Positions 1-64,000 of a stretch of 64,000 bases of DNA are shown one piece after another (position 1 is the first letter of the stretch; the number at the start of each line of letters is the position of its first letter). The notes beneath the pieces are model-generated. The model made no database searches and was not told the DNA's origin. It saw only the letters and a list, made by a program, of their open reading frames with translations. The DNA is taken from sequence record ON190025.1. One strand, written 5' to 3'. The position numbers were made by a program, and so were the translations under genes.

Positions 1-1
1 A

Positions 2-838
2 GAGCAACTACTTGAAGCTGTATCGCAAGACGATGCAAAAATCACTACTGCTTTGGATGGCATTTTTGAATCAGTTGAACTTTCCGAAGATGTTCGTAAT
101 AAGTTCAGCACTGTTTTCGAAAGTGTAATCAAAACTAAAGCCGTTGAGCTTGCTGAAGCACATATCGCTGAAGCTGCTGAAAAGGCAGAAGCAGTAATCA
201 ACGAACACAAAGCAGAGCTTGATGAAGCCGCTGAAAAATACGGTGAACATCTAGCAGAGCAAATGTCGAATAAACTAGATTCATATCTAGACCACGTTGT
301 TGAAACATGGATGACTGAAAACAAACTAGCTGTTGAAAACGGTCTAAAAGTTTCAATGTTCGACGGGTTGATGGAAGGCATGAAGAATGTATTCATTGAG
401 AACAACGTTCACTGTCCAGACGAGAAGATCGATATGATCGAAGCTCTTGAAGAAAACATTCAAGATCTTGAAGGTCGTCTAGATACAGTTGTTATCGAGA
501 ACCGTCAACACAAAGAATACGCTAACTACGTAGAAAAAAATATCATCATCGAGCGCGTGACTGCTGGTATGGCTGACTCTCAAAAAGAGAAAGTTTCTGA
601 CCTAGCTGAATCAATTCGCTTCGACGAGAACTTTGAAGACAATCTAAATAGTGTTATCAAGTTCGCATCAGGCATCAAACTTGCTGAAAAAGAAGATATG
701 CCAAGTGATGACGACAAAAAACCGGCTGATAAAAAAGACGGTGAAGACGACGCTGACAAGAAAGACGACAAAGATATGAAAGAATCCGCAGTACCATCTA
801 TGGCTGCATACTTGAAAGCTGCTCGTACTAATCGATAA
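2..838 (+). CDS. 22: Prohead core scaffold protein gp22 (5' truncated)
   Basis: Frame is open from the window start. Acidic helical protein with YLDHVVETW...ENKLAVENG motif, directly upstream of gp23. Confidence 0.93.
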   Translation, partial: EQLLEAVSQDDAKITTALDGIFESVELSEDVRNKFSTVFESVIKTKAVELAEAHIAEAAEKAEAVINEHKAELDEAAEKYGEHLAEQMSNKLDSYLDHVVETWMTENKLAVENGLKVSMFDGLMEGMKNVFIENNVHCPDEKIDMIEALEENIQDLEGRLDTVVIENRQHKEYANYVEKNIIIERVTAGMADSQKEKVSDLAESIRFDENFEDNLNSVIKFASGIKLAEKEDMPSDDDKKPADKKDGEDDADKKDDKDMKESAVPSMAAYLKAARTNR

Positions 839-862
839 GCAATAAAACGTCAAAAAGCGTTA

Positions 863-870
863 TATAAATA
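863..870 (+). promoter_or_regulatory. T4-type late promoter TATAAATA
   Basis: Exact consensus 38 nt upstream of the gp23 ATG. Confidence 0.9.
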
Positions 871-908
871 CATCTATAAATTTTAGAACAAATTAAGGAA
901 TCATTCAA

Positions 909-2453
909 ATGAACCTAACTGAAAAATGGAAAGAATTGCTTGAAGCAGACGGTGCGGAAATGCCAGAGATTGCGACTGCAACTAAGCAAAAAATCATGTC
1001 GAAAATCTTTGAAAACCAAGATCGCGACATCAACAACGATCCAATGTACCGTGACCCACAGTTAATCGAAGCATTCAATGCTGGTCTAAACGAAGCTGTA
1101 GTTAACGGTGACCATGGTTACGATCCGTCTAACATCGCTCAAGGTGTTACTACTGGTGCAGTAACAAACATCGGTCCGACTGTAATGGGTATGGTTCGTC
1201 GTGCTATTCCTCAGCTTATCGCATTCGATATCGCTGGTGTTCAGCCAATGACTGGCCCAACTAGCCAAGTATTCACACTTCGCTCAGTATACGGTAAAGA
1301 CCCGCTAACTGGTAAAGAAGCTTTCCACCCGACTCGTCAAGCTGACGCTTCGTTCTCTGGTCAAGCTGCTGCATCAACAATTGCAGATTTCCCAACTACT
1401 GGTGCTGCAACTGACGGTACTCCGTACAAAGCTGAAGTAACTACTTCTGGTGGCGACGTTGACACTCGTTACTTCCTAGCACTTGGCGCTGTTACTCTAG
1501 CAGTTGCAGGTGAAATGACTGCTACAGAATACACTGACGCAGTTGCAGGTGGTCTTCTAGTTGAGATCGACGCTGGTATGGCAACATCTCAGGCTGAACT
1601 ACAAGAGAACTTCAACGGTTCAAGCAACAACGAGTGGAACGAGATGTCATTCCGCATCGACAAACAAGTTGTTGAAGCGAAATCACGTCAATTGAAAGCT
1701 CAATACTCAATCGAGCTTGCACAAGATCTACGTGCTGTACACGGTCTAGACGCTGACGCTGAACTTAGCGGTATTCTTGCTAACGAAGTTATGGTTGAGC
1801 TTAACCGCGAAATCGTTAACCTAGTTAACTCTCAAGCGCAAATCGGTAAGTCTGGTTGGACTCAAGGTCAAGGCGCAGCGGGTGTATTCGACTTCGCAGA
1901 CGCTGTAGACGTTAAAGGTGCTCGTTGGGCTGGTGAAGCTTACAAAGCTCTACTAATTCAAATTGAGAAAGAAGCGAACGAAATCGGTCGTCAAACTGGT
2001 CGTGGTAACGGTAACTTCATCATTGCATCACGCAACGTAGTTTCTGCACTATCAATGACTGATACTCTTGTTGGCCCTGCTGCACAAGGTATGCAAGACG
2101 GTTCAATGAACACTGACACAAACCAAACTGTGTTCGCGGGTGTTCTAGGTGGTCGCTTCAAAGTGTTCATCGACCAATACGCAGTGAACGATTACTTCAC
2201 AGTTGGTTTCAAAGGTTCTACTGAAATGGACGCAGGTGTGTTCTACTCACCATACGTACCGCTGACTCCACTACGTGGTTCAGACAGCAAGAACTTCCAA
2301 CCTGTAATTGGTTTCAAAACTCGTTACGGTATTCAAGTTAACCCATTCGCAGATCCTACTAAGGCTGCTGAAAAAGTTGGTAACGGCGCGCCTGTTGCTG
2401 CTTCAATGGGTAAGAACGCGTACTTCCGCAGAGTATTTGTCCGTGGCCTTTAA
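909..2453 (+). CDS. 23: Major capsid protein gp23
   Basis: LNE|AVVNGDHGY processing site, GVQPMTGPT, KSRQLKAQYSIELAQDL and YVPL motifs; 514 aa. Confidence 0.99.
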   Translation: MNLTEKWKELLEADGAEMPEIATATKQKIMSKIFENQDRDINNDPMYRDPQLIEAFNAGLNEAVVNGDHGYDPSNIAQGVTTGAVTNIGPTVMGMVRRAIPQLIAFDIAGVQPMTGPTSQVFTLRSVYGKDPLTGKEAFHPTRQADASFSGQAAASTIADFPTTGAATDGTPYKAEVTTSGGDVDTRYFLALGAVTLAVAGEMTATEYTDAVAGGLLVEIDAGMATSQAELQENFNGSSNNEWNEMSFRIDKQVVEAKSRQLKAQYSIELAQDLRAVHGLDADAELSGILANEVMVELNREIVNLVNSQAQIGKSGWTQGQGAAGVFDFADAVDVKGARWAGEAYKALLIQIEKEANEIGRQTGRGNGNFIIASRNVVSALSMTDTLVGPAAQGMQDGSMNTDTNQTVFAGVLGGRFKVFIDQYAVNDYFTVGFKGSTEMDAGVFYSPYVPLTPLRGSDSKNFQPVIGFKTRYGIQVNPFADPTKAAEKVGNGAPVAASMGKNAYFRRVFVRGL

Positions 2454-2470
2454 GCTATAGGTAAATCTCA

Positions 2471-2496
2471 AAAAAAGCTCCTACGGGAGCTTTTTT
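2471..2496. terminator. Bidirectional intrinsic terminator
   Basis: A6-GCTCC-TACG-GGAGC-T6 between convergent 23 and cca. Confidence 0.9.
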
Positions 2497-2500
2497 GCGT

Positions 2501-3598
2501 TTATAGACTATGCAAATATTTGTAGGCTATATTAACACGTTCATCTGTTAGAGCTTCGCCGTATGCAGGACCTGGTTCAACGTCAACTTTGACATTTCGA
2601 GTCAAGTCGATTATTTCAGTGATTACAATTCGTTTAACTTCATCAGTAATCTGGGAAAGTGCAACTTGGAATGGTAGATGCCCTTTGTATGCGCCTATTT
2701 TCTCAAGAATTAAAATGATTGTTTCATCAAAAACACTTGCATATTCCATCTGCATTAGCATCTGAGATGCCTTTCTGAATTGCTTAGTTTCACCGAAGTA
2801 TGAACCGAAACGTTGGCGACGGTTTAACGCAGCCCATTTTGCCATCAACTGAACATCTTCACAGTGAAACGGCATTCGTCTGAAGTGTCGAAGAGATTGA
2901 AGCTCATGTACGGTTGGTCTCGGTGAGAACCCAACCTGACTTAGAAACACAAAGTACATGTGCGCGTCTTTCTCTGATAGTGCTTTTTGAGTCTCTAACC
3001 AAACACGTTCTTTCGGTAGATTCTCAAGCATACCGTCGTTGATCATTTTCTTGCATAGCTCAACTGTCTCTTCTGCGACTGTGAATCCCATGCTGTAGTA
3101 TCGAGCATAGAAACGAGCGACGCGCAGAACACGTAACGGGTCTTCGGCAAACGCTTCAGTTGTATGACGAAGAATCTTGTTCTTCAAGTCATCTAGACCG
3201 CCGTACGGGTCGATGACATCATCAGTCGAACCAAACATGAACAAACTATTTGGCGTCATGTCAGGTATAGCCATTGAGTTGATAGTCAGATCTCGTCGTG
3301 ATAAGTCATCTTCTAACGTGACACCTTCCGTTGTGAAAGTGAAGTCAGTAGTTTTACCGCCAGTGCTACGCTCTACACGAGCAAGCGCGACTTCATTGTT
3401 GTCTTTATCGAGCCAAACAGGGAAATCAGCGCCGATTGGTTCACCGTACATAGACATCATTTGTTCGTGTGTACAACCAGTGACGACGTAATCAATATCT
3501 TTCGGGAAGCTAGACCAACCATCTACGTGTTTCAGAATAGAGTCGCGTACTGCACCCCCGACAATGTATTTTTGCATCAAGTTCATTTTCGCTTTCAT
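2501..3598 (-). CDS. cca: CCA-adding tRNA nucleotidyltransferase
   Basis: YIVGGAVRD, KDIDYVV, DLSRRDLTINSMA and EDPLRVLRVARF class II motifs; GGAG RBS. Confidence 0.95.
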   Translation of the reverse strand: MKAKMNLMQKYIVGGAVRDSILKHVDGWSSFPKDIDYVVTGCTHEQMMSMYGEPIGADFPVWLDKDNNEVALARVERSTGGKTTDFTFTTEGVTLEDDLSRRDLTINSMAIPDMTPNSLFMFGSTDDVIDPYGGLDDLKNKILRHTTEAFAEDPLRVLRVARFYARYYSMGFTVAEETVELCKKMINDGMLENLPKERVWLETQKALSEKDAHMYFVFLSQVGFSPRPTVHELQSLRHFRRMPFHCEDVQLMAKWAALNRRQRFGSYFGETKQFRKASQMLMQMEYASVFDETIILILEKIGAYKGHLPFQVALSQITDEVKRIVITEIIDLTRNVKVDVEPGPAYGEALTDERVNIAYKYLHSL

Positions 3599-3622
3599 TT
3601 TTATTCTCCAATGTGAACCTAT

Positions 3623-3651
3623 ACTGTACAGGACTAAATAATATAAGTCAA
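3623..3651 (-). promoter_or_regulatory. Sigma70-like promoter for cca
   Basis: TTGACT-17-TACAGT on the minus strand. Confidence 0.6.
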
Positions 3652-3655
3652 CCTG

Positions 3656-3663
3656 TCTAAATA
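3656..3663 (+). promoter_or_regulatory. Late promoter variant TCTAAATA
   Basis: 30 nt upstream of inh; the same variant recurs before other late genes. Confidence 0.65.
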
Positions 3664-3693
3664 TAAACGAATGATTAAATTTGGAGATTCACA

Positions 3694-4182
3694 ATGAGTC
3701 AATTGAAAAAACATGCAGAGTCGTTAACTAAAGAAAAACTAGACGAGTTTGCAAAAGAATATTACGGCATCGAACTTGACCGTCGTAAATCAAAAGGCGC
3801 AATGACTAAGAAGCTTGTAGAAGAAGCTGAAGGTAAAACGCCATTGAAACAACTACCATGGGAAGAACTTCTGGTAGAGACTAAAGAAGAAATCAAAGAA
3901 ATTTCTGAAGTGAAGCCTGAAGTCGTTGAGAAAGTAGAACTACCAAACGATGAATCTTTTGAACCAATGCCATTGCCATTCCGTCGTGGTCGTGAATTTT
4001 TCATGACTGCTTCTGATAGCGCGGTTAAATCTGCGAAAGCTATTATCGCAGGTGATGGTTCGCTTGATGATGTACTTGCATCAGATCTTCGCGTAGTTAA
4101 ATCAATCTTGCATTATGTCGAGAAAGACGGCAAGGTGCTAGTGCGTGAAACTCGCAACAGTCAATTCATCACAATTAAATAG
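3694..4182 (+). CDS. inh: Inhibitor of prohead protease (Inh)
   Basis: C-terminal ILHYVEKDGKVLVRETRNSQFITIK matches T4 Inh LIYYINRDGSVLIRETRNSSFVTLK. Confidence 0.88.
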   Translation: MSQLKKHAESLTKEKLDEFAKEYYGIELDRRKSKGAMTKKLVEEAEGKTPLKQLPWEELLVETKEEIKEISEVKPEVVEKVELPNDESFEPMPLPFRRGREFFMTASDSAVKSAKAIIAGDGSLDDVLASDLRVVKSILHYVEKDGKVLVRETRNSQFITIK

Positions 4183-4190
4183 GAACTGAA

Positions 4191-4538
4191 ATGACAACAC
4201 CAATCTATACTGATATGAACCTTGCAGTCGAACTTGATGATGCGACTGTAGCAGCGGCAGACGCTGCGAAAAGTGGGTACGATGATGTAACCACGTCTGT
4301 GCTTAATCACTCAGGCGAGTCTTACATTATTGTAGACAAGCAAACTTATGAAGAGCTTAAAGCTGCGATTGAAACTGATAGTCCGTTGAGTTCAATAACT
4401 GATCTGTCTCAAGAATGCGTTGACATTCTTGCAGGCGCGGTTGATTCAACAACTACACTTTGCAGAGAACATACCAATAGCAGATTCTTCCGAATCGCTT
4501 GGACTGTTGCTACACCTGAGACAGCACCTGCTGAATAA
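4191..4538 (+). CDS. Small acidic Inh/Hoc C-terminal-like head protein
   Basis: Co-transcribed with inh; ends TLCREHTNSRFFRI, resembling the RETRNS/ESRNG motif. Confidence 0.5.
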   Translation: MTTPIYTDMNLAVELDDATVAAADAAKSGYDDVTTSVLNHSGESYIIVDKQTYEELKAAIETDSPLSSITDLSQECVDILAGAVDSTTTLCREHTNSRFFRIAWTVATPETAPAE

Positions 4539-4539
4539 T

Positions 4540-4567
4540 AAAAAGCCCGCTCATCGCGGGCTTTTTT
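4540..4567. terminator. Bidirectional intrinsic terminator
   Basis: AAAAGCCCGC-TCATC-GCGGGCTTTTTT between convergent genes. Confidence 0.88.
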
Positions 4568-4595
4568 GTGTCTCTAAATCGAGCTGTATGCGTTT

Positions 4596-5780
4596 CTAAG
4601 CGACGAACGCTACACGCTGTACGATTGTCTGTTTTTCGTCGCGAAACTCTTCGTGCGCTTTTACAGTCGCTTTTACAGTTACTGAAACGCCTTTCTCAAT
4701 CGCTTCGCCGTCGTTATCACGTAGACGCTTTGAACCAAACCACACGATTAGATTGTTTTGTTCATCGCGAAACTTGTGAATGAACGTGTCACCGTAGTAG
4801 CCTTCAGAAACGATAACCGCTTCAAGAGTGACATTAAAGTTCTCGCGTTTTTTGATAGTACCGACGTACTCAGATTCTGGCAAATCTGCTTTACGTTCAG
4901 CTTCGCGTTTAGCTAGAATCTCGCGCTCTTTTGCTTTGTTGAAAGCTAAGATAGCCGCTGCAATGTAACCAGTTTGTTTGTACTCGATGAATGGTGCAGA
5001 ACAAGACGCGATGACGTTATGCATGAAATCGTTAGTCGCTTCTTGAGTTGCAACCCATTCTAAAATCTCTTTTGCTTGCTCTTCACAATTGTCGTAATCA
5101 TATTCATCTAACATTGCATCGCGTTCGGTACGAAGTGCAGGTGTACCTGCATTAATCATGTCAAGAACCCATTGACGAGTCACACCGCCACCGTGATAAC
5201 AACCTTTGTGTTCAACATACATAGCAGCCCAAGCAAGAATCTGAAGCGCGTTATATGAAATTTTACGAGAACCACCACCCCAAGACTCTTCATCACCGAA
5301 ATCAGCGATTGCAGTGTAGAACGTCGCTAGTGAGTCGATAGATTTAGTCGGCAAGTAGTATTTCAAGCATGAACCACCGACGCGCATTTCTTCTTTAGTC
5401 TCTTCATTCTGAATGACGTAAGTTACATTGCGTTGACGATTAGAGTTACAGTGATCGCATGTTGTGTCGCCTAGAAGATGACGGTGATTTGTTTCGTTGT
5501 TTGAACGAATAAGATTTGTCGCGTGGTCAAGTTGAGTCAAGAAAGACCAACCTTTAGTTGACGGGTATTCACCGCGAATAGTAACATCAACGTAGTATTC
5601 ACGATGCTTTTGGTGATTGATAATAATGACTTTTGAGTACACTTCACCGAACTCAAATGTAATTTCAGCAACACCGAGACGTTTTGCAATCTTGTTAGTA
5701 GATGCAATACGCGCTTCAAACTCGCTCATGTAGATTGATTTGATTGTGTAAGTGTTTTCGAATTTGTTTAGTGAAGTCAT
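4596..5780 (-). CDS. Early protein with Zn-binding CxxC...C motif and C-terminal OB-fold-like domain
   Basis: CDHC...VGGSC motif; C-terminus YVGTIKKR...FRDEQNNLIVWFGS...TVKATVKAH...QTIVQRV is beta-barrel-like; class I promoter upstream. Confidence 0.6.
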   Translation of the reverse strand: MTSLNKFENTYTIKSIYMSEFEARIASTNKIAKRLGVAEITFEFGEVYSKVIIINHQKHREYYVDVTIRGEYPSTKGWSFLTQLDHATNLIRSNNETNHRHLLGDTTCDHCNSNRQRNVTYVIQNEETKEEMRVGGSCLKYYLPTKSIDSLATFYTAIADFGDEESWGGGSRKISYNALQILAWAAMYVEHKGCYHGGGVTRQWVLDMINAGTPALRTERDAMLDEYDYDNCEEQAKEILEWVATQEATNDFMHNVIASCSAPFIEYKQTGYIAAAILAFNKAKEREILAKREAERKADLPESEYVGTIKKRENFNVTLEAVIVSEGYYGDTFIHKFRDEQNNLIVWFGSKRLRDNDGEAIEKGVSVTVKATVKAHEEFRDEKQTIVQRVAFVA

Positions 5781-5851
5781 AATGTTCTCTCTTGTAATGG
5801 ACGATTCGTTTCGTTGATAGAGATATTACGGCTTTTTGGTGTTGTCGTCAA
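5781..5851 (-). promoter_or_regulatory. Class I early promoter with conserved leader
   Basis: TTGACG(5846-5851)-17-TAATAT(5823-5828), then CTATCAACGAAACGA...AAGAGAGAACATT-ATG. Confidence 0.85.
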
Positions 5852-5862
5852 CCAATAGATAC

Positions 5863-5889
5863 AAAAAAAGCGCAAAAATGCGCTTTTTT
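5863..5889 (-). terminator. Intrinsic terminator
   Basis: A7-GCGCA-AAAA-TGCGC-T6 hairpin. Confidence 0.8.
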
Positions 5890-5953
5890 ATTATCAAGCA
5901 GGTACGAAATCTGCTGAATTCATGAAAATCTTGAAAATGTTTTCATTGCTCTC

Positions 5954-6874
5954 TTATTTTCTAATGAAATATGTTTTAGTCGAGGCTTTCCCTTCGACCG
6001 TTTTATATGTGTAATTCGGTAATGTATCAGCATATCGTTTTACTAAACGATTGTATAGTTTTATTCTCGAATCACTGTCGTTTTTTATATCTCGCTCTGC
6101 ACTGAAATAAATTGTTTCTGGCTCTCGCTCGTCTATAAATTCACGCATACCGCTCATTACTGTCGCAAACACACCATACATATTGCCTCGACCTGTTGCG
6201 CTGTAAGTATAATCACCCGAACTGTTCATACCTAAGAACACAAGTTCCCATGCATCGTTTTGTTCTTGATACTGCATTGCAATCGCGTATTCGTCCCCGT
6301 TTACCGTGAACGTACCACCCCAACTGTGAATTCTCTTCTCAACCCAGTGTATTTTAGATGGTCGGTCAAATGCCTCAGTCAAGTTAACTGAAGATAACCA
6401 TTCACGCCATGTCTTCTTATTACCGATCTTGGCAAATGGGATATCGTCATGATCTAGCCACTGAGCCGAGCGGTCATATGACTGAGAAGTATCAAACCCT
6501 CTATAATCATCACCAACCCACAACCATTTGTGATGCCATATTTGGTTTACTTGACGTGGTTTGGAAACAACACCGTCTCTATAAGTAATCATCATACCCG
6601 CGGCTGGTTCTTGTACAGTATCAAATTCAACTGAATCGTAGAAAGCAACTCCACCTTTCTTGTAGTCAATTCGTACTACATTCGGAGTAAATTGTGAGTT
6701 TGCAATTGATACTTGAGTACGAGCATCAGCAACCATTTGCTTGAACTCATCGGGAACATAGTTAATGTGAACATATAATGAACCGCCAATGTCTTTACCC
6801 ACGCCCCACTTGCTGCGTTTTACTGCACTACCTTTTCGAGTTTTCAATGTAGCGCGTTCAAAAATTATGCTCAT
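5954..6874 (-). CDS. Putative internal head protein: Dnd-associated methyltransferase N-domain-like plus Alt-N-like domain
   Basis: N-half VGKDIGGSLYVH...IWHHKWLWV...KIGNKKTW; internal LTE|AFDRP; C-half homologous to ORF 51973; lies in a late operon. Confidence 0.6.
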   Translation of the reverse strand: MSIIFERATLKTRKGSAVKRSKWGVGKDIGGSLYVHINYVPDEFKQMVADARTQVSIANSQFTPNVVRIDYKKGGVAFYDSVEFDTVQEPAAGMMITYRDGVVSKPRQVNQIWHHKWLWVGDDYRGFDTSQSYDRSAQWLDHDDIPFAKIGNKKTWREWLSSVNLTEAFDRPSKIHWVEKRIHSWGGTFTVNGDEYAIAMQYQEQNDAWELVFLGMNSSGDYTYSATGRGNMYGVFATVMSGMREFIDEREPETIYFSAERDIKNDSDSRIKLYNRLVKRYADTLPNYTYKTVEGKASTKTYFIRK

Positions 6875-6876
6875 TA

Positions 6877-7470
6877 TTACCTCGTTGCTGCGTTTGTAAT
6901 ATTGCGAATCATACGAATTGCGTATTCAGTATCGCCAGTCATAGCCGATGACGCTGCTTTATCGACGTAAAATGTGCTATCTTCAATCATGTTCAAGTGA
7001 TGGTAAATCTCACGAAAATCATGACGGTCGTATTCTTTCACATTAAAACGAAACGCACCTGCCTGCTTATCTTCGTCATGAACACGCTTGTATTCATCTA
7101 CGACACGAATCATTTCGGTTGCGTATTTCTTCATTTCCATGTTATCAAGCTTTAAACGCTTTGCAGCTTTCATTACTTCGTCACGAGGACGTTCAAGCTC
7201 GATTACGTCTTTAAGAACATTCAGACTGTGAATTGTGTTCACTGCTGCACGCTCCATTCTTAGCTTATGATCTTCTAGTGACTTATTGTGCTTTCTAAGT
7301 TCACCCGATGCTGTCGCACTCGCGATCAAACCTGCAAACACACCCCAGAAGCCACCTTTGCGCTGCATACGCTTTTTAACTTCACCTTTCGAACCCGATG
7401 TTGCTGCTTTAAATTGAGCCCATCTACCGGTTTGTTTAGCTTTGTCCATTTCTGTTAAAAATTCTATCAT
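6877..7470 (-). CDS. Putative internal head protein (helical, Gly-rich hydrophobic segment)
   Basis: N-terminus MIEFLTE resembles a capsid-targeting sequence; first gene after late promoter 7493-7500. Confidence 0.55.
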   Translation of the reverse strand: MIEFLTEMDKAKQTGRWAQFKAATSGSKGEVKKRMQRKGGFWGVFAGLIASATASGELRKHNKSLEDHKLRMERAAVNTIHSLNVLKDVIELERPRDEVMKAAKRLKLDNMEMKKYATEMIRVVDEYKRVHDEDKQAGAFRFNVKEYDRHDFREIYHHLNMIEDSTFYVDKAASSAMTGDTEYAIRMIRNITNAATR

Positions 7471-7492
7471 TGTTAACCCCTTTGTTTACTAT

Positions 7493-7500
7493 TATTTAGA
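7493..7500 (-). promoter_or_regulatory. Late promoter variant TCTAAATA
   Basis: TATTTAGA on the plus strand, just downstream of terminator 7509-7536 in the direction of transcription. Confidence 0.7.
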
Positions 7501-7508
7501 CGCAAACG

Positions 7509-7536
7509 AAAAAAGGGTGACTTCGGTCACCCTTTT
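7509..7536 (-). terminator. Intrinsic terminator (UUCG-type loop)
   Basis: AAAAAGGGTGAC-TTCG-GTCACCCTTTT. Confidence 0.9.
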
Positions 7537-7548
7537 AAATTGGTTAAT

Positions 7549-8175
7549 TTAACCGTATACTGATTTGATATTGTCGAAAAACGCAGTTGAACCGTGTAGT
7601 TTCGCTACAACATACGATGCATTCTGACGAACAAGTTGTTTAACGTTCAGTTCTTTCAACTGCTCTTTTGACAAGTTCGCGCTATGTACAAGCGTAAGAA
7701 TAGAACGTGCGTGATCTGACAATGCAAGCGTTGAAATATAACGAGCTTGCTGTTTCGGTTCAAGCTTTTTAAATGCATCAACCGCTTGTGGACCCGCAAC
7801 AGCTACTGCACGCCCCAGACCAAGATTGAGAACACGTGTCAATAGAGATTCCATCCCTAATACAGGCTTACGTGGCGACTCGCGTTTTGGCATGAGTACT
7901 TCTAATTTACCGTCACCTTTCAACGTGTATACAGGAATCTCGGTGTGACCGAACGTTTCGAATCGAGTGACCATGATTTCAGGTGCATTCTGAACGTTAG
8001 CTTGAACACGACGACGAAGACGCTCATCATATTCACCGCCATTAAGTGAATATACAATCTCTGCAACTGTCAAGTCACGCTTTTCAAGCAATTGAATTAC
8101 TGCTTTGCGGAAGTTACGACGCTTAGGTGACTCGTTAGTTGCAAGTGCTTTACGTACGATGTCTAAATCTTTCAT
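7549..8175 (-). CDS. Early protein with probable N-terminal winged helix-turn-helix
   Basis: RKAVIQLLEKRDLTVAEIVYSL...RRRVQANV...PVYTL pattern; GAGAG RBS. Confidence 0.55.
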   Translation of the reverse strand: MKDLDIVRKALATNESPKRRNFRKAVIQLLEKRDLTVAEIVYSLNGGEYDERLRRRVQANVQNAPEIMVTRFETFGHTEIPVYTLKGDGKLEVLMPKRESPRKPVLGMESLLTRVLNLGLGRAVAVAGPQAVDAFKKLEPKQQARYISTLALSDHARSILTLVHSANLSKEQLKELNVKQLVRQNASYVVAKLHGSTAFFDNIKSVYG

Positions 8176-8190
8176 AATATATTTCTCTCA

Positions 8191-8457
8191 TTAAATTACG
8201 ATTGGCTCTTGAATAGCCATGAATGTCTTGCCAGTGAATTCTTGATATGCTTCATGAAAGCTGTCAAGTTCATCGTCAACAATTATTTTTTCACCAGTAC
8301 CAAATGAATATAAAATACTGTCATATTTACCTGTTGCAGTATTAAACATCGGTTCAGTTGTGAATTTAACGCCACACGGTGTATAAAACTCTCTAGGTTT
8401 TTCAACAGGAACTTGTACAGCGTTATGTTCAGCAAAAGCTGTTTCGAGTTTGTTCAT
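8191..8457 (-). CDS. Hypothetical early protein
   Basis: 88 aa, first gene after a class I promoter, GAGAG RBS. Confidence 0.75.
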   Translation of the reverse strand: MNKLETAFAEHNAVQVPVEKPREFYTPCGVKFTTEPMFNTATGKYDSILYSFGTGEKIIVDDELDSFHEAYQEFTGKTFMAIQEPIVI

Positions 8458-8523
8458 ATTCTGCTCTCTTAGTTATGTTGTGTTAACGATGACTATAATA
8501 AGCAAAAACATTTGAGTTGTCAA
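8458..8523 (-). promoter_or_regulatory. Class I early promoter
   Basis: TTGACA(8518-8523)-17-TATTAT(8495-8500), then AGTCATCG...AAGAGAGCAGAAT-ATG. Confidence 0.85.
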
Positions 8524-9012
8524 CTACTTTCTTCGCCATCTCTCAAGTTTTTCATCATATTCGCTATGCTTCCATAAGTCGAATACGATTGTACCTCTCT
8601 GAAACCACCAGACCAATGAAATAGTATCATTTAACTTAGGGTCTTTTGGGTTTTTCCCTGAATAAAATTCACTACTAGGGTGTGAGTGATAAATCGACTT
8701 TTTAACTGCGAACTTATACCCACCTTCAGGTTTACCGACTTCTTCTGGCGGGTATAAGTTACCTAGATACGCAACTTGATATACAGTGTTCTTGAATACG
8801 ATTCGACTTGAATCAATATTGAAGAGCAAGTTCTGATATTGAGCAGCATTCGCAGCAATCTTCCACGGGTGCTTCGGTTTCGTTTCTAGTAACTCATCGA
8901 TTTTCGGCTCAGGGATTAGTTTGGCTAGGTTATGATTACCCCACCCCTCTTCAAGTGATAAACTCAGTTCGATACCGTAAAGCGTGTTTTCATATTCATT
9001 AAATCGTAACAT
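8524..9012 (-). CDS. Putative internal head protein with HigB/RelE-like C-terminus
   Basis: MLRFNEY...LSLEE N-terminus; C-terminal YHSH...ISLVWWFQRGTIVFDLWKHSEYD. Confidence 0.45.
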   Translation of the reverse strand: MLRFNEYENTLYGIELSLSLEEGWGNHNLAKLIPEPKIDELLETKPKHPWKIAANAAQYQNLLFNIDSSRIVFKNTVYQVAYLGNLYPPEEVGKPEGGYKFAVKKSIYHSHPSSEFYSGKNPKDPKLNDTISLVWWFQRGTIVFDLWKHSEYDEKLERWRRK

Positions 9013-9015
9013 AAA

Positions 9016-9528
9016 TTACCTCAGATAAATGAAGCTGTTCGAAAGACGGTCGTGAACTAAAAGATGACCATTTCGCTTAACCCAATATTCAATCGTCTTC
9101 AATTCGTGAGAGTCGCGTCGACCTATATTCCAATCATGAATCACATCATGCGCAACTGGCTGATATAGCTCATCACCACGGCGATAAGTAGGCATCCATT
9201 TAGGCTTGAATTCGTCCTTGATTACTAATGTTACGTTTTCATCACCTAAAGGGGCATTAGCAGAAACACCTTCTAATTCTTTCTTAACGTCGTCTGAAAG
9301 CTCTTTGACTACAATCGCGTCCGATTCATCGACTGATTCACAGCGCGTCTCAGACTCGATTACAGAGCATTCTAGTGGTAGTTCTTTAACCTCGCGTAGC
9401 TCGTGTGTGAATAACTCGTCGATCATCTTGCTTTTAGTCAGAGATTTATCAAGTTCGATGTCGTAGTACTCTTTTGCAAATTCTGCAACTACGCGCTTGG
9501 TTTGTTTCTTTAGATATTCTTTAATCAT
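9016..9528 (-). CDS. Inh paralogue
   Basis: EFAKEYYDIELDKSLTKSKM closely matches EFAKEYYGIELDRRKSKGAM of inh (3694); C-terminal KTIEYWVKRNGHLLVHDRLSNSF. Confidence 0.8.
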   Translation of the reverse strand: MIKEYLKKQTKRVVAEFAKEYYDIELDKSLTKSKMIDELFTHELREVKELPLECSVIESETRCESVDESDAIVVKELSDDVKKELEGVSANAPLGDENVTLVIKDEFKPKWMPTYRRGDELYQPVAHDVIHDWNIGRRDSHELKTIEYWVKRNGHLLVHDRLSNSFIYLR

Positions 9529-9537
9529 AGTTTTACC

Positions 9538-9747
9538 TTAGCATTCAATTGTTACCCACACATTTCGATTTAAATCGAAAAATGTAAGTTCATTATCTGC
9601 ACCGTTTTCATTTTTACGTTGTTCTTCTCGATTGCAATCAAGATGTGGTAGATAATGCTTGCATAAAGTCGCGTGATATTTCTTGCCTTTATGCTCAAAC
9701 TTAAAGCAACCATCTTTCATCTTGTAAAACATTTCGTCTCTTGTCAT
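9538..9747 (-). CDS. Small hypothetical protein (SH3/WYL_2-like pattern)
   Basis: GCFKFEHKGKKYHAT...TFFDLNRNVWVT; first gene of a late operon. Confidence 0.5.
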   Translation of the reverse strand: MTRDEMFYKMKDGCFKFEHKGKKYHATLCKHYLPHLDCNREEQRKNENGADNELTFFDLNRNVWVTIEC

Positions 9748-9760
9748 GAATTTAGACCTC

Positions 9761-9786
9761 TATAAATACAGTTATACATATTTAGA
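9761..9786. promoter_or_regulatory. Back-to-back late promoters
   Basis: TATAAATA (+, 9761-9768) before uvsW; TCTAAATA (-, 9779-9786) before the 9747 operon. Confidence 0.75.
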
Positions 9787-9811
9787 CAAAACTCGCATAG
9801 AGAGAAAAATC

Positions 9812-11341
9812 ATGACATGTGACATTAAAATTGAGTACCACGATGAGAGTTATGCGAGAGTCGTAGCCGAGCCAAGCATCACTCACGAAATGATTGACTA
9901 TTTCTCATTTCTAACAGATGGGTACAAATTTAACCCGAAATTTAAAATGGGCATTTGGGATGGCAAAATTCGACTAATGACGTATCAAGGTCTATTGCCA
10001 TACGGTCTAGTCGGACAAGCTAAAGCGTTTGCATCAAATATGATGTATACGATTGAAACCGATCCAATGCTAGATCCGATTGAGAAAATTTCTCGTGAAG
10101 ATTTCGAAGCATGGGTTGAGTCTATTGACATCTACTCAGGGTCGAATAAGATTTCACCGTATTGGTATCAGATGGACTCTGTGTTTCACGGAATTAACAA
10201 CCAACACAGTCTATTGAATCTACCAACATCTGCGGGTAAATCATTAATTCAGTCGCTGATTACTAAATGGTTCTTAGCACAAGAAGAGCACGAACTTCAG
10301 AAAGTATTAGTGATTGTACCTACAACTGCACTTGTCCAGCAAATGCGCGATGACTTCTTAGATTATCGTTTATTCGAACACAACGACATTTATCAGATTC
10401 GTGGTGGGGTTGATCGAGACGCAATCGGTGACTGCCGAATCGTTGTATCTACATGGCAATCTGCTGTAAAACAACCGAAAGAATGGTTTGACCAATTCGG
10501 TATGCTTTTAGTCGATGAGTGTCACTTGGCAACAGGTAAGTCATTAGACGGTATAATCAAGAAAATGACAAACTGTGAATACAAAATCGGTCTTACTGGC
10601 TCACTTCGAGACGGTAAAGCGAATATTCTACAGTACGTTGGTTCATTCGGTGATATTTTCCGACCTGTTTCAACTGCACAGCTAATGGAAGAAGGGCAAG
10701 TAACAGATCTGAAGATAAACTGTTTAATGCTTGAATACCCACAGCCGTTACGTGATGAAATGAAGGGCAGTTCGTATCAAGAAGAAATGAAATTCATTCT
10801 TGAGAACAAGCAGCGAAATCGTTACTTGATTAAGCTTGCGCATCATTTAAGCGCGAAGAAAGGCGAAAATACGTTATTGCTATTCAAGAACATCAAACAC
10901 GGTAAATTGCTTTACGAAGCGTTGAAGAGCGTATATGACCCAGAGAAAGTGTTCTACGTATCTGGTGAAACTAAAACTGACGACCGTACGCATGTTAAGA
11001 AGATTGCAGAAGATATTGACGGGGCTATTATCGTAGCATCGTATGGTGTATTCTCGACTGGTATCAGTATCAAGAAACTACACAACGTAATTTACGCACA
11101 TCCCACAAAATCAAAAATACTCACGCTGCAAAGTATTGGGCGTATTCTTCGTAAGCACGGTTCTAAAGTTACTGCAAAATTGTTTGACATTATTGATAAT
11201 TTGGGTGTCAAGTCAAAGCGCAAGAATGCTAAGAATCCATATAGTCATGTTAACTATACGCTAAAGCATGGCATGGCTCGCATTGAGCTTTACAACCAAG
11301 AGAATTTTCGCTATGCTGTAAAAAAGGTTGACTTGGAATAG
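9812..11341 (+). CDS. uvsW: UvsW DNA helicase (SF2)
   Basis: FSFLTDGYKFNPKFKMGIWDGKIRL, LPTSAGKS, DECH and QSIGRILR motifs. Start moved to 9812 by RBS and T4 alignment. Confidence 0.97.
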   Translation: MTCDIKIEYHDESYARVVAEPSITHEMIDYFSFLTDGYKFNPKFKMGIWDGKIRLMTYQGLLPYGLVGQAKAFASNMMYTIETDPMLDPIEKISREDFEAWVESIDIYSGSNKISPYWYQMDSVFHGINNQHSLLNLPTSAGKSLIQSLITKWFLAQEEHELQKVLVIVPTTALVQQMRDDFLDYRLFEHNDIYQIRGGVDRDAIGDCRIVVSTWQSAVKQPKEWFDQFGMLLVDECHLATGKSLDGIIKKMTNCEYKIGLTGSLRDGKANILQYVGSFGDIFRPVSTAQLMEEGQVTDLKINCLMLEYPQPLRDEMKGSSYQEEMKFILENKQRNRYLIKLAHHLSAKKGENTLLLFKNIKHGKLLYEALKSVYDPEKVFYVSGETKTDDRTHVKKIAEDIDGAIIVASYGVFSTGISIKKLHNVIYAHPTKSKILTLQSIGRILRKHGSKVTAKLFDIIDNLGVKSKRKNAKNPYSHVNYTLKHGMARIELYNQENFRYAVKKVDLE

Positions 11342-11345
11342 CGAA

Positions 11346-12143
11346 ATGAATTACGAACGAATTTATACCGAAATAATCGAAAATGCAGTGAACAGAGGGT
11401 GGACAAAAGAGTCTGCCCCTTGTTACACCGAACGGCATCACATTTTACCAAAGCGTGCCGGCGGAACGGACGATGAAAGTAATCTCGTTACGCTAACTGC
11501 AAGAGAACACATTATTGCACATCTTGTTCTAGCTAAAGCTAGAGGTGGGATATATTGGAGATGCGCTTCTGGTATGTTGATGAACGGTAATGGGTATAAT
11601 CGAGCCAATTCAGTTTCGTCAAGAACGTTAGCGTCAATTCGCGAGAAACACGCAGAACACATGAGTGATACTATGAAAGGTAACACGAATGCAGCGGGTG
11701 TTGTTTTTTCGGACGAACGTAAGAAAAATATTTCGAATGCAAAGAAGGGACGTTTTTCTGAGAAGCAGAGACGCGCTCTTGAGAAAAACTGGGATAGCGC
11801 GAAAGGTAGAAAAGATTCTGACGAAACTAGAAAGAAGCGTTCAGATGCAATGAAATCTAACGGGTTTGTGCCAGTTAAAGCAGGAGATTTCGAAACATGC
11901 TCGAACGCGGGTAAGGCAAATAAAGGAGTTAAGAAGTCGTTTCGTTCAGAAACACACATCGAGAACCTTAAAAAGTCTTTACCACGAGGAAAAGATCATT
12001 CGTGTGCGAAATCACTATACGTAGATGGGGTTTCGTACGATACAATGAAATCTGCCGCCGAAGCCTTAGGTATAACTGTTGATGCTATTCGCTATCGCTG
12101 TAAATCAAAATCTAAGAAGTTTGAGAATTATCAATTCGCATAG
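11346..12143 (+). mobile_element. Free-standing HNH homing endonuclease (Mob-like, NUMOD3 repeats)
   Basis: ERHHILPK-x-GGTDDESNLV-x-LTAREHIIAH; NUMOD3-like SDERKKNIS and SDETRKKRS; C-terminal HTH. Confidence 0.9.
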
Positions 12144-12148
12144 ATACG

Positions 12149-12177
12149 AAAAAGGGAGCAAATTGCTCCCTTTTTTT
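12149..12177. terminator. Bidirectional terminator
   Basis: A5-GGGAGC-AAATT-GCTCCC-T7. Confidence 0.9.
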
Positions 12178-12178
12178 A

Positions 12179-12289
12179 TTAGTCTGAAAAGATTGCTGAG
12201 AGAATCGCACCGATTAACTCAAAAAATAATTCAAATGGCGCCCATAGCCAGTCGAAGAACCCGCGATCTCGTTTACGATTCTTACTCAT
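12179..12289 (-). CDS. 36-aa basic/amphipathic peptide (not in ORF track)
   Basis: MSKNRKRDRGFFDWLWAPFELFFELIGAILSAIFSD*; starts 4 nt after the uvsY.-2 stop and ends at the terminator. Confidence 0.6.
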   Translation of the reverse strand: MSKNRKRDRGFFDWLWAPFELFFELIGAILSAIFSD

Positions 12290-12293
12290 ATCT

Positions 12294-12464
12294 TTACCCG
12301 TTTAGTAGTTGTGTTTCTACAAGTTGCGTTTCGCCACCAGACTCAGAAATCGACATTTCTGATAAATGTTGCTGGCATTGACCTGCATGGACTGTGCCTT
12401 GTGGCGTATCAATAGTGACATCGCCTTCTTTAATAGGTTGTTTACATACAACACAATGTGCCAT
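12294..12464 (-). CDS. uvsY.-2: UvsY.-2-like protein
   Basis: CVVCKQPI...GTVHAGQC...SES...ETQLL matches T4 uvsY.-2. Confidence 0.88.
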   Translation of the reverse strand: MAHCVVCKQPIKEGDVTIDTPQGTVHAGQCQQHLSEMSISESGGETQLVETQLLNG

Positions 12465-12628
12465 TAGTCTAACCCCTTTTTTATAAGTGATTGATAGAGA
12501 TAAAACCCATCGACTTGTAAAGAGCCATGAAGTTCCCATCCCTCGTTAAGTAGTTTCTGCACTTCCTCTTCAAAAGTTCTTGAATTATTGCCATGCACTA
12601 CTTTGTATTTAATGTAATCAGTCTGCAT
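12464..12628 (-). CDS. 54-aa DUF1737-like protein (not in ORF track)
   Basis: MQTDYIKYKVVHGNNSRTFEEEVQKLLNEGWELHGSL...; TAATG coupling to the next gene. Confidence 0.65.
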   Translation of the reverse strand: MQTDYIKYKVVHGNNSRTFEEEVQKLLNEGWELHGSLQVDGFYLYQSLIKKGLD

Positions 12629-12629
12629 A

Positions 12630-13043
12630 TTACAGACCGATTGCTAGTTTGAACAACTGAGACGCCTTACCACCATCGAAAACTTTACCTGTAGCTTTTA
12701 GAGCGCCCATTAGTTTACCCATGTCACGCATAGAATCAGCACCAGTTTCTAGAACAAAGTTAGAAACGAACGTGTCTAGATCTGATTCAGAGATTTTTGC
12801 AGGTAGTAGAGACTCAAGAACTGCGTTTTCTGCGTTCAGAATGTCTACATGATCGCCTTGTGCGTGTTCAAGAGCAAGTTTGTTGTTGTCAATCGCGCTT
12901 GAGATTACTTTGATGCAAGACTCGTCATCGTGTTTTTGACGACGGTCAAGTTCACCCATAATGACACCGAGTACAGACGCAACTGCGTTGTTACGGTCTT
13001 TACGAGCTTGTAGGCGTGTTGTTTTAATTGTTTCGATGATCAT
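12630..13043 (-). CDS. GatB/YqeY-domain protein
   Basis: AENAVLESLLPAKISESDL...MRDMGKLMGALK...DGGKAS. Confidence 0.85.
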   Translation of the reverse strand: MIIETIKTTRLQARKDRNNAVASVLGVIMGELDRRQKHDDESCIKVISSAIDNNKLALEHAQGDHVDILNAENAVLESLLPAKISESDLDTFVSNFVLETGADSMRDMGKLMGALKATGKVFDGGKASQLFKLAIGL

Positions 13044-13453
13044 ACTATACCACTCTCAATTTTTCTGTTGTCAATAATGTGTTTGATTGTGAAGCCCATT
13101 TGACTAATGCCTTTCAAAGCTTCTTCGATGAATGATAACACATCTTTCATGTGTTGAAAAGTAGCAATTGCACGTTGAAGATATTCATCACCCGCAAGAG
13201 CATATTTCATTTCACTCTTTTCTACGATGAAATCACAAACTTCATCGTCATGTTTGCCGCTATAAAAGAGCCAGCGGTCTTTTCTCACAGCTTCCATTTT
13301 CATTTCAGCTTTGATAAGTAGTTGTCTTGCATCGGCTCGGTATGCAAGCCACTTCGCATGAAGAACGGGAATTCGAATAGCTGCTGTTTCTAAAGCAGTT
13401 GTGTCAATTTTCACGTCTTCGTGATATTCAATTTTTAAATCTTGTAGCTTCAT
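13040..13453 (-). CDS. uvsY: UvsY recombination mediator
   Basis: EDVKIDTT-x-LE...LHAKWL...FYSGK...KSEMK...GFTIKHI; 137 aa. Confidence 0.96.
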   Translation of the reverse strand: MKLQDLKIEYHEDVKIDTTALETAAIRIPVLHAKWLAYRADARQLLIKAEMKMEAVRKDRWLFYSGKHDDEVCDFIVEKSEMKYALAGDEYLQRAIATFQHMKDVLSFIEEALKGISQMGFTIKHIIDNRKIESGIV

Positions 13454-13471
13454 AATAACCTCGCGTCATCA

Positions 13472-13501
13472 AGTATACATTTCATCATTGGTTGCTTAAA
13501 C
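13472..13501 (-). promoter_or_regulatory. Class II (GTTTA-type) promoter for uvsY
   Basis: GTTTAAG-17-TATACT. Confidence 0.65.
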
Positions 13502-13502
13502 A

Positions 13503-13572
13503 CTAATCCCTCTAATACTTCTAATATCACTAAAAGCACTAATACTACTAAGATGAGACGGAATTTTTCCGC
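13503..13572. repeat. 9-bp periodic CTAA array plus short palindrome; 61 bp duplicated (inverted) at 56161-56221
   Basis: CTAA at 13503, 13512, 13521, 13530, 13539, 13548, then GACGGAATTTTTCCGC; 60/61 identity with copy 2. Confidence 0.95.
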
Positions 13573-13598
13573 CTCTTACCGTTTTTCGCTTCGCGTAT

Positions 13599-13624
13599 AA
13601 AAAAAGCCCCGAAGGGCTCTTTTA
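13599..13624 (-). terminator. Terminator of the 34-35 operon
   Basis: Minus strand AGCCC-TTCG-GGGCT-T7. Confidence 0.9.
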
Positions 13625-16315
13625 TTTCATTGCAAAGTCGATTGCAGTGAAGTTGTCTTCAAACGAACTAGCAACATTGACTTCAGTAACAATTGGGAAA
13701 GCCCACATTACTTGATTTTCAACGGCTGTTTCATCTTTGTATCGAAGTATCAACTTATCATCATCAGCATTCCATCTAAAAGACTTGTCTGCGTTTGTGG
13801 TGTAATAACCTACACCCTTTGATGTCTGATATGTCGGATCATCTTCTGGGTTTATTACACCGAAATAGTTGTTAAACTTATCAGCAAACGCTTGATGTTG
13901 TGCATCTGTCCAATCATGTGGTAGAATATACCCCTGCAATAAAACCCATTGATTGTTTGAAGCAGGAAACCCGTACACTCTGTCAACATTGATATATGTA
14001 GATGTTCGACTACCGTCTGATAATCTCAGAGTTCTATAGTCACCAGATGAATTCTTGACACGTACACTGAAATATAAGAAGCTATTTTGCTTGTCTATAG
14101 CATTAACCCATAACGATAAGAAGTATGGTCGAGATGGATCGATTGATACTTCTTGCATTTCAATTGGAGATGATGAGCCTGCTGTACGTGTGAAACACTT
14201 TTCACCGCCTGAAAGTACATAATTACCCCATTGAACGTTGTCAATTTCTTGTACTGGCATATTAATACCTGCATACAAGTTTGAATCTGCGTTATATGCT
14301 CGCCACCAGCTATCGTCATCAACTACGTTACCTGTAATCGGTGAATTGACAATCTCTTGAGCAGCGATACCGTTTATGTTCGAAATCATATGAGGTATAC
14401 CACTCGGGGTTGACATTCCGCCTTTAGTCAATATGACGTAATCAAAGTACTCTGGTTGTAAGTCAGACCAAACTCCAAATTTAACTGCACCTGTTGGTAC
14501 TTGTACGAAAAATTCTTGAGTTTCTTTTTTCTCTGCACTGTAAAAATGAATATTCTGTCTGCCTACTTCATCGCCAACTACGTTGTAGAATCGAAGATTC
14601 GCCATTTTGTCTGCATTCGCGATTGCTGAATTTCGATCAATACATGCACGAGCTTTGTAAATCAAGTACTGTCCGTCGATTACACCATAATCTGAAAGAA
14701 GATAACGTTTATCAGTAGGAACAGTCATTGTTTCGAGTAAAGGAATTCCGTACCCGTTTGAACCAATCCCTGCTTTATCTTCGAATGCAGTATCAACAAC
14801 ACTGTCACCGTCAGATTCATGGTCGAACATACAACGATCATATACAATACCTAATTGGCCTGTCCCGAATGCACAGTAACTATAACTGTATTGACTGAAG
14901 TAAGAGCTACCGCGATACTCAATCGGGTGATACTGTTGAATTGCAGCATCTACCGCAGAATCTGCGTACATTGACCCATTTGATAGAATAACAAACGGCT
15001 CTGTTGTTAACCCGTTCAGCCCGTTGATGAAGTTGCTACGTTCTGTAGAACTACTCAGAAGATATTTTCTATTAGTTTTGACTGTCATATCGTCGTTGAA
15101 TATAATCAAACGAACTTGATATTGTTGTTTAGCTTCGGGTGTGAATAGACTAACATCATTCAAATAACATGATGCTAGATTCGAACTACCGTTCGCGACA
15201 CCTGTTGCTAACAGTCTGATATTATTATTTGAAAAATCTCTGATATGTCTAGCCGACACTTCATATTCACCGATTCTTGAACCGACGGGAGCATAAATCC
15301 ATAATTCTGCTATATTTACGTTAATACCCGGTCCCGGGAATGTCGTAGTCGCGTCTGGCCAAGAACGTTTAGCACCGATAGCCCAATACCAATTTGATAT
15401 ATCGACTGAACCATCTGCTAAAGTACTAGCTGAAACGCTGAATTCAATACCACCCCAATCGTTTGCAGTGCTTTCGATGTAAACAGGTTCATAACCCCTA
15501 ACCCCACGAGCGGTAGCATCGTAATCGCCAGTATAGTTCTTGACGATTTGCGAATCCGTGATCATGAAGTTCGTCAACCAACGTTTTCCTGTTGGTAATT
15601 TCCCAGCATCGTTTGTGTAGCAACAATACCAGTACATGCTACTTGACGAAAGAGTACTAGGCGTTGTGAAACGAGCATAGTGACGTTTCCAAAGAATCCC
15701 GTCAACTATTATTTCGTTTCCTGCTGATTCGAACACGTCACCCGCAGTATGTTCGCCTAATGTATAATCATTATTGGAACCGTCATACCAACGAGCGTGA
15801 AATATAGCTGCTGTGTCGTGATCAGCGTCTACTTCATACCCAACCCAACATGACAATGTGTATGTTTTGTTTGGTTTTAAACGCGATTGTGGCACTTGAA
15901 AACGTAATTGGTCTTCTAGTGCCGCAGTCGGTTGCTCAACGACGTATTTTGATGACCCTGGGTTTTCTTTCTCAACAATAACCCAAGAACCGATTTTTGC
16001 ATTTTGTTCAGTGACGTATTCCCCACCCGCTAAGTTACCGTTTGTAAGATATTGACCTACATCAATAGCTGCAAAGTTACTACTTTGCTTCCAGATGTTT
16101 GTTACATCCAATTCTGGGTAATGAAGCTTGAATTGGAATTTGCCGTCTTCACGGCGAAATTCCTCAAGTGAGTTCAACGCACTGAATTTTTGTTCAACGT
16201 CGGGATTTGTCCCGACGCTGCGTGCTTCAGCATCGGAGGTGAAAAACACACCTCCTGTTGAATCATGGCGAAAGATTAATAGCCAATCGCCGTCACGTTT
16301 AAGTCTTTCGTACAT
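13622..16315 (-). CDS. 35: Long tail fibre hinge gp35, expanded with extra domains
   Basis: Central region matches T4 gp35 (LSDYGVIDGQYLIYKA...NLRFYN...VQVPTGAVKF...GGMS...NGI); follows gp34. Confidence 0.85.
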   Translation of the reverse strand: MYERLKRDGDWLLIFRHDSTGGVFFTSDAEARSVGTNPDVEQKFSALNSLEEFRREDGKFQFKLHYPELDVTNIWKQSSNFAAIDVGQYLTNGNLAGGEYVTEQNAKIGSWVIVEKENPGSSKYVVEQPTAALEDQLRFQVPQSRLKPNKTYTLSCWVGYEVDADHDTAAIFHARWYDGSNNDYTLGEHTAGDVFESAGNEIIVDGILWKRHYARFTTPSTLSSSSMYWYCCYTNDAGKLPTGKRWLTNFMITDSQIVKNYTGDYDATARGVRGYEPVYIESTANDWGGIEFSVSASTLADGSVDISNWYWAIGAKRSWPDATTTFPGPGINVNIAELWIYAPVGSRIGEYEVSARHIRDFSNNNIRLLATGVANGSSNLASCYLNDVSLFTPEAKQQYQVRLIIFNDDMTVKTNRKYLLSSSTERSNFINGLNGLTTEPFVILSNGSMYADSAVDAAIQQYHPIEYRGSSYFSQYSYSYCAFGTGQLGIVYDRCMFDHESDGDSVVDTAFEDKAGIGSNGYGIPLLETMTVPTDKRYLLSDYGVIDGQYLIYKARACIDRNSAIANADKMANLRFYNVVGDEVGRQNIHFYSAEKKETQEFFVQVPTGAVKFGVWSDLQPEYFDYVILTKGGMSTPSGIPHMISNINGIAAQEIVNSPITGNVVDDDSWWRAYNADSNLYAGINMPVQEIDNVQWGNYVLSGGEKCFTRTAGSSSPIEMQEVSIDPSRPYFLSLWVNAIDKQNSFLYFSVRVKNSSGDYRTLRLSDGSRTSTYINVDRVYGFPASNNQWVLLQGYILPHDWTDAQHQAFADKFNNYFGVINPEDDPTYQTSKGVGYYTTNADKSFRWNADDDKLILRYKDETAVENQVMWAFPIVTEVNVASSFEDNFTAIDFAMK

Positions 16316-16323
16316 AAATCACC

Positions 16324-19300
16324 TTATATAGCGTGTCCGTACGTAAACTCCAACACGCCTTGATTATTAGTTGACATTCTTACAGAACCAACTTGAATGT
16401 AGTCTCTGTATTTAACGCTCTCACCTGTACCACCGTCTGGCGTGAACAAGTCGATACGCTCAGATAGAGTCTTACCAGCACCAGCCGATAGAGCTTGGTG
16501 TGGGTCTGAAGCATTCACTGGGTCTGCTGTACGCACGTCACTTGTTACTTGTACAATACCCTGATTCGTGCGGCTTGATTTGCGCAGACGATCATTGTTA
16601 ATTGTACCCGTTGTGATGTTCTCACCTGAGTGAGCGTGACTGTAATCATTAACTTGAATGTTTGTAGTAACGTTTCCGCTACCATCTAACGTAAAGTTAC
16701 CAGACAAGTCGCCGGTGAACGTTACTGTACGCGCTGTAACCCACTTCTCAGACGCTTTAGCTACGTTGTTAATACCCAAGTACTTCTGACGAAGTGAACC
16801 GCTTGACGGGCTCGAATAAGACCCGTATGTTGTATCAACGTTAGCAGTCGCTTCATTTTCATATATTGTATCACCGAACGATGCCCCACCTGGTTGAGTC
16901 GTATAACCAGTTGAGTTTACTTGCCATCGAGTTGTGTCACCTGCCCCTGCGATTGAGAATGGTGAAGAAGACCCGTTACCACTACCGCCCACACGAATGC
17001 GAGGTTCGTCATTAAACCAGTCGAGTTTTACACTCGCTGCGTCGTTCGTTGGGTTTGCAACTAAGAAATAACCGCCACCTTTCGTTTGCACGAATTCGCC
17101 ACTAAACGTATACGTGCCATTGATTGTTTGGTCGATGTCACGACGTGCAAATTGTGTACTGTTCAAGCCATCTAGTAATTCTGAGTCATCAGCTTTAGCG
17201 TTTAGCGGTAAGTAGTTGCGCAATGCATAATGCAGACCGTAAGGTGAAACTGCATATGGAACACGCAAGTACGACGTATACGCTTGTGTTGAACCGTCTG
17301 TACTGTTACCAACAAATGTTTCTGCTGGTGTTGCGATTTGTACGTTACCATAACGACTTTCATTTGCACGTGAGCTGTCAGAGTAACGAGTCCAGTGTAG
17401 CAAATCACTCGGAGTAACAACAATTTCATTACTAGCTGTCGCTGCTTCGACTTCAGCTTGAGTCGCAAGACGCACGATACCCGTTTGATTTTCTGTAGCA
17501 CGACGCGCATTTAACTTCTGTGGTGTGATGATTACATCATCAAGCGCACCAGCTTGGGCATTCGCTTCTACTTGAGTCGCAACTTGTAGTGTACCACGTT
17601 GTGTTTCAGTCGCTGACGCGATGCTGAATGTAACGTCGCCCCACACTGTACCAGTATGCGATAGACCATCTGTTCCTGCCGTCACGAAATGGTCACGATC
17701 AAGCCATGTCTTCAGTTTAAGTGGTGAAACAATACGAGTATCGTCTGTCCCTGAGTCAACTTCAGTTTGAGTTGCGATTTCCGCAACACCACGACGTGAT
17801 TCAGTTGCTGTTCTGCTATTCAACGTTTCTGGTGTGATGAAGACTGTTGTCCACGATTCACCAGTTCCTGTTGTTGCATTTGCTTCAGACTGTGTGGCAG
17901 AACGAGCAATACCACGAACCGTTGAGCTTGCTTTCCACGCTGCTAATTTCTTAGGCGTGATGATCGCGTTATCAACTGTTGAGTCGTTGATGCGGAGTTC
18001 ACTGCTCTTAGCAACCCATAATGTACCAGGTTGATTCTCTGTAGCACGATACTCATCAAGCATTTTTGGCGTTACGATACGCAGATGATCAGTTTTATCA
18101 TATACTGTATTGTCAAGACCATTTACTGAACGGTCTGAACGCATATTCGCTGTTGATGTAACAATACCACCAGCATTGATGTTGTTCGACGCTTCGACTA
18201 GTTTTGCAACACCTGTTAGATCTTCTTCAGCTTGTGCAGCGTGGAATTTCATCGGTGTTAGAACTTGAACATCGTTAGTTGTGCTTCGCGTCTCGTTTTG
18301 AGTTGCGATTTCAACTACACCGCGACGTGTTTCAGTTGCTGTACGCGCATTCAAACTACGTGGTGTTATGAACAGATCATGTCTGAAGTTTGTATCTGGG
18401 TAACGAACAAACGTACCAGAACGCGATTCTTCAAGAGCTTCATCAGTTCCAAGAGTAGCAACACGAGCCATACCAACTTGCTGTTCACCTGCACGACGAG
18501 CGTCAAGCGTCTCTACCGTGATTACGTGGTCTTTCAGTGGGTTTTGATCAGCCCAAGGGTCTGCTGCATCTTCAGGGTGCGCATATTCAATCCCGTGTGC
18601 TAGAGCTTCCGTTGGGTCAGCTAATGGCACGATACCCGGGCGTTTACGGTATAGTTCATCAGCGATATCGATACGAGTCGCGATGTTACCGAACGACCAT
18701 ACTTTACGACTCGCGTCGTAGTATAGAACTAGTGAATAACCGCTGTCATAATCACTAATTTCGAATGATTCAACGAAGAATGGAACGAAATCAACGTAAT
18801 GACGGTATTTTTGATAACGATATGTTTCAAAGTCCAAGAATACTTTGTATTCATCGGGACCATGACCGGGGTCATCATCACCGAAATTCGGGTGAACTTG
18901 AATCGTTACTTTCTTATGAGCTGTTTTGTTGTGTGAGATCTCAATCCAGTCACCATCTGCTGGGTTTTCTGGTAGTGTGATCGTCATTGCAGGAACAGCA
19001 TCTGCGATTTCGATAGCGTAACGAGAACGAGGCTTCAATTCAACCGCGCTTGAATCCCCGACATAGTTCCATAAATGCGGGTTGTTCGCGATTGTGATTA
19101 CCCATACGCCAGTACCGTTATCATCGATAAATGTGATATCAGCGCCGCCGATAGTATCAAGACTGATAACAGAACTACGTTCGCCTGAAATAGGGTCTTG
19201 AATAACCTGACCCGTAGCAGTCGGGTTCACACCGATTTGAATCGACGTTTGATTCTCAAGATACGCAACATCTTTAAGATGAATTGTATCGCCCACGTTC

Positions 19301-20031
19301 GGGTTCAGTGGTACAGAAATTGCAATTTTCTTAACTGAACCGTCATATGTGACTGTCTCGCCAACGTTAGTGAAATAACCACCAGTTGATAAGTACCCAC
19401 CCTGTTGAGTTGGGTGACTGTCGTCGATATACGTATTGTATAACTCTTGATTGATCTGATATGTCCATGCAATACCGTTGTACACTAAGAATATAGTGCT
19501 GTTAGGGGTATTGAATGAAATACTCGGTTTAGACTCAATTGAACCGTCAATGCCGTAATGTTGAATCGTCAAGCCGCCCGCTGCTGCAATCGTACAAGGG
19601 TAAGTTGTAAGAACGCCTTTACCGTCTTTGATTGTAACTGTGTCACCTGTTAATGGTGTTTCAGGCAGTGTAATAGTGATTGCCGAGCTTGCTGTTAACA
19701 ACAAGAAGTCACCGACGTTTGCGCCTACCGATGAATCAGTATCTTCCCATTCAGGGTCGGTACGCATTTTCTGCCACTTCTGCGAGTCAAAAGGTTCAGG
19801 TGCATTGATTTCGGTAATGTTTTTGTATAGACGTTGATTGAACTCAACGATAAAGTCTACTTTATAGTGATCTCGTGTTGGGTCATACTCTTGAACAGTG
19901 TTCTCTTCAATAAAGTAGCCTTGGTTAATACCGTCGAACAATTCATTTGCTCGTGGGTCTGCTACGTTAATGACATTCTGACCACTTGCATCAAGACCTG
20001 ACGCACGAAATGCTCTGCGGAATTCTGACAT
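16324..20031 (-). CDS. 34: Long tail fibre proximal subunit gp34
   Basis: MSEFRRAFRASGLDASG...EENTVQEYDPTR matches the T4 gp34 N-terminus; ATE-x-RRG-x-x-EIATQ repeats; AAGGAG RBS at the 20031 start. Confidence 0.95.
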   Translation of the reverse strand: MSEFRRAFRASGLDASGQNVINVADPRANELFDGINQGYFIEENTVQEYDPTRDHYKVDFIVEFNQRLYKNITEINAPEPFDSQKWQKMRTDPEWEDTDSSVGANVGDFLLLTASSAITITLPETPLTGDTVTIKDGKGVLTTYPCTIAAAGGLTIQHYGIDGSIESKPSISFNTPNSTIFLVYNGIAWTYQINQELYNTYIDDSHPTQQGGYLSTGGYFTNVGETVTYDGSVKKIAISVPLNPNVGDTIHLKDVAYLENQTSIQIGVNPTATGQVIQDPISGERSSVISLDTIGGADITFIDDNGTGVWVITIANNPHLWNYVGDSSAVELKPRSRYAIEIADAVPAMTITLPENPADGDWIEISHNKTAHKKVTIQVHPNFGDDDPGHGPDEYKVFLDFETYRYQKYRHYVDFVPFFVESFEISDYDSGYSLVLYYDASRKVWSFGNIATRIDIADELYRKRPGIVPLADPTEALAHGIEYAHPEDAADPWADQNPLKDHVITVETLDARRAGEQQVGMARVATLGTDEALEESRSGTFVRYPDTNFRHDLFITPRSLNARTATETRRGVVEIATQNETRSTTNDVQVLTPMKFHAAQAEEDLTGVAKLVEASNNINAGGIVTSTANMRSDRSVNGLDNTVYDKTDHLRIVTPKMLDEYRATENQPGTLWVAKSSELRINDSTVDNAIITPKKLAAWKASSTVRGIARSATQSEANATTGTGESWTTVFITPETLNSRTATESRRGVAEIATQTEVDSGTDDTRIVSPLKLKTWLDRDHFVTAGTDGLSHTGTVWGDVTFSIASATETQRGTLQVATQVEANAQAGALDDVIITPQKLNARRATENQTGIVRLATQAEVEAATASNEIVVTPSDLLHWTRYSDSSRANESRYGNVQIATPAETFVGNSTDGSTQAYTSYLRVPYAVSPYGLHYALRNYLPLNAKADDSELLDGLNSTQFARRDIDQTINGTYTFSGEFVQTKGGGYFLVANPTNDAASVKLDWFNDEPRIRVGGSGNGSSSPFSIAGAGDTTRWQVNSTGYTTQPGGASFGDTIYENEATANVDTTYGSYSSPSSGSLRQKYLGINNVAKASEKWVTARTVTFTGDLSGNFTLDGSGNVTTNIQVNDYSHAHSGENITTGTINNDRLRKSSRTNQGIVQVTSDVRTADPVNASDPHQALSAGAGKTLSERIDLFTPDGGTGESVKYRDYIQVGSVRMSTNNQGVLEFTYGHAI

Positions 20032-20071
20032 TTCATTGCTCCTTTGTTTAGATATGCAATTCGCTATGATA

Positions 20072-20079
20072 TATTTAGA
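20072..20079 (-). promoter_or_regulatory. Late promoter variant TCTAAATA for gene 34
   Basis: TATTTAGA on the plus strand, 40 nt upstream of the gp34 ATG. Confidence 0.7.
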
Positions 20080-20109
20080 CACACGATATAAACATATAGG
20101 AAATGACAC

Positions 20110-21042
20110 ATGAGTTTAGAGGGGTTCTTCAAGCGAAAGACAAAATCGTTTGATGGTATGCCAGCGGGTGTTAATCTCGTTGACTTCAGTCAGATTGTCT
20201 TGAGTACAATCATGGCAACATACAAACCGACTGATCTATTAACAGTTGATTTGATTCGTCATATCGTTCTTAACACGCTACGTAGTAACGTGCTAAAGAA
20301 CAAACTCAAATACCCGCGTATTATCTTGTGTATTGATAATGGTAAAGGCGGTTATTGGCGCAAGAAAGAAGCGTGGTACTACAAATACAAACGTAGTGAG
20401 CAGCGTGATGACTCTGGTTGGGATTTCGAAACGATTTTCAACGCAATGGCGCAGATTAAAGAAGAAATCAAAGAAAACATGCCGTATTACGTAATGGACA
20501 TTGAAGGCGTTGAAGCCGATGACCATATTGGTGTTTTGACTAATTATTACGTGAGTAAAAACGTTCCAGTTTTGATTACTTCTTCAGATGGTGACTTTAC
20601 TCAGTTACACACAAGCAAGCTTGTACGTCAATGGTCTCCGATTCAGAAGAAATGGGTCAAGCCGAAGCATGGTTCACCAGAAATGGACATCATGTTTAAA
20701 TGCATCAAAGGTGATAAAAAAGACGGTATTGCACCGTTGAAAGCGCCGAATGATCACTACACACATGGCGATGGTCGTCGTGCACCATCTGTTCGCAAAG
20801 AAGAGTTGCGCACGCTAATGACATCAACGCCAGATGAGCTTAAAAAGCTCTTAACTGAAGAGCAATTTGCTCGTTATGAAGAAAACAGAAAATTGTTAGA
20901 TTTTGCGTTTATTCCTAAGAATATCAGTGATAGCATAATCGAACAGTTTGAAGCGCAGAAGCCAGCGCCTAGAAGTAAAATCATGATGTATTTTGCTTCT
21001 AAGAAGTTAGATAAGCTTATTGAAAGCATGAGCGAATTCTAA
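20110..21042 (+). CDS. rnh: RNase H (5'-3' exonuclease)
   Basis: LVDFSQI, EADDHIG, ITSSDGDFTQL and KGDKKDGI motifs. Confidence 0.96.
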   Translation: MSLEGFFKRKTKSFDGMPAGVNLVDFSQIVLSTIMATYKPTDLLTVDLIRHIVLNTLRSNVLKNKLKYPRIILCIDNGKGGYWRKKEAWYYKYKRSEQRDDSGWDFETIFNAMAQIKEEIKENMPYYVMDIEGVEADDHIGVLTNYYVSKNVPVLITSSDGDFTQLHTSKLVRQWSPIQKKWVKPKHGSPEMDIMFKCIKGDKKDGIAPLKAPNDHYTHGDGRRAPSVRKEELRTLMTSTPDELKKLLTEEQFARYEENRKLLDFAFIPKNISDSIIEQFEAQKPAPRSKIMMYFASKKLDKLIESMSEF

Positions 21043-21050
21043 AAAAAATT

Positions 21051-21079
21051 GTTTAGAACAACATGTGCTGCTGTATAAT
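21051..21079 (+). promoter_or_regulatory. Class II promoter
   Basis: GTTTAG-17-TATAAT with TG extension. Confidence 0.7.
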
Positions 21080-21125
21080 GAGCAGCACGAAACAACGACA
21101 TTGAACAAAACATATTGAGGTAACG

Positions 21126-21407
21126 ATGGACATTCTTGAATACGAAACAATCTCTACTCCGCAAGATAAGCAAGAAGTAGTTAACATGGTTAAAGAAGCG
21201 TCTGCTTCCATGTTGCGCATTGATTCTGAACGCGATCTAATGAAAGACATTGCGAATCGCGCAAAAGAAGAGTTCGAAATCAAACCTGCCGATTTCAACA
21301 AAGTTGTGAAGATGTATCACAAACAAAACCGCCAAGAAGAACAGGCGAAGTATGAAAAGGTAGACAATCTATACGAGAAGCTTTTTGACGATGCAGATGA
21401 TGAATAA
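21126..21407 (+). CDS. dsbA: dsDNA-binding protein DsbA
   Basis: KEAS...IKPADFNKVVKMYHKQNR; T4 synteny rnh-dsbA-33-59-32. Confidence 0.9.
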   Translation: MDILEYETISTPQDKQEVVNMVKEASASMLRIDSERDLMKDIANRAKEEFEIKPADFNKVVKMYHKQNRQEEQAKYEKVDNLYEKLFDDADDE

Positions 21408-21693
21408 AGACAACTACGTTTTAAAAGAAGAGCTTGGTGATTTAGTTCCGCCTATTAAAGGCAGTCTTAGACAGCAAATCTCTCTAGAAATTGAAGAGAT
21501 TTATAATAGCTGTCCCGCCATGACCTATCTTGAAGCGTGTCTGTTCTTCATTGAGCAATACGATTACGACATTAGTCGCTTCCCGTATCTGATTAATCAG
21601 ACGTTGAAAGACAAAATTGAGACTGAGGCGATAAATGAAAAGACTATTAGAAGTCGATTTGGTTCTGCCTCGGACTTGGGTCAATGGGTATAG
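21391..21693 (+). CDS. 33: Late transcription co-activator gp33
   Basis: TYLEAC...LKDKIETEAINE; synteny. Exact start uncertain (21391, 21397 or 21400). Confidence 0.88.
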   Translation: MQMMNKDNYVLKEELGDLVPPIKGSLRQQISLEIEEIYNSCPAMTYLEACLFFIEQYDYDISRFPYLINQTLKDKIETEAINEKTIRSRFGSASDLGQWV

Positions 21694-22288
21694 CGTATTT
21701 CGTGTTTATTGTGCTGTAAAGGCGCATATGGGCGGAAAGTACGACATCTCCAAGTATAAACTCGGAATGAAAACACCTAGATCTGCGTTCGAGAAGCGTT
21801 CAGATAAGGTGTTTTTTGAACGGCTAGCCAAACGGCTAACATTGAATGATTGCTATCAGTTGCTTGTTAGTAACTTAGCAGCGAACCCCAATGCGATTTC
21901 TTATGAGATTGCAGGTGCTGACGCTCATGAATTCTGGTTGAAACATACGGGATTTATGGAAATTTACAGTCAGCACTACAAAAATGAACTACTTTCGATT
22001 TTTACTCTTATAAATAGAGAGAATAAAAAATTCAAAGATTTGTTTAGAGGCGAAGGGCATCCCGTTATAATGCAACTCGTGTTACGAAATACTATCTCAA
22101 TTGAGACGTTCGTAATTCTGAATAGATTATTGAACTTCGTACCTGTAATCGACAAAGATTACGGAGACGATATCTTCTGGCACGAGTTCAAGACACGAGC
22201 TTTAGCATACGATAAGTTGCTGAAAATCGACGAAGTTCTTGCTAAAGAAATGTTTATTCAAATAAAAAATCAAAGTAAAATACAATAA
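21635..22288 (+). CDS. 59: Helicase loader gp59
   Basis: KAHMGGKYDISKY, KRSDKVFF, SNLAAN and ISIETF motifs. Confidence 0.95.
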   Translation: MKRLLEVDLVLPRTWVNGYSVFRVYCAVKAHMGGKYDISKYKLGMKTPRSAFEKRSDKVFFERLAKRLTLNDCYQLLVSNLAANPNAISYEIAGADAHEFWLKHTGFMEIYSQHYKNELLSIFTLINRENKKFKDLFRGEGHPVIMQLVLRNTISIETFVILNRLLNFVPVIDKDYGDDIFWHEFKTRALAYDKLLKIDEVLAKEMFIQIKNQSKIQ

Positions 22289-22338
22289 CACACTATACGA
22301 TACTATATCATACTATAAAATACAAGGTAAAATACAAT
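22277..22338 (+). promoter_or_regulatory. Repetitive unstructured gene 32 leader (putative translational operator)
   Basis: ACTATA x3 at 10-nt spacing and AAAATACAA x3 directly before the ATG. Confidence 0.5.
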
Positions 22339-23265
22339 ATGTCTATGTTCAAACGCAAATCTCCAGCAAAACTTCAAGAAAAACTAGAGCAAATGTCAAG
22401 CAAAAAGTCATTCGACAATGCTGACGAGTGGAAACTTTCTACTGACAAGCTTGGTAATGGTTCTGCGGTGATTCGCTTCCTGCCTGCTAAAGGCGAAGAC
22501 GACCTACCATTTGTAAAAATCTTCACACACGGTTTCAAAGAAAACGGTAACTGGTACATCGAAAACTGTCCTTCGACTATCGATCTTCCATGTCCATGCT
22601 GCCAAGCTAACGGCGAGCTTTGGAAAACTGAAAACGAAGATAACCAAAACATTGCACGTAAACGCAAGCGTACTCTTTCTTACTGGGCTAACATCGTTGT
22701 AATCAAAGATGAAGCTGCACCAGAAAATGAAGGCAAAGTTTTCAAATACCGTTTCGGTAAGAAAATTCTTGACAAGATCACTCAAGCTGCTCAAGCAGAT
22801 GAAGATCTAGGTGTACCGGGCATGGACGTGACTTGTGTATTCGATGGTGCTAACTTCAGCTTGAAAGCTAAGAAAGTATCTGGTTTCCCTAACTACGACG
22901 ACTCTAAATTCGGCCCAAGCACTGAGCTATACGGCGGTGACGAAGCTAAACTGAAAGAAGTCTGGGACCAAATGCACGACCTAAACGCAATCATTGCACC
23001 GTCTGCGTTTAAATCTGAAGCTGACCTTCAGAAGCGTTTTCTTCAAGTGACTGGCGCTGCTCAGTCTAAAGCATCTACGGCTGCTCAAAATCTTGAAGCT
23101 CAACTGAACACTGGTGCTCCTGCTCAAGCAAATGCACCTCGTACAGTTGCTAAACCAAGCGCAACTATCGACACTGACGACACTCCTGCTTCACAAGAGC
23201 CAGTGACTGATTCTGTCGATGACGAGCTAGACGCACTACTAGCTGACCTAGAGCTAGACGAGTAA
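22339..23265 (+). CDS. 32: Single-stranded DNA-binding protein gp32
   Basis: MFKRKS, GNGSAVIRFLP, HGFKENGNWYIENCPST, CPCC and acidic tail. Confidence 0.98.
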   Translation: MSMFKRKSPAKLQEKLEQMSSKKSFDNADEWKLSTDKLGNGSAVIRFLPAKGEDDLPFVKIFTHGFKENGNWYIENCPSTIDLPCPCCQANGELWKTENEDNQNIARKRKRTLSYWANIVVIKDEAAPENEGKVFKYRFGKKILDKITQAAQADEDLGVPGMDVTCVFDGANFSLKAKKVSGFPNYDDSKFGPSTELYGGDEAKLKEVWDQMHDLNAIIAPSAFKSEADLQKRFLQVTGAAQSKASTAAQNLEAQLNTGAPAQANAPRTVAKPSATIDTDDTPASQEPVTDSVDDELDALLADLELDE

Positions 23266-23271
23266 TGATTT

Positions 23272-23296
23272 AAAGGGGCTTAATTGCCCCTTTGTT
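23272..23296 (+). terminator. Intrinsic terminator
   Basis: AAAGGGGC-TTAATT-GCCCCTTTGTT. Confidence 0.75.
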
Positions 23297-23314
23297 CTCT
23301 TTATAGGAGATTAA

Positions 23315-23860
23315 ATGAAAGTTCAAATCGTTTTCGCTCACGGTATGAGTAAATCCCCGCACGCGCCCTTCGGCAATCAAAACAAACTCCCTTGGAAACA
23401 TAACAAAGAAGACTTGGCTCGATTTAAAGCAGTTACTATGAATAGCGTGCTTGTAATGGGCTCTAAGACATTCGAATCACTTCCCGGTAAACTAGCAGGC
23501 CGCCCGCACGTTGTGCTCAGTAGCAGCGATACAGCGACTGCAAAAAACGGTCAAAAAGCCGATGTTTACTGCAAGTGTGACTCCTTTCAAGACCTGATTA
23601 AAAACATCGAAAATGTTTATCTGATAGAAGGTTTTGATAAAATAAGTGTTATCGGTGGCCCTAGTGTTATCGAGTCTGCATTACCTTTTGCAGACCACAT
23701 ATATAAAACTACAATCGTTGATGAAATCGAAGCGTACGACGTTACGATTGATTTAACTAAAATTTTCTGGTATTTCCCACACAACGGGGAATCAGAGATC
23801 GTCGAATGCCAGAACGGCTCTACGATTTTCATCGAAAAGTTAACAAAGGGTGACTTATGA
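23315..23860 (+). CDS. frd: Dihydrofolate reductase
   Basis: LPWKH-x-KEDL, VMGSKTFESLP and VIGGP motifs. Confidence 0.95.
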   Translation: MKVQIVFAHGMSKSPHAPFGNQNKLPWKHNKEDLARFKAVTMNSVLVMGSKTFESLPGKLAGRPHVVLSSSDTATAKNGQKADVYCKCDSFQDLIKNIENVYLIEGFDKISVIGGPSVIESALPFADHIYKTTIVDEIEAYDVTIDLTKIFWYFPHNGESEIVECQNGSTIFIEKLTKGDL

Positions 23861-24573
23861 TTTTTAAAAATAACATTGGATGGTACGCAGGGGCTGGTTC
23901 TGTACGTCATGATTTCTACATCAACGGTGCGATTGAAGAGCCGAATGATTATGAAGAAATGCTTCAAATTCTGCATACGGCGTCCGAAACAGACGTGATT
24001 TACTTGCACTTGAATACACCTGGTGGTAACTTCTATGCTGCATGTCAAATTTGTGATGCAATTATGCAATCTAAAGCAGGTGCAGTCATCGCGTGCGCAG
24101 AGGGTGAAGTGTGCAGCGCAGGTACAATGATTTTCTTAGCTTGTAATGGTTGGCACGTATCCCCATTTGCAACGTTCATGTTCCATACATCGAGCGGCGG
24201 TCAAATTGGTAAAATGCCAGACACGTTGAAACAAGCTAAATCTCACGAAGAGCATTTAAACCGCGTATGTGGTCTTCTTTATGAACCGTTCTTTGATGCT
24301 GACGAGATCGACGAAATCATCAACCATAACCAAGACTTATGGCTGACGCCAGAAGAGGTTACAGAACGTCTTCAAGAAATGTCGAAGAAGTTCGAAGATG
24401 AAATGAAAGAAGCTGAAGCTCAACTTGCAGGTGACATTGAATCTCAACTTGAAGAACAGATTCAAGAGCGCGTAGCTGAAGAGCTTCGCAAACTAAAGGT
24501 CGACCCTGAAGATGAAGAAGTTGAAGATGAGCCCGTAAAGCCAAAACGCAAGCGTGCTGCAAAGAAAGCTTAA
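23857..24573 (+). CDS. ClpP-like serine protease (S14)
   Basis: LHLNTPGG, CSAGTMIF (Ser) and FMFH (His); acidic coiled C-tail. Confidence 0.85.
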   Translation: MIFKNNIGWYAGAGSVRHDFYINGAIEEPNDYEEMLQILHTASETDVIYLHLNTPGGNFYAACQICDAIMQSKAGAVIACAEGEVCSAGTMIFLACNGWHVSPFATFMFHTSSGGQIGKMPDTLKQAKSHEEHLNRVCGLLYEPFFDADEIDEIINHNQDLWLTPEEVTERLQEMSKKFEDEMKEAEAQLAGDIESQLEEQIQERVAEELRKLKVDPEDEEVEDEPVKPKRKRAAKKA

Positions 24574-24639
24574 TTTAATCTCAGTTGTAATTTAAGGGGT
24601 AGCATTTTGCTGCTCCTTTCTTAGTTAGAAGGTAAAATA

Positions 24640-25740
24640 ATGTCAGATTTAATGAAATCGTTGAAAAAATCAAGCACATCTGGTTACGCGCAAGTGTTAT
24701 CAGAAAGTCAGTTTATGTTCGAAAAAGATCATACACGTACTTACGTGCCTGCGATTAACATTGCTTTTAGTGGTGAAGTAGATGGTGGTTTAACTTCTGG
24801 GTTGACAGTACTAGCGGGACCGTCAAAGCACTTTAAATCGAACTTGGGTCTAGTTGGCGTAGCTGCTTACTTGAAGAAATACCCTGAGGCAATTTGTGTA
24901 TTCATTGATACAGAATTCGGTATCACACCGTCTTATTTGCGCTCACAAGGTGTTGACCCAGACCGTGTTCTTCATATACAATGTGAGAGCGTTGAGCGTA
25001 TGAAATTCGAAATGGCGAATCAGCTTAAAGACCTTGCAGAACGTAAGCGAGCTAAGAAAGCGGGTGACGAACCAGACCGCGTAATTTTCTTTATTGACTC
25101 GGTAGGTAACGTTGCTTCTGCAAAAGAAATCGATGACGCGCAAAACGAAAAGTCAGTTGCTGATATGTCTCGTGCGAAACAATTGAAATCATTGTTCCGT
25201 ATCATCACACCATATTTCACAATGCTCGATATTCCTTGTATCGCGATCAACCACACGTATCAAACTCAAGAAATGTACTCTAAAACTGTCATGTCTGGCG
25301 GTACGGGTATCATGTACTCTGCTGATACGGTAATCATTCTTGGCAAACAGCAAGAAAAAGACGGCAAAGAGATTGTCGGCTATCACTTCATTATGAATAT
25401 CGAGAAATCACGTTTCGTGAAAGAGAAGATGAAAGTTCCGTTGACGGTTACATACGAAAACGGTATCGATATGTTCTCTGGTCTACTTGATATTGCACTT
25501 CAAACCGGTCATGTTGTTAAACCATCTAATGGTTGGTATCAACGTGCAACTGTTGATGAAGAAACTGGCGAAATGATCGTCGAAGAAAAGAAATATCGAG
25601 CGAAAGAAACACAAACGCTTTCTTTCTGGAAAGACATCATCAATTCACCGACTTTCAAAGAAGGCGTGAAACGACTTTACTGCTTAGGTCAGTTAGACGA
25701 GTCTGAATTGAATGATGAAATCGATAGCTTATTCGATTAA
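24640..25740 (+). CDS. uvsX: UvsX RecA-like recombinase
   Basis: GPSKHFKS P-loop, DTEFGIT, DMSRAK and SGGTGIMYSAD motifs. Confidence 0.98.
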   Translation: MSDLMKSLKKSSTSGYAQVLSESQFMFEKDHTRTYVPAINIAFSGEVDGGLTSGLTVLAGPSKHFKSNLGLVGVAAYLKKYPEAICVFIDTEFGITPSYLRSQGVDPDRVLHIQCESVERMKFEMANQLKDLAERKRAKKAGDEPDRVIFFIDSVGNVASAKEIDDAQNEKSVADMSRAKQLKSLFRIITPYFTMLDIPCIAINHTYQTQEMYSKTVMSGGTGIMYSADTVIILGKQQEKDGKEIVGYHFIMNIEKSRFVKEKMKVPLTVTYENGIDMFSGLLDIALQTGHVVKPSNGWYQRATVDEETGEMIVEEKKYRAKETQTLSFWKDIINSPTFKEGVKRLYCLGQLDESELNDEIDSLFD

Positions 25741-25794
25741 CGATACTGGCCCGCTTAATTGCGGGTCTTTTTCACCTTAGACGGGACGAATCGT

Positions 25795-26097
25795 ATGACT
25801 CCGAACCAAGTAACAGAAATGCTAACCGAGCTTCAAGAGCGCGTGAAATTTAGTATAATGATTGACGATATTGAAGTTTATATTACTGACATTCTAGTAG
25901 ATAATAGCGGCAGACTCAAAATTGAATTTGTAACTCAACATCCAGACAAAGAAGAACAAATTCGTCCGCATGTTGAGGCGTGTATTATGAAACTTATTCG
26001 TGAAGAACAGAACAAGAATGGGGTAAAAGAACAATGCAAATCGAGAAGTCGATTTTCTCAAATCTTATCGAAAATCAAGAGTACTTTGCTACCGTAA
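25795..26097 (+). CDS. 40: Head vertex assembly chaperone gp40
   Basis: IRPHVEACI matches T4 LAPHVEKCI; synteny uvsX-40-41. Confidence 0.85.
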   Translation: MTPNQVTEMLTELQERVKFSIMIDDIEVYITDILVDNSGRLKIEFVTQHPDKEEQIRPHVEACIMKLIREEQNKNGVKEQCKSRSRFSQILSKIKSTLLP

Positions 26098-27434
26098 TCC
26101 CTCACTTGAAAAAAGAATACTTTCAGTCAACTGCTCATCAGCATATCTTTATGATGATTAAGAACCACGCAGACGAGTACAAACGTCGTGCGACACCTGA
26201 AGTTTTGAAAGTATGTCTTGAGTCATTGACAGGGATTAGTGAATACGACTATGCAGAGATACAACAAACAATAAATGAACTAGAACCTCACCCGAGTCAC
26301 GACCTGAGATGGTTGATTGACACGACTGAACAGTTCTGTATCGAACAGAGCGTTTTTAACGCGCTTAGTGAATCACTTGCTATTCAAGAGAATGCAGCTA
26401 AACCACTTGATCAACAAAACAAACGAATGAAAACGCTTGGTGCGATTCCCGATTTGATGCGTGATGCATTGAACGTTTGTTTTGACACATCAGTTGGTCA
26501 TGATTATTTTGCAGATTGGGAACCTCGATACAAATCGTATATCGAGAAAGCAGCAAAAATCCCATTCAAAATGAACATTTTAAACAAGATCACTCAAGGT
26601 GGTGTTGAAAGAAGTACTCTGAACCTACTTCTAGCGGGTTCTAACGTGGGTAAATCACTTGCGTTGTGTCATTTAGCAACTGAGTATCTTCTACAAGGCT
26701 ACAACGTTCTATACATCAGTATGGAAATGAGTGAAGCGGCAGTGTCGAAGCGTATTGATGCCAACTTAATGGACATCAGTATGGACGATTTCGATACTAT
26801 TACTGAAAAAACATACGGCACTAAGATTCAGAATCTTGAGAAGAAAACTCAAGGTAAATTATTCATTAAACAGTTCCCGACTGCGGGCGCGAATGTAACT
26901 CACTTCAATACGTTGATGAATGAGCTTCGCACCAAGAAAGACGTAATCCCAGACATTGTGATTGTCGATTATCTTGGTATCTGTGCAAGTTCACGTGTTG
27001 CAAGTTCAGAAAATACATACGTTCACGTTAAAGCTATTGCTGAAGAAATTCGTGGTTTTGCTGTTGAACATAACGTTGCTGTTTGGTCTGCTGCTCAGAC
27101 TACACGTAACGCATGGGATGCAAGTGACATGGGAATGGGTGATATTGCTGAATCGGCTGGTCTTGCTCATACTGCTGACTTGATTCTCGGTATTATGGAA
27201 ACTGAAGAAACTGTCGCGCTCGGGCAACAACGAGTGAAACAGATTAAGTCTCGTTATGCTGACCGTAACCAAGACCAGACATTTATGATTGCTGTTAACA
27301 AAGGTAAACAACGTTGGGGTGATGTAGATGGTACTGCGAGTTATACGGCGCCTGCTCAATCTCAAACGCAATCGGCGACTCCTTTCGCGCAGAAGAAAGA
27401 ACAGACGCAGAAAGCAGAGGCGGTAAATTGGTAG
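26034..27434 (+). CDS. 41: Replicative helicase gp41
   Basis: GSNVGKS, ISMEM, VDYLGIC, WSAAQT and KSRY motifs. Confidence 0.97.
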   Translation: MQIEKSIFSNLIENQEYFATVIPHLKKEYFQSTAHQHIFMMIKNHADEYKRRATPEVLKVCLESLTGISEYDYAEIQQTINELEPHPSHDLRWLIDTTEQFCIEQSVFNALSESLAIQENAAKPLDQQNKRMKTLGAIPDLMRDALNVCFDTSVGHDYFADWEPRYKSYIEKAAKIPFKMNILNKITQGGVERSTLNLLLAGSNVGKSLALCHLATEYLLQGYNVLYISMEMSEAAVSKRIDANLMDISMDDFDTITEKTYGTKIQNLEKKTQGKLFIKQFPTAGANVTHFNTLMNELRTKKDVIPDIVIVDYLGICASSRVASSENTYVHVKAIAEEIRGFAVEHNVAVWSAAQTTRNAWDASDMGMGDIAESAGLAHTADLILGIMETEETVALGQQRVKQIKSRYADRNQDQTFMIAVNKGKQRWGDVDGTASYTAPAQSQTQSATPFAQKKEQTQKAEAVNW

Positions 27435-27673
27435 AGATTATCGGGTCAAAATATTGTTTAGCTTGTCGCAAGTTGTGCGACTCGCTAAATGATAGAAACA
27501 TTAAACATATTTTTTATGACGCATTTGTTCCTAGTGAACGCTATAAAGAACTTCAGAAAATCGCTGAAGATGATGGTTATATTGCCCACCCAATAGCGTT
27601 TTACAATGGCGAATGTCTAGGCGAGGGTGTGAGCGTCTTATCTCGCATCGACAAATTGTTAGAAGAGGAATGA
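27428..27673 (+). CDS. Glutaredoxin-like protein
   Basis: CLAC near the N-terminus, HPIAF...CLG; upstream of nrdD. Confidence 0.7.
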   Translation: MVEIIGSKYCLACRKLCDSLNDRNIKHIFYDAFVPSERYKELQKIAEDDGYIAHPIAFYNGECLGEGVSVLSRIDKLLEEE

Positions 27674-29509
27674 ATGAAACACGACATTTTAGACATTGTT
27701 AGCGGTTCGGGTAACAACAAAGAGAATGCAAATAAAGATTCGAAAGTAATCCCTACAATGCGTGACTTAGTAGCTGGCACAGTGTCGAAACATTACGCAC
27801 TTGAAGACTATCTACCGAAGCATATTGCAGATGCACATATCGACGGCGATATTCATTTTCATGACCTTGACTACAGCCCATTATTCCCGCAATTCAACTG
27901 TATGCTTATTGATATCAAAGGCATGTTTGAAGGCGGTTTCAAAATGGGTAATGCTGAAATCGAAGAACCAAACAGCATTAGCACTGCTGCCACTGTTGTA
28001 ACTCAGATCATTCAGCAAGTAAGTAGCCATATCTACGGCGGTAACACGATCAATAGAATCGACGAAGTCCTAGCACCTTATGTTCGTAAGTCATATTATA
28101 AATGGCTCGAAGTAGGTCGCGAAGAACATCCCGACTCTGATTCTAAAGCTGCTATCTTTGCACGAAAGCGTGTTGAAAAGGAAACGTTCGATGCATTCCA
28201 GACGTTTGAATATCAAGTCAATACGATGCAGACTTCAAACGGTCAGACACCATTCACGACAATCAACTTCGGGTTAGGTACGTCGTGGGAAGAAAAACTT
28301 ATTCAAAAAAGTATTCTTCAGAATCGTATTGCAGGTCTAGGTAAGACTAAGAAAACTGCTATTTTCCCTAAGCTTGTTTTCACATTGAGAGACGGCGTGA
28401 ACCTAAAAGAAGGCGACCCGTGCTACGGCATCAAAAAGTTAGCTCTTGAATGTGCAAGTAAGCGTATGTACCCAGACATTTTGAACTATGACAAACTAGT
28501 TGAAACGACTGGTGGGTTTAAGTCTCCAATGGGCTGTCGCTCATTCTTGGGTGACTGGAAGAACGAAGATGGTGAAACGGTATTCGATGGTCGTAATAAC
28601 TTAGGCGTCGTCTCAATCAATATCCCGCGTATTGCTATTGAAGCATCGGGTGATACTGAACGCTTCTTCGAGATCTTACACGAGCGTTGTACACTAGCTT
28701 ACGAAGCATTGATGTTGCGTATTAAGCGTTTTGATGATGTAACTGCATCAGTTGCTCCGATTCTATACTGTGAAGGTGCAATGGGCGTGCGCTTGAAGCC
28801 AACTGATAAAGTCAGTGAAGTTTTCAAACACGGTCGTTCAAGTATCTCGCTTGGTTATATCGGGTTACACGAAGCAGTAACGTTGCTTTCGCCAGATAAA
28901 GACATGCATACGTTTGAGTCACAGCACAAACAATTCCTCGCTGAAAAGATTGTGGAAACTCTTAGAGCGTACACAGATGCATGGAAAGAACTGACGGGCT
29001 ACGGTTTCAGTCTGTACAGTACACCAAGTGAATCGCTGTGTGATCGTTTCTGTCGTCTCGACCAAGAGAAATACGGTGTCATTACAGGTATCAATGACAA
29101 AGACTATTACACAAACTCGTTTCACTTAGACGTGTTCAAGAAAGTTAACCCATTTGAGAAAATTGATTTTGAAGCTGCATACCCAATTCATGCAAACGGT
29201 GGTTTCATCTGTTATGCTGAGTTCCCGAATATGCGAGATAACATCAAAGGTCTAGAGCGCGTATGGGATTATGCTTACACTAAAGTAGCTTACTTCGGTA
29301 CGAATACCCCGATTGATCAGTGTACGTGTGGTTGGTCTGGTGAAGCTCATGGTGATTCGCTGGGTTATTCTTGTCCTGTTTGTGGTGAACGCGACCCTGA
29401 AAAGCTCAATGTAACGAGACGTGTCTGCGGTTATCTCGGTAACCCGGGTGCTCGTGGGTGGAATCACGGCAAGACTGTCGAAATGCAAAATCGAGTTAAA
29501 CACTGTTAA
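27674..29509 (+). CDS. nrdD: Anaerobic ribonucleotide reductase NrdD
   Basis: NANKD, HFHDLDY, MGCRSFL, STPSESLC and RRVCGYLG motifs; uninterrupted. Confidence 0.98.
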   Translation: MKHDILDIVSGSGNNKENANKDSKVIPTMRDLVAGTVSKHYALEDYLPKHIADAHIDGDIHFHDLDYSPLFPQFNCMLIDIKGMFEGGFKMGNAEIEEPNSISTAATVVTQIIQQVSSHIYGGNTINRIDEVLAPYVRKSYYKWLEVGREEHPDSDSKAAIFARKRVEKETFDAFQTFEYQVNTMQTSNGQTPFTTINFGLGTSWEEKLIQKSILQNRIAGLGKTKKTAIFPKLVFTLRDGVNLKEGDPCYGIKKLALECASKRMYPDILNYDKLVETTGGFKSPMGCRSFLGDWKNEDGETVFDGRNNLGVVSINIPRIAIEASGDTERFFEILHERCTLAYEALMLRIKRFDDVTASVAPILYCEGAMGVRLKPTDKVSEVFKHGRSSISLGYIGLHEAVTLLSPDKDMHTFESQHKQFLAEKIVETLRAYTDAWKELTGYGFSLYSTPSESLCDRFCRLDQEKYGVITGINDKDYYTNSFHLDVFKKVNPFEKIDFEAAYPIHANGGFICYAEFPNMRDNIKGLERVWDYAYTKVAYFGTNTPIDQCTCGWSGEAHGDSLGYSCPVCGERDPEKLNVTRRVCGYLGNPGARGWNHGKTVEMQNRVKHC

Positions 29510-29510
29510 G

Positions 29511-29534
29511 AAAGCGCCTTCGGGCGCTTTTTTT
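29511..29534 (+). terminator. Intrinsic terminator
   Basis: AAAGCGCC-TTCG-GGCGC-T7. Confidence 0.9.
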
Positions 29535-29556
29535 GTTTTTTTGACGAAGAAAAAGG

Positions 29557-29628
29557 TTGCAACACGAATCATAAGTGCGTAATATTAACTTCATCGAGAC
29601 GACATCGACTAACAGAGAGAGAAACATT
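29557..29628 (+). promoter_or_regulatory. Class I early promoter with leader
   Basis: TTGCAA-17-TAATAT, CATCGAGACGA, AGAGAGAGAAACATT-ATG. Confidence 0.85.
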
Positions 29629-30045
29629 ATGCTATACATCAACTTGACAACTTGCAGCGTTATCGACGAACACTCAGTAGCTGAACAGTGGCGCCAAGAG
29701 GGTCACACTGTTGAATCTCGTAGAGATTGGAAAACATTAGAGCGAGTTACTGAAGTCTGCAACATGCTCGACCAAGATCTATACATGGTTGTGGACGCAG
29801 GTTCAGGTTGCTTGCCGCGCTTTGACATTATCAAAAAGCCACGTGTAGGTGATTCAGTTAGCTATTGTTTCAATGGTGACAGTCATCCCGACGGTGTAAT
29901 CACGAAGATTTCAAAAACAATGAAGATGATCACGACATCAACGGGTGGCAAATACTATCGCCGTAAGTTGTCTGGTCAATGGGTTCGGGGCGGCTGTTGG
30001 ACGTTAGTACATGGTCACACGTCTAAAATAAATTGGGAGTTTTAA
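29629..30045 (+). CDS. Hypothetical early protein
   Basis: 138 aa from the ATG after the leader; C-terminal PRVGD...GQW...G beta domain. Confidence 0.8.
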   Translation: MLYINLTTCSVIDEHSVAEQWRQEGHTVESRRDWKTLERVTEVCNMLDQDLYMVVDAGSGCLPRFDIIKKPRVGDSVSYCFNGDSHPDGVITKISKTMKMITTSTGGKYYRRKLSGQWVRGGCWTLVHGHTSKINWEF

Positions 30046-30046
30046 A

Positions 30047-30649
30047 ATGTTTACGCAAAAAGAACGAAGAATACCTACATACACGCCGACAGCTTTAGAA
30101 ATTGGTAAAGATGTTAGAGTATACGTCGAACCTATGAGTAGTAGCAGCTTGAGTTTAAGTGCGAGTGATACTATAGATGCTCGATTTATATATCAAGACG
30201 AATCTGGCGACTGTGTTTTGTATGATTATATGAGTTCTTTGACGTTTATTGTTCAAGGCAGTCGAGTCAGCGATAATTCTAGCTTTGGTATCATTTCACG
30301 TTTTGAAGAACGAGAAACGTTTCAAGAATTGTTTAATCACGACGGTGTGCTGTCATACAATAAAGAAACGATTGAAACGAAGATTGAATATGTTCGTATC
30401 AACGAAGGTGACACGATTGACGTATACTTGAACTGTCAATTCGAGCCGAGACAAGAAGAAGCAACAGTTGTGTTTTGTAATGATGATTTCATCACAGTTG
30501 TTGCAGATGATGTACCGTTTACATTTTCTCGACGCGAAGCTATGAACAAAAATATTGTTCATGTATCGAATGATGGTATCAAAAAATCTTGTCGCCTCAA
30601 TATTGATGTTTTTGCGGGATGGCAGGTAAGTGAAGTATCAGAAGATTAA
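30047..30649 (+). CDS. Hypothetical protein
   Basis: 200-aa ORF, tightly packed in the operon. Confidence 0.7.
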   Translation: MFTQKERRIPTYTPTALEIGKDVRVYVEPMSSSSLSLSASDTIDARFIYQDESGDCVLYDYMSSLTFIVQGSRVSDNSSFGIISRFEERETFQELFNHDGVLSYNKETIETKIEYVRINEGDTIDVYLNCQFEPRQEEATVVFCNDDFITVVADDVPFTFSRREAMNKNIVHVSNDGIKKSCRLNIDVFAGWQVSEVSED

Positions 30650-31106
30650 CGAATTTGATTTTGCAAACGGCGAAGGTGTTCGATTGAGCATCTTCGTTTC
30701 TGGTTGTGAGCATCGCTGTAAGGGCTGCTACAACGAATCTACGTGGGACTCGAACGATGGTATCGATTTCACTGAAGAAACGCTTAGAGACGTTTTGACG
30801 AGCTTAGAGCAGCACGATGGGCTGAGTCTTTCAGGAGGTGACCCGTTGCACCCGAGCAATCGCGACGAAATATTGCGTATTTGTAAATCAGTGAAAGAGC
30901 GATATCCCGATAAAGACATTTGGTTGTGGAGCGGTTACAAATTATCTCATGTTTATCATTTAGAGATAATGAATTATATTGATGTTTTCATTGACGGACG
31001 ATACAAGAGACATCAACCAACGCAGAAAGCGTGGCGCGGCTCTGATAATCAAATCTTGTACGTTCGGGTAAATGATGAAATGGTTATTGATAAAGAGAGA
31101 AATTAA
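30630..31106 (+). CDS. nrdG: Anaerobic RNR activase NrdG
   Basis: GVRLSIFVSGCEHRCKGCYN (CxxxCxxC), LSLSGGDPL and WRGSDNQ motifs. Confidence 0.97.
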   Translation: MKYQKINEFDFANGEGVRLSIFVSGCEHRCKGCYNESTWDSNDGIDFTEETLRDVLTSLEQHDGLSLSGGDPLHPSNRDEILRICKSVKERYPDKDIWLWSGYKLSHVYHLEIMNYIDVFIDGRYKRHQPTQKAWRGSDNQILYVRVNDEMVIDKERN

Positions 31107-31630
31107 TGAGTTGTGTTTGGATTACAAGTGATCTGCATTTAGGTCACAAAAATATTGGTAAGTTTCGGGATGACATTGAAGACACTCAAGCGAATACCGA
31201 CTGGATTGTTGACTTCTGGTTGAAGAACGTTCGCAAGCGTGACACTGTGATTATGCTTGGTGATACTGCATTTACTGAAGAAGCTGTTGGAATTCTTGCT
31301 GGTTTACCGGGTCGTAAAGTACAATATGGCGGGAATCATGACGATCTTCCTGTTTCAAGCTACATGCGTGCGTTTGACGTGATTCGCGGTTGTGAAAAGT
31401 ACAAAAAGTTGGGTTGGTTGAGTCATTTTCCATTACACCCCGATGAACTGCGTGGTCATTTCAGCATTCACGGGCACGTGCATTACGCAACGATTGATGA
31501 CTATCGTTACGTGAACGTTTGTTGTGATAACTTGCAGCGTAACATCGGTCAGCCGATGATTCGTTTAACTGATCTGCGACAACTTCTTGACAAACGTCGT
31601 GAGTCCAAAGAGGTAAGTTACGACTTCTAA
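31106..31630 (+). CDS. Calcineurin-like metallophosphoesterase
   Basis: SDLHLGH, LGD, GNHD, SHFP and HGHVH motifs. Confidence 0.9.
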   Translation: MSCVWITSDLHLGHKNIGKFRDDIEDTQANTDWIVDFWLKNVRKRDTVIMLGDTAFTEEAVGILAGLPGRKVQYGGNHDDLPVSSYMRAFDVIRGCEKYKKLGWLSHFPLHPDELRGHFSIHGHVHYATIDDYRYVNVCCDNLQRNIGQPMIRLTDLRQLLDKRRESKEVSYDF

Positions 31631-31653
31631 GTGGTAGTCTATCTGCATGAACA

Positions 31654-31661
31654 TCTAAATA
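31654..31661 (+). promoter_or_regulatory. Late promoter variant TCTAAATA
   Basis: 33 nt upstream of ORF 31695. Confidence 0.65.
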
Positions 31662-31694
31662 CTGGTATGGTATTAAAGATGGTGTTCATGCACT

Positions 31695-32540
31695 ATGATA
31701 GATGTTTTGTTAAGATATGACGCGAGAATTATCAATAGCCGAAAGATCGTTATCTACACAGATGAAAATCGACTTGGTCTAATTGTTAAACTTGCGAAAG
31801 AGCTTGACGGGACGTACAAGAAGTGCGACCCAGGCAGTTCAATTGGTTGTATACAGATGGAAAAATGCAGAGTATACGTCAAACCAACATCTAATCCGGG
31901 CATCGAGAATGAACGCAATTTCTATAATATTGTAAAGCAACACATTGATTCTGGCTGTACTCGGATTAAAATTGGTCGACGAGTAATAAAAGGTGTTCAG
32001 TCGATTGAAATGACTGGTCACGACACAAAAAACAACAAAAAAGCCGATATGGTATTGAAGACCGTAAGCGGCGATTTTCCGATTTCGATTAAAAAATCAA
32101 ATGCCGAGCGTTGGGCTAGTACTGACGTTATTCACGGCACTGAAGCTCGTAAGCTTTTATCACAAATGATAGTCAAGAAAATGGTTACATTATCGGACTA
32201 TTCTGACGATGGTAAAGTGAAGAGACTTAGCCAGCCAATCGCACGCAGACTAAGAGACGACGAAATAAATCATGTTGTATTTGGTTCAGACATTCTCAAT
32301 AACGGTCTTGTTGTAGTCAATAGCTTTACACTAGATGATTTTGTATTCAAACGCGGTACCTTGCATATTAACGGTGATGTTTTGTTGAACGCGAAAGATA
32401 TTAAAGATACTGTATATCACCCGTATATGTTGATTAGAAATGATGCATGTCGCCGTTCTAAGGCATTGCCTTATGGTGTACGTGTTGAAGTTGTATTCGA
32501 ATCAAGAATTACTAAAAATACGATTGTTTACGAGGAGTAG
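31695..32540 (+). CDS. Putative PD-(D/E)xK nuclease-like protein
   Basis: ENE...KKADMVL...FPISIKK...W pattern. Confidence 0.55.
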   Translation: MIDVLLRYDARIINSRKIVIYTDENRLGLIVKLAKELDGTYKKCDPGSSIGCIQMEKCRVYVKPTSNPGIENERNFYNIVKQHIDSGCTRIKIGRRVIKGVQSIEMTGHDTKNNKKADMVLKTVSGDFPISIKKSNAERWASTDVIHGTEARKLLSQMIVKKMVTLSDYSDDGKVKRLSQPIARRLRDDEINHVVFGSDILNNGLVVVNSFTLDDFVFKRGTLHINGDVLLNAKDIKDTVYHPYMLIRNDACRRSKALPYGVRVEVVFESRITKNTIVYEE

Positions 32541-32543
32541 CTA

Positions 32544-33368
32544 ATGGCTATCAAAGATAAATTGGAAGAACTTATTGCGTCGGTTCACCAATGTACTACC
32601 AAAGACGGTGTAGTTGAAATCGAGAAACTATATACGCAAAAGAAAAAAGAACTCGGGGCGAACATCACACCGATGATGGACATTCGTGTTCGAGACGCAA
32701 TTCGCGGCAAAATCACCATGTTTGACAAAGAATCTGCTGCTGAAAAAGAAGAAGCAACGATGAAGAAACAACAACAAGAAGCTGAAGCAATTGCAGCTAA
32801 ACTTGATGAGGGTCTATTTGTCGTTTCGGAAAAAGATTTCTTCGAACATGAAACCGTTGTGAATGAGTGTGCGATTGACGCTGCGTGTATCATGGACGTG
32901 GATTCAAGCATTCCTTCAGTTGGTCATAAAGAATTGACTAAAACATTATCTGAAGCGTGTGAACACGTTGGTGCTGTTGGTAAAGTGTTTGTACCTGAAG
33001 CTCAGAACAAGGTTTTATCACTTCAAGAGCGCGTTGAATTATTTGAATCGTTCTCTGATGTCGATGTTGCACCGAAAGGCGTGATGTTTGCTGAAGTAGA
33101 GACTATGATTCAAAAAGGTATCACTCGCGTGTTTGCATTTGTAGAAGCGAACAAAGTAGCTGAGTATCGCCGTCTAGGTCGTCACTTCCTACGTGTAGGT
33201 GGAACACGATTCGAGATCGTTGAAGTCAAGAACAAAGTACCATCTAGTACTATTGAAAATCTGATTCGCGAAGATAATCTGCACGAATTCATGCGCAGCG
33301 TACCATTACCACTTGATGAAGCAGAGAAGATCTTTGATCGTCAACTTGAGCAAATCTTGGGGGCATAA
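32544..33368 (+). CDS. UvsW.1-like domain fused to degenerate HIGH-family nucleotidyltransferase-like domain
   Basis: N-terminus CTTKDGVVEIEKLY...DIRVRDAIRGK vs T4 UvsW.1 CQTLEGLEELEAYY...DISVRDALAGK; C-terminus IPSVGH...SSTI...FMRSVP. Confidence 0.65.
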   Translation: MAIKDKLEELIASVHQCTTKDGVVEIEKLYTQKKKELGANITPMMDIRVRDAIRGKITMFDKESAAEKEEATMKKQQQEAEAIAAKLDEGLFVVSEKDFFEHETVVNECAIDAACIMDVDSSIPSVGHKELTKTLSEACEHVGAVGKVFVPEAQNKVLSLQERVELFESFSDVDVAPKGVMFAEVETMIQKGITRVFAFVEANKVAEYRRLGRHFLRVGGTRFEIVEVKNKVPSSTIENLIREDNLHEFMRSVPLPLDEAEKIFDRQLEQILGA

Positions 33369-33847
33369 TGAGTGTAGCTAAACGTGGTGCAGATGGTTTT
33401 TATGCTCTTCGTCTGTCTCGTTTGCTTCATCTTCGTTTTGAACGTTGGGAAGCATATCGAATGGGTATCATCGACGCAGATGGTAAGAAGTTGCGTGACC
33501 CTGTAACTGCACAAGAGAAAAGTAACTGGACGATGTTTCATGTTACTGTGAGAAATATCAAGCGCATGGTTGGTGCATTACCAGGTGGTAAAACAGCACT
33601 TGATTATGGCGCGTCTTATTTGTTGCTGATTGAGCTTGCAAAAGAATACGGGTTATCTGAAGATTTCGCGAAAGAGTGTATTCGAGTCGAAGAAGCTGTT
33701 GTTGCAGGTGATGCGGGTGACGGTAGTAGCTCACCAGAGTCGATTGCTTCTGGTGAAACGACTGGTGCTGTAACTAATGCAGGTCCTGAAACTATCGGTA
33801 AGAAAAAGAAAAAGAAAAAGCTGAAGAAGTTCAGACATTTCGAATAA
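33368..33847 (+). CDS. Conserved T4-like protein (often annotated gp61.1-like) with gp23 N-arm-like C-terminus
   Basis: WEAYRMGIIDADG...FHVTVRNIKR; C-terminus AVVAGD...IASGETTGAVTNAGP plus poly-Lys. Confidence 0.75.
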   Translation: MSVAKRGADGFYALRLSRLLHLRFERWEAYRMGIIDADGKKLRDPVTAQEKSNWTMFHVTVRNIKRMVGALPGGKTALDYGASYLLLIELAKEYGLSEDFAKECIRVEEAVVAGDAGDGSSSPESIASGETTGAVTNAGPETIGKKKKKKKLKKFRHFE

Positions 33848-33848
33848 T

Positions 33849-33906
33849 AAAACGCCTCGGAAACGGGGCTTTTTTATGTTTATCGTATCGTGATGCCGTG
33901 TATAAT
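33849..33906 (+). promoter_or_regulatory. Terminator followed by class II promoter for primase
   Basis: Hairpin plus T6 (33849-33875); GTTTAT(33878)-17-TATAAT(33901). Confidence 0.7.
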
Positions 33907-33926
33907 CACTACACGGAGGTTGAATT

Positions 33927-34985
33927 ATGCAAATATTGATTGATATACAATACGCCAAGATGCTTCAGCATCGATTACTACTCCCTACGGTGCATAGTCA
34001 TCGTCCATTCAAAATCAATGCAAGATGCCCGATTTGTGGTGACTCGAAAAAGAACAAGTACAAGACACGTTTCTGGATTAATGAAGTTAAGACACGTTCT
34101 GGTGAGATTCATTTACGTTGTAGTTGCTGGAACTGTGACTATAACGAATCGCTGTATACTTTTTTGAAAGATCACGAACCATCGTTGTTTTCTCAGTATC
34201 GCGTCGAGTTATTCAAAGAGCGCAATTCTCGTGAGCGTAAAGAACGCGAACCTGAACCAGTCGTTGAAAAGAAAGAAGCGACTGTCGTTGAGAAAGAACA
34301 AGAAGAGCAACTTTTCTATAATATCACTGCCCTTAAAGATGGTCATGTGATGCACAAATACCTCGAATCTAGAAAAATCCCTAAAGACAAGTGGCATTTG
34401 CTTGGGTTTACTCGTGGCTGGTCTCAAATGGCTAAGACGCTTCGCCCAGATTTGTACGAAGGTGAGATTAGAAATGACCACCCTCGATTGGTAATACCTA
34501 TCTATAACAAAGAAGGTTTGATTGCTGTTCAAGGTCGTGCGTTGACAAACAAACATGCTCAACGATACATGACCATTAAAATTGACGACGATTTCAACAA
34601 GATATACGGCACAGAGCGTATCAATGAAGATGACCCTGTTATTTTCGTTGAGGGCCCGATTGATAGTTTATTCCTCTACAATTGCTGTGCTATAGTAGGT
34701 GGACAAGTCAGTCCACAAAATGCACCCTATGCGGGGAATCGCATTTGGGCGCTTGATAATGAGCCTCGCCACCCAGACGTTGTAAAGCGTCTTCAAGTTC
34801 TAATCAGAGCGGGTGAGCGTGTTGTTATTTGGGATAAGCTCCCACCTCAAATTATTGATAAGAAAGACATCAATGATTTTGTCAAAGCTGGTGTATCTGC
34901 TGAGTTCATTCAGCAATACATTTATGAAAATGCCGTTAGCGGTCTAATGGCTACAAATCGACTTAACAGATGGAAGAAAATTTAA
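33927..34985 (+). CDS. 61: DNA primase gp61
   Basis: CPICGDS...CWNC zinc ribbon; RLVIP, EGPIDSLF and DNEPR TOPRIM motifs. Confidence 0.97.
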   Translation: MQILIDIQYAKMLQHRLLLPTVHSHRPFKINARCPICGDSKKNKYKTRFWINEVKTRSGEIHLRCSCWNCDYNESLYTFLKDHEPSLFSQYRVELFKERNSRERKEREPEPVVEKKEATVVEKEQEEQLFYNITALKDGHVMHKYLESRKIPKDKWHLLGFTRGWSQMAKTLRPDLYEGEIRNDHPRLVIPIYNKEGLIAVQGRALTNKHAQRYMTIKIDDDFNKIYGTERINEDDPVIFVEGPIDSLFLYNCCAIVGGQVSPQNAPYAGNRIWALDNEPRHPDVVKRLQVLIRAGERVVIWDKLPPQIIDKKDINDFVKAGVSAEFIQQYIYENAVSGLMATNRLNRWKKI

Positions 34986-35482
34986 TGAAGATTATTTACC
35001 TGCCTCACTACAAAGAAAACAAAGAACTTGGTCTAAAAGCAATTGAGCCAATTGGTGTGAAAGACCCAGATGACGCGGGTATTGATCTGCGTGCTGCAAT
35101 TGAAGAGTCAATCGAGCTACAACCGGGTGATTCAGTCGTTATCCCGTCTGGTGTCAAGATTCATATTGGTTCGCACCCACTACATCGAGTATTCACTGAT
35201 TTAGGTGTATACGGCGCGATTGCACCGCGAAGCGGTCTTGGGTTCAAGCACTTCTTACGCCTTGCAAACACAATCGGGATTATCGACGCGAACTATCAAG
35301 GCGAAATCATGATCAAGATTCGCAACGAAGGCGACGACGTGCTGCATATTGAGCGCGGTGATCGTATCTGTCAGTTGATTTTCCACACTTACGTGAAAAA
35401 CGTGCAGTTTGAAGTAGTTGATGATTTCGACGAAGAAACTGACCGCGGTGCTAGTGGGTTCGGTGAGAGCGGGGTGAAATAA
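34985..35482 (+). CDS. dut: Trimeric dUTPase
   Basis: AGIDL, PRSGLG, GIIDANYQGEI, RICQL and RGASGFG motifs I-V. Confidence 0.96.
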   Translation: MKIIYLPHYKENKELGLKAIEPIGVKDPDDAGIDLRAAIEESIELQPGDSVVIPSGVKIHIGSHPLHRVFTDLGVYGAIAPRSGLGFKHFLRLANTIGIIDANYQGEIMIKIRNEGDDVLHIERGDRICQLIFHTYVKNVQFEVVDDFDEETDRGASGFGESGVK

Positions 35483-35718
35483 TGCACACGCCTATTTCTA
35501 AAACTGGTGAGATTCTAGGTTCAATGCGTTCAGTGCTCATGGACGAGCGCATTGAAGCTTCTCTTCGAATGGATATTGCACGTGACCAAGAGCAAAAAGA
35601 AAAGATGTTGATTTCGAATCGAACTAAGATTTGCGACATTGACAAACAACAAAGCAGAATCGAATCTAAGCTCGATTTGCTACATACATTACTTGACGTG
35701 AAGAAGGAAATATCATGA
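35482..35718 (+). CDS. Hypothetical coiled-coil protein
   Basis: 78 aa, TAATG coupling. Confidence 0.65.
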   Translation: MHTPISKTGEILGSMRSVLMDERIEASLRMDIARDQEQKEKMLISNRTKICDIDKQQSRIESKLDLLHTLLDVKKEIS

Positions 35719-36407
35719 GTGATAAACCCGTCTATGACATTCTAATCGACTATGAGGGATTCGACGTGACTCCCGACGCAGCGGTTATTGAACTGGGTGC
35801 AGTTGAATTCGAGCACGATTTTACGAAAGTCCCTGACTACCAAGAGCTTGTGAAAAACTCTTTTCGTTGCAAGTTTGAGATCAAAACTCAGAAAGGTAAG
35901 CGAAGCATTAACAAAGCTACTGTGCAATGGTGGTCTGAGCAATCAAAAGAAGCGAAAGAAATTCTAATACCTAGCGCAGAAGACGTGTCGGTTGAAGAAG
36001 GTCACAAGTTGTTCATTGAGTGGATCGAAGAAAACACTCGCTACGACGGTCGTTCACACTTGTACTGTCGCGGTAATAACTACGATATCCCGTTAATGGC
36101 AGATTGCTTCAAGTACAGCGGCTTGCGTCATGCAGTCATCGAACGATTCTGGAAATTCCGTGATGTTCGTACTCGTATTGAAGCATTGATGTTACAACGT
36201 GACATGTGTAAAGTGCCAATTCGTCGTGACGCAATGCCAGGTTTCATTCACCACAACGGCGTACACGACTGTGCGAAAGATGCAATGATGCTTATCATGG
36301 CAGCGCGTTACGCACTTGATTTAGAAGAACTACCCGAGAAAATGGAATGTCATGAAGTATCGGTTGATTTCACTGACGAAGAGAAAGAGGAACTTGGGCT
36401 ACTATGA
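35715..36407 (+). CDS. dexA: Exonuclease A (DexA)
   Basis: LIDYE, KFEIKTQKGKR, WCRG-like YCRG, RDVRTRIEAL and HDCAKD match T4 DexA. Confidence 0.95.
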   Translation: MSDKPVYDILIDYEGFDVTPDAAVIELGAVEFEHDFTKVPDYQELVKNSFRCKFEIKTQKGKRSINKATVQWWSEQSKEAKEILIPSAEDVSVEEGHKLFIEWIEENTRYDGRSHLYCRGNNYDIPLMADCFKYSGLRHAVIERFWKFRDVRTRIEALMLQRDMCKVPIRRDAMPGFIHHNGVHDCAKDAMMLIMAARYALDLEELPEKMECHEVSVDFTDEEKEELGLL

Positions 36408-36565
36408 TGATTGCTGTACATTTACTATCACAAGCCAAGCCAGTTGTTCATGATAATGTAAAGAACGCTTACACCAAAGACGGTCTTTACTGCTTGATGA
36501 TGAAAGACGGTATGGTTTACAAATACCCACTGATTAATATTTTCAGAATTACAGAAAATATGTAA
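36404..36565 (+). CDS. 53-aa hypothetical protein (not in ORF track)
   Basis: MMIAVHLLSQAKPVVHDNVKNAYTKDGLYC...; ATGA overlap with the dexA stop. Confidence 0.7.
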   Translation: MMIAVHLLSQAKPVVHDNVKNAYTKDGLYCLMMKDGMVYKYPLINIFRITENM

Positions 36566-36572
36566 AAAGTGG

Positions 36573-36633
36573 TTGCGTTGTCGATGTGACTTGTGTAATA
36601 TACTCACATCGACAACGAAAAGAGAACAATATT
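36573..36633 (+). promoter_or_regulatory. Class I early promoter inside a 14-bp inverted repeat
   Basis: TTGCGT-17-TAATAT, CATCGACAACGA leader; IR arms at 36576-36589 and 36604-36617. Confidence 0.85.
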
Positions 36634-36771
36634 ATGACAACGAATCGCTTAGATTGGACAATCGAAAAGAAAGCTCAGTTCATCGCGACATACAAAGACG
36701 GTACGGTTTTAGTTGCTCGTACTCGCGAAGAGCTTAATTCGCAAATCAATGAGTTTGAAAAAACGTTATGA
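36634..36771 (+). CDS. 45-aa hypothetical early protein
   Basis: ATG after the AGAG leader; MTTNRLDWTIEKKAQF... Confidence 0.7.
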   Translation: MTTNRLDWTIEKKAQFIATYKDGTVLVARTREELNSQINEFEKTL

Positions 36772-37166
36772 ATTTGCATTCGTTCATGTACAAATGGAAA
36801 AGATTTTCATTTGAATTCAACAATTACGCGATTGAGAAGCAGCGTGGCTTAGTCGGGACTGTTGACTTTGTGATGAAGAAACACTTCACACATCGAGTAT
36901 ATGACCGATTCTGTGCTGCTGAACATTCAACATTGCGTAGAATGCTGTATCATACAGTAAACAAGCACTTAGGTGAAGTTCTGTATTGGTATTACAGTGC
37001 TGAAAAGCGTGAGCTTGCTATCAAGCGTGAAGATATTTACATAATATTTGAGAAGGGAATTAAAGGTTGTATTTTGATTACGACGATATATCGTAATGAA
37101 AATAAGCAAAACCATGATAAATTCTTTTTGATTGATATAAGCAGAAAGCAAAATGAAGCAAATTAG
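36768..37166 (+). CDS. Hypothetical protein
   Basis: 132 aa, ATGA coupling. Confidence 0.7.
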   Translation: MNLHSFMYKWKRFSFEFNNYAIEKQRGLVGTVDFVMKKHFTHRVYDRFCAAEHSTLRRMLYHTVNKHLGEVLYWYYSAEKRELAIKREDIYIIFEKGIKGCILITTIYRNENKQNHDKFFLIDISRKQNEAN

Positions 37167-37398
37167 ACTTGGTGACTATATCGAGGTCACTGAAAGACTA
37201 GACCAAGAGAGCTTTTTTGGTCAGTTGGTTGATATTGCACCGTGTCTATGGGCACGTGGTGATTTTCTACGACTTGTTGATGACGCAGGTAATGAAGTTC
37301 AATTGAACACTGTGAACATCGACATGATTAATGGCACAGTTGTGAGTGAATTAACTAGAAACGCTCATGGCTTTATGTATTGTGAGGAAAAGATTTGA
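37153..37398 (+). CDS. Hypothetical protein
   Basis: 81 aa, in operon. Confidence 0.65.
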   Translation: MKQIRLGDYIEVTERLDQESFFGQLVDIAPCLWARGDFLRLVDDAGNEVQLNTVNIDMINGTVVSELTRNAHGFMYCEEKI

Positions 37399-37838
37399 AA
37401 GGTTACGTATTTGTAAATCGCTATTGTAAAGGTATTCAAGCTGGTATTCAAGGTGCACATGCGCTTCTACGTCTTGCGCGTAAAGCAGATAACCCAGTTT
37501 TCAATAAGTGGCTGAATGATCACGAGACGATTTGTGTTCTGTCAGCGGCTAGTCATGACCATCTTGAAGAAATCGAAGAGACAATTCGTGAAATGGGTGT
37601 TGTTGAAGACATTACATTTTTTCAAGAAGAAGGTTTACATCACTCACTAACAGGTGTAGCATTCATTGGCGACGACACGCTAATGCAAGTTCAAGCCGAA
37701 ATGAAAGAATGGCGTGAACTGCGTAAGATCGGCGAAGGTCTAAAGCGTCGCGACTTTGATTCAGATATGTTCTACAAATACGGTCGAACATATGAACTTG
37801 CAAAATACTTAGAGGGGTTTCATTCTCATCATGGATAA
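37395..37838 (+). CDS. Peptidyl-tRNA hydrolase 2 (PTH2)-like protein
   Basis: GIQAGIQGAHA...W...TICVL...L...FQEEGL...LTGVA pattern; TTG start with GAGG RBS. Confidence 0.65.
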   Translation: MKGYVFVNRYCKGIQAGIQGAHALLRLARKADNPVFNKWLNDHETICVLSAASHDHLEEIEETIREMGVVEDITFFQEEGLHHSLTGVAFIGDDTLMQVQAEMKEWRELRKIGEGLKRRDFDSDMFYKYGRTYELAKYLEGFHSHHG

Positions 37839-38061
37839 CTTAAATCTTAAATTGACTACTGCGACTCGCTTTGAAGAGCTAATGACAAAACCAGGTGTTG
37901 ATGTTAAAAATAGCTCTTTTGGTCCTGAATTCATTACGACTGTTTACGAGAACGGTGAATTACTTGCAGAGCGCGTATTGTACGTTTCACAAGCAGAGCA
38001 CTTTGAAGTGAAACTACCTGAAACGGCAAAGCAAGCACGCAAAACGAGCAAACTGCCGTAA
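37831..38061 (+). CDS. Hypothetical protein
   Basis: 76 aa, in operon. Confidence 0.65.
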   Translation: MDNLNLKLTTATRFEELMTKPGVDVKNSSFGPEFITTVYENGELLAERVLYVSQAEHFEVKLPETAKQARKTSKLP

Positions 38062-38097
38062 AAACTGTTTATTAACTAACTTTGTGAGTGTAATATT

Positions 38098-38301
38098 ATG
38101 AAATCTAAAGGTTTTACTCTGATCGAATTGATTGTTTTGATTGCGATTCTAGGGATTCTAGCGTCGGTAGCTGCTGGTACGTTGTTTGGGGCTGAACAAC
38201 CTACATCTTACAGTACTCAACCGCAATCAGAGACTTATGAAATTGACGGTCAGTTAATGCAATGTACTCCCGTGCAAGCAGTATGGGACGATGATTTTTA
38301 A
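38098..38301 (+). CDS. Type IV prepilin-like small protein
   Basis: MKSKG|FTLIELIVLIAILGILASVA class III signal peptide with Glu+5. Confidence 0.88.
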   Translation: MKSKGFTLIELIVLIAILGILASVAAGTLFGAEQPTSYSTQPQSETYEIDGQLMQCTPVQAVWDDDF

Positions 38302-38310
38302 AGGTAATTG

Positions 38311-39210
38311 ATGAAAAACTACTTGGAACTTTGTAAAGATATTCTAGAAAATGGTGATTTTCTTGAGAATAGAACAGGCACGAATACTGTTAGTGTTGTT
38401 TCGCGTGAGCTTCGATGGGACTTAGAAAAAGGTTTCCCGTTGCTAACGACTAAGAAAATGGCGACAAGAGCTATTTTCGGTGAGTTGCTATGGTTCTTGA
38501 GCGGTTCAGGTTCGATTTCTGAACTGAGAAAATACACTGAATTATCAGACGAAGATTTCTGTATCTGGCAACAAAATCTCGACGAGCTGAACGAGCGTGC
38601 GAAAGAAGCAGGTATTGTTCGCAATGAAGACGACCTTGGTTATGTCTATGGCAAAGTGTGGCGTAAACGTCTATCTGTAAATGCAGAGCGAGAAATTGTT
38701 GAGTTTGACCAGATTCATCAATTGCTGTGCGATATTGCAGCGGTTAATGAAGACCCGACGCAAAGTGCGCAACGTCGTATGCTTGTTGAAGCATGGGACC
38801 CGTACTTCCATACTGAAAGTAACTCAGTTGACGTAGCTCTACCGCCATGTCATTACGGCTTTCAAGTGTTCGTGCGTAATGGTAAGATCAGCTTGAAATG
38901 GAATCAGCGTTCAGTTGACACATTCTTAGGTCTACCGTTCAATATCGCATCGTATGCTTTGCTAGTGCATATACTAGCTAAATTGACTGGCTTAGGTGTC
39001 GGTGAATTGATTTTCTCTGGTGGTGATGTTCACATTTATGAAGATCATCTAATACAAGTAATGAAGCAAATGAGACGTACGCCGCGTGCGCTACCTCAGA
39101 TTGAACTTCCTGAATTTGAAACGTTGTCACAGTTGTTAACTAAACGCGCAAGTGATTTTCGCGTATATGACTATGACCCATACCCAACCCTAAAAGGTAA
39201 AATGTCGTGA
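38311..39210 (+). CDS. td: Thymidylate synthase
   Basis: NRTGT, FPLLTTKK, ELLWFL, ALPPCH, QRSVD-x-FLGLPFNIASY and DVHIY motifs; no intron. Confidence 0.98.
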   Translation: MKNYLELCKDILENGDFLENRTGTNTVSVVSRELRWDLEKGFPLLTTKKMATRAIFGELLWFLSGSGSISELRKYTELSDEDFCIWQQNLDELNERAKEAGIVRNEDDLGYVYGKVWRKRLSVNAEREIVEFDQIHQLLCDIAAVNEDPTQSAQRRMLVEAWDPYFHTESNSVDVALPPCHYGFQVFVRNGKISLKWNQRSVDTFLGLPFNIASYALLVHILAKLTGLGVGELIFSGGDVHIYEDHLIQVMKQMRRTPRALPQIELPEFETLSQLLTKRASDFRVYDYDPYPTLKGKMS

Positions 39211-39401
39211 TTAGTAAAACAGATTATTTTGAACTGAAAACAGGTACGCCGATCATTGTAATTGAGCGAATTGACACAATCGACGGTGAGCTTATCAAAC
39301 TTCCGTACAGCAAAGTTGTTGCAGCTAACGACCCGCTCATCGGCGATTCGCTAACTGACGGCAAGATTCACTATCTTTTTGACTTTGAAATTGGTGAGTA
39401 A
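39207..39401 (+). CDS. Hypothetical protein
   Basis: 64 aa, GTGA coupling. Confidence 0.6.
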   Translation: MISKTDYFELKTGTPIIVIERIDTIDGELIKLPYSKVVAANDPLIGDSLTDGKIHYLFDFEIGE

Positions 39402-39402
39402 C

Positions 39403-39609
39403 ATGAACTTAGGTGAGTTCGTAACGGGGTTGTTGACATTGATTGCGTTCGGTATCGTCGCAATGTTGGTTATTCTCGGATTGTCAGTTGGCGGGCTTAT
39501 CTTCGGTGCATGGCTCATCATTTCGGGTCATACAGTCGCTGGGTGGGTTGTATTGTTCATCTCGGCGATTGTTTTCGCTTTAATAGGCACAATAATGAGG
39601 AATTTGTAA
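39403..39609 (+). CDS. Small two-TM membrane protein
   Basis: Two hydrophobic segments; GGTGAG RBS. Confidence 0.75.
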   Translation: MNLGEFVTGLLTLIAFGIVAMLVILGLSVGGLIFGAWLIISGHTVAGWVVLFISAIVFALIGTIMRNL

Positions 39610-39900
39610 TGGCGTTACATATTTACGTAGAAGTTGACACCAATGATGGTGATTACGTTGGCGGTCTAACCGCAGCATCGAGTGAAGAAGTCGAGCGTTT
39701 TGAAACGCTTGTTCATCTTTCGGGGTGATAGTCTAGCGAGTTGGACAGAAGGCGAATGCCAAGTTCGCCCGAATTCAGAAGTATACCCGCAGTTTAGCGA
39801 AAATGACATTGAGTTCATTTCCGATAAAATGCCTTACTGCGAATACGGCTTTCACACTGTTGAAAAAATTAAGATTGTTGATGTGTTGAATACTCTATGA
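39609..39900 (+). pseudogene. Hypothetical gene with apparent +1 frameshift near 39717-39725
   Basis: MALHIYVEVDTNDGDY... stops at 39728; the +1 frame continues RGDSLASW...PYCEYGFHTVEKI to 39900. Confidence 0.55.
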
Positions 39901-40245
39901 TCAATGAAATTCTAGCTTCAAGTAAGCGAATCGACAACGGTCGAACAGTAAAAGACGTTCACATGAGCGTTGTTGAAGAAGTAGGCGAACTAGCAACTGA
40001 AGTTCGCGTCAAGTACGGTACGTCGTACAAAAAACGCTGACGTTGACGGGATTCTAGGTGAATCGGTTGATGGTATTCTGTGTCTAATTGACCTAATTTA
40101 CGTCGATAACCCGAACATCACTGAAGCTGAAATCATGAACGTTGTTCGTAACAAGCTCGCTAAATGGGAGCGAAAGGAAAACGAACACAAAGCAAAAACT
40201 GAAAAAAAAATGGTGAAAATAAATGACAAATCGTTATACATTTGA
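39897..40245 (+). pseudogene. MazG-like NTP pyrophosphohydrolase split at an A6 run
   Basis: EEVGELATEV in frame 1 (stop at 40040); GESVDGILCL...KLAKWE in the +1 frame. Removing one A at 40029-40034 joins them. Confidence 0.7.
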
Positions 40246-40519
40246 AGAAATTCTTGGTGAAGACTACGACGACAAAGACTATCTTGACTTTCTACTAGAT
40301 GGTTATGGTGACTTCCCTGGTGTGAAGTTCATCGACCAAGACGGCGGTGGTGAAGGTGGTTCTGAGTACTGCTACACGATTCTTGAAAAAGACGGTCGTT
40401 ACTTCAAGACTGAATACAGCTACTACAGCTACCACGGTTACGACAACTACGGGGATCACTTCGTTGAAGTTTACCCAAAGCAAGTTACAATCACCCAATA
40501 CGTGAGCACTCCTCAGTAA
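40223..40519 (+). CDS. Hypothetical acidic, Tyr/Gly-rich phage protein
   Basis: GGGEGG...YYSYHG...EVYPKQVTITQY. Confidence 0.75.
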   Translation: MTNRYTFEEILGEDYDDKDYLDFLLDGYGDFPGVKFIDQDGGGEGGSEYCYTILEKDGRYFKTEYSYYSYHGYDNYGDHFVEVYPKQVTITQYVSTPQ

Positions 40520-41280
40520 TGCGTATTGTTGTCGGGTCAACTGCGTTACATCATAATGGTATTCGACTGCGTAAGACCATTAAAGATCTAGATGTATTCG
40601 TAGACTCGCCCGACTCGGCTAACGACGGGGATGATTTTATTGTCATGCCCGTCGATATATTGCAGATGTTCGACGGTGATATAGCAACTGCTGACGAAAT
40701 CTACACGATAAAATGCAGTCATCTTGGTTGGGATGAGCATAAAGTCGGGTACAGTCAGTTTGGTGGTTCGACATTGTGGGACAAGCACAAGCGTGATGTT
40801 ATGGCGCTATCGCGATTCTGCAAAATCAAGCCTGAGCTATACGCAGCGTTGACAAATCATTGGCGAAAAGAGCTTGGCAATAAAGATTATCTGTGTTTGA
40901 ACAAAGACGCAGACGACTTCTTTAATGACAAAGTTCGATACGTGTATGAACATGATGAGCTTCATCGAATGGTCGCAGCACCTAACCGCCCGTTGTATGA
41001 GAAAATTCTCAAAGACGGCTGTGATGTTTTAGTCAGTAAAGAGAAGTTCGAACAGTTGTCATTTGAAGACAAGATCAATTTGTTCCACGAAGAAATTTCG
41101 GTAATCGCGATTGAGCGATACATTGTTCACGGAATGATGCCGTTGAATGCGTGGAATCATGCGTTGAAGAAGACAATTACACGGCTTACTAAGAATTGGG
41201 CATGTGATTTCATTTGTGCAAACATGAGTCATTACATGAAGCCGAAATATAATTTGAATATTCTTGAAGAAAAGGGTTGA
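40519..41280 (+). CDS. Hypothetical protein with N-terminal Pol-beta nucleotidyltransferase-like motif
   Basis: VVGSTAL...KDLDV; IYTIKCSH...WDKH. Confidence 0.55.
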   Translation: MRIVVGSTALHHNGIRLRKTIKDLDVFVDSPDSANDGDDFIVMPVDILQMFDGDIATADEIYTIKCSHLGWDEHKVGYSQFGGSTLWDKHKRDVMALSRFCKIKPELYAALTNHWRKELGNKDYLCLNKDADDFFNDKVRYVYEHDELHRMVAAPNRPLYEKILKDGCDVLVSKEKFEQLSFEDKINLFHEEISVIAIERYIVHGMMPLNAWNHALKKTITRLTKNWACDFICANMSHYMKPKYNLNILEEKG

Positions 41281-41350
41281 CTGCGGTCAGCCCTTTTGTG
41301 TATTATAGCTACATCAACACGATGTTGACCTAAAACAAAGAGAGAACATT
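41270..41350 (+). promoter_or_regulatory. Class I promoter overlapping terminator hairpin
   Basis: TTGACT-18-TATTAT; hairpin 41270-41297; CATCAACACGA and AAGAGAGAACATT leader. Confidence 0.8.
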
Positions 41351-41680
41351 ATGACTGACCAAACTAAATTCGACATCAAATTTGCTGAAATCAAAGTCGT
41401 TTATTCTATGCGTGCAGAACACCAAAAAGTAGCAATGCGCCTTGAAGATGGTACAATCATGCTGCATGAAGTGCTTTTCATGGATTCGAAAGGTTCATAT
41501 TGTGAAAGTCGCAAACTGTGGAGCACTACAGTTGAAAAGAAATGTGCATGGCCAGGTTATGAGTCAGCACAGCTTATTGACAAAATCAAAGCAGCGGGTA
41601 AAGTTTCACTTAAACATTGGCGTGCTGCTTCAGAAGCAGACTACGAAAACTTTCGTCTTATCGAATCATTTGAGGGTTAA
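41351..41680 (+). CDS. Hypothetical early protein
   Basis: 109 aa after the class I leader. Confidence 0.8.
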   Translation: MTDQTKFDIKFAEIKVVYSMRAEHQKVAMRLEDGTIMLHEVLFMDSKGSYCESRKLWSTTVEKKCAWPGYESAQLIDKIKAAGKVSLKHWRAASEADYENFRLIESFEG

Positions 41681-41682
41681 TC

Positions 41683-42084
41683 ATGTCAGAATTTTATCAA
41701 ATGTGGGAAAAGAAAATCGGGCGTCTTGAAGAGATGCACAAGAAAATCTACGACATGGGTCAACTTGCTGCTGGTGATGAAGGCAAGTATATTTTCAAAA
41801 CTGAAATGAAGCGTGAGCATCTATCACGCGAGATTTCACATGAAATTGACCATAAAGGTCTAGATCTACATCATCTTATGTACAAAGGTTTGCATGAGAC
41901 AGCACGTGAATATCAAGGTGCAATCATGATATTCTGCAAAGAAATGCCACTCGAACAGCGTCGAGAACTTTTTGACAAGATTCGCGCAGTGTTCAATATT
42001 GATGCTTACACAGACGAAGCATGGGAAGGCGTTCTTAAACGTTTCAAAGGTTCACTAGTAAGCCAAGGTATGATTGAGGAATAA
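41683..42084 (+). CDS. Hypothetical protein
   Basis: 133 aa, GAGG RBS. Confidence 0.75.
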   Translation: MSEFYQMWEKKIGRLEEMHKKIYDMGQLAAGDEGKYIFKTEMKREHLSREISHEIDHKGLDLHHLMYKGLHETAREYQGAIMIFCKEMPLEQRRELFDKIRAVFNIDAYTDEAWEGVLKRFKGSLVSQGMIEE

Positions 42085-42087
42085 ATT

Positions 42088-42795
42088 ATGAGCAGCTACA
42101 ACACAAAGAAAGCAGAGTGTGAAAAACGCGGTATTGCATTCAACTTCACTGAAGAACAATGGAAAACATTACAAAGCATGAAGAACGGTGGTCGTTGTGC
42201 ATACACAAACCACCCGTTTAATCAAAGCAGCAAGAAAATGCGTGCGACTGTTGAGCGTATTGACGAGTCTATGCCGTATGAACCAAAGAACTGTGTTCTT
42301 GTGACTCAGCTTGCAAACAACGTAAAGTGTAACTACATCGAGCAGAATCAGCCCGTGAGTAAAGCAAATGCTGAAGAAGCTCATACACTGAAGCAGATTC
42401 AACGTCTTCTTGCAGATGAGACGAAAGTCAAAAGCATTATTCAGTCATATCTTGATCGCTACAAAGGTGAAGTTATTGAAACACCGATGACTGATCTTGA
42501 GATCACTAAGCTATACGTGAAGTACGCGACTGAAGCACAGCGCCAAGGTAAACACTTTGAAATCACGATAGGCGACTTCAAACGTACTGTATCGCGTAAA
42601 CGCTGTCAGGTTAGTAAAGTACTACTGCCGAACATGAAACAGCGCGTAGTGCGCGTTATAGACGATTCTAAGCCTATTACGTGTGACAACATTCAAGTAA
42701 CTTCGCGTCAAATCGACGAAATCATGACTTCTATTGAAGAAATGGACATGACACTCGCGCAAAAACGCGCAATGATGAAATCAATTGGAGCATAA
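42088..42795 (+). CDS. Srd-like / His-Me finger-like protein with duplicated domain
   Basis: KRGIAFNFT...CAYTNHPF...VERID...Y...NCV resembles the T4 Srd N-terminus; second degenerate copy from about residue 140. Confidence 0.6.
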   Translation: MSSYNTKKAECEKRGIAFNFTEEQWKTLQSMKNGGRCAYTNHPFNQSSKKMRATVERIDESMPYEPKNCVLVTQLANNVKCNYIEQNQPVSKANAEEAHTLKQIQRLLADETKVKSIIQSYLDRYKGEVIETPMTDLEITKLYVKYATEAQRQGKHFEITIGDFKRTVSRKRCQVSKVLLPNMKQRVVRVIDDSKPITCDNIQVTSRQIDEIMTSIEEMDMTLAQKRAMMKSIGA

Positions 42796-42796
42796 A

Positions 42797-43057
42797 ATGA
42801 GCTATTTACTATCAATGCAAAAAGGTTGTTCAACTGTCGTAAACGTGAGCGGTATACCGTTAGTTGTAGACCACGAAACTGAGTATGTGACTGTTGACGG
42901 GAACGGTTACGTCACGGGATGGACTGATCGTCCTTACTTCAACGAAGAAGACCAGACATGGTCGTGTTATGAGCTTTACGGTGAAGAGTGGCATTTAGCA
43001 ACCATTGCAAACCCAACGAAACAAGCAGTCGAAACTTTAATCGAGGTATGCTCATGA
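42797..43057 (+). CDS. Hypothetical protein
   Basis: 86 aa, GGAG RBS. Confidence 0.7.
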   Translation: MSYLLSMQKGCSTVVNVSGIPLVVDHETEYVTVDGNGYVTGWTDRPYFNEEDQTWSCYELYGEEWHLATIANPTKQAVETLIEVCS

Positions 43058-43422
43058 GTGATGATTTAATGGAACGACTCGCAGATGAATATCGCAGTTC
43101 AGACGTGTATGACCCTGAATTACACTGTGATATTTTTGCCATTCCTGTTCATGAAGACGGCGAAATGGATTCGATATACATCAAAGAAGCATTGTATGGT
43201 GTATATAATGAGATTCGCCGCTATACTGGCATGACGTTAGCCGAAGCCAAAGAATGGTTTAAAGTTCAAGAAGTTGAAACGTGGTTCGGTGAATCAAATA
43301 CTGTAAACGGAAAAGTTTATAACACGTTTTTCGTGCGTTATGATATTCCTGACGAGTTAGTTAAGCAACAATACTCTGAGTGGCAACAAGGTCCCTCAGC
43401 GACAATTAAGGAATCATTTTGA
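43054..43422 (+). CDS. Hypothetical acidic protein
   Basis: GAGG RBS, ATGA coupling. Confidence 0.7.
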   Translation: MSDDLMERLADEYRSSDVYDPELHCDIFAIPVHEDGEMDSIYIKEALYGVYNEIRRYTGMTLAEAKEWFKVQEVETWFGESNTVNGKVYNTFFVRYDIPDELVKQQYSEWQQGPSATIKESF

Positions 43423-44180
43423 GAATTTTTATTTTTAGCGGTGCAGGTCTTGATGCAGAATCAGGTATCAGCACGTTTCGAGACGCAAACGGTCTGTGGG
43501 AAAACCACGACATTATGGAAGTGTGTAACATCAACACATTTGCAAACAATTATGAAGTGACACATCGTTTCTACAATGAGCGTCGTAAACAATTAGCTGA
43601 AGTTCACCCGAATTCAGCACACTACAAAATTGCTGAACTGTGTGAAAAATACGACGTTGACAACTACACTGCGAACGTATCAGATTTACTTGAGCGTGCA
43701 GGTTGTAAAGACGTTAAGCATATTCACGGTGAGTTGACAAAGATCGTGCAAGATTACACGTCAAAAGACAGTACAGTTATTGACATCGGGTACAATGAAT
43801 ACGAGTTGCGTACAGGTCGTCGTGATAAACCGGGTGTTGTGTTCTTCAATGAAGGCGCACCATTATACACTCACTTCTGGGGTGATATTGACACTCTATT
43901 GCCGACTGACATTGCAATTGTTGTTGGTTCGACGCTTGAGATTAACCCGATTCATTGGGATTTGTCTGCGACGGGCTGTAAATTCATTCTTATTAACCCG
44001 ACTGGCATTGACACTGAAAAGCATTCTGCACTAAACGAAGCGATTCGTATGTGTGACGTATTCATCAATAAGCCAGCCACTGAGGCATTCGATGAAATTG
44101 ATAAGCACATTGAAGAGCATATTTCACGCAATTTTCCTAATGGTCTACTTGACTATCGAGGGAATAGCGTTAATCGTTAG
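43419..44180 (+). CDS. Sir2/CobB-family NAD-dependent protein
   Basis: SGAGLDAESGISTFRD, PNSAH, TANVSDLLERAG, HIHG, KPGVVFF and VVGST motifs. Confidence 0.92.
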   Translation: MRIFIFSGAGLDAESGISTFRDANGLWENHDIMEVCNINTFANNYEVTHRFYNERRKQLAEVHPNSAHYKIAELCEKYDVDNYTANVSDLLERAGCKDVKHIHGELTKIVQDYTSKDSTVIDIGYNEYELRTGRRDKPGVVFFNEGAPLYTHFWGDIDTLLPTDIAIVVGSTLEINPIHWDLSATGCKFILINPTGIDTEKHSALNEAIRMCDVFINKPATEAFDEIDKHIEEHISRNFPNGLLDYRGNSVNR

Positions 44181-44322
44181 TGGAAGTGGGGCTGTTATGT
44201 CATTCATAGCAGCTTTTTTACTCATTCTAGATAAGTTGTATATTTTAGCAGGTTGTGCGTCTATACTAGGTGCATTGTTAACGTACTGCTATGTGAAATT
44301 GAGTGAGGAACATGATGTCTAA
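44140..44322 (+). CDS. Small membrane protein
   Basis: 60 aa, two hydrophobic segments. Confidence 0.55.
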   Translation: MVYLTIEGIALIVSGSGAVMSFIAAFLLILDKLYILAGCASILGALLTYCYVKLSEEHDV

Positions 44323-46108
44323 AAAAGACAACTTTCAAATTTTATCAGACAAACAACACGTTCTTAAACGACCGGGTATGTACATCGGGTCAGTTGATCG
44401 AGAAGAACATGAGCGTTTTGTCTTAGGTGATTTCAAGAAAATCGAGTACGTACCGGGTCTTGTGAAGATCATCAACGAAGTTATTGATAACTCTCTTGAT
44501 GAAGCGATTCGAACTAAGTTCAAATTTGCCAATGTTATTGAAGTGAAAATCGAAGGTAATCGAATCACTATCTCAGATAACGGTCGCGGTATTCCGCAAG
44601 ACAAAGTTCTAGACCCAGATGGTAAAGAGCTTCTTCGACCTGAAGCTGCATGGACACGTACTAAAGCAGGTAGTAACTTCGAAGATGACCGAACAACTGT
44701 TGGTATGAACGGTGTTGGCGCTGCACTGACCAACTACTTCAGTCATCAATTCATTGGTAAGACGTGTGACGGTAAAAACACAGTAACAGTAAGCTGTTCT
44801 AACAATGCAGATCGTATTTTCGTTAGAACTTCGAAAGGTGGTACGAAAGGGACTTCAGTTGAATTCATCCCTGATTTTAACCGCTTTGGTGTATTTGGTA
44901 TCTCCCCTCAAGACGAAGAGATCATCAAAGACCGTCTCGCGTCGTTGTCAGTCGCATTCCCTGAGATTACGTTCAAGTACAACGGGAAGAAACACGCCCC
45001 TACGCTGAAGCAATACGCAAAGATGTTTAACACAGAAGTTGCGTTTGAATTTGACAACGTTGCGCTGTTTGTCGCGCCGTCTGATGAATTCAGACATAAC
45101 AGCTTCATCAATGGTGTAAATACATCTAATGGTGGTACACACGTAGATTACTTCATCAATAAACTTTCAGATGAATTAATCCCGATGATTAAGCGCAAGC
45201 ATAAAATCAATGTACCAAAACCACAATTAAAGAATGGTTTGACACTCGGGTTGTTCATTCGTAACTTCACCGACCCTAAGTTTGACAGTCAGACAAAAGA
45301 GCGTCTAACTAGTTCTCAAGGTGAAGTGTCACCATACTTGAAAGACTTGGCATATGACAAAATCGCTAAGAAGATTCTGGCAGAAGATGACATCATCATG
45401 CCGATTATTGAAGCGTTACTTGCTAAACAACAAGCAGCCGAAGCGCGAGAACTAGCACGCAAACAGAAGAAAGCTCAACAAGCGAAAGTTGCAGAGCACA
45501 TCAAGGCTTCACAGCCAGGTGGTACGCTGTTCTTGACTGAGGGTAAGTCAGCGATTGGTTACTTGATTAAAGTTCGTGACAGTAAAAAGCATGGTGGTAT
45601 TCCGTTGCGCGGTAAAGTACTGAGCACATGGGGTAAACGCCCTGCCGAGATCATGAAAAACAAAGAGCTATGCGATATCATGTCAGTGCTGAACATTCAG
45701 CTCGGTAATGACGACATTCGAGACATGTACTATAAAGACATTGGTATCTTAGTTGATGCGGACGTTGATGGTAAAGGTTCGATTTTCCCGTTGTTGCTTG
45801 CGTTTTTCTACAACTGGCCAGAGCTTTACAAGCAGAAGCGAATCAAGTTCGTTCGTACACCAGTAGTCATTGCATCGAAGAATAAAGAAACGAAATGGTT
45901 TTATTCTATTGAAGAGTATCGCAAGGCGAAACTGAGTAAAACGTGGAAGATTCGTTACATTAAGGGTTTGGGTTCACTGACTGAAAAAGAATACAAAAAA
46001 GTTATTAACGAGCCAGTTTTTGATGATATTGTAATCGATGACCCAAATTGTTTTGAACTATTGTTCGGTAATGACACTGATAAACGTAAGGATTGGATGA
46101 CCCAATGA
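44312..46108 (+). CDS. 39+60: DNA topoisomerase II large subunit (fused gp39+gp60)
   Basis: RPGMYIGS, EVIDNSLDE, DNGRGIP, GMNGVG, LTEGKSA, PLRGK, DADVDG and YIKGLGS motifs. Confidence 0.97.
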   Translation: MMSKKDNFQILSDKQHVLKRPGMYIGSVDREEHERFVLGDFKKIEYVPGLVKIINEVIDNSLDEAIRTKFKFANVIEVKIEGNRITISDNGRGIPQDKVLDPDGKELLRPEAAWTRTKAGSNFEDDRTTVGMNGVGAALTNYFSHQFIGKTCDGKNTVTVSCSNNADRIFVRTSKGGTKGTSVEFIPDFNRFGVFGISPQDEEIIKDRLASLSVAFPEITFKYNGKKHAPTLKQYAKMFNTEVAFEFDNVALFVAPSDEFRHNSFINGVNTSNGGTHVDYFINKLSDELIPMIKRKHKINVPKPQLKNGLTLGLFIRNFTDPKFDSQTKERLTSSQGEVSPYLKDLAYDKIAKKILAEDDIIMPIIEALLAKQQAAEARELARKQKKAQQAKVAEHIKASQPGGTLFLTEGKSAIGYLIKVRDSKKHGGIPLRGKVLSTWGKRPAEIMKNKELCDIMSVLNIQLGNDDIRDMYYKDIGILVDADVDGKGSIFPLLLAFFYNWPELYKQKRIKFVRTPVVIASKNKETKWFYSIEEYRKAKLSKTWKIRYIKGLGSLTEKEYKKVINEPVFDDIVIDDPNCFELLFGNDTDKRKDWMTQ

Positions 46109-46287
46109 TTACAGCAAAAGAGGCAAGAGCAAAGCGGAAGAAACTTTCGCCTGCTGTTGAGAAGTCGCGAGTTGACTTCAAAACAGAAAAATTGACTGAA
46201 AGTGAGCGCGATACTATTCGTAGTATTTTGATTAGTCTCGGCTATGATGCGTTCATTACAGGTGAGAAACTTGAGGTGATGTGGTAA
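46105..46287 (+). CDS. Small hypothetical protein (local paralogue family)
   Basis: MITAKEAR...LGY...EVMW. Confidence 0.7.
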   Translation: MITAKEARAKRKKLSPAVEKSRVDFKTEKLTESERDTIRSILISLGYDAFITGEKLEVMW

Positions 46288-46502
46288 TGAGCAATTTCAT
46301 TCGAATTCTAGAAGATATGTGTCGCGAGTTTCGCGGCGAACTGAACGAAGCAGCGACAGCCGAGGTAGATTATTACCTCGTGCAGCTTTACGTCGCTATG
46401 CTATCACTAGGTTTCGGCGTACAGATTGCGATTTACATTTTGTTTTATGTCATTTTTTATCTACCAATGACCGTAATTGGTAAGCTACTAGGGATTAAAT
46501 AA
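46287..46502 (+). CDS. Small membrane protein
   Basis: Hydrophobic C-half; TAATG coupling. Confidence 0.7.
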   Translation: MSNFIRILEDMCREFRGELNEAATAEVDYYLVQLYVAMLSLGFGVQIAIYILFYVIFYLPMTVIGKLLGIK

Positions 46503-46519
46503 GAGACGGAGGTGGCATT

Positions 46520-46786
46520 ATGCTAAAGTCTTTTATTGAAATATCCCTAAACGAAATGACATACCAAGAGTTGCGTGATCTCACGATAAATGAGATCCAC
46601 GCGCTCGTTAAGAAGCTGAAGAGACAGCTTCCACAAGAGTACAAGGACATTATCGACGAACTTGAACCAGACATGTACGAAGATCTGATTGCAGAAATCG
46701 CATATGATGGTGGTTTGAAAGGTAAGAGATTTGTAAACTTAAAAATCCCGAAGCGAATCTTAGATAGGTACGCTGACTACTTCTGA
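46520..46786 (+). CDS. Hypothetical protein with capsid-targeting-like N-terminus
   Basis: MLKSFIEISLNE; GGAGG RBS; ATTAAATA upstream. Confidence 0.65.
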   Translation: MLKSFIEISLNEMTYQELRDLTINEIHALVKKLKRQLPQEYKDIIDELEPDMYEDLIAEIAYDGGLKGKRFVNLKIPKRILDRYADYF

Positions 46787-46797
46787 GAGAAAATATT

Positions 46798-47190
46798 ATG
46801 TTTGATGCTGCTAGTATGCGGTCACGCTATAAGCCGAAGCAACCGTCCGACCGTCAGTTAAAGAAAATCGAAGAATTTCAAGATTTTCTGTATAACACTT
46901 TGAAATCAATTGATAAAATAGCTGATACAGAGCTTGAGATAAAAGTCGGTATAAAAGCTGAATTTTATGAATCAGCGGTTGCAGAGTTCGAGAAATTAGG
47001 TTATAATATCAGAGCAGTGAAGAATACATTCGATATTAAAAATCGAATCAACCCTTACGAGCCGTCCGAAATTGGCTACTTGCAATACGAGACTCACAGT
47101 TTAGCACTTGCTTATGTGAATCGTATGTTGATGGAACACGGTTCTGAACGCATGATATTGACTATAATTGATTGGAGACGAAAGTCATGA
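46798..47190 (+). CDS. Hypothetical protein (local paralogue family)
   Basis: MFDAASMR...KLGY...IIDW. Confidence 0.7.
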   Translation: MFDAASMRSRYKPKQPSDRQLKKIEEFQDFLYNTLKSIDKIADTELEIKVGIKAEFYESAVAEFEKLGYNIRAVKNTFDIKNRINPYEPSEIGYLQYETHSLALAYVNRMLMEHGSERMILTIIDWRRKS

Positions 47191-47456
47191 GCATGATTAT
47201 GAAAGCAGAAGAAGCACGCGCACGCAGCATCAAAGTAATGGAAGAGAAGTTTCCCGTTGATGATCTAGAACATCTAGATGAGCGCATTGCGCAAGCAACT
47301 GATGAAATGCGCTTTGGTATTAATATCAGAATGCAAGACGAATTGCCAGGTATTGAAAGTCATAGTATGAAACGCCTATTGATTGAATATCTGCGTTTAC
47401 ACAACTACAACGCATTTTATGTCGATAATATTTTGGAGATTCGATGGCAAATTTAA
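47187..47456 (+). CDS. Hypothetical protein (local paralogue family)
   Basis: MIMKAEEAR...HNY...LEIRW. Confidence 0.7.
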   Translation: MSMIMKAEEARARSIKVMEEKFPVDDLEHLDERIAQATDEMRFGINIRMQDELPGIESHSMKRLLIEYLRLHNYNAFYVDNILEIRWQI

Positions 47457-48172
47457 AAGTTTATTACTGTAGTGATATTCACAACGACTATCACGCAGAG
47501 AACGCGCTAGAATCGATTACAGGCGACAAAGACGCTGTATTGGTAGTAGCGGGTGACATTAACAGCAAAGGGCGCACAGTGCGCGATTTAGAAGCTGTAG
47601 CCGACCGTTGGCGCGCTGTTATCGCAGTGCCGGGAAATCACGATTGGTGGGGTCTCGCGATTCACGAGCGACATAAATTTGAAACTTCGGTTGACAATGT
47701 TCACGTCTTGCTTGAAAATACAGTTCAGATTGACGACGTGACATTCTGCGGAACTACGCTGTGGCACGAAGTCAATGACTGGTTTGAGGGTCAACGTTGG
47801 AAAGACAATATGAATGACCGTCGTAAGATTCGCGGTCCGCAATGGCGACCTTTGTACGGTGAAGATGTACATGCACTTCATTGTAAATCAGTCAAATTTA
47901 TTGAGAAATGTCGCGAGATTGAAGGTAAGAAAGTGTTAATCACACATCACGCCCCTTCTCTGAAGAGCATTTCATCTTACTATGCGTATTCAAGTACGAA
48001 TAGTTTTTATTGCACTGACCTTGACCATTTACTTGAAGGGTTCAGTTTTGCAATTCACGGTCATGTTCATCAAGAATTTGACTATCACGTAAATGGCTGT
48101 AATGTACTGTGTAACCCACGTGCATACGGCTCAGAAAACCCAGAATATGGGCTTAGGATTTTCGACATATGA
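47444..48172 (+). CDS. Calcineurin-like metallophosphoesterase
   Basis: SDIH, AGDI, PGNHD, THHAP, HGHVH and NPRAY motifs. Confidence 0.92.
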   Translation: MANLKVYYCSDIHNDYHAENALESITGDKDAVLVVAGDINSKGRTVRDLEAVADRWRAVIAVPGNHDWWGLAIHERHKFETSVDNVHVLLENTVQIDDVTFCGTTLWHEVNDWFEGQRWKDNMNDRRKIRGPQWRPLYGEDVHALHCKSVKFIEKCREIEGKKVLITHHAPSLKSISSYYAYSSTNSFYCTDLDHLLEGFSFAIHGHVHQEFDYHVNGCNVLCNPRAYGSENPEYGLRIFDI

Positions 48173-48357
48173 CTTTTATTTTTGTTTACTTATTGATTGG
48201 TGCACTTTTGACAGTTGCGATTCAAGATACATTACACGAAACGTACCGCCAAAACGGTGGTCAAGCGAGTAAAACCGTGGTGAATTTATTATCGACAGTC
48301 ATCACGCCAGTACTAATGATTGCTCTAATCGTGATGAAATTGTTCAAAATTAAATGA
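48169..48357 (+). CDS. Small membrane protein
   Basis: Two hydrophobic segments. Confidence 0.65.
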   Translation: MTFIFVYLLIGALLTVAIQDTLHETYRQNGGQASKTVVNLLSTVITPVLMIALIVMKLFKIK

Positions 48358-48397
48358 TTAAATACGTGCGTCAAATAAAACAATAAAAGGTAATACA

Positions 48398-48643
48398 ATG
48401 ACGCACGATTTGAATATGCTTCTAGAGCAGTACAACCTAGCAAATTACGAATGCGATGGTGATTTTGAAGACTATTACTGGTCGGTAGCCGAATGGATTG
48501 GTCAGACTGTATTCAGTCATGGGACAATTCGTAAACATGATATTTTAGAATTGCTATGTGATTTACTAGCAATAGATGAAGACAAAATCAACGTAGATGA
48601 TGTTGATGACTTCCTTAACGAAGCGTATGAGGTAATTGAATAA
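48398..48643 (+). CDS. Acidic hypothetical protein
   Basis: 81 aa, AAGGT RBS. Confidence 0.7.
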   Translation: MTHDLNMLLEQYNLANYECDGDFEDYYWSVAEWIGQTVFSHGTIRKHDILELLCDLLAIDEDKINVDDVDDFLNEAYEVIE

Positions 48644-48702
48644 TGAAGAAATTTCATCGTAAGGAGTTGTTTCACTAAGTAATTTAACTTGGAGAAACAA
48701 CG

Positions 48703-49212
48703 ATGACTGAAGTCAAAAAATACAAAGGCGTAAAAGAAAAAGATCTACCACTATACAACTCACGCGAAATGGGACCTCATCATGTTTTCGAATTATGGGA
48801 TGGTGAATGGGTACCTGAGTGGGCTAGAACATACGTTCGTTATCAGAGCTTCTGGAGCCCAGAACGTGTTGGGTTTTACATGTCAACTAGCGCAAGACGT
48901 ATGATTGACCTAATTCGAAATGGTGAATGTCTAGCACGTTACAAAGGTAACTACGTGTTTCGTTACACGCCAGTGCCACATACTGGTTGCTACAAGAACT
49001 GGATTCATGCTCGACGCGGTAACGGTTTGATGTCTGAAATGCATCATAACAAGTTCTGTGAAGACGAGATTGAAGCCGAATACGGTAAAGTAGTTCGCAA
49101 AAAACGTGCTCATACAGTTCGCTGTCTTCTAGATTGGGATGGTCTATCGTCTTACAAATCTCCACAGCGCGGGTGGAAACGCTCTAAAAAGCGCAAACAG
49201 TGGATGAAATAA
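48703..49212 (+). CDS. Basic hypothetical protein
   Basis: C-terminal RKKR...WD...RGWKRSKKRKQW; GGAG RBS. Confidence 0.75.
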   Translation: MTEVKKYKGVKEKDLPLYNSREMGPHHVFELWDGEWVPEWARTYVRYQSFWSPERVGFYMSTSARRMIDLIRNGECLARYKGNYVFRYTPVPHTGCYKNWIHARRGNGLMSEMHHNKFCEDEIEAEYGKVVRKKRAHTVRCLLDWDGLSSYKSPQRGWKRSKKRKQWMK

Positions 49213-49214
49213 AC

Positions 49215-49250
49215 AAAAGGGTTGCAATTTGCAGCCCTTTTCATTATCAT
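49215..49250 (+). promoter_or_regulatory. Promoter overlapping terminator hairpin
   Basis: TTGCAA-17-TATCAT inside AAAAGGGTTGCA-ATT-TGCAGCCCTTTT. Confidence 0.7.
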
Positions 49251-49276
49251 AGATGCTTCAAATAAAGGAGCACAAT

Positions 49277-49474
49277 ATGATTCAAATTTTATTAGCAACA
49301 CTAGGTGTTATTCTAGTATTCGTATCAGCAACGCCATTAGTATATGTAGTCAATAAGATTATTGAAGACGAATTCGATTCAATGATAGCTAGTGTAACTG
49401 CATTGTTAGTAGCTGTTGCTGTGTTTTGTTTTACTTTTATGTTCATTGTCTTCACGGGCGCTGAATATATGTAA
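49277..49474 (+). CDS. Small two-TM membrane protein
   Basis: AAGGAG RBS; two hydrophobic helices. Confidence 0.75.
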   Translation: MIQILLATLGVILVFVSATPLVYVVNKIIEDEFDSMIASVTALLVAVAVFCFTFMFIVFTGAEYM

Positions 49475-49487
49475 CGAGAAATATATT

Positions 49488-50081
49488 ATGACAGACAAGA
49501 AACAAAAACCTACTCTAATTTTCGACGTAGATGGTGTGCTTATTGATTGGGCAAGCCAGCTACCGCTATTCTGCAAGCGATGTGGTATCGACCCCGTTCT
49601 TGCATTAAAACACTTCACTGCTAAAGAGCATGTTGACGTACGTGATTTATTCGGTGTCGAGCAGCGTTCAATAGCATTTGACTTACTTGAGAAGTATAAT
49701 CTTGAGCACGGTAAGTACATGACTGCGTTCCCTGATGCGGTAGAGAACGTTCACAAAATCGCGAAAGAATACAATCTTGTTGCGCTGACTAAATTCGGTG
49801 ATTCAACTGATCACTGGCTTGTGCGCAAGTTCAACTTAGAAACATTCTTCCCGGGTTGTTTCAGCGAATTGATTACTATTCGCGGTGATGAGAGCAAAGT
49901 CGGTTATGTCTCTCAGCTAGTATCAGATCACGACGTGATCGGTTTCATTGATGATCAGTTAGAAAATACTGAGCAAATCAAGAAGTGTTTTCACGACCTT
50001 AAAGTGGTACACCTCAATCGATATGACGAACGAGCAGACGTTCATCATATGTCAAAGCTATTAGATTTTATTCACGAATAA
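49488..50081 (+). CDS. 30.2: HAD-like protein gp30.2
   Basis: KPTLIFDVDGV...FNLETFFPGCFSE...FIDD matches T4 30.2. Confidence 0.88.
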   Translation: MTDKKQKPTLIFDVDGVLIDWASQLPLFCKRCGIDPVLALKHFTAKEHVDVRDLFGVEQRSIAFDLLEKYNLEHGKYMTAFPDAVENVHKIAKEYNLVALTKFGDSTDHWLVRKFNLETFFPGCFSELITIRGDESKVGYVSQLVSDHDVIGFIDDQLENTEQIKKCFHDLKVVHLNRYDERADVHHMSKLLDFIHE

Positions 50082-50082
50082 A

Positions 50083-50135
50083 GTTTAACACGTCTTACAT
50101 TCATCATATAATAAAGCTCCTGTCGGGGCTTTTTT
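50083..50135 (+). promoter_or_regulatory. Class II promoter with adjacent terminator-like hairpin
   Basis: GTTTAA-18-TATAAT(50107-50112); hairpin plus T6 at 50113-50135. Confidence 0.55.
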
Positions 50136-50144
50136 GGGTTAATT

Positions 50145-50444
50145 ATGATTAAACGAGCTTATATTATTCATGCTGATAGCGCACTTGCAAAACGTGCTGT
50201 TGCGTTAGATAAGCGAGAGGCAAAAGGCAAGCCGTTCTTTTCGAATCGAGAAGAATGGGAAGCTGAATTGCAAACCGATTGGCAAGAATGGAACAAAGAA
50301 GCTTGTGATTATATTGTTCACATTTACGGTGATCATATCGCAGGTAAGCCATTCTTAGTAACAATCAACAACGGCAACGTATATTTTGAGGAAAATGATG
50401 TTTGCTATACTAATGAAAAGCAACCAAGAAGTGGCGATTATTGA
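50145..50444 (+). CDS. Hypothetical protein
   Basis: 99-aa ORF. Confidence 0.65.
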   Translation: MIKRAYIIHADSALAKRAVALDKREAKGKPFFSNREEWEAELQTDWQEWNKEACDYIVHIYGDHIAGKPFLVTINNGNVYFEENDVCYTNEKQPRSGDY

Positions 50445-50598
50445 TCTCGGTGATGTTACAATGCCTGCATTGTACCTGAAAGAGCAAGATGCACTTAAAG
50501 TGTTGTACAAAAATGATTTACACGAGCAGTGCTTTGTTGCACGTGTTCGTCCTGAAATTTATATAGAGGGTCCAGATGATTCTACCAATCCTGAATAA
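50395..50598 (+). CDS. Hypothetical protein
   Basis: GAGG RBS; about 67 aa. Confidence 0.55.
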   Translation: MMFAILMKSNQEVAIIDLGDVTMPALYLKEQDALKVLYKNDLHEQCFVARVRPEIYIEGPDDSTNPE

Positions 50599-51913
50599 AC
50601 TAGCAGCAACGACTAAACGCACTGAAAAAGAAGCAATCCTGAAGTCTGAAAAAGACAATGAATTGCTAAAGCGTGTATTTGAGCTTGCATACACACCTAC
50701 GTATCAGTTTAATATGAAGAAACTGCCTGAAGTGAATGCAGGTGAAGCATATGTGCATGAATATACCGAACTAGAAGATGCACTAGAGCAAGTGTTTAGT
50801 GCGTTGGTTGTGAATCAAGTGCGCGGTCATTCTGCACAAGATTTTGTTGCTCGTATACTCGCTTCAGTTTCTGAAGACGACGCGGAAGTGATTCGTCGTG
50901 TTATATTGAAAGACCTTCGAACTGGTTGTACGGGTGGTACTGCAAACAAAGTTTGGAAGAAACTGATTCCAGAACAACCTCAAATGCTTGCAAGCCCGAA
51001 GAACGACAAACTAATTGACGCGATTCTAACTAAAATCGCATACGCTGAATTGAAAGCTGATGGTGCTCGTTGTTTCGCTCATGTTGACTTAGATGGTAAC
51101 ATTACTCTTACATCGCGTAACGGTAAACGCTATCAAGGTCTAGTCAAAGTTGAGAAAGGCTTGACTGAAATGGGTGTAAACGGCTTTGTTATCGACGGTG
51201 AGCTTGTGTACGCGCCAAACGGTTTACATGAGGTTGAAGACCGTTCGACTGGTAATGGCATTGTCAACAAAGCAAGCAAAGGTACAATCACACCGAAAGA
51301 ACAGGCTGACATTGTATTTCAAGTGTGGGATATCATCCCTGAAGACGTTTATTTCGGTAAGTCGAATGAATTGAACATGCCGTACAGTAAACGTAAACAG
51401 ATTCTTGCAGATGTTGCTATTAAAGCACGTGGTATCATCGAACCGATTCCGTGGCAGACTGTTTCTACAAAAGAACAAGCATCTGAAATCTACAATCAGT
51501 ACGTTGCTCAAGGTCTAGAAGGTATCATCTTGAAAGACCCAGATGCACTCTGGGAAAACAAGCGAAGCAAATCACTTGTGAAATACAAAGAAGTTCACGA
51601 TGGTGATTTAGAGATCATTGAAGTAATCGAAGGTGACAAGAAGAACAAAGGCAAAATGGGTGCTCTTCTTCTTCGTTCAGCTTGCGGTATGTTGATTACT
51701 AAAGTCGGTAGTGGCTTCAGTGATAAACAGCGTGCTGAAATTTGGGAACGTCGTGATGAAGTAATCGGTATGATTGTTGAAATCAACTACAACGCAATCA
51801 CACGCGCACGCAATAAAGAAACATGGTCTTGTTTCTTGCCTATTTTCGTGCAATTCCGTGATGACAAAGATGTTGCGAATGCGCTTGAAGAAATGAGCGG
51901 GTTCAAAGGTTAA
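50576..51913 (+). CDS. 30: ATP-dependent DNA ligase gp30
   Basis: MILPILN...KDNELLKRV, LKADGAR (KxDG), EGIILK and KVGSG motifs. Confidence 0.97.
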   Translation: MILPILNKLAATTKRTEKEAILKSEKDNELLKRVFELAYTPTYQFNMKKLPEVNAGEAYVHEYTELEDALEQVFSALVVNQVRGHSAQDFVARILASVSEDDAEVIRRVILKDLRTGCTGGTANKVWKKLIPEQPQMLASPKNDKLIDAILTKIAYAELKADGARCFAHVDLDGNITLTSRNGKRYQGLVKVEKGLTEMGVNGFVIDGELVYAPNGLHEVEDRSTGNGIVNKASKGTITPKEQADIVFQVWDIIPEDVYFGKSNELNMPYSKRKQILADVAIKARGIIEPIPWQTVSTKEQASEIYNQYVAQGLEGIILKDPDALWENKRSKSLVKYKEVHDGDLEIIEVIEGDKKNKGKMGALLLRSACGMLITKVGSGFSDKQRAEIWERRDEVIGMIVEINYNAITRARNKETWSCFLPIFVQFRDDKDVANALEEMSGFKG

Positions 51914-51914
51914 T

Positions 51915-51948
51915 AAAGGGGGCTTATGCCCCTTTTTGCGTATAAATA
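51915..51948 (+). promoter_or_regulatory. Terminator followed by late promoter TATAAATA
   Basis: Hairpin 51915-51937; TATAAATA at 51941-51948. Confidence 0.85.
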
Positions 51949-51972
51949 CTTTCATTTAGAGAGATAACGAAA

Positions 51973-52854
51973 ATGATCATTTTTGAACATGGAGAAACGT
52001 TAATTGAAGCGTTCGACCGACCAGTGCCATATAGATGGGATGCTATGCACAATGAAGCTAGTTTCACAGTAGGCGGGACCCAATACCTAGCAACGATTCA
52101 AGATCGCGAAACGCCACGCGGTGTAAGCATATATGTAGCTTTCCAACGAAAAGATCGTGAAACAGGCAATTGGACGCACACGCTTGCAAAAGGATCGCCT
52201 AAAGATGCCATGACAGTATTAAGTACGATTCTAGCTGCTACGTTTGAAAAAGCGTCTGAGATTAACCCTGATGAGATTGCGTTTAGTGCGTACTCAGATG
52301 AAGATCGCAATGATGCAGACAAACGTTTCCGACTGTACAAACGTATGGCTGAGCGATACGCGAACAAGATGGACTATACGGTTCACGTCATGGGAAATAG
52401 CTTCACATTGAAGAACAATAACCCACCGAAAGTTCGCAGACTGCATAACGACGGGATTCACAAAGAAGAAGAACTAACGTACGTTATTTTCCCAAATACT
52501 AACGCATTCACTTGGGCTAAGTTATTCTGGTTAGACAACGACGGAGATTTCATTCGATTTGGATTGCCACACGGTCGAGTTTACATAGAGCGAAAATCGA
52601 GTGATGTTATTCACATTGAAGCAACAACTCCGCGTGGTAAGTTCAATAACTTAGATTCGGCTGACATTTGGCTGTCAATGCTAGGTGATATTACAGTTCG
52701 CACTAAAACAGGTCGTACATTTGATATTAGTGAAAAAGGTGCGGCGCTTGATGCAGGTGATATGATTTTATGTGAGCAAGATACATTGTATTACGTCGAA
52801 TCAGAAGAAGATTTTAGTAATATCTGGGGTTATGAACTAGAAGATATTCGATAA
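51973..52854 (+). CDS. Putative internal head protein with Alt-N-like domain
   Basis: LIE|AFDRP...FTVGG...IAFSA...RFRLYKRMAERYA, homologous to the C-half of ORF 5954. Confidence 0.65.
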   Translation: MIIFEHGETLIEAFDRPVPYRWDAMHNEASFTVGGTQYLATIQDRETPRGVSIYVAFQRKDRETGNWTHTLAKGSPKDAMTVLSTILAATFEKASEINPDEIAFSAYSDEDRNDADKRFRLYKRMAERYANKMDYTVHVMGNSFTLKNNNPPKVRRLHNDGIHKEEELTYVIFPNTNAFTWAKLFWLDNDGDFIRFGLPHGRVYIERKSSDVIHIEATTPRGKFNNLDSADIWLSMLGDITVRTKTGRTFDISEKGAALDAGDMILCEQDTLYYVESEEDFSNIWGYELEDIR

Positions 52855-52857
52855 AAG

Positions 52858-52883
52858 AAAAGGGAGCAATTTGCTCCCTTTTT
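52858..52883. terminator. Bidirectional terminator
   Basis: A4-GGGAGC-AATTT-GCTCCC-T5; reverse complement identical to 12149-12174. Confidence 0.9.
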
Positions 52884-52886
52884 CGA

Positions 52887-54515
52887 TCATGGTGTTAGAG
52901 GACTACGCTCTTTTGTTAGTCTATCTGCATCGACATCTACATCAACAGAACGCATGAAATTAGCTACTTCTGAAAGCTCGTGTAAACGGTCTTGCTTTTT
53001 GAAAGCAGACAATACACCTTGCTTCGTATCTTCTTTGATTTTCAATCGAATTACAGCGTCGTATTCAGACATTTGAACAACGTCAGCTTCAAACATCGTA
53101 TTACGGTTGATGATAATCTCTTTTGAGTCTTTCATACCGTGTTTACCTGAAGCTAAAACAGGCAAGCCGCTCGCTTCTATGATGAATACAACATTCATTT
53201 TCTTATCTGACTCAAGCAGAGAACGCATATCTGATTTACTATTCTTAGCAGTTGAATCAATGATGTTCTTAGAGCTTGATTCAACGAACTTACAAGCAAC
53301 AAGAGGGTCGATTGACGTTGAGATAAACGCAGTCGAAACAAACGAGCCAGATTCAAGAATAGAGCGCACATGTTTACTTGACATTTCACAGCCACGATAT
53401 AACGTCATTCCACCAGCAATCATACCAGCTTCAGAAAACGCTTGGTCGATGCGTGAGACAATCTGTGATTCTTTATCAACACCAGTTCCGTGTAATAACT
53501 CTTCATTCACCTTCCATGAAAAACGAGTCGCGGAGTATCTAGCAATAGCCGCTTGTGTAAGTGACGATAGACCCGCAAATGAATCTTCCTGCATAAGTTG
53601 CAAAGAAAGACGTTCATACTGACTTGCATGAGCACGTGAGCGAGATTCCATGATACTATTCAGAACGCTTTGAGGCTTCTTCGATTCGGCGATATATGAA
53701 TTCAATGAAACTGCCACAGTTTCAAGATTCAAACTCATATCAATTAAACCTTTCGCAGCATTAGCAAGAACATGTTCATTGCTTTCATTCAATTGAGAAC
53801 GAACAGACGAACTTACACGCGCTTCATATTGAGGCATTTGAAGAACATCATTTGGAACACGTGCAGCGGGGTTTTCTTCTACCCATTTACCTAGTACGTC
53901 ATCTTCATAGTCGTCATACGCAGCATCGGCAGTTACGATAATCGTTTTCTTGCTTGAAATATCAGTTTCGAGTGACATTTTTAACGCAATATCGTTAATT
54001 GTTTCTTCAGATGCTTCGAATAGCTTATCGGCATTATACCCTGGTTTGGTTACAATAAAGAAGCTGTAATCTTGCGAAATTTCTTCACCACCCACGCCAA
54101 TAATCTTAGTTGTATCACAGCCGTAACGTAGCTTTTTAAACAACGTTTTAACGCGCAAGTCGAACATCTTACCCGTACCTAGTTTCTGCACACGCATTGA
54201 AACGACATTCGCACGACGTTTGATCATGAAATCTTGAACCACTTTAACAATAGTTTGTTGAAGCTTTTGTTCATCTCCCATTTCACGAATAGTAACACCG
54301 CCTTTTTTGCCGCGCATTGCTGATACAGTACAGAACCAAGAACGTTTACCGCGATTTCCGATATCTGATTTTGTTTTAGTTGTGAACGAAACAACGATGT
54401 CTCTGGCTTCGCCTTTCATGTCGATCACAAAGAATTTGTTTTCTTTGGTCGAGCGAGCCGGATAATAGTCGTACGTTGCGCTCATGTTTTCATTTAATTG
54501 TTGAAATCCAATCAT
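52887..54515 (-). CDS. alt: Alt-like ADP-ribosyltransferase
   Basis: MIGFQQLNE N-terminus; ART motifs LYRG, FISTS and SKEII; late promoter upstream. Confidence 0.78.
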   Translation of the reverse strand: MIGFQQLNENMSATYDYYPARSTKENKFFVIDMKGEARDIVVSFTTKTKSDIGNRGKRSWFCTVSAMRGKKGGVTIREMGDEQKLQQTIVKVVQDFMIKRRANVVSMRVQKLGTGKMFDLRVKTLFKKLRYGCDTTKIIGVGGEEISQDYSFFIVTKPGYNADKLFEASEETINDIALKMSLETDISSKKTIIVTADAAYDDYEDDVLGKWVEENPAARVPNDVLQMPQYEARVSSSVRSQLNESNEHVLANAAKGLIDMSLNLETVAVSLNSYIAESKKPQSVLNSIMESRSRAHASQYERLSLQLMQEDSFAGLSSLTQAAIARYSATRFSWKVNEELLHGTGVDKESQIVSRIDQAFSEAGMIAGGMTLYRGCEMSSKHVRSILESGSFVSTAFISTSIDPLVACKFVESSSKNIIDSTAKNSKSDMRSLLESDKKMNVVFIIEASGLPVLASGKHGMKDSKEIIINRNTMFEADVVQMSEYDAVIRLKIKEDTKQGVLSAFKKQDRLHELSEVANFMRSVDVDVDADRLTKERSPLTP

Positions 54516-54546
54516 TTTATAGACTCACCCTTTAGAAATATATGTG

Positions 54547-54554
54547 TATTTATG
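54547..54554 (-). promoter_or_regulatory. Late promoter variant CATAAATA
   Basis: TATTTATG on the plus strand, 31 nt upstream of the alt-like ATG. Confidence 0.55.
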
Positions 54555-54605
54555 ATTGCTCATAACACCCGTTGAAATTATTTTAAACTTTTTGTCAGAA
54601 AAAGG

Positions 54606-54673
54606 TTGCACGAAAAACAATATAGACCTAATATAGCTTCATCGAAACGAATTAACGAACAGAGAGAATAATT
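54606..54673 (+). promoter_or_regulatory. Class I early promoter with leader
   Basis: TTGCAC-17-TAATAT, CATCGAAACGA, AGAGAGAATAATT-ATG. Confidence 0.85.
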
Positions 54674-55177
54674 ATGAATGTACAATCACTGACTAACGAA
54701 CAACTTGCTGCTTACTTCAACATGACAGTAGACTCAAACGGTTTTCAAGCTGTTGATGAGAAAGGTCGTCGTCATTATTTAACAGACCTTCGTCAGAAAG
54801 CAATGAAATCTGCTAAGACGAAGAAAGCACGTAAAGTACGCGCTGAAGCACAGCCTAAAGCAACTGCTGAAGAACTACTTGCAGAACTACAAAGCGAGTC
54901 TTCAGATTTTTGGGAGATTCGAGAATCTCAGCCTGGTATGGACTCTGAAGAGCACGGTCTAAATGTATACGTGACTACTGGACTGCCTGATAGTCATCGC
55001 GTAATGATTCGTTCTAGTGTATTATCAAATAAGGAACTTGATCGCGAACTTGGACATCTAAACCCAGCAAAGCATAAAGAAGTACAGCGACGCAAAAAAT
55101 CGACAATCATATTTTCGAATCGTTCAGCGAAAGAAATCGTTGAAATTATCGAAAAAGTGAAGTCAATTAGTGAATAA
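54674..55177 (+). CDS. Early protein, possible MotA C-terminal (double-wing)-like DNA-binding domain
   Basis: Basic linker KKARKVR; C-terminal IFSNRSAKEIVEII resembles T4 MotA LDIKRSAENIEAVI. Confidence 0.4.
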   Translation: MNVQSLTNEQLAAYFNMTVDSNGFQAVDEKGRRHYLTDLRQKAMKSAKTKKARKVRAEAQPKATAEELLAELQSESSDFWEIRESQPGMDSEEHGLNVYVTTGLPDSHRVMIRSSVLSNKELDRELGHLNPAKHKEVQRRKKSTIIFSNRSAKEIVEIIEKVKSISE

Positions 55178-55208
55178 TTTGAAATAATTCACGAAAAAAG
55201 TAGTTTTA

Positions 55209-55285
55209 GGGATTGACAATAACACGTCAATCCCCGATAATAAACACATCAAGACGAGATACGAACTACTTAAAGAGAGAACATT
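55209..55285 (+). promoter_or_regulatory. Class I early promoter with 9-bp inverted repeat
   Basis: TTGACA-17-GATAAT; GGGATTGAC/GTCAATCCC; CATCAAGACGA and AAGAGAGAACATT leader. Confidence 0.85.
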
Positions 55286-56113
55286 ATGACAATCACTAAA
55301 GCAGAAATGAAAGCTATCGCAATCGACCTTATGTCTGGTAACAACTTGATGAAGCGCGATCTGATTGCAGAAGGTTGGTCATTTGAATTTTCAAAACGTA
55401 AAGCTGCACTAGGTGATTGTAACTACCGTACTAAAACGCTACGTATTTCTGAAGAATTCTTGAACGCTCGTACTAAAGAAGAGCAAATCAACACAATCAC
55501 TCACGAAATGGCTCATGCGATTGCTTACACTGATTACAACGAACGTGGTCACGGTGCTATCTGGAAGCGTGTACACCGTCAACTAGGTGGCGATGCAAAG
55601 CGTTGCTCAACTGTATCTAACCCTGATGCTGTAGATAGCAAGTACGTTGTTTTCTTCGAAAACGCTCAAGGTGAACTTGAAGTAGTTCAGAAAATGGATC
55701 GTTTGACTAAGCGTTTTCAACCAGTACACATCAAGGCTCTATACTTGAAAGGTCGTAAAGCTGAAACTGAAGGTCAACTTCGTTGCGTTGCAACATCAAC
55801 ATTCAACGCTATCAAAGCAGATCACGAAGCTAAGAAAGCTGAAAATACTAAAGCAGTTGAACCTGTAGCAGCACCTGCACCGAAAGCTGAAAAGAAAGCT
55901 GAAGCGCCTAAGCCTGCTAAGAAAGTAAACGCACGTGGTCAAGCTGCTCGTGACGCAATCGCAGAAATCGTAATGAATACTACTCACAAAGGTTGTAAGT
56001 CAGTGTCATTTGAACAGCGTGGTAAATACAAAGATTGGTACATCATTATTGAACTAGAAGCTCACACAATCGAAAAGCGTCTAGACACTTTCAAAAAATC
56101 TCACGGTTTATAA
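55286..56113 (+). CDS. SprT-like zinc metalloprotease
   Basis: ALGDC...RISE, HEMAH, GHGAIWK...GG...C; Ala/Lys/Pro linker. Confidence 0.85.
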   Translation: MTITKAEMKAIAIDLMSGNNLMKRDLIAEGWSFEFSKRKAALGDCNYRTKTLRISEEFLNARTKEEQINTITHEMAHAIAYTDYNERGHGAIWKRVHRQLGGDAKRCSTVSNPDAVDSKYVVFFENAQGELEVVQKMDRLTKRFQPVHIKALYLKGRKAETEGQLRCVATSTFNAIKADHEAKKAENTKAVEPVAAPAPKAEKKAEAPKPAKKVNARGQAARDAIAEIVMNTTHKGCKSVSFEQRGKYKDWYIIIELEAHTIEKRLDTFKKSHGL

Positions 56114-56131
56114 CATTGTTGTTCTCTTTAT

Positions 56132-56153
56132 AGCCCCGAAAGGGGCTTTTTTT
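56132..56153 (+). terminator. Intrinsic terminator
   Basis: AGCCCC-GAAA-GGGGC-T7. Confidence 0.92.
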
Positions 56154-56160
56154 GGTTTGA

Positions 56161-56221
56161 GCGGAAAAATTCCGTCTCATCTTAGTAGTATTAGTGCTTT
56201 TAGTAATATTAGAAGTATTAG
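56161..56221. repeat. Second copy (inverted) of the 61-bp 9-mer array element
   Basis: Reverse complement equals 13512-13572 with one mismatch. Confidence 0.95.
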
Positions 56222-56229
56222 TAAGATTT

Positions 56230-56259
56230 GTTTAATAACCACCTTGGCAGACGTATAAT
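56230..56259 (+). promoter_or_regulatory. Class II promoter
   Basis: GTTTAA-18-TATAAT. Confidence 0.7.
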
Positions 56260-56277
56260 ATAGGTCGAGGTGAAGAA

Positions 56278-56517
56278 ATGATAACGATATACACAATTCC
56301 CAACTGTGACGGCTGTCGTCACGCAATTTCCCTCTGTAAGTTCAAAAACGTCCCGTACACTGTAATAGAGTTACAGTCTCAATCTGATATCGATAAATTG
56401 CATGAGAAACTTGGTGGGGTGCGCAACATTCGCGTGCCTCTTGCTATGCATGGTGATACATACATAGGTCATCTTCCAGAACTCAAGCAATGGGTTGATA
56501 ACCAGACATATAAATAA
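56278..56517 (+). CDS. Glutaredoxin (NrdC/NrdH-like)
   Basis: IYTIPNCDGC, RVPLAM and YIG motifs. Confidence 0.85.
   Translation: MITIYTIPNCDGCRHAISLCKFKNVPYTVIELQSQSDIDKLHEKLGGVRNIRVPLAMHGDTYIGHLPELKQWVDNQTYK
56509..56516 (+). promoter_or_regulatory. Late promoter TATAAATA
   Basis: Upstream of gp24. Confidence 0.85.
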
Positions 56518-56572
56518 AAGAAAATAACATTCTCTCCGCTGAAATGCGGCAATAAATTAAAGGAATCATACA

Positions 56573-57469
56573 ATGACTGTATCTAATAGTAACGGTTTAC
56601 CAGACATTGTTTCTGTTCAAAAACGACTATACCCGTTAATATTTACGCAAATCGTTTCAGAACAGCCAACAACTCAACCGGTTGCGACTGCATTCGGTTT
56701 CAAATCTGTAGCTGAAGCTGATGACGCGAGTGGGTGGCTTCCCCATGGTTTCAGACTTGATCGCTGGTATGCACAAGTTCAATCATCAAAGCTAAAAACT
56801 GAAATCTCTCTTGAAACAATTCAAGATATGCAAGCACTTGGTGTCAATGAATCGATTATCACAGATTCTATTGCTGACCAAATCGCAGATGACATCAACA
56901 CTAATATCATCGACTCACTAAACAGCATTTCAACTGTTGGTTCTGCATTGACATTAGCAGGTACAAATGACTTTGAAAAGGGTCAAGATTTATACGCTAA
57001 AGTTCACGTGGCTGCTGCTGAAATTGAAAAAACAACTGGCTGTCAAGCTACATATGTTGTGGCTGGTGGCGACTGTTTCGGTCTTTTAACAGGTTGTGGT
57101 GTTGTTCAGCGAATCGGTGATACAAACGTATATAAAGCATGGTCTGGGTTATACATCGTTCATGACAAGTATGCAACGACTGACTACGTAACAATTGGTG
57201 TTAAGAAAGATCTTGGTGATTATGAAATCTCAAGTTTAGTATTCAGCCCATACAACTTTGACAAAGCAACAGACGCTGGTATTGCATATCAATATAAAAC
57301 ACAAGACCCGCAATCATTCCACCCGATTTACGGTGTTATTGCTCGATACGCATTGACCGTTGCACCATTAGAAGACAATCAAACGGGTGCAGTTGAAATC
57401 GATTGGGATAATCTTGGTGTTCTTGCGAACAGTTCTAAGCTGTCATACACTCACGCAGTAACGGTATAA
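56573..57469 (+). CDS. 24: Capsid vertex protein gp24-like
   Basis: EQPTTQPVA, QSSKLKTEISLETIQD and VFSPY; gp23/24 fold motifs; 298 aa. Confidence 0.85.
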   Translation: MTVSNSNGLPDIVSVQKRLYPLIFTQIVSEQPTTQPVATAFGFKSVAEADDASGWLPHGFRLDRWYAQVQSSKLKTEISLETIQDMQALGVNESIITDSIADQIADDINTNIIDSLNSISTVGSALTLAGTNDFEKGQDLYAKVHVAAAEIEKTTGCQATYVVAGGDCFGLLTGCGVVQRIGDTNVYKAWSGLYIVHDKYATTDYVTIGVKKDLGDYEISSLVFSPYNFDKATDAGIAYQYKTQDPQSFHPIYGVIARYALTVAPLEDNQTGAVEIDWDNLGVLANSSKLSYTHAVTV

Positions 57470-57477
57470 GGTGTGAC

Positions 57478-57990
57478 ATGAAAAATCATTATGTAGATAA
57501 TAAAGCTCTGTACGCATCGTTGTGCGAATGGAAAAACGAAATGAAGAAACACCCTGATGCTGCAATTCCCGTCCCTGACGTGGTAGCAATCAGCATCATG
57601 AAGATCAGCGAGAATTTATCTCGCCGTTACAATTTTAGTGGGTATACTGCAACATGGAAAGAAGAGATGATTGGTGACGCAATCGAACATTGCTTGCGCT
57701 ATATCAAGAACTTCGACACTGACAAGTATAACAACCCACACGCTTATATCACTCGTATTTGCTTCAATGCGTTTGTACAACGTATTAAGAAAGAAAGAAA
57801 AGATACAGCGATTAAATATAAAGTATTCTTATGTGATTCGTCTAACTACTCGATTGATGGTGAAGAAACTGATTTCGATTTTCTTCAACAGATGTTAGAA
57901 CGTGTCAATTCTTACGAATCTGGCAAGACTGCTAAAGCTCAACCAGATGAACAGAAAGAACCACTTAACTTACAGAAATTTTACGATTAA
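57478..57990 (+). CDS. 55: Late sigma factor gp55
   Basis: YVDNK, NFSGYT-x-TWKEEMIGDA, NFD-x-x-KY-x-NPHAYIT and AFVQRIKKE motifs. Confidence 0.97.
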   Translation: MKNHYVDNKALYASLCEWKNEMKKHPDAAIPVPDVVAISIMKISENLSRRYNFSGYTATWKEEMIGDAIEHCLRYIKNFDTDKYNNPHAYITRICFNAFVQRIKKERKDTAIKYKVFLCDSSNYSIDGEETDFDFLQQMLERVNSYESGKTAKAQPDEQKEPLNLQKFYD

Positions 57991-57999
57991 GGAATTAAC

Positions 58000-59445
58000 A
58001 TGTTAGGTAACTTTGACTCATTTCTGAGTGAAAATCGCCGTCAAACTCAGGGTGGTAAAATCTACCCTAAGTTTGGTCAAGTTATTGTTGAGCTAGGCAC
58101 TGCATCTACTGAGTTCAGCAAAGGCAAAGGCGTTGAAACAACTATCGGCATGATGGAAAAGGCAAATGAGCTTAAATCTATCATGAGTACTAAACTTGCT
58201 GAAGATAAAAACGTCGATGAGAAAAACTTCGATATTAATCTGAGCGAGAACGTAAGCACAATCAACTTGCTTATGGAAAACGAATTCTTATCATTGCCAG
58301 CACATGAGCTACAGCAAGTTAAGTCTATGATCATGTGTACTGAAGCTCGTCTTCCTAGCATCGTGATTAAAGGCGGTTACTTAGATCAGGTTGTTGCCGA
58401 AGCGACTAAGCTTGGTTATAAGAAAAATGACATTCACGTTGTTTTCCCTATGCGTGAAATGAAAATTAATCTTGCTGATTCTGATAAGCTTGTAATTGAA
58501 TCGCTATCAATTGATGACAATTCAGCATCTGAAATACTGTCAATGGCTGAAAACATCGAGCTTGGTGACGTTTATGTGACTGTTGAATCGGTTGATTCAA
58601 AAGCCGAACTGTCTGACATCACTGAGATGAAAATCAAGTCTGGTAAAAATGCACTTACATTGGCTGCACTGAACCGTAAAATCATGGACTTGTTCATTGT
58701 AAAAGAAGCGAAAGACGTATCATACGCTCGTGAACGTAAAGACGATACTGGCTTGCCGATGCTAGAAGGATTCAAAGCATACGATCTGAAACAGAACATC
58801 ACCATGATTGAACATGCTCAGAACGTTTTCACGAAAGAAATCGCGACTGCGCCACTGACATCGACTGCATGGCAAAATCTTGTTGATGTGAAAGAAGCGT
58901 ATTTTGACAACGGTTGGAAGCTGAAACACAACAACACAAGTATTGTTCTAACAAACGCGGAACATGCTATGCGTGCAGGTCGTGTGTGTGAAGAATATCG
59001 CGTTGAATTATCTGAAGCAGGTTACCCGCTTCTTGATATGATTGCGATGATGGAACGTAAAGGCGTGAAACGTTTTGACTGTAAAGCATTTGCTGAAGCT
59101 ATGCTATCGTTCGATGGTTGTGTTACCCCTGAGCGTCAAACAGTGACTGCATTTTCAACAATGGCTGAGTCGAATCGTGTATTCCACCCGAATATCATGT
59201 CTAGTCTACGTCCAGTGACTGAAATGGTTGATGATGTTGATTCACTGATTCGTGCTCTTGCAAATGATCAGTTCAGTTCATTCAAGGTTGGTCAATCTTT
59301 CTCTGAAGCGATGCTTGATCAAGAAACACTTTACTCGATGATGGAAAACATCGTTGAAAACGGCGTTGACGTTTCGGTTGACGGTACTTTGATTGAGTTC
59401 AGCGTTAACGCAACGAACTATCTGATTGATATTGATATTAAGTAG
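58000..59445 (+). CDS. Putative internal head protein with degenerate P-loop kinase-like N-domain
   Basis: MLGNFDSFLSE; GGKIYPKFGQV, LPSIVI and LGYKKNDIHVVF motifs; Walker A degenerate. Confidence 0.5.
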   Translation: MLGNFDSFLSENRRQTQGGKIYPKFGQVIVELGTASTEFSKGKGVETTIGMMEKANELKSIMSTKLAEDKNVDEKNFDINLSENVSTINLLMENEFLSLPAHELQQVKSMIMCTEARLPSIVIKGGYLDQVVAEATKLGYKKNDIHVVFPMREMKINLADSDKLVIESLSIDDNSASEILSMAENIELGDVYVTVESVDSKAELSDITEMKIKSGKNALTLAALNRKIMDLFIVKEAKDVSYARERKDDTGLPMLEGFKAYDLKQNITMIEHAQNVFTKEIATAPLTSTAWQNLVDVKEAYFDNGWKLKHNNTSIVLTNAEHAMRAGRVCEEYRVELSEAGYPLLDMIAMMERKGVKRFDCKAFAEAMLSFDGCVTPERQTVTAFSTMAESNRVFHPNIMSSLRPVTEMVDDVDSLIRALANDQFSSFKVGQSFSEAMLDQETLYSMMENIVENGVDVSVDGTLIEFSVNATNYLIDIDIK

Positions 59446-59452
59446 GTGCACA

Positions 59453-60100
59453 ATGAAGAAATTTGGTGAATTTTTAACTGAAGTACAAAAGTACAGTTCC
59501 GCAGCAACGTCGATACGTGGTAAAGAAGTAGCAGCACTGGTTAAACTATACAAGAAAGGTATGTTTACACCGGGTGGTACTGCTCTTGACTATGGTGCTG
59601 GTAAATACGGTCGTAACGCTGAATTTTTACGCTCTGAAGGCATCAAAACGTATGCATATGACAAATTCAATGGTACATCTGCTGATGGTTGGACTGATGT
59701 CAGTCTGACTATCCCAAATGGGGAATCATTCGATACGGCGTTTACTTCTTACGTACTGAACGTTGTACCTGAAGAAGTCGAAGCAGAGATTATTCGTGAT
59801 GTTGAGTCTCGTGCTCGTGGTAAAGTTTTCCATATCACTCGCGGTACTGACATTACTCAAACTGTGTTGAACGTGATCAGTGGTAAAAGCAAAAACGATA
59901 TCATGATGCAATTCATTGCTCAAGAATATCCAGATCTGTCTATGCAGATTGAAGCAGGTAATGCAACAAGAGACGTGGCTAAAGAAATTGCTACTCGCGG
60001 TGTAGTTACAGCGAAAGACAGCTTTCAACGTATTCCAGACCTTTCAAAGTACGGTTACAAGAAATCTGGTTCAGGTGCTTCGGTAGTTTGGACAAAATAA
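59453..60100 (+). CDS. Class I SAM-dependent methyltransferase with capsid-targeting N-terminus
   Basis: MKKFGEFLTE; LDYGAGKYG (motif I), AYD, FDTAFTSYVLNVV; AGGTG RBS. Confidence 0.88.
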   Translation: MKKFGEFLTEVQKYSSAATSIRGKEVAALVKLYKKGMFTPGGTALDYGAGKYGRNAEFLRSEGIKTYAYDKFNGTSADGWTDVSLTIPNGESFDTAFTSYVLNVVPEEVEAEIIRDVESRARGKVFHITRGTDITQTVLNVISGKSKNDIMMQFIAQEYPDLSMQIEAGNATRDVAKEIATRGVVTAKDSFQRIPDLSKYGYKKSGSGASVVWTK

Positions 60101-60117
60101 TTTGAAATTATTTGAAT

Positions 60118-60194
60118 AAAAGGGTTGCTTCGGCAACCCTTTTTGCGTATTATAGCTCTATCGAAACGAGATACGAAAACAAAGAGAGTACATT
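60118..60194 (+). promoter_or_regulatory. Class I promoter overlapping terminator hairpin
   Basis: TTGCTT-17-TATTAT inside AAAAGGGTTGC-TTCG-GCAACCCTTTT; TATCGAAACGA and AAGAGAGTACATT leader. Confidence 0.85.
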
Positions 60195-60461
60195 ATGATG
60201 ATTACTGAATCAATTCGCCTTACTACTGTACGTGATATGCTAGACTGCCCTGCTACGTCTTTCGCATTCTGGTCGCGAGAATTCATGATTATGCCTGACG
60301 AAGATTTAACAATCAAGACAGACGAAGAAAAAGTGACATTTATTCTTCTTGACTCTATGTGTGTTGTTACTGTAACATTAGACGATACATTAGAAACATT
60401 AGAAGCGGAATTCTCAGATGCACTTACAGAACGAGCAAAACGAGCAAAACGAATAGTTTAA
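60195..60461 (+). CDS. Hypothetical early protein
   Basis: 88 aa after the class I leader. Confidence 0.75.
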   Translation: MMITESIRLTTVRDMLDCPATSFAFWSREFMIMPDEDLTIKTDEEKVTFILLDSMCVVTVTLDDTLETLEAEFSDALTERAKRAKRIV

Positions 60462-60485
60462 CTGCTCGTATTTGTTAGATATAAT
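60456..60485 (+). promoter_or_regulatory. Class II promoter
   Basis: GTTTAA-18-TATAAT. Confidence 0.65.
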
Positions 60486-60508
60486 ACTCAAACATTGAAG
60501 GAAACATT

Positions 60509-60970
60509 ATGATTTATATTGAAACGAGCAACATTCTATCTGATGACACTCTTGGGTTTGCAATTGCAGGTGCGCCTCAAATCGACCAGCTTGAGAAAAA
60601 AGAGCGTGACAACGTACTCAATAAAGCAATTGAAGTCAAGCTTTATGAGCGTCTACCGTCAACTGCTGTCCTTGATTTTCTCTTAAATCAAAAGATTTCA
60701 TTCATTGCCGTTTTGAGCAAAGTTTCGGTTATTGCTGAACAACAACGCGCTTGGTTTGATACGCTCGGTAAGCAATTAAACGTTGATGTAATGTACACTG
60801 ACTTTCAAGAAGTCGAGCATACTCGCGATACACTATTGATTGCTGAAGATCGTCATGAACTGAAGCTTCACGCTCAGAAAGATGGTAAGATTCTTCCATT
60901 TTCAACACATACACAATTTCAATTCATCATCGACCATTTAAAGATTCAGGTCGATACTAAGGAGCAGTAA
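60509..60970 (+). CDS. Hypothetical protein, degenerate HAD/NT5C-like pattern
   Basis: IYIETSNILSD...VLS...AW...LLIAED. Confidence 0.5.
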   Translation: MIYIETSNILSDDTLGFAIAGAPQIDQLEKKERDNVLNKAIEVKLYERLPSTAVLDFLLNQKISFIAVLSKVSVIAEQQRAWFDTLGKQLNVDVMYTDFQEVEHTRDTLLIAEDRHELKLHAQKDGKILPFSTHTQFQFIIDHLKIQVDTKEQ

Positions 60971-61320
60971 TGCAAGAAAAGCCAGATTTACTTAAAGACG
61001 ACGAAATTGTTGATGTAGTCGATGATCAAGAGGTACAAGAATATCTCGAACAGATTAACGCTCAACGCCGTGCTTTGATTGAGAAAGAAGCTAAACGACG
61101 CATCAAAAAGAACTCGCGTGAGATTAAACGTCTGCGTAAGCACGCTGAAAAGTGTTTAATTGAAGAGAACAAAGCGGGTTATATCTACGCAATTCGTAAG
61201 CTGCGTTCTATTACTGGTCAAACTGTCGGTGACGATGTGCTTGAGACGCTTTGGGAAACAAGTCGCGAACAAGTATTGACTATCGTACGCTCTTTCGCAG
61301 AAGCGAAAGCGGGTCAGTAA
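60970..61320 (+). CDS. a-gt.4: a-gt.4-like protein
   Basis: KKNSREIKRLRKHAE...YAIRKLR...WETSR matches T4 a-gt.4. Confidence 0.88.
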   Translation: MQEKPDLLKDDEIVDVVDDQEVQEYLEQINAQRRALIEKEAKRRIKKNSREIKRLRKHAEKCLIEENKAGYIYAIRKLRSITGQTVGDDVLETLWETSREQVLTIVRSFAEAKAGQ

Positions 61321-61784
61321 TGGACATCAAATCAGGCGCTGGTTACCCAGCCAGTGCGCTGTCGAACTTTGCGCCACACGCATTCACTGTGCGTGGCGTT
61401 GAATGTGCTTCAATGGAAGGGTTTCTTCAGTCACTGAAGTTTAAAAACCCTGATATGCAACGTGAAGTCTGCAAGCTTGTAGGTAAAGTTGCTAAAGCAC
61501 GCGGTGCAAAGAAGAACTGGCAGCGCACTCAGACACTTTATTGGCAAGGTGAGCCGATTCAGAGAGGTTCGGTTGGTTATCAATCGTTACTCGATGATGC
61601 GTACGCTGCGTTGGCTCAGAACGTCAAATTTCAAAAGGCACTGCTTGCTACTGGTAAAGCTACCCTTACTCATTCAATCGGGCGTAAGAAGCAGGCAGAG
61701 ACGGTTTTAACTGTACAAGAATTCTGTAGCCGATTGACAGAGATTCGGGAACATTTGCAGAATGAAGCTTATGAACGTAGTTAA
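61320..61784 (+). CDS. 30.3: NADAR-family protein gp30.3
   Basis: ALSNFA, EGFLQSLK, TLYWQG, ALLAT, LTHS and TVLT-x-x-EF match T4 30.3. Confidence 0.9.
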   Translation: MDIKSGAGYPASALSNFAPHAFTVRGVECASMEGFLQSLKFKNPDMQREVCKLVGKVAKARGAKKNWQRTQTLYWQGEPIQRGSVGYQSLLDDAYAALAQNVKFQKALLATGKATLTHSIGRKKQAETVLTVQEFCSRLTEIREHLQNEAYERS

Positions 61785-62271
61785 ATTGATGATTCGTGCG
61801 ATCACTCGCGCTAAGAAAGCAAAGCCGATTGTTTACATTGACATGGACAATGTGCTTGTTGACTTCAAAAGCGGTATTGATGCTCTTTCAATATGGGAGC
61901 GCAATCAATATGAAGGTCGCTACGATGAATGCCCGGGTATTTTCGCTCACATGAAACCACTCAACGGTGCAGTTTCTGCATTTGAAATGTTGAACAAACA
62001 CTTCGATTGCTATATACTATCTACCGCACCGTGGGATAATCCCGGTGCATGGCAAGATAAACGATTGTGGGTTGAGCGTTACTTAGGTAAAGGCGCTTAC
62101 AAACGACTGATCTTGTCACACAATAAGCAGTTAAACTTCGGTCATTATCTCATCGACGACCGCACTAAAAACGGTGCAGGTGAGTTTATGGGCGAACACA
62201 TTCACTTTGGCACAGACGAATTCCCTGATTGGGCTTCGGTTGTGACTTACCTTACGAGTGAGAAAAAATGA
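61762..62271 (+). CDS. 5'(3')-deoxyribonucleotidase (NT5C, HAD)
   Basis: YIDMDNVLVDF, STAPW, KRLILSH and LIDDR motifs. Confidence 0.92.
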   Translation: MKLMNVVKLMIRAITRAKKAKPIVYIDMDNVLVDFKSGIDALSIWERNQYEGRYDECPGIFAHMKPLNGAVSAFEMLNKHFDCYILSTAPWDNPGAWQDKRLWVERYLGKGAYKRLILSHNKQLNFGHYLIDDRTKNGAGEFMGEHIHFGTDEFPDWASVVTYLTSEKK

Positions 62272-63311
62272 GCAAAATAGCACTGGTTGGTGACTTACAT
62301 ATCGGCATTAAAGATGACGACTTGTGGGTTCAAAACTACCAACGAGAATTCTTCGATTTTATGTTTGCTGAACTTGAAGAGCGCGGTGTAAAACAGATCA
62401 TTCAGCTAGGCGACTGGTTTGATGTTCGACGCGGTGCGACTCAAGAAACATTGATGTTTCAGCGAACGTATCTAAATGGCATGCTGAAGGGATATGACAC
62501 TCACGTTCTAGTGGGTAACCATGACATGCACTTGCGTGAATGCATTGTACCTAATACACCGTATGAAGTACTGAGCATTGTCCCTGATGTGACTATCTAT
62601 GAAAAACCGACAACGGTTGAGTTTGATGGCGTGAAAATCGACATTATTCCGTGGATTTGTAAAGAAAATGCGGTTGAAATCGATGAATTCATCAAAAAAT
62701 CGACATCTGAATACTGTGTCGGTCACTTCGAACTAAATGGTTTTGAATTTCATCGCGGTCAGAAAGCAACGGGCTGTCTTGATGCTGGCTTCTTGAAGAA
62801 GTACAAGCAAGTATGGTCTGGTCACTTTCACACTCAGTCTGAAGCAGGCAACATCAAGTATCTTGGTACTCCGTATACATTGACACTTGCAGATGCTGAC
62901 GACAAGCGTGGTTTTTGGTTGTTCGATACTGAAACTCATGAAATGGAGTTTATCGAGAACCCTAACTGTTGGCATACAAAGCTTTACTTTGATGCCGAGA
63001 CGTTTGACCCGAAAACAATCCCGAGCTATGAAAACCGTAACGTCAAGATTATCGTTGAACGTCGTTCAAGCGACAAGCGAGAAATCTCGTTTGATGTCGT
63101 CGAAGACCGTATTGCACAAATCGCACATGCGTGTCAAACGCTTGATGAATTGGATATCAAGAAAGATGTTGCCGAAGACATCAAATCGATCAAAGACATT
63201 GACGACTATGTTGCTGAGTATGCAGATACGCTTGACGAATCGACTGATGTTAAGACGAAAGTTAAATCTATCTTCTCGGCGCTTCGTGCTGAAGCTTTGG
63301 AGAATGCATAA
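62268..63311 (+). CDS. 47: Recombination endonuclease gp47 (Mre11-like)
   Basis: GDLHIG, LGDWFDVR, VGNHD, GHFE and SGHFH motifs. Confidence 0.97.
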   Translation: MSKIALVGDLHIGIKDDDLWVQNYQREFFDFMFAELEERGVKQIIQLGDWFDVRRGATQETLMFQRTYLNGMLKGYDTHVLVGNHDMHLRECIVPNTPYEVLSIVPDVTIYEKPTTVEFDGVKIDIIPWICKENAVEIDEFIKKSTSEYCVGHFELNGFEFHRGQKATGCLDAGFLKKYKQVWSGHFHTQSEAGNIKYLGTPYTLTLADADDKRGFWLFDTETHEMEFIENPNCWHTKLYFDAETFDPKTIPSYENRNVKIIVERRSSDKREISFDVVEDRIAQIAHACQTLDELDIKKDVAEDIKSIKDIDDYVAEYADTLDESTDVKTKVKSIFSALRAEALENA

Positions 63312-63535
63312 TGGAACGTGAACTAGTAAGTCCTTGTAAAATCTGCGGCAAACTTCCGTTTATTCATAAGCCGCCAGTAATGGCAAATGGGTGTAGTTTC
63401 ACAGCGTGGATTGTTGAATGTGACAACGACGATGATGATCAGCGCACTCCTCCTTTCGTTGAGCATAGTCTAGTCGTCTATGGTTCTACTAAAGAAGAAG
63501 CAGTTGACCGATGGGATGAAATAGCCAATGATTAA
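63311..63535 (+). CDS. Lar-like small zinc-finger protein
   Basis: PCKICGK...WIVEC...TKEEAVDRW. Confidence 0.5.
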   Translation: MERELVSPCKICGKLPFIHKPPVMANGCSFTAWIVECDNDDDDQRTPPFVEHSLVVYGSTKEEAVDRWDEIAND

Positions 63536-64000
63536 GTTTAAAGACGTAACATATAGTAATATCATGTCAGTAGGCAACACGCCTATTACAGTAGATTTAT
63601 CTGAGTTTAATAAGACATTGATTACTGGTACAAACGGTGCTGGTAAATCGACGTTTATCGAAGCAGTTTGTTTCGCGTTGTACGGTAAACCATTCCGTAA
63701 TATCAAAAAGACTCAGATAGTCAACGCCGTGAATAAGAAAAAGCTATTGGTTGAAATTACATTTCAAGACAATAAGCATGTTTATAAAATCATTCGCGGT
63801 ATTAAACCAAACAAGTTCGAAATCTACAAAGACGATGAACTAATCCCGCAAGAAGCTGCTGTTGCTGATTATCAAGACATGCTCGAAAAGAACATCTTGA
63901 AAATGAGTCTAAGCACGTTTAAACAGATTGCGGTGCTAGGCACAGCGGGTTATACTCCATTTATGCTTTTACCTGCGGGTAAACGTCGTGAAATCGTAGA
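63528..64000 (+). CDS. 46: Recombination ATPase gp46 (Rad50-like, 3' truncated)
   Basis: Y-x-NIMSVGN, GTNGAGKST, LYGKPFR and KQI-x-VLG motifs; runs off the window. Confidence 0.97.
   Translation, partial: MIKFKDVTYSNIMSVGNTPITVDLSEFNKTLITGTNGAGKSTFIEAVCFALYGKPFRNIKKTQIVNAVNKKKLLVEITFQDNKHVYKIIRGIKPNKFEIYKDDELIPQEAAVADYQDMLEKNILKMSLSTFKQIAVLGTAGYTPFMLLPAGKRREIV

What the first reader, a model, noticed from the sequence alone, without database searches (positions are those of the whole stretch)
13503..13624. Duplicated 61-bp element with exact 9-bp periodicity upstream of the uvsY promoter: candidate origin
Seen: six CTAA-initiated 9-mers and GACGGAATTTTTCCGC (CGGAA/TTCCG palindrome). The element is repeated 60/61 identical and inverted at 56161-56221. 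Both copies have the same architecture: terminator, element, TGTTTAA-type promoter, gene (uvsY or glutaredoxin). Established: T4 ori(uvsY) depends on the uvsY middle promoter, and T4 oriE has iterons. Inference: iteron-like protein-binding array at replication origins or an activator enhancer.
Basis: partly seen in the sequence, partly recalled or inferred. Interest (0 to 1): 0.66.

Follow-up and report, generated by a model that had tools for sequence, protein, structure and literature searches.

The report
Six-copy hairpin plus TTAG-array phage element
The two copies are real, but they are two of six evenly spread copies of a conserved, apparently undescribed ~100-base non-coding signal (two small hairpins, then TTAG every nine bases) kept by all KVP40-like Vibrio phages; it may mark where they start copying their DNA, but its function is not shown.

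Summary
The window is a KVP40-like T4-type Vibrio phage, 100% identical to PVA23 over the 1.2 kb tested. The 61-nt repeat is exact at 13512-13572 and 56161-56221 (60/61).

The unit is larger and oriented. On the coding strand of the flanking genes it reads: GCGAAGC-type mini-hairpin, about 14 nt, a 9-bp hairpin with an AAA loop, TCATC, then six TTAGNNNNN units. There are six copies per genome, not two. They sit at the same six intergenic sites in the seven genomes compared, always co-oriented with their neighbours: uvsY, nrdH, wac, gene 1, a lipoprotein ORF and one further ORF.

- Spacing is more even than chance (P about 0.007).
- The array strand almost lacks C (2.4% against 22% G).
- The array is among the least stable duplex stretches of the genome.
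- Hairpin variants are compensatory.

Four copies follow a terminator and five precede a promoter at variable distance. One runs straight into a start codon.

Best reading (about 0.35): a signal used in unwound form, probably a replication origin or helicase/primase loading site. The T4 ori(uvsY) analogy fails in detail: no MotA, and the array lies upstream of the promoter. RNA-platform and duplex-operator readings remain open.

The scan found this element before at the wac copy (s1-160700).

The parts
13498..13551 (-). Copy 1 (uvsY copy): array of six TTAGNNNNN units; unit 6 overlaps the -35 region
   Evidence: model match 13498-13580, 98.2 bits. Duplex stability of the VH7D equivalent is in the top 0.6% least stable 54-bp windows.
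13552..13556 (-). Copy 1: TCATC linker between hairpin and array; its first two bases overlap the foot of the hairpin. CATCTTAGT is invariant in all 41 copies aligned.
13555..13575 (-). Copy 1: main hairpin, 9-bp stem (one G.T/G.U pair on the sense strand), AAA loop
13587..13595 (-). Copy 1: mini-hairpin box CGCGAAGCG (GCGAAGC core)
   Evidence: 27/41 copies carry GCG-N1-2-AGC at a fixed distance; 0.017 expected per window
13599..13623 (-). Copy 1: intrinsic-terminator-like hairpin with T runs on both strands, right after the stop codon of the gene 35 homologue (ORF 13622-16315, -)
13472..13502 (-). Copy 1: putative uvsY promoter (TGTTTAA at 13496-13502, TATACT at 13472-13477); uvsY ORF is 13040-13453 (-)
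   Evidence: It does not reach the E. coli consensus threshold of the scan.
56132..56153 (+). Copy 2 (nrdH copy): intrinsic terminator after the SprT-like ORF 55286-56113; it takes the place of the mini-hairpin box
56159..56178 (+). Copy 2: main hairpin (one base shorter at its foot than copy 1)
   Evidence: (match 56153-56235, 89.8 bits)
56182..56235 (+). Copy 2: array, five TTAG units plus a degenerate sixth (TTTG) that overlaps the -35 (TGTTTAA 56229-56235)
56229..56259 (+). Copy 2: sigma-70-like promoter (-10 TATAAT at 56254-56259) in front of nrdH/glutaredoxin (56278-56517); gp24 and gp55 homologues follow

Best explanation
The element is a cis-acting signal that works when the DNA is unwound, on the strand that is also the coding strand of the neighbouring genes.

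Proposed mechanism:
- Two small hairpins (the GCG-N-AGC mini-hairpin and the 9-bp hairpin) mark the 5' edge.
- They nucleate binding of a multimeric protein onto the adjoining 54-nt track. That track melts easily, is nearly C-free and so stays unstructured, and offers six TTAG registers 9 nt apart.
- The six evenly spread copies most likely mark the replication origins, or helicase/primase loading sites, of KVP40-like phages.
- In four copies an upstream terminator would keep incoming transcription out.
- In five copies a promoter firing away from the array would help to open it through negative supercoiling. This is the logic known for transcriptional activation of oriC and lambda ori.

Shown: the anatomy, copy number, synteny, orientation, spacing, composition bias and low duplex stability.

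Inferred: single-strandedness, protein loading and origin function.
For: - Exactly six full copies in the nearest complete genome, 90-99 bits with a covariance model and no weaker copy at E<=10.
- Six places per record in nearly all of 51 KVP40-like phage records.
- Across seven genomes compared, the copies sit next to the same genes, always co-oriented with both neighbours in KVP40's annotation.
- The minimum gap between copies is 25.9 kb on 247 kb. P about 0.007 for six random points.
- Strand asymmetry: in the five spacer positions of the units C is 2.4% and G 22%, against a genome C of 19.7%.
- One stem pair is G.U/G.T on the sense strand in 21 of 41 copies. On the other strand it would be an A.C mismatch.
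- Hairpin variants CGG/CCG to CCC/GGG, and an AA/TT to TT/AA flip with an inserted inner hairpin, keep the pairing.
- With DNA parameters the sense strand folds as mini-hairpin plus hairpin plus an unstructured track.
- The array is in the top 0.03-0.64% least stable 54-bp duplex windows genome-wide, and is the local minimum within +-1.5 kb at all six sites.
- Mini-hairpin loops vary as GAA, GCA, GTTA, GTCA and GATA. From my own knowledge, this is the G-N(1-2)-A rule of very stable DNA mini-hairpins, and it does not fit the RNA GNRA rule.
- The terminator before and the outward promoter after the element leave it largely untranscribed. That suits a DNA signal better than an RNA one.
- T4 uses at least five dispersed origins of about 100 bp, one of them at uvsY (PMC3016281).
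Against: - There is no functional data of any kind.
- T4 origins share no sequence motif, and T4 places the unwinding element downstream of the promoter (PMC3016281). This would therefore be a different design.
- One copy lies inside an operon with no terminator or promoter, and its last units supply the Shine-Dalgarno sequence and start codon of a lipoprotein gene. That looks like an mRNA feature.
- The covariation rests on few independent events.
- C avoidance and G.U pairs are explained equally well by a function in RNA.
- The even spacing is a single post-hoc statistic on one conserved gene order.
- No candidate initiator protein was identified.
Confidence: 0.35

Rival explanations
1. RNA element. 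The sense strand is transcribed as part of read-through or polycistronic mRNA. The hairpin nucleates a multimeric RNA-binding protein on the unstructured, C-free UUAG track. The logic is that of the T4 gene 32 operator, or of HutP/TRAP on spaced UAG triplets. The effect would be on mRNA processing or stability, on translation, or on read-through into the next gene.
For: - Always co-oriented with the flanking genes.
- G.U pairs are tolerated only on the sense strand.
- The spacer is C-poor.
- The sense RNA folds clearly better than shuffles while the antisense RNA of copy 1 does not (z -3.1 and -5.1 against -0.4).
- Conservation is highest at the hairpin foot and units 1-2 and decays towards unit 6, as expected for nucleation followed by spreading.
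- In the lipoprotein copy the array ends on the SD and start codon and must be in the mRNA.
- The mini-hairpin box is read as the last codons (..KSEA..) of the upstream ORF in two copies.
Against: - Four of six copies sit directly behind an intrinsic terminator. Five lie upstream of the promoter that serves the next gene. The main transcripts would therefore lack the element.
- No Rfam family matches.
- No RNA data exist.
- Even genome-wide spacing has no obvious meaning for an mRNA element.
- Mini-hairpin loop variants do not follow the RNA GNRA rule.
- The gene 32 leader of this phage carries no TTAG array, so gp32 is not indicated as the partner.
Confidence: 0.25
2. Duplex-DNA operator or enhancer. 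Six 9-bp direct repeats would bind a phage DNA-binding protein side by side, as MetJ or omega-type ribbon-helix-helix repressors do on 8- or 7-bp repeats. This would switch the adjacent promoters on or off after AsiA has disabled -35 recognition. The protein could be the missing functional analogue of MotA.
For: - Five of six copies lie just upstream of a sigma-70-type promoter, and two overlap the -35.
- The downstream genes uvsY and gene 1 are middle-mode genes in T4 (my own recollection, not checked here).
- AsiA is present and MotA absent. The literature leaves open whether KVP40 has a MotA analogue (PMC2988021, PMC1524935).
- Copies within a genome change together. K566 has TTCG in units 3-4 of five of its six copies, and 1.081.O has its own unit set. 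This is as expected if all copies must fit one protein.
Against: - The distance from the array to the -35 varies from 0 to about 27 nt, and one copy has no promoter.
- TGTTTAR promoters occur 11 more times without the element.
- A duplex site does not explain the near-absence of C on one strand at all five spacer positions.
- It does not explain the compensatory hairpin variants.
- It does not explain the even spacing.
Confidence: 0.2
3. Recombination module or passive repeat. This would be a PeSL-like terminator/promoter cassette, or a REP-like selfish repeat, kept similar by gene conversion, with no function beyond mediating exchanges.
For: - PeSL/PmSL cassettes (stem-loop, promoter, SD) are described in nt-1 and KVP40, including around 51 kb of nt-1 where one copy lies (PMC4122927).
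- There is concerted evolution of copies within a genome.
- The gene 1 copy is duplicated in tandem in phage 1.081.O.
Against: - The number and places of the copies are fixed across the seven genomes compared, with no sign of spread.
- CATCTTAGT and the TTAG registers are invariant or nearly so, although the flanking 1.2 kb is only about 80-83% identical in KVP40- and nt-1-type phages.
- Repeats of about 100 bp in both orientations are a recombination hazard in a T4-type phage, yet they are retained.
- Four of six copies lie in core regions rather than hyperplastic ones.
Confidence: 0.07

Closest known systems
T4 oriF (uvsY) and oriG (gene 34) R-loop origins
   Same: About 100 bp, non-coding, several per genome, one next to uvsY. 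Each combines a promoter with an A+T-rich, easily unwound stretch (PMC3016281).
   Different: T4 origins share no sequence. They use a MotA-dependent middle promoter, and the unwinding element lies downstream of that promoter. Here the six copies are one conserved sequence family, MotA is absent, and the array lies upstream of the promoter or has none.
T4 oriE iterons and iteron origins of plasmids and phages
   Same: A cluster of evenly spaced short direct repeats in a non-coding stretch (PMC3016281).
   Different: The period is 9 bp with only a 4-base constant core. The composition is strand-asymmetric, a hairpin is attached, and there are six dispersed copies. No initiator is known. Even for T4 the link between the iterons and oriE activity is unproven (PMC3016281).
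PeSL / PmSL cassettes of T4-like phages (Arbiol 2010; Comeau 2014, PMC4122927)
   Same: Intergenic stem-loop terminator followed by a sigma-70-like promoter and SD. Repeated in the genome and described for nt-1 and KVP40.
   Different: PeSLs are many, loosely conserved and concentrated in hyperplastic regions. The text of that paper, as far as it is held, mentions no hairpin-plus-TTAG array. This element is an extra, far better conserved module inserted between terminator and promoter, with exactly six syntenic copies.
T4 gene 32 translational operator; HutP and TRAP RNA sites
   Same: A structured nucleation site followed by an unstructured track of short repeats. HutP has six spaced UAG triplets for a hexamer. 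(Own knowledge.)
   Different: Those are single sites in the leader of the regulated mRNA. Here most copies lie outside the main transcript, and the period is 9 nt rather than 5-7.
Bacterial oriC unwinding region (GC cluster, DnaA-trios, AT-rich DUE, transcriptional activation by an outward promoter)
   Same: A GC-rich element followed by a periodic TAG-containing, easily melted, strand-specific track next to a promoter firing away. (Own knowledge.)
   Different: No DnaA boxes. Only every third triplet fits the trio motif. It sits in a phage genome and is present six times.
Dispersed ~150-bp structured repeat of Aeh1-like Aeromonas phages (seen here in PX29; scan notes s1-157112, s1-160609)
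   Same: Another T4-like lineage, reported to have AsiA but no MotA (Aeh1; PMC2988021), with about seven well-spread non-coding structured copies. Minimum gap 16.7 kb on 222 kb, P about 0.011 by the formula worked by hand.
   Different: Unrelated sequence: no match to the covariance model. It lies next to different genes. Only a short GCG-YCA-GCG hairpin motif is shared.

Membership tests
T4 oriF/oriG-type origin | A+T-rich DNA unwinding element | tested here: met
   All six arrays are in the top 0.03-0.64% least stable 54-bp windows and are local minima.
T4 oriF/oriG-type origin | Unwinding element lies downstream of the priming promoter | tested here: not met
   The array lies upstream of the promoter in five copies, and there is no promoter in one.
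T4 oriF/oriG-type origin | MotA-dependent middle promoter | tested here: not met
   No MotA N- or C-terminal domain in the nearest genome while AsiA is found. The controls for MotA rang nowhere, so absence rests also on the literature (PMC2988021, PMC1524935).
T4 oriF/oriG-type origin | Drives autonomous replication / early replication peak | not testable with these tools
   No infection time-course DNA data. The only run found is an assembly-level DNA holder.
Iteron-type origin | Evenly spaced direct repeats | tested here: met
   Six units at an exact 9-bp period; 0 expected by chance.
Iteron-type origin | Cognate initiator protein binding the repeats | not testable with these tools
   No candidate was identified. 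A K566 against 6E35.1a proteome comparison gave too many differences.
PeSL cassette | Stem-loop terminator directly upstream of a sigma-70-like early promoter, SD and start | tested here: inconclusive
   This context is present at four of six copies. However, the conserved element is an additional 80-100 nt between the two parts, and two copies lack the terminator or the promoter.
PeSL cassette | Many copies, mostly in hyperplastic regions, linked to indels | tested here: not met
   Exactly six copies at fixed syntenic sites, four of them in core gene regions.
Any Rfam RNA family | Match reaching the family's gathering score | tested here: not met
   The best hit scores 26.3 bits against a threshold of 60, E 0.36.
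Structured RNA/ssDNA hairpin | Base pairs kept through compensatory change | tested here: met
   Two pairs switch GC to CG in 3-4 sequences, and one alternates G.U and G-C. Overall 80.6% of cells are paired against 35-44% when slid. Support is modest because independent events are few.
Long self-folded array hairpin (UUAG pairing with UUAG) | Spacer positions of units 1/5 and 2/4 pair more than chance | tested here: not met
   60.0% paired against 59.8% in shuffles, with no excess covariation, despite the RNAfold prediction.

The most novel reading that the evidence does not exclude
KVP40-like phages, which have AsiA but no MotA, define their replication origins by one conserved sequence module present six times. 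The module is read in single-stranded form by a dedicated, still unknown multimeric initiator or helicase loader. Aeh1-like Aeromonas phages evolved an analogous dispersed module independently. This would be a sequence-specified multi-origin system in T4-type phages, unlike the motif-less origins of T4.
Probability: 0.25. Interest if true: 0.8.

Novelty: new variant of a known kind. Interest (0 to 1): 0.6.

Why it matters
How T4-type phages other than T4 start replication is essentially unknown. So is what replaces the MotA middle mode in phages that keep AsiA alone (PMC2988021, PMC1524935). Here a single, sharply defined sequence module marks six places in a 247-kb genome and is conserved across a whole group of aquaculture-relevant Vibrio phages.

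That gives a direct experimental handle. One oligonucleotide serves for pull-downs and footprints. Six known coordinates serve for marker-frequency and transcript-end mapping. Copies can be deleted one by one.

Whatever the answer (origin, RNA platform or operator), it would reveal a trans-acting factor that is not yet annotated. If the element proves to be only a passive repeat, it still needs masking: several public annotations call small false ORFs across it.

Tried and rejected
- **Expression data.** The run search found no RNA run, only one assembly-level DNA holder. Read laying was therefore not used, because contigs cannot show ends or depth.
- **Rfam.** Nothing near threshold.
- **Coding.** The L-x-x frame through the array has no start codon and is not kept open between copies. 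TAG (sense) or TAA (antisense) closes one frame per unit (reading).
- **Array self-fold.** RNAfold predicts a long G.U-rich hairpin, but pair counts equal the shuffles, so it was rejected. RNAalifold predicts only the main hairpin.
- **Promoter inside the element, or antisense promoter.** None found (inspection).
- **Special promoter class.** TGTTTAR promoters also occur without the element.
- **gp32 as partner.** The gene 32 leader has a different repeat and no TTAG array.
- **Finding the trans factor.** I compared K566 (TTCG variant in five copies) with its 99%-identical relative 6E35.1a. This gave 47 diverged and 31 unique ORFs, which is not informative.
- **Wide pattern scans.** No host counterpart was seen, but the scan was not exhaustive.
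- **Specific pattern scan.** It found only KVP40 and one metagenomic contig whose match proved a weak 23.8-bit model hit.
- **Homology or shared positions with Aeromonas phage PX29.** No model match, and different neighbouring genes.
- **Literature.** Miller 2003 (KVP40 genome paper) is not held, so I cannot exclude that it mentions the repeat. The supplements of the PeSL paper are not held. Two Schizotequatrovirus genome papers mention nothing of the kind.

Full report
**What the window is.** The 1.2 kb around the finding is 100% identical to Vibrio phage PVA23 and 99.7-99.8% to VH7D, phi-Grn1, ValKK3 and others. These are KVP40-like T4-type phages of about 247 kb. The window's own assembly is not held. 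The nearest record, G001 (246,964 bp, the size of VH7D), was used for genome-wide work.

**Observation.** The 61-mer occurs at 13512-13572 (+) and 56161-56221 (-) with one difference, and none is expected by chance. The pair extends to 71 nt at 93%. CTAA recurs at an exact 9-bp period six times.

uvsY is the - strand ORF 13040-13453, and the gene 35 homologue ends at 13622. Read in the direction of the genes, the order at both copies is as follows:
- stop codon and intrinsic terminator;
- the element;
- a TGTTTAA-type -35 and a -10;
- the gene.

**Full anatomy.** I aligned 41 copies from seven genomes: VH7D-like G001, KVP40, nt-1, 6E35.1a, 1.081.O, K566 and F86. On the sense strand the unit has four parts.
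1. A GCG-N(1-2)-AGC box, mostly GCGAAGC. It is present in 27 of 41 copies at a fixed distance, against 0.017 expected per window. In the nrdH copies and some uvsY copies the terminator hairpin sits in its place.
2. A purine-rich spacer of about 14 nt ending in GAG.
3. A hairpin with a stem of up to 9 bp and an AAA loop.
4. TCATC and six TTAGNNNNN units. CATCTTAGT is invariant in all 41 copies. Conservation falls from unit 1 to unit 6.

**Copy number and distribution.** BLAST finds six copies in G001. A covariance model built from the alignment finds the same six at 90-99 bits and nothing else at E<=10.

KVP40, nt-1, 6E35.1a, 1.081.O and K566 have six copies each. BLAST found five in F86. Of 51 phage records with the element, all Vibrio phages of this group, nearly all show six places. 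A specific pattern scan of IMG/VR found only KVP40 and one metagenomic contig whose match proved a weak 23.8-bit model hit.

In KVP40's annotation the copies lie in six places:
- between gene 35 and uvsY;
- between 12-2 and wac;
- between KVP40.0061 and nrdH;
- between gene 3 and gene 1;
- between KVP40.0251 and a lipoprotein-like ORF, KVP40.0252;
- after KVP40.0135.

In every case the element's sense strand is the coding strand of both neighbours. The same neighbours recur in the other genomes.

**Context.**
- Four copies follow an intrinsic terminator.
- Five precede a sigma-70-like promoter, but the gap between the last unit and the -35 ranges from 0 to about 27 nt.
- The lipoprotein copy has neither. 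Its units 5-6 provide the AGGAG and the start codon.
- In two copies the GCGAAGC box is read as the last codons of the upstream ORF.
- TGTTTAR-N-TAnnnT promoters occur 15 times in G001 and only four follow an element. The promoter type is therefore not tied to it.

**Evidence on how it acts.**
- *Structure.* The main hairpin keeps pairing through CGG/CCG to CCC/GGG changes. In F86 it does so through an AA/TT to TT/AA flip with an inserted inner hairpin. Pair counts give 80.6% paired cells against 35-44% when slid. Two pairs show changes on both sides. One pair is G.U in 21 copies and G-C in 14. That pair, and U.G pairs in 1.081.O and F86, would be mismatches on the opposite strand. Independent events are few, so this support is moderate.
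- *Strand asymmetry.* At the five variable positions of the units C is 2.4%, G 22%, A 44% and T 32%. The genome has 19.7% C. A duplex binding site with free spacers would not avoid one base on one strand at all positions. A strand that must stay unstructured, or that is often exposed, would.
- *Melting.* By nearest-neighbour energies all six arrays fall in the top 0.03-0.64% least stable 54-bp windows of the genome. Each is the local minimum within 1.5 kb.
- *Spacing.* Gaps are 55.6, 51.3, 25.9, 26.0, 42.8 and 45.3 kb. The chance that six random points leave a minimum gap this large is 0.007. The order is conserved, so this is one observation, not many.
- *Folding.* With DNA parameters the sense strand gives mini-hairpin, hairpin and an open track. 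With RNA parameters the array also pairs with itself through G.U pairs. Neither RNAalifold nor pair counts (60.0% against 59.8% in shuffles) support that fold.
- *Concerted change.* K566 carries TTCG in units 3 and 4 of five copies, while its 99%-identical relative 6E35.1a has TTAG. 1.081.O and F86 have their own unit sets in all copies. This shows gene conversion, co-evolution with one partner, or both.

**Regulatory background.** AsiA is present (154.8 bits). Neither MotA domain is found. The family search rang in no control either, so absence rests also on the literature. KVP40 and nt-1 have asiA but no recognisable motA, and whether a functional analogue exists is open (PMC2988021, PMC1524935). 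T4 oriF and oriG are a MotA-dependent promoter plus a downstream unwinding element of about 100 bp. T4 origins share no motif, and oriE has 12-nt iterons of unproven role (PMC3016281).

**Weighing the readings.**
- *DNA signal used in unwound form.* This explains the most features together: low stability, strand asymmetry, strand-specific hairpins, even spacing, and the placement between a terminator and an outward promoter. I prefer it as an origin or primosome-loading site, at about 0.35. It is not a T4 oriF-type origin. Two defining features of that type were tested and not met.
- *RNA platform.* This explains orientation, G.U pairs, C avoidance and the lipoprotein copy. It is at odds with the terminators and with the position of the promoters (about 0.25).
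- *Duplex operator, perhaps for a MotA substitute.* This fits the promoter proximity and the concerted change. It does not fit the variable distance, the promoter-less copy or the strand bias (about 0.2).
- *Passive or PeSL-like repeat.* This is unlikely, given fixed number and places and near-invariant core bases (about 0.07).

**Novelty.**
- Rfam has nothing.
- The PeSL paper on nt-1 and KVP40 describes terminator-promoter cassettes but, in the text held, no such module.
- Two genome papers on this group mention no repeats or motifs.
- The KVP40 genome paper could not be read.
- Within this scan, the same element was already reported from the wac copy (s1-160700). My results agree with that note.
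- They add the orientation rule, the strand bias, the stability ranking, the spacing test, the mini-hairpin, and the failed membership in the T4 oriF class.

**A parallel.** Following scan notes on Aeromonas phages, I found in PX29 (Aeh1-like) seven dispersed copies of an unrelated ~150-bp structured non-coding repeat. They are again well spread and lie next to other genes. The literature lists Aeh1 as AsiA-positive and MotA-negative (PMC2988021). It is not homologous, but it suggests that dispersed structured modules are a recurrent solution in these large T4-type genomes.

Noticed in passing
Aeromonas phage PX29 (GU396103.1) around 22.2, 38.9, 77.0, 106.2, 135.5, 175.5 and 219.25 kb (loci L343-L354): Seven dispersed copies (82-88% identical over 74-155 nt) of a ~150-bp non-coding repeat. 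It has a GTCGC-GYCA-GCGAC hairpin, a 13-bp-arm inverted repeat and a GC-rich hairpin. Spacing is even: minimum gap 16.7 kb, P about 0.011 by the formula worked by hand. The sequence is unrelated to the Vibrio element and lies next to different genes.
   Followed up: partly
Phage 1.081.O (MG592456.1) 207126-207196 and 207290-207362; loci L158/L172: The copy in front of gene 1 is duplicated in tandem, 164 bp apart. This is the only change of copy arrangement seen among the seven genomes.
   Followed up: no
Phage K566 (OZ196521.1), five of six copies; loci L149, L154, L159, L164, L169: Units 3 and 4 read TTCGAGATA twice instead of TTAG units. The 99%-identical phage 6E35.1a keeps TTAG. This is a recent sweep of one variant through the copies, by gene conversion or co-evolution with a partner.
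   Followed up: partly
G001 13261-13824 and 68953-69381 (L175:13261-13824, L178:8953-9381): Two unrelated upstream ORFs end in the same residues K-S-E-A followed by 1-5 more. These residues are encoded by the element's GCGAAGC box, so the element supplies their C-terminal codons and stop.
   Followed up: no
G001 91256-91510: A clear AsiA homologue (154.8 bits) with no detectable MotA domain in the genome. This is the known AsiA-without-MotA state of KVP40-type phages, whose middle-mode activator, if any, is still unknown (PMC2988021).
   Followed up: partly
G001 181440-181525 (upstream of gene 32): The gene 32 leader carries AAAATACAA three times plus a run of ACTATA-type repeats just before the start codon. 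This may be this phage's version of the gp32 translational operator.
   Followed up: no
Element copies in records OZ195777, OZ196285, OZ196521 and others, and PV740454: Public annotations call small 'hypothetical protein' ORFs of about 30-70 aa across the element. An example is VPHK566_0299, 90 nt. These are probably false genes created by the open L-x-x frame of the array.
   Followed up: no
window 55286-56113 (+): The ORF upstream of the nrdH copy has a SprT-like metalloprotease domain (E 9e-19).
   Followed up: no
window 13599-13623: The terminator after gene 35 has A/T runs on both sides, so it could stop transcription from either direction. The consensus scan lists it on the + strand.
   Followed up: no

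What the first reader, a model, noticed from the sequence alone, without database searches (positions are those of the whole stretch)
33692..33847. C-terminal mimic of the mature gp23 N-arm in a separate late protein
Seen: ORF 33368 ends EE-AVVAGDAGDGSSSPESIASGETTGAVTNAGP followed by poly-Lys. Mature gp23 of this phage begins (LNE|)AVVNGDHGYDPSNIAQGVTTGAVTNIGP (1092-1178). AVV-x-GD-x-G, P-x-x-IA-x-G-x-TTGAVTN-x-GP are shared. Established: the gp23* N-arm makes inter-subunit contacts on the capsid interior. Inference: gp21 cleavage could release a peptide that fills N-arm sites left vacant at the portal or gp24 vertices, with the basic tail contacting DNA.
Basis: partly seen in the sequence, partly recalled or inferred. 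Interest (0 to 1): 0.72.

Follow-up and report, generated by a model that had tools for sequence, protein, structure and literature searches.

The report
Capsid-protein N-terminus copy in gp61.1
A small conserved phage protein (gp61.1) ends in a copy of the cut site and first ~35 residues of the mature major capsid protein. The copy changes along with each phage's own capsid protein, so gp61.1 is probably an unrecognised head-interior protein that the head protease trims.

Summary
ORF 33368-33847 is the gp61.1 homologue of a KVP40-like Vibrio phage. Residues 107-148 match gp23 residues 60-98 (BLASTP E=3e-8; profile-profile 97.8%, E=1e-12). A profile of the module finds only T4 gp23 in the PDB (E=9e-11).

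The likeness runs through the whole family. In 62 of 62 phages the module follows an aliphatic-x-Glu motif, which is the gp21 protease site. It copies the 25-residue gp23 "N-fist" and arm up to the Arg-Arg, then ends in a basic tail.

It co-varies modestly but significantly with the cognate gp23 (0.579 vs 0.527 identity, p~1e-4). In Sinorhizobium phage phiN3 the capsid N-terminus is quite different, and the tail follows it.

T4 gp61.1 is the module alone. Its first ten residues match the capsid-targeting propeptides of T4 internal proteins IPI-III.

Best reading: a precursor that is taken into the prohead, cut by gp21, and releases a basic capsid-arm-like peptide.

The gene is not late (T4 61.1 mRNA is early, as are the IP mRNAs). 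The gp23 N-fist also ends up on the capsid exterior.

Presence in virions and the peptide's final role are untested.

The parts
33368..33847 (+). gp61.1 homologue (159 aa, stop included)
   Evidence: ORF list. Matches phrog_2086 over its full length, E=1.6e-53. Equivalent to KVP40.0019, which a phi-pp2 comparison lists as gp61.1. The matching genes are named 61.1 in the Ac42, RB16 and RB43 records.
33368..33667 (+). N-terminal helical domain (residues 1-100)
   Evidence: AlphaFold2 pLDDT is 77-98 over residues 1-100, all helical. No PDB fold match, best E=3.7. The domain occurs in 1156 50%-identity clusters.
33686..33694 (+). Val107-Glu108-Glu109, the predicted prohead-protease (gp21-type) site, with the cut after Glu109
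   Evidence: Aligns with Leu60-Asn61-Glu62 of gp23. An aliphatic-x-Glu sits here in 62/62 family members. The L/I-x-E rule for gp21 is from PMC9026906.
33695..33790 (+). Copy of the mature gp23 N-terminus (N-fist-like module, residues 110-141)
   Evidence: Nine of 29 aligned columns are invariant or nearly so in both families.
33791..33844 (+). Short arm-like stretch and polybasic tail (residues 142-159)
   Evidence: The profile alignments run on to the gp23 Arg-Arg. All 33 full proteins checked have at least 4 Lys/Arg in the 16 residues after the Gly-Pro.
33854..33879 (+). Terminator-like hairpin and T run ending the transcription unit
   Evidence: Consensus scan.
909..2453 (+). gp23 major capsid protein, the template of the mimic
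   Evidence: Pfam Gp23, E=4.9e-120. The Pfam model starts at residue 86, so it does not cover the shared segment.
1086..1202 (+). gp23 residues 60-98: Leu-Asn-Glu site, N-fist and arm up to the Arg-Arg
   Evidence: The role of this region in T4 is from PMC9958956 and PMC9546572.
863..870 (+). TATAAATA late-promoter box ahead of gp23. There is none ahead of 61.1.
   Evidence: Pattern search.
32544..33368 (+). Upstream neighbour with a UvsW.1 domain. Its stop overlaps the 61.1 start.
   Evidence: Pfam PF11637, E=2.5e-33.
33927..34985 (+). Primase gp61, the conserved downstream neighbour
   Evidence: phrog_47. The same order is seen in KVP40, T4, RB43, Moon and Melville.

Best explanation
The ORF is the long form of gp61.1, a near-core protein of T4-like phages. 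Its C-terminal module is a paralogous copy of one gp23 segment. That segment spans the maturation cleavage site, the 25-residue N-fist and the arm up to the conserved Arg-Arg. The copy ends in a Lys/Arg tail in place of the capsid body.

Proposed mechanism:
1. The protein is made from early times, as the internal proteins are.
2. It is taken into the prohead core. The N-terminal part serves as the targeting propeptide. In T4 this is a 10-residue IP-type capsid targeting sequence. In long forms such as this one it is perhaps the 100-residue helical domain, or the gp23-like segment itself, binding whatever the gp23 N-terminal region binds inside the prohead.
3. The gp21-type protease cuts after the Glu of the aliphatic-x-Glu motif (Glu109 here).
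4. This releases a basic peptide of about 50 residues whose N-terminus mimics that of mature gp23.

Shown: the homology, the motif conservation, the co-variation with the cognate capsid protein, the CTS likeness in T4, and the early mRNA class.

Inferred: entry into the prohead, the cleavage, and the fate of the peptide.
For: - Homology with gp23 residues 55-99.
- An aliphatic-x-Glu lies directly before the module in 62/62 phages. It is kept even where the register shifts by one residue. It matches the gp21 L/I-x-E rule.
- Cognate pairs are more alike than non-cognate pairs: 0.579 vs 0.527 identity over 18 clades, permutation p~1e-4. The cognate gp23 ranks in the top 3 for 10 of 18 clades.
- In phiN3 the capsid N-terminus after Leu-Gln-Glu is of a different type, and the 61.1-like tail copies it. 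12 of 21 residues are identical. It is the best six-frame hit in the 50 kb of the genome searched.
- Six metagenomic homologues carry tails of the marine capsid type, up to the Arg-Arg.
- T4 gp61.1 residues 1-10 share 7/10 residues with the IPII/IPIII propeptides and 7/7 with the IPI start. They include the positions 4, 7, 8 and 10 that PMC9026906 names as targeting and processing determinants.
- All short forms found in T-even relatives keep a leader of this type; those of the Aeromonas 44RR/25-like phages have a longer, more diverged one.
- T4 61.1, ipI-III and gene 40 mRNAs are all classed early.
- The module was detected in 59 of about 68 long T4-like contigs that carry this type of gp23.
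Against: - There is no direct evidence that the protein is in proheads or virions. The T4 head mass-spectrometry paper and its held supplements do not mention it. It was not quantified in the T4 infected-cell proteome.
- The window protein has Val at P3, not the canonical Leu/Ile. It has no CTS-like leader.
- Most T-even forms have Asp at P1', and I could not check whether gp21 accepts that.
- Published T4 capsid maps report no unassigned density of this kind. The one exception is helical density under gp24.
Confidence: 0.5

Rival explanations
1. After cleavage the peptide is built into the capsid lattice at places where no gp23 N-terminus is available, next to gp24 pentons or the portal. The basic tail lies on the DNA.
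For: - The module copies the N-fist, which in T4 touches four subunits.
- It co-varies with the cognate gp23.
- The CTS in T4 makes entry into the head plausible.
Against: - The N-fist lies on the outer surface after expansion, while a packaged peptide and the DNA are inside.
- gp23-invariant His8, Tyr10 and Ile27 are replaced in almost all 61.1 proteins by small or charged residues.
- gp24's own N-terminus already fills the penton-adjacent sites.
- No such density is reported in the published maps.
Confidence: 0.1
2. The protein is a cytoplasmic pseudo-substrate for the prohead protease. It is made early and soaks up or competes for stray gp21 activity. This would protect unassembled gp23, or host protease-sensing immune proteins, from being cut. 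It is never packaged.
For: - Early mRNA.
- A conserved cleavage-site context.
- A 2026 preprint reports that gp21 activity is sensed by CBASS CD-NTase loops outside the head.
- In T4 the neighbouring genes dmd and 61.2 (tifA) are counter-defence genes.
Against: - The T4 form carries a capsid targeting leader.
- The mimic runs about 35 residues past the site, far beyond protease subsites.
- Near-universal conservation across hosts is unusual for a counter-defence gene.
Confidence: 0.15
3. The protein is an assembly regulator. Inside or at the nascent prohead, the module competes with gp23 N-terminal regions for the scaffold core or the portal. It thereby tunes nucleation, head length or the timing of expansion. 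Cleavage ends its action.
For: - T4 length-altering mutations map to this gp23 region, which is thought to contact the core.
- Gene 40, another early head-assembly factor, lies in the same gene block.
- The basic tail would suit the acidic scaffold protein.
Against: There is no direct evidence. This model overlaps the best explanation and differs only in what the protein does once it is in the prohead.
Confidence: 0.15
4. The protein is a decoy for a host immune sensor that recognises the capsid protein, such as Lit, which responds to the Gol segment of gp23.
For: - Early expression.
- Co-variation with the cognate capsid protein.
- gp23 is a known immune trigger.
Against: - From my own recollection, which no tool result confirmed, the Gol segment begins just after the copied region. 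61.1 diverges into a Lys tail exactly there.
- Conservation across phages of Vibrio, Aeromonas, Acinetobacter, enterobacteria and Sinorhizobium argues for a phage-internal partner.
- No PADLOC or anti-defence family match.
Confidence: 0.06
5. The module is a relic of an old partial duplication of gene 23 with no present link to the capsid.
For: The segment is short, and AlphaFold confidence there is low, pLDDT 52-72.
Against: - Invariant columns are kept across more than 60 phages.
- The site motif is kept in 62/62.
- Cognate co-variation includes a switch of type in phiN3.
- Codons differ while residues are kept.
Confidence: 0.03

Closest known systems
T4 gp61.1 (54 aa, 'hypothetical protein', gene between 61.2/tifA and primase gene 61)
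   Same: The C-module is homologous: E=5e-10, 19/37 identical. It sits in the same place upstream of gene 61. It shows the same likeness to its own gp23, E=6e-9.
   Different: T4 has only the module, behind a 10-residue IP-type leader. The window protein has a 100-residue helical domain there instead. No function is published for either in the literature I could search.
T4 internal proteins IPI, IPII, IPIII and their capsid targeting sequences
   Same: The T4 61.1 N-terminus matches their propeptides and ends in the same I-x-E cut site. The products are small and basic. The mRNAs are early.
   Different: The window protein lacks such a leader, and its predicted cut is internal, after residue 109. 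The IP mature parts do not resemble gp23. Packaging of 61.1 has not been shown.
gp23 N-terminal region (end of the propeptide, cleavage site, N-fist, N-arm) of T4-like capsids
   Same: About 45 aligned residues. Gly, Asp, Ile, Ala, Thr and Pro are kept at nine columns and the site is in the same register.
   Different: 61.1 has no HK97-fold body and no Pfam Gp23 match. gp23's invariant His, Tyr and Ile are replaced. A Lys tail takes the place of the hydrophobic arm and the Gol-type segment.
Long N-terminal propeptides of head proteins in giant phages (SPN3US, phiKZ group)
   Same: Propeptides of more than 100 residues are removed at x-x-Glu sites by a gp21-related protease. This is a possible analogy for the 109-residue N-part here.
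   Different: The families are unrelated, and the analogy was not tested.

Membership tests
gp61.1 family (PHROG 2086; C-module alone = PHROG 1823) | Significant full-length profile match | tested here: met
   phrog_2086 E=1.6e-53 over residues 1-153. phrog_1823 E=2.5e-17 over residues 102-152.
gp61.1 family (PHROG 2086; C-module alone = PHROG 1823) | Lies directly upstream of primase gene 61 | tested here: met
   Seen in the window, KVP40, F86, D480, T4, RB43, Moon and Melville.
gp61.1 family (PHROG 2086; C-module alone = PHROG 1823) | Homology to T4 gp61.1 itself | tested here: met
   BLASTP E=5e-10.
T4-type internal / prohead core proteins processed by gp21 | N-terminal capsid targeting sequence of about 10 residues | tested here: not met
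   The window protein starts with a helical domain. No IP-like leader occurs anywhere in the window. The T4 and T-even orthologues do meet this feature.
T4-type internal / prohead core proteins processed by gp21 | L/I-x-E cleavage motif at the propeptide boundary | tested here: inconclusive
   The window has Val-Glu-Glu. Across the family P3 is Leu 28, Val 13, Met 11, Ile 10 of 62. Actual cleavage was not tested.
T4-type internal / prohead core proteins processed by gp21 | Physically present in proheads or virions | not testable with these tools
   Not reported in the T4 head mass-spectrometry paper or its held supplements.
Major capsid protein gp23 (Pfam PF07068, HK97 fold) | HK97-fold body (A and P domains) and a match to the family model | tested here: not met
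   No Pfam Gp23 hit. Only 45 residues align, and they lie N-terminal to the Pfam model. The GenBank labels 'major capsid protein' and 'capsid vertex protein' for this ORF are over-annotations.
Anti-defence or defence proteins | Match to a known family | tested here: not met
   No PADLOC or NCBIfam hit.

The most novel reading that the evidence does not exclude
The 61.1 family is a general system of stand-ins for the capsid protein's N-terminus. A targeting propeptide (the helical N-domain or a CTS) brings the protein into the prohead. After the protease cut, the peptide takes the place of a gp23 N-terminus in the shell, at vertex-adjacent or portal-adjacent positions, or transiently to time expansion. 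It would then be a so far unseen structural or regulatory capsid component that must co-evolve with the major capsid protein. As a corollary, the same N-domain would deliver other cargo domains into heads in marine T4-like phages.
Probability: 0.12. Interest if true: 0.85.

Novelty: new variant of a known kind. Interest (0 to 1): 0.66.

Why it matters
gp61.1 is one of the conserved "hypothetical" genes of T4-like phages, and T4 head assembly is a textbook system whose parts list is thought to be complete.

Three features point to an overlooked head-interior component: a protein that copies the capsid protein's cut site and N-fist, that tracks the cognate capsid protein across very distant phages, and that in T4 carries the same targeting leader as the internal proteins.

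The finding also hints that the classic capsid targeting sequence may itself derive from the segment of gp23 just before its cut site.

It gives a concrete, checkable prediction: a peptide starting right after a defined Glu. It also corrects mis-annotations ("major capsid protein") in public records.

Tried and rejected
- **Recent gene conversion.** Rejected. DNA identity is 57%, with different codons under identical residues.
- **Likeness to gp24.** None.
- **Further copies in the window.** None.
- **Late promoter ahead of 61.1.** None.
- **Fold of the N-domain.** No PDB match. BFVD returns only uncharacterised phage proteins.
- **Pfam, NCBIfam, PADLOC.** Nothing for 61.1.
- **Literature on gp61.1.** Only gene-table mentions.
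- **"Every N-domain protein carries a capsid mimic".** Rejected. Melnitz's homologue has an unrelated C-terminal domain and no match to its own capsid protein.
- **Neighbourhoods of two marine homologues.** The contigs were too short to reach a capsid gene.
- **Guessing gp23 coordinates in complete genomes.** This cost one wasted fetch. Pairing IMG/VR loci by contig name worked better.
- **An early version of the motif parser.** It mis-registered the Vibrio sequences and was corrected.
- **Per-column test.** It ran on only five coarse clades and is not informative.

Full report
**What the window is.** Bases 32544-34985 are 100% identical to Vibrio phages phi-ST2, R11Z, XZ1 and others, and 85% identical to KVP40. 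The window is therefore from a KVP40-like T4-type phage (Schizotequatrovirus). gp23 is 909-2453, behind a TATAAATA box at 863. The ORF in question, 33368-33847, lies 32 kb away in the block uvsX-40-41-nrdD-nrdG-...-61-dut.

**The observation.** It is correct to the base. Residues 107-148 of the ORF align with gp23 residues 60-98: 21/42 identical, E=3e-8. There are only two copies of the motif in the window. The DNA of the two segments is 57% identical and uses different codons under many identical residues.

**Identity of the ORF.** It is gp61.1. It matches phrog_2086 over its full length. Its N-part alone matches phrog_18642, and its C-part alone matches the 54-residue family phrog_1823. tblastn finds it in 656 phage records; the matching genes in Ac42, RB16 and RB43 are named 61.1. 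It always sits just upstream of primase gene 61. Some records label it "major capsid protein", "capsid vertex protein" or "gp23-like" because of this match. It has no Pfam Gp23 hit, and the Pfam model starts only at gp23 residue 86.

**Anatomy.** Residues 1-100 form a confidently predicted helical domain with no known fold. The C-module is predicted with low confidence. The N-domain occurs in 1156 50%-identity clusters and carries several different C-termini.

**The likeness is family-wide.** T4 gp61.1 (54 aa) is the C-module alone. It matches T4 gp23 residues 57-93 (E=6e-9) and does not match gp24. A profile of 15 modules finds only T4 gp23 chains in the PDB, E=9e-11, at residues 62-101. hhalign gives 97.8%.

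According to the T4 head literature this stretch is the end of the propeptide, the gp21 cut site, the unusual 25-residue N-fist and the start of the N-arm. It is disordered and inside the shell in the unexpanded prohead, where it probably touches the core. It moves to the outer surface on expansion.

**Column pattern.** I paired 61.1 and gp23 from 62 phages by contig name, using IMG/VR loci plus fetched records.
- Nine of 29 aligned columns are invariant or nearly so in both families: columns 6, 7, 9, 15, 16, 18, 22, 28, 29.
- Three gp23-invariant bulky residues (columns 8, 10, 27) are replaced in nearly all 61.1 proteins.
- An aliphatic-x-Glu lies directly before the module in 62/62, with P3 = Leu 28, Val 13, Met 11, Ile 10. 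It is kept even in the eight cases where the register shifts by one residue.
- All 33 full proteins checked have a basic tail.
- The motif fits the gp21 rule L/I-x-E.

**Co-variation.**
- At the level of 18 clades, cognate identity is 0.579 against 0.527 for non-cognate pairs, permutation p~1e-4. With five coarse clades p=0.03.
- The effect comes from several lineages: the Vibrio group, Aeh1-like and 44RR/25-like Aeromonas phages, one environmental lineage, and one Erwinia-type lineage. It is absent in the core T-even group. The clades are not fully independent, so the p-value is optimistic.
- The strongest single case is Sinorhizobium phage phiN3. Its capsid N-terminus is of a different, N-fist-less type, and the tail of its 61.1-like protein copies that type: 12/21 identical, and the best six-frame hit in the 50 kb of the genome searched.
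- Six metagenomic homologues have tails of the marine capsid type, like the Melnitz capsid N-terminus, up to the Arg-Arg.
- Melnitz's own homologue has another C-terminal domain and no mimic. The rule therefore holds for one architecture of the family, not for all.

**A link to the internal proteins.** Read from the T4 record, the first ten residues of gp61.1 share 7/10 positions with the IPII/IPIII propeptides and 7/7 with the start of IPI. All short forms found in T-even relatives keep a leader of this type; the Aeromonas 44RR/25-like forms have a longer, more diverged one.

PMC9026906 describes these propeptides as capsid targeting sequences. Targeting determinants are at residues 4 and 7, and processing determinants at residues 8 and 10. 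T4 gp61.1 has an aromatic residue, Phe, Ile and Glu at those four positions. The last nine residues of the gp23 propeptide show the same pattern in the same register. This is an inference only.

**Timing.** T4 61.1 mRNA is classed early, and its protein was not quantified. ipI-III and gene 40 are also early at the mRNA level and late at the protein level. The gene is thus not late, but early transcription does not exclude a head role. In the window there is no late box within 11 kb upstream, and a terminator-like hairpin follows the gene.

**Reading.** The most economical account is a prohead-targeted precursor that is cut by the gp21-type protease and releases a basic peptide with a gp23-like N-terminus. 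What the peptide then does is open. The options are to compete with gp23 N-termini for the core, to sit in the shell, to bind DNA, or simply to leave. Rival readings are scored in their own sections: a cytoplasmic pseudo-substrate (prompted by the preprint on protease-sensing CBASS), a decoy for capsid sensors, and a relic.

There is no evidence yet that the protein is in heads.

- Before fetching them, I recalled from memory, in my reasoning only, a stretch of the T4 gp23 N-terminus and the ten-residue IP leader. Every sequence statement above rests on tool output.
- I also fetched the T4 record by an accession that I knew, not one that a tool had shown me. Independent T4-like pairs from IMG/VR (L124/L058 and others) give the same result.

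Noticed in passing
L002:4967-5131 (T4 61.1) and L204 (T4 ipI, ipII, ipIII): The first ten residues of T4 gp61.1 match the capsid targeting propeptides of the T4 internal proteins. All short-form 61.1 genes found in T-even relatives keep a leader of this type; the Aeromonas 44RR/25-like forms have a longer, more diverged one.
   Followed up: yes
L003:4946-6511 (T4 gp23 residues 57-65): The end of the gp23 propeptide has an aromatic residue, Phe, an aliphatic residue and Glu in the same register as CTS positions 4, 7, 8 and 10. The targeting sequence may itself derive from this gp23 segment.
   Followed up: partly
window 33368-33667; proteins P0018-P0166: The helical N-domain of 61.1 occurs in more than 1000 protein clusters. 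It is fused to at least three kinds of C-terminus. Two of these are unrelated domains common in marine T4-like phages. Neighbouring genes there include DUF7207 and a ribonucleotide reductase.
   Followed up: partly
window 33368-33847, in GenBank records MT612989, MT612988, OR538032 and others: Public records label this ORF 'major capsid protein', 'capsid vertex protein' or 'capsid protein'. Only 45 residues resemble gp23, so these are over-annotations.
   Followed up: yes
window 33803-33823: The Lys tract is encoded by an uninterrupted AAG/AAA run. Runs of this kind can cause ribosome slipping. This was not examined.
   Followed up: no
window 32544-33368: The upstream gene fuses a 56-residue UvsW.1 domain to about 200 further residues of unknown function. 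Its stop codon overlaps the 61.1 start (ATGA).
   Followed up: no
window 2501-3598 (- strand): A tRNA nucleotidyltransferase-like gene lies directly after gp23 on the opposite strand, as in phages F86 and D480.
   Followed up: no
L009:5773-8336 (Salmonella phage Melville): There are two tandem genes annotated as capsid vertex protein (gp24-like).
   Followed up: no
L099 (IMG/VR contig of 221116 bp, Aeromonas Ah1-like): In the fetched locus the gp23 reading frame is interrupted once near the N-terminus. I left this pair out of the statistics.
   Followed up: no
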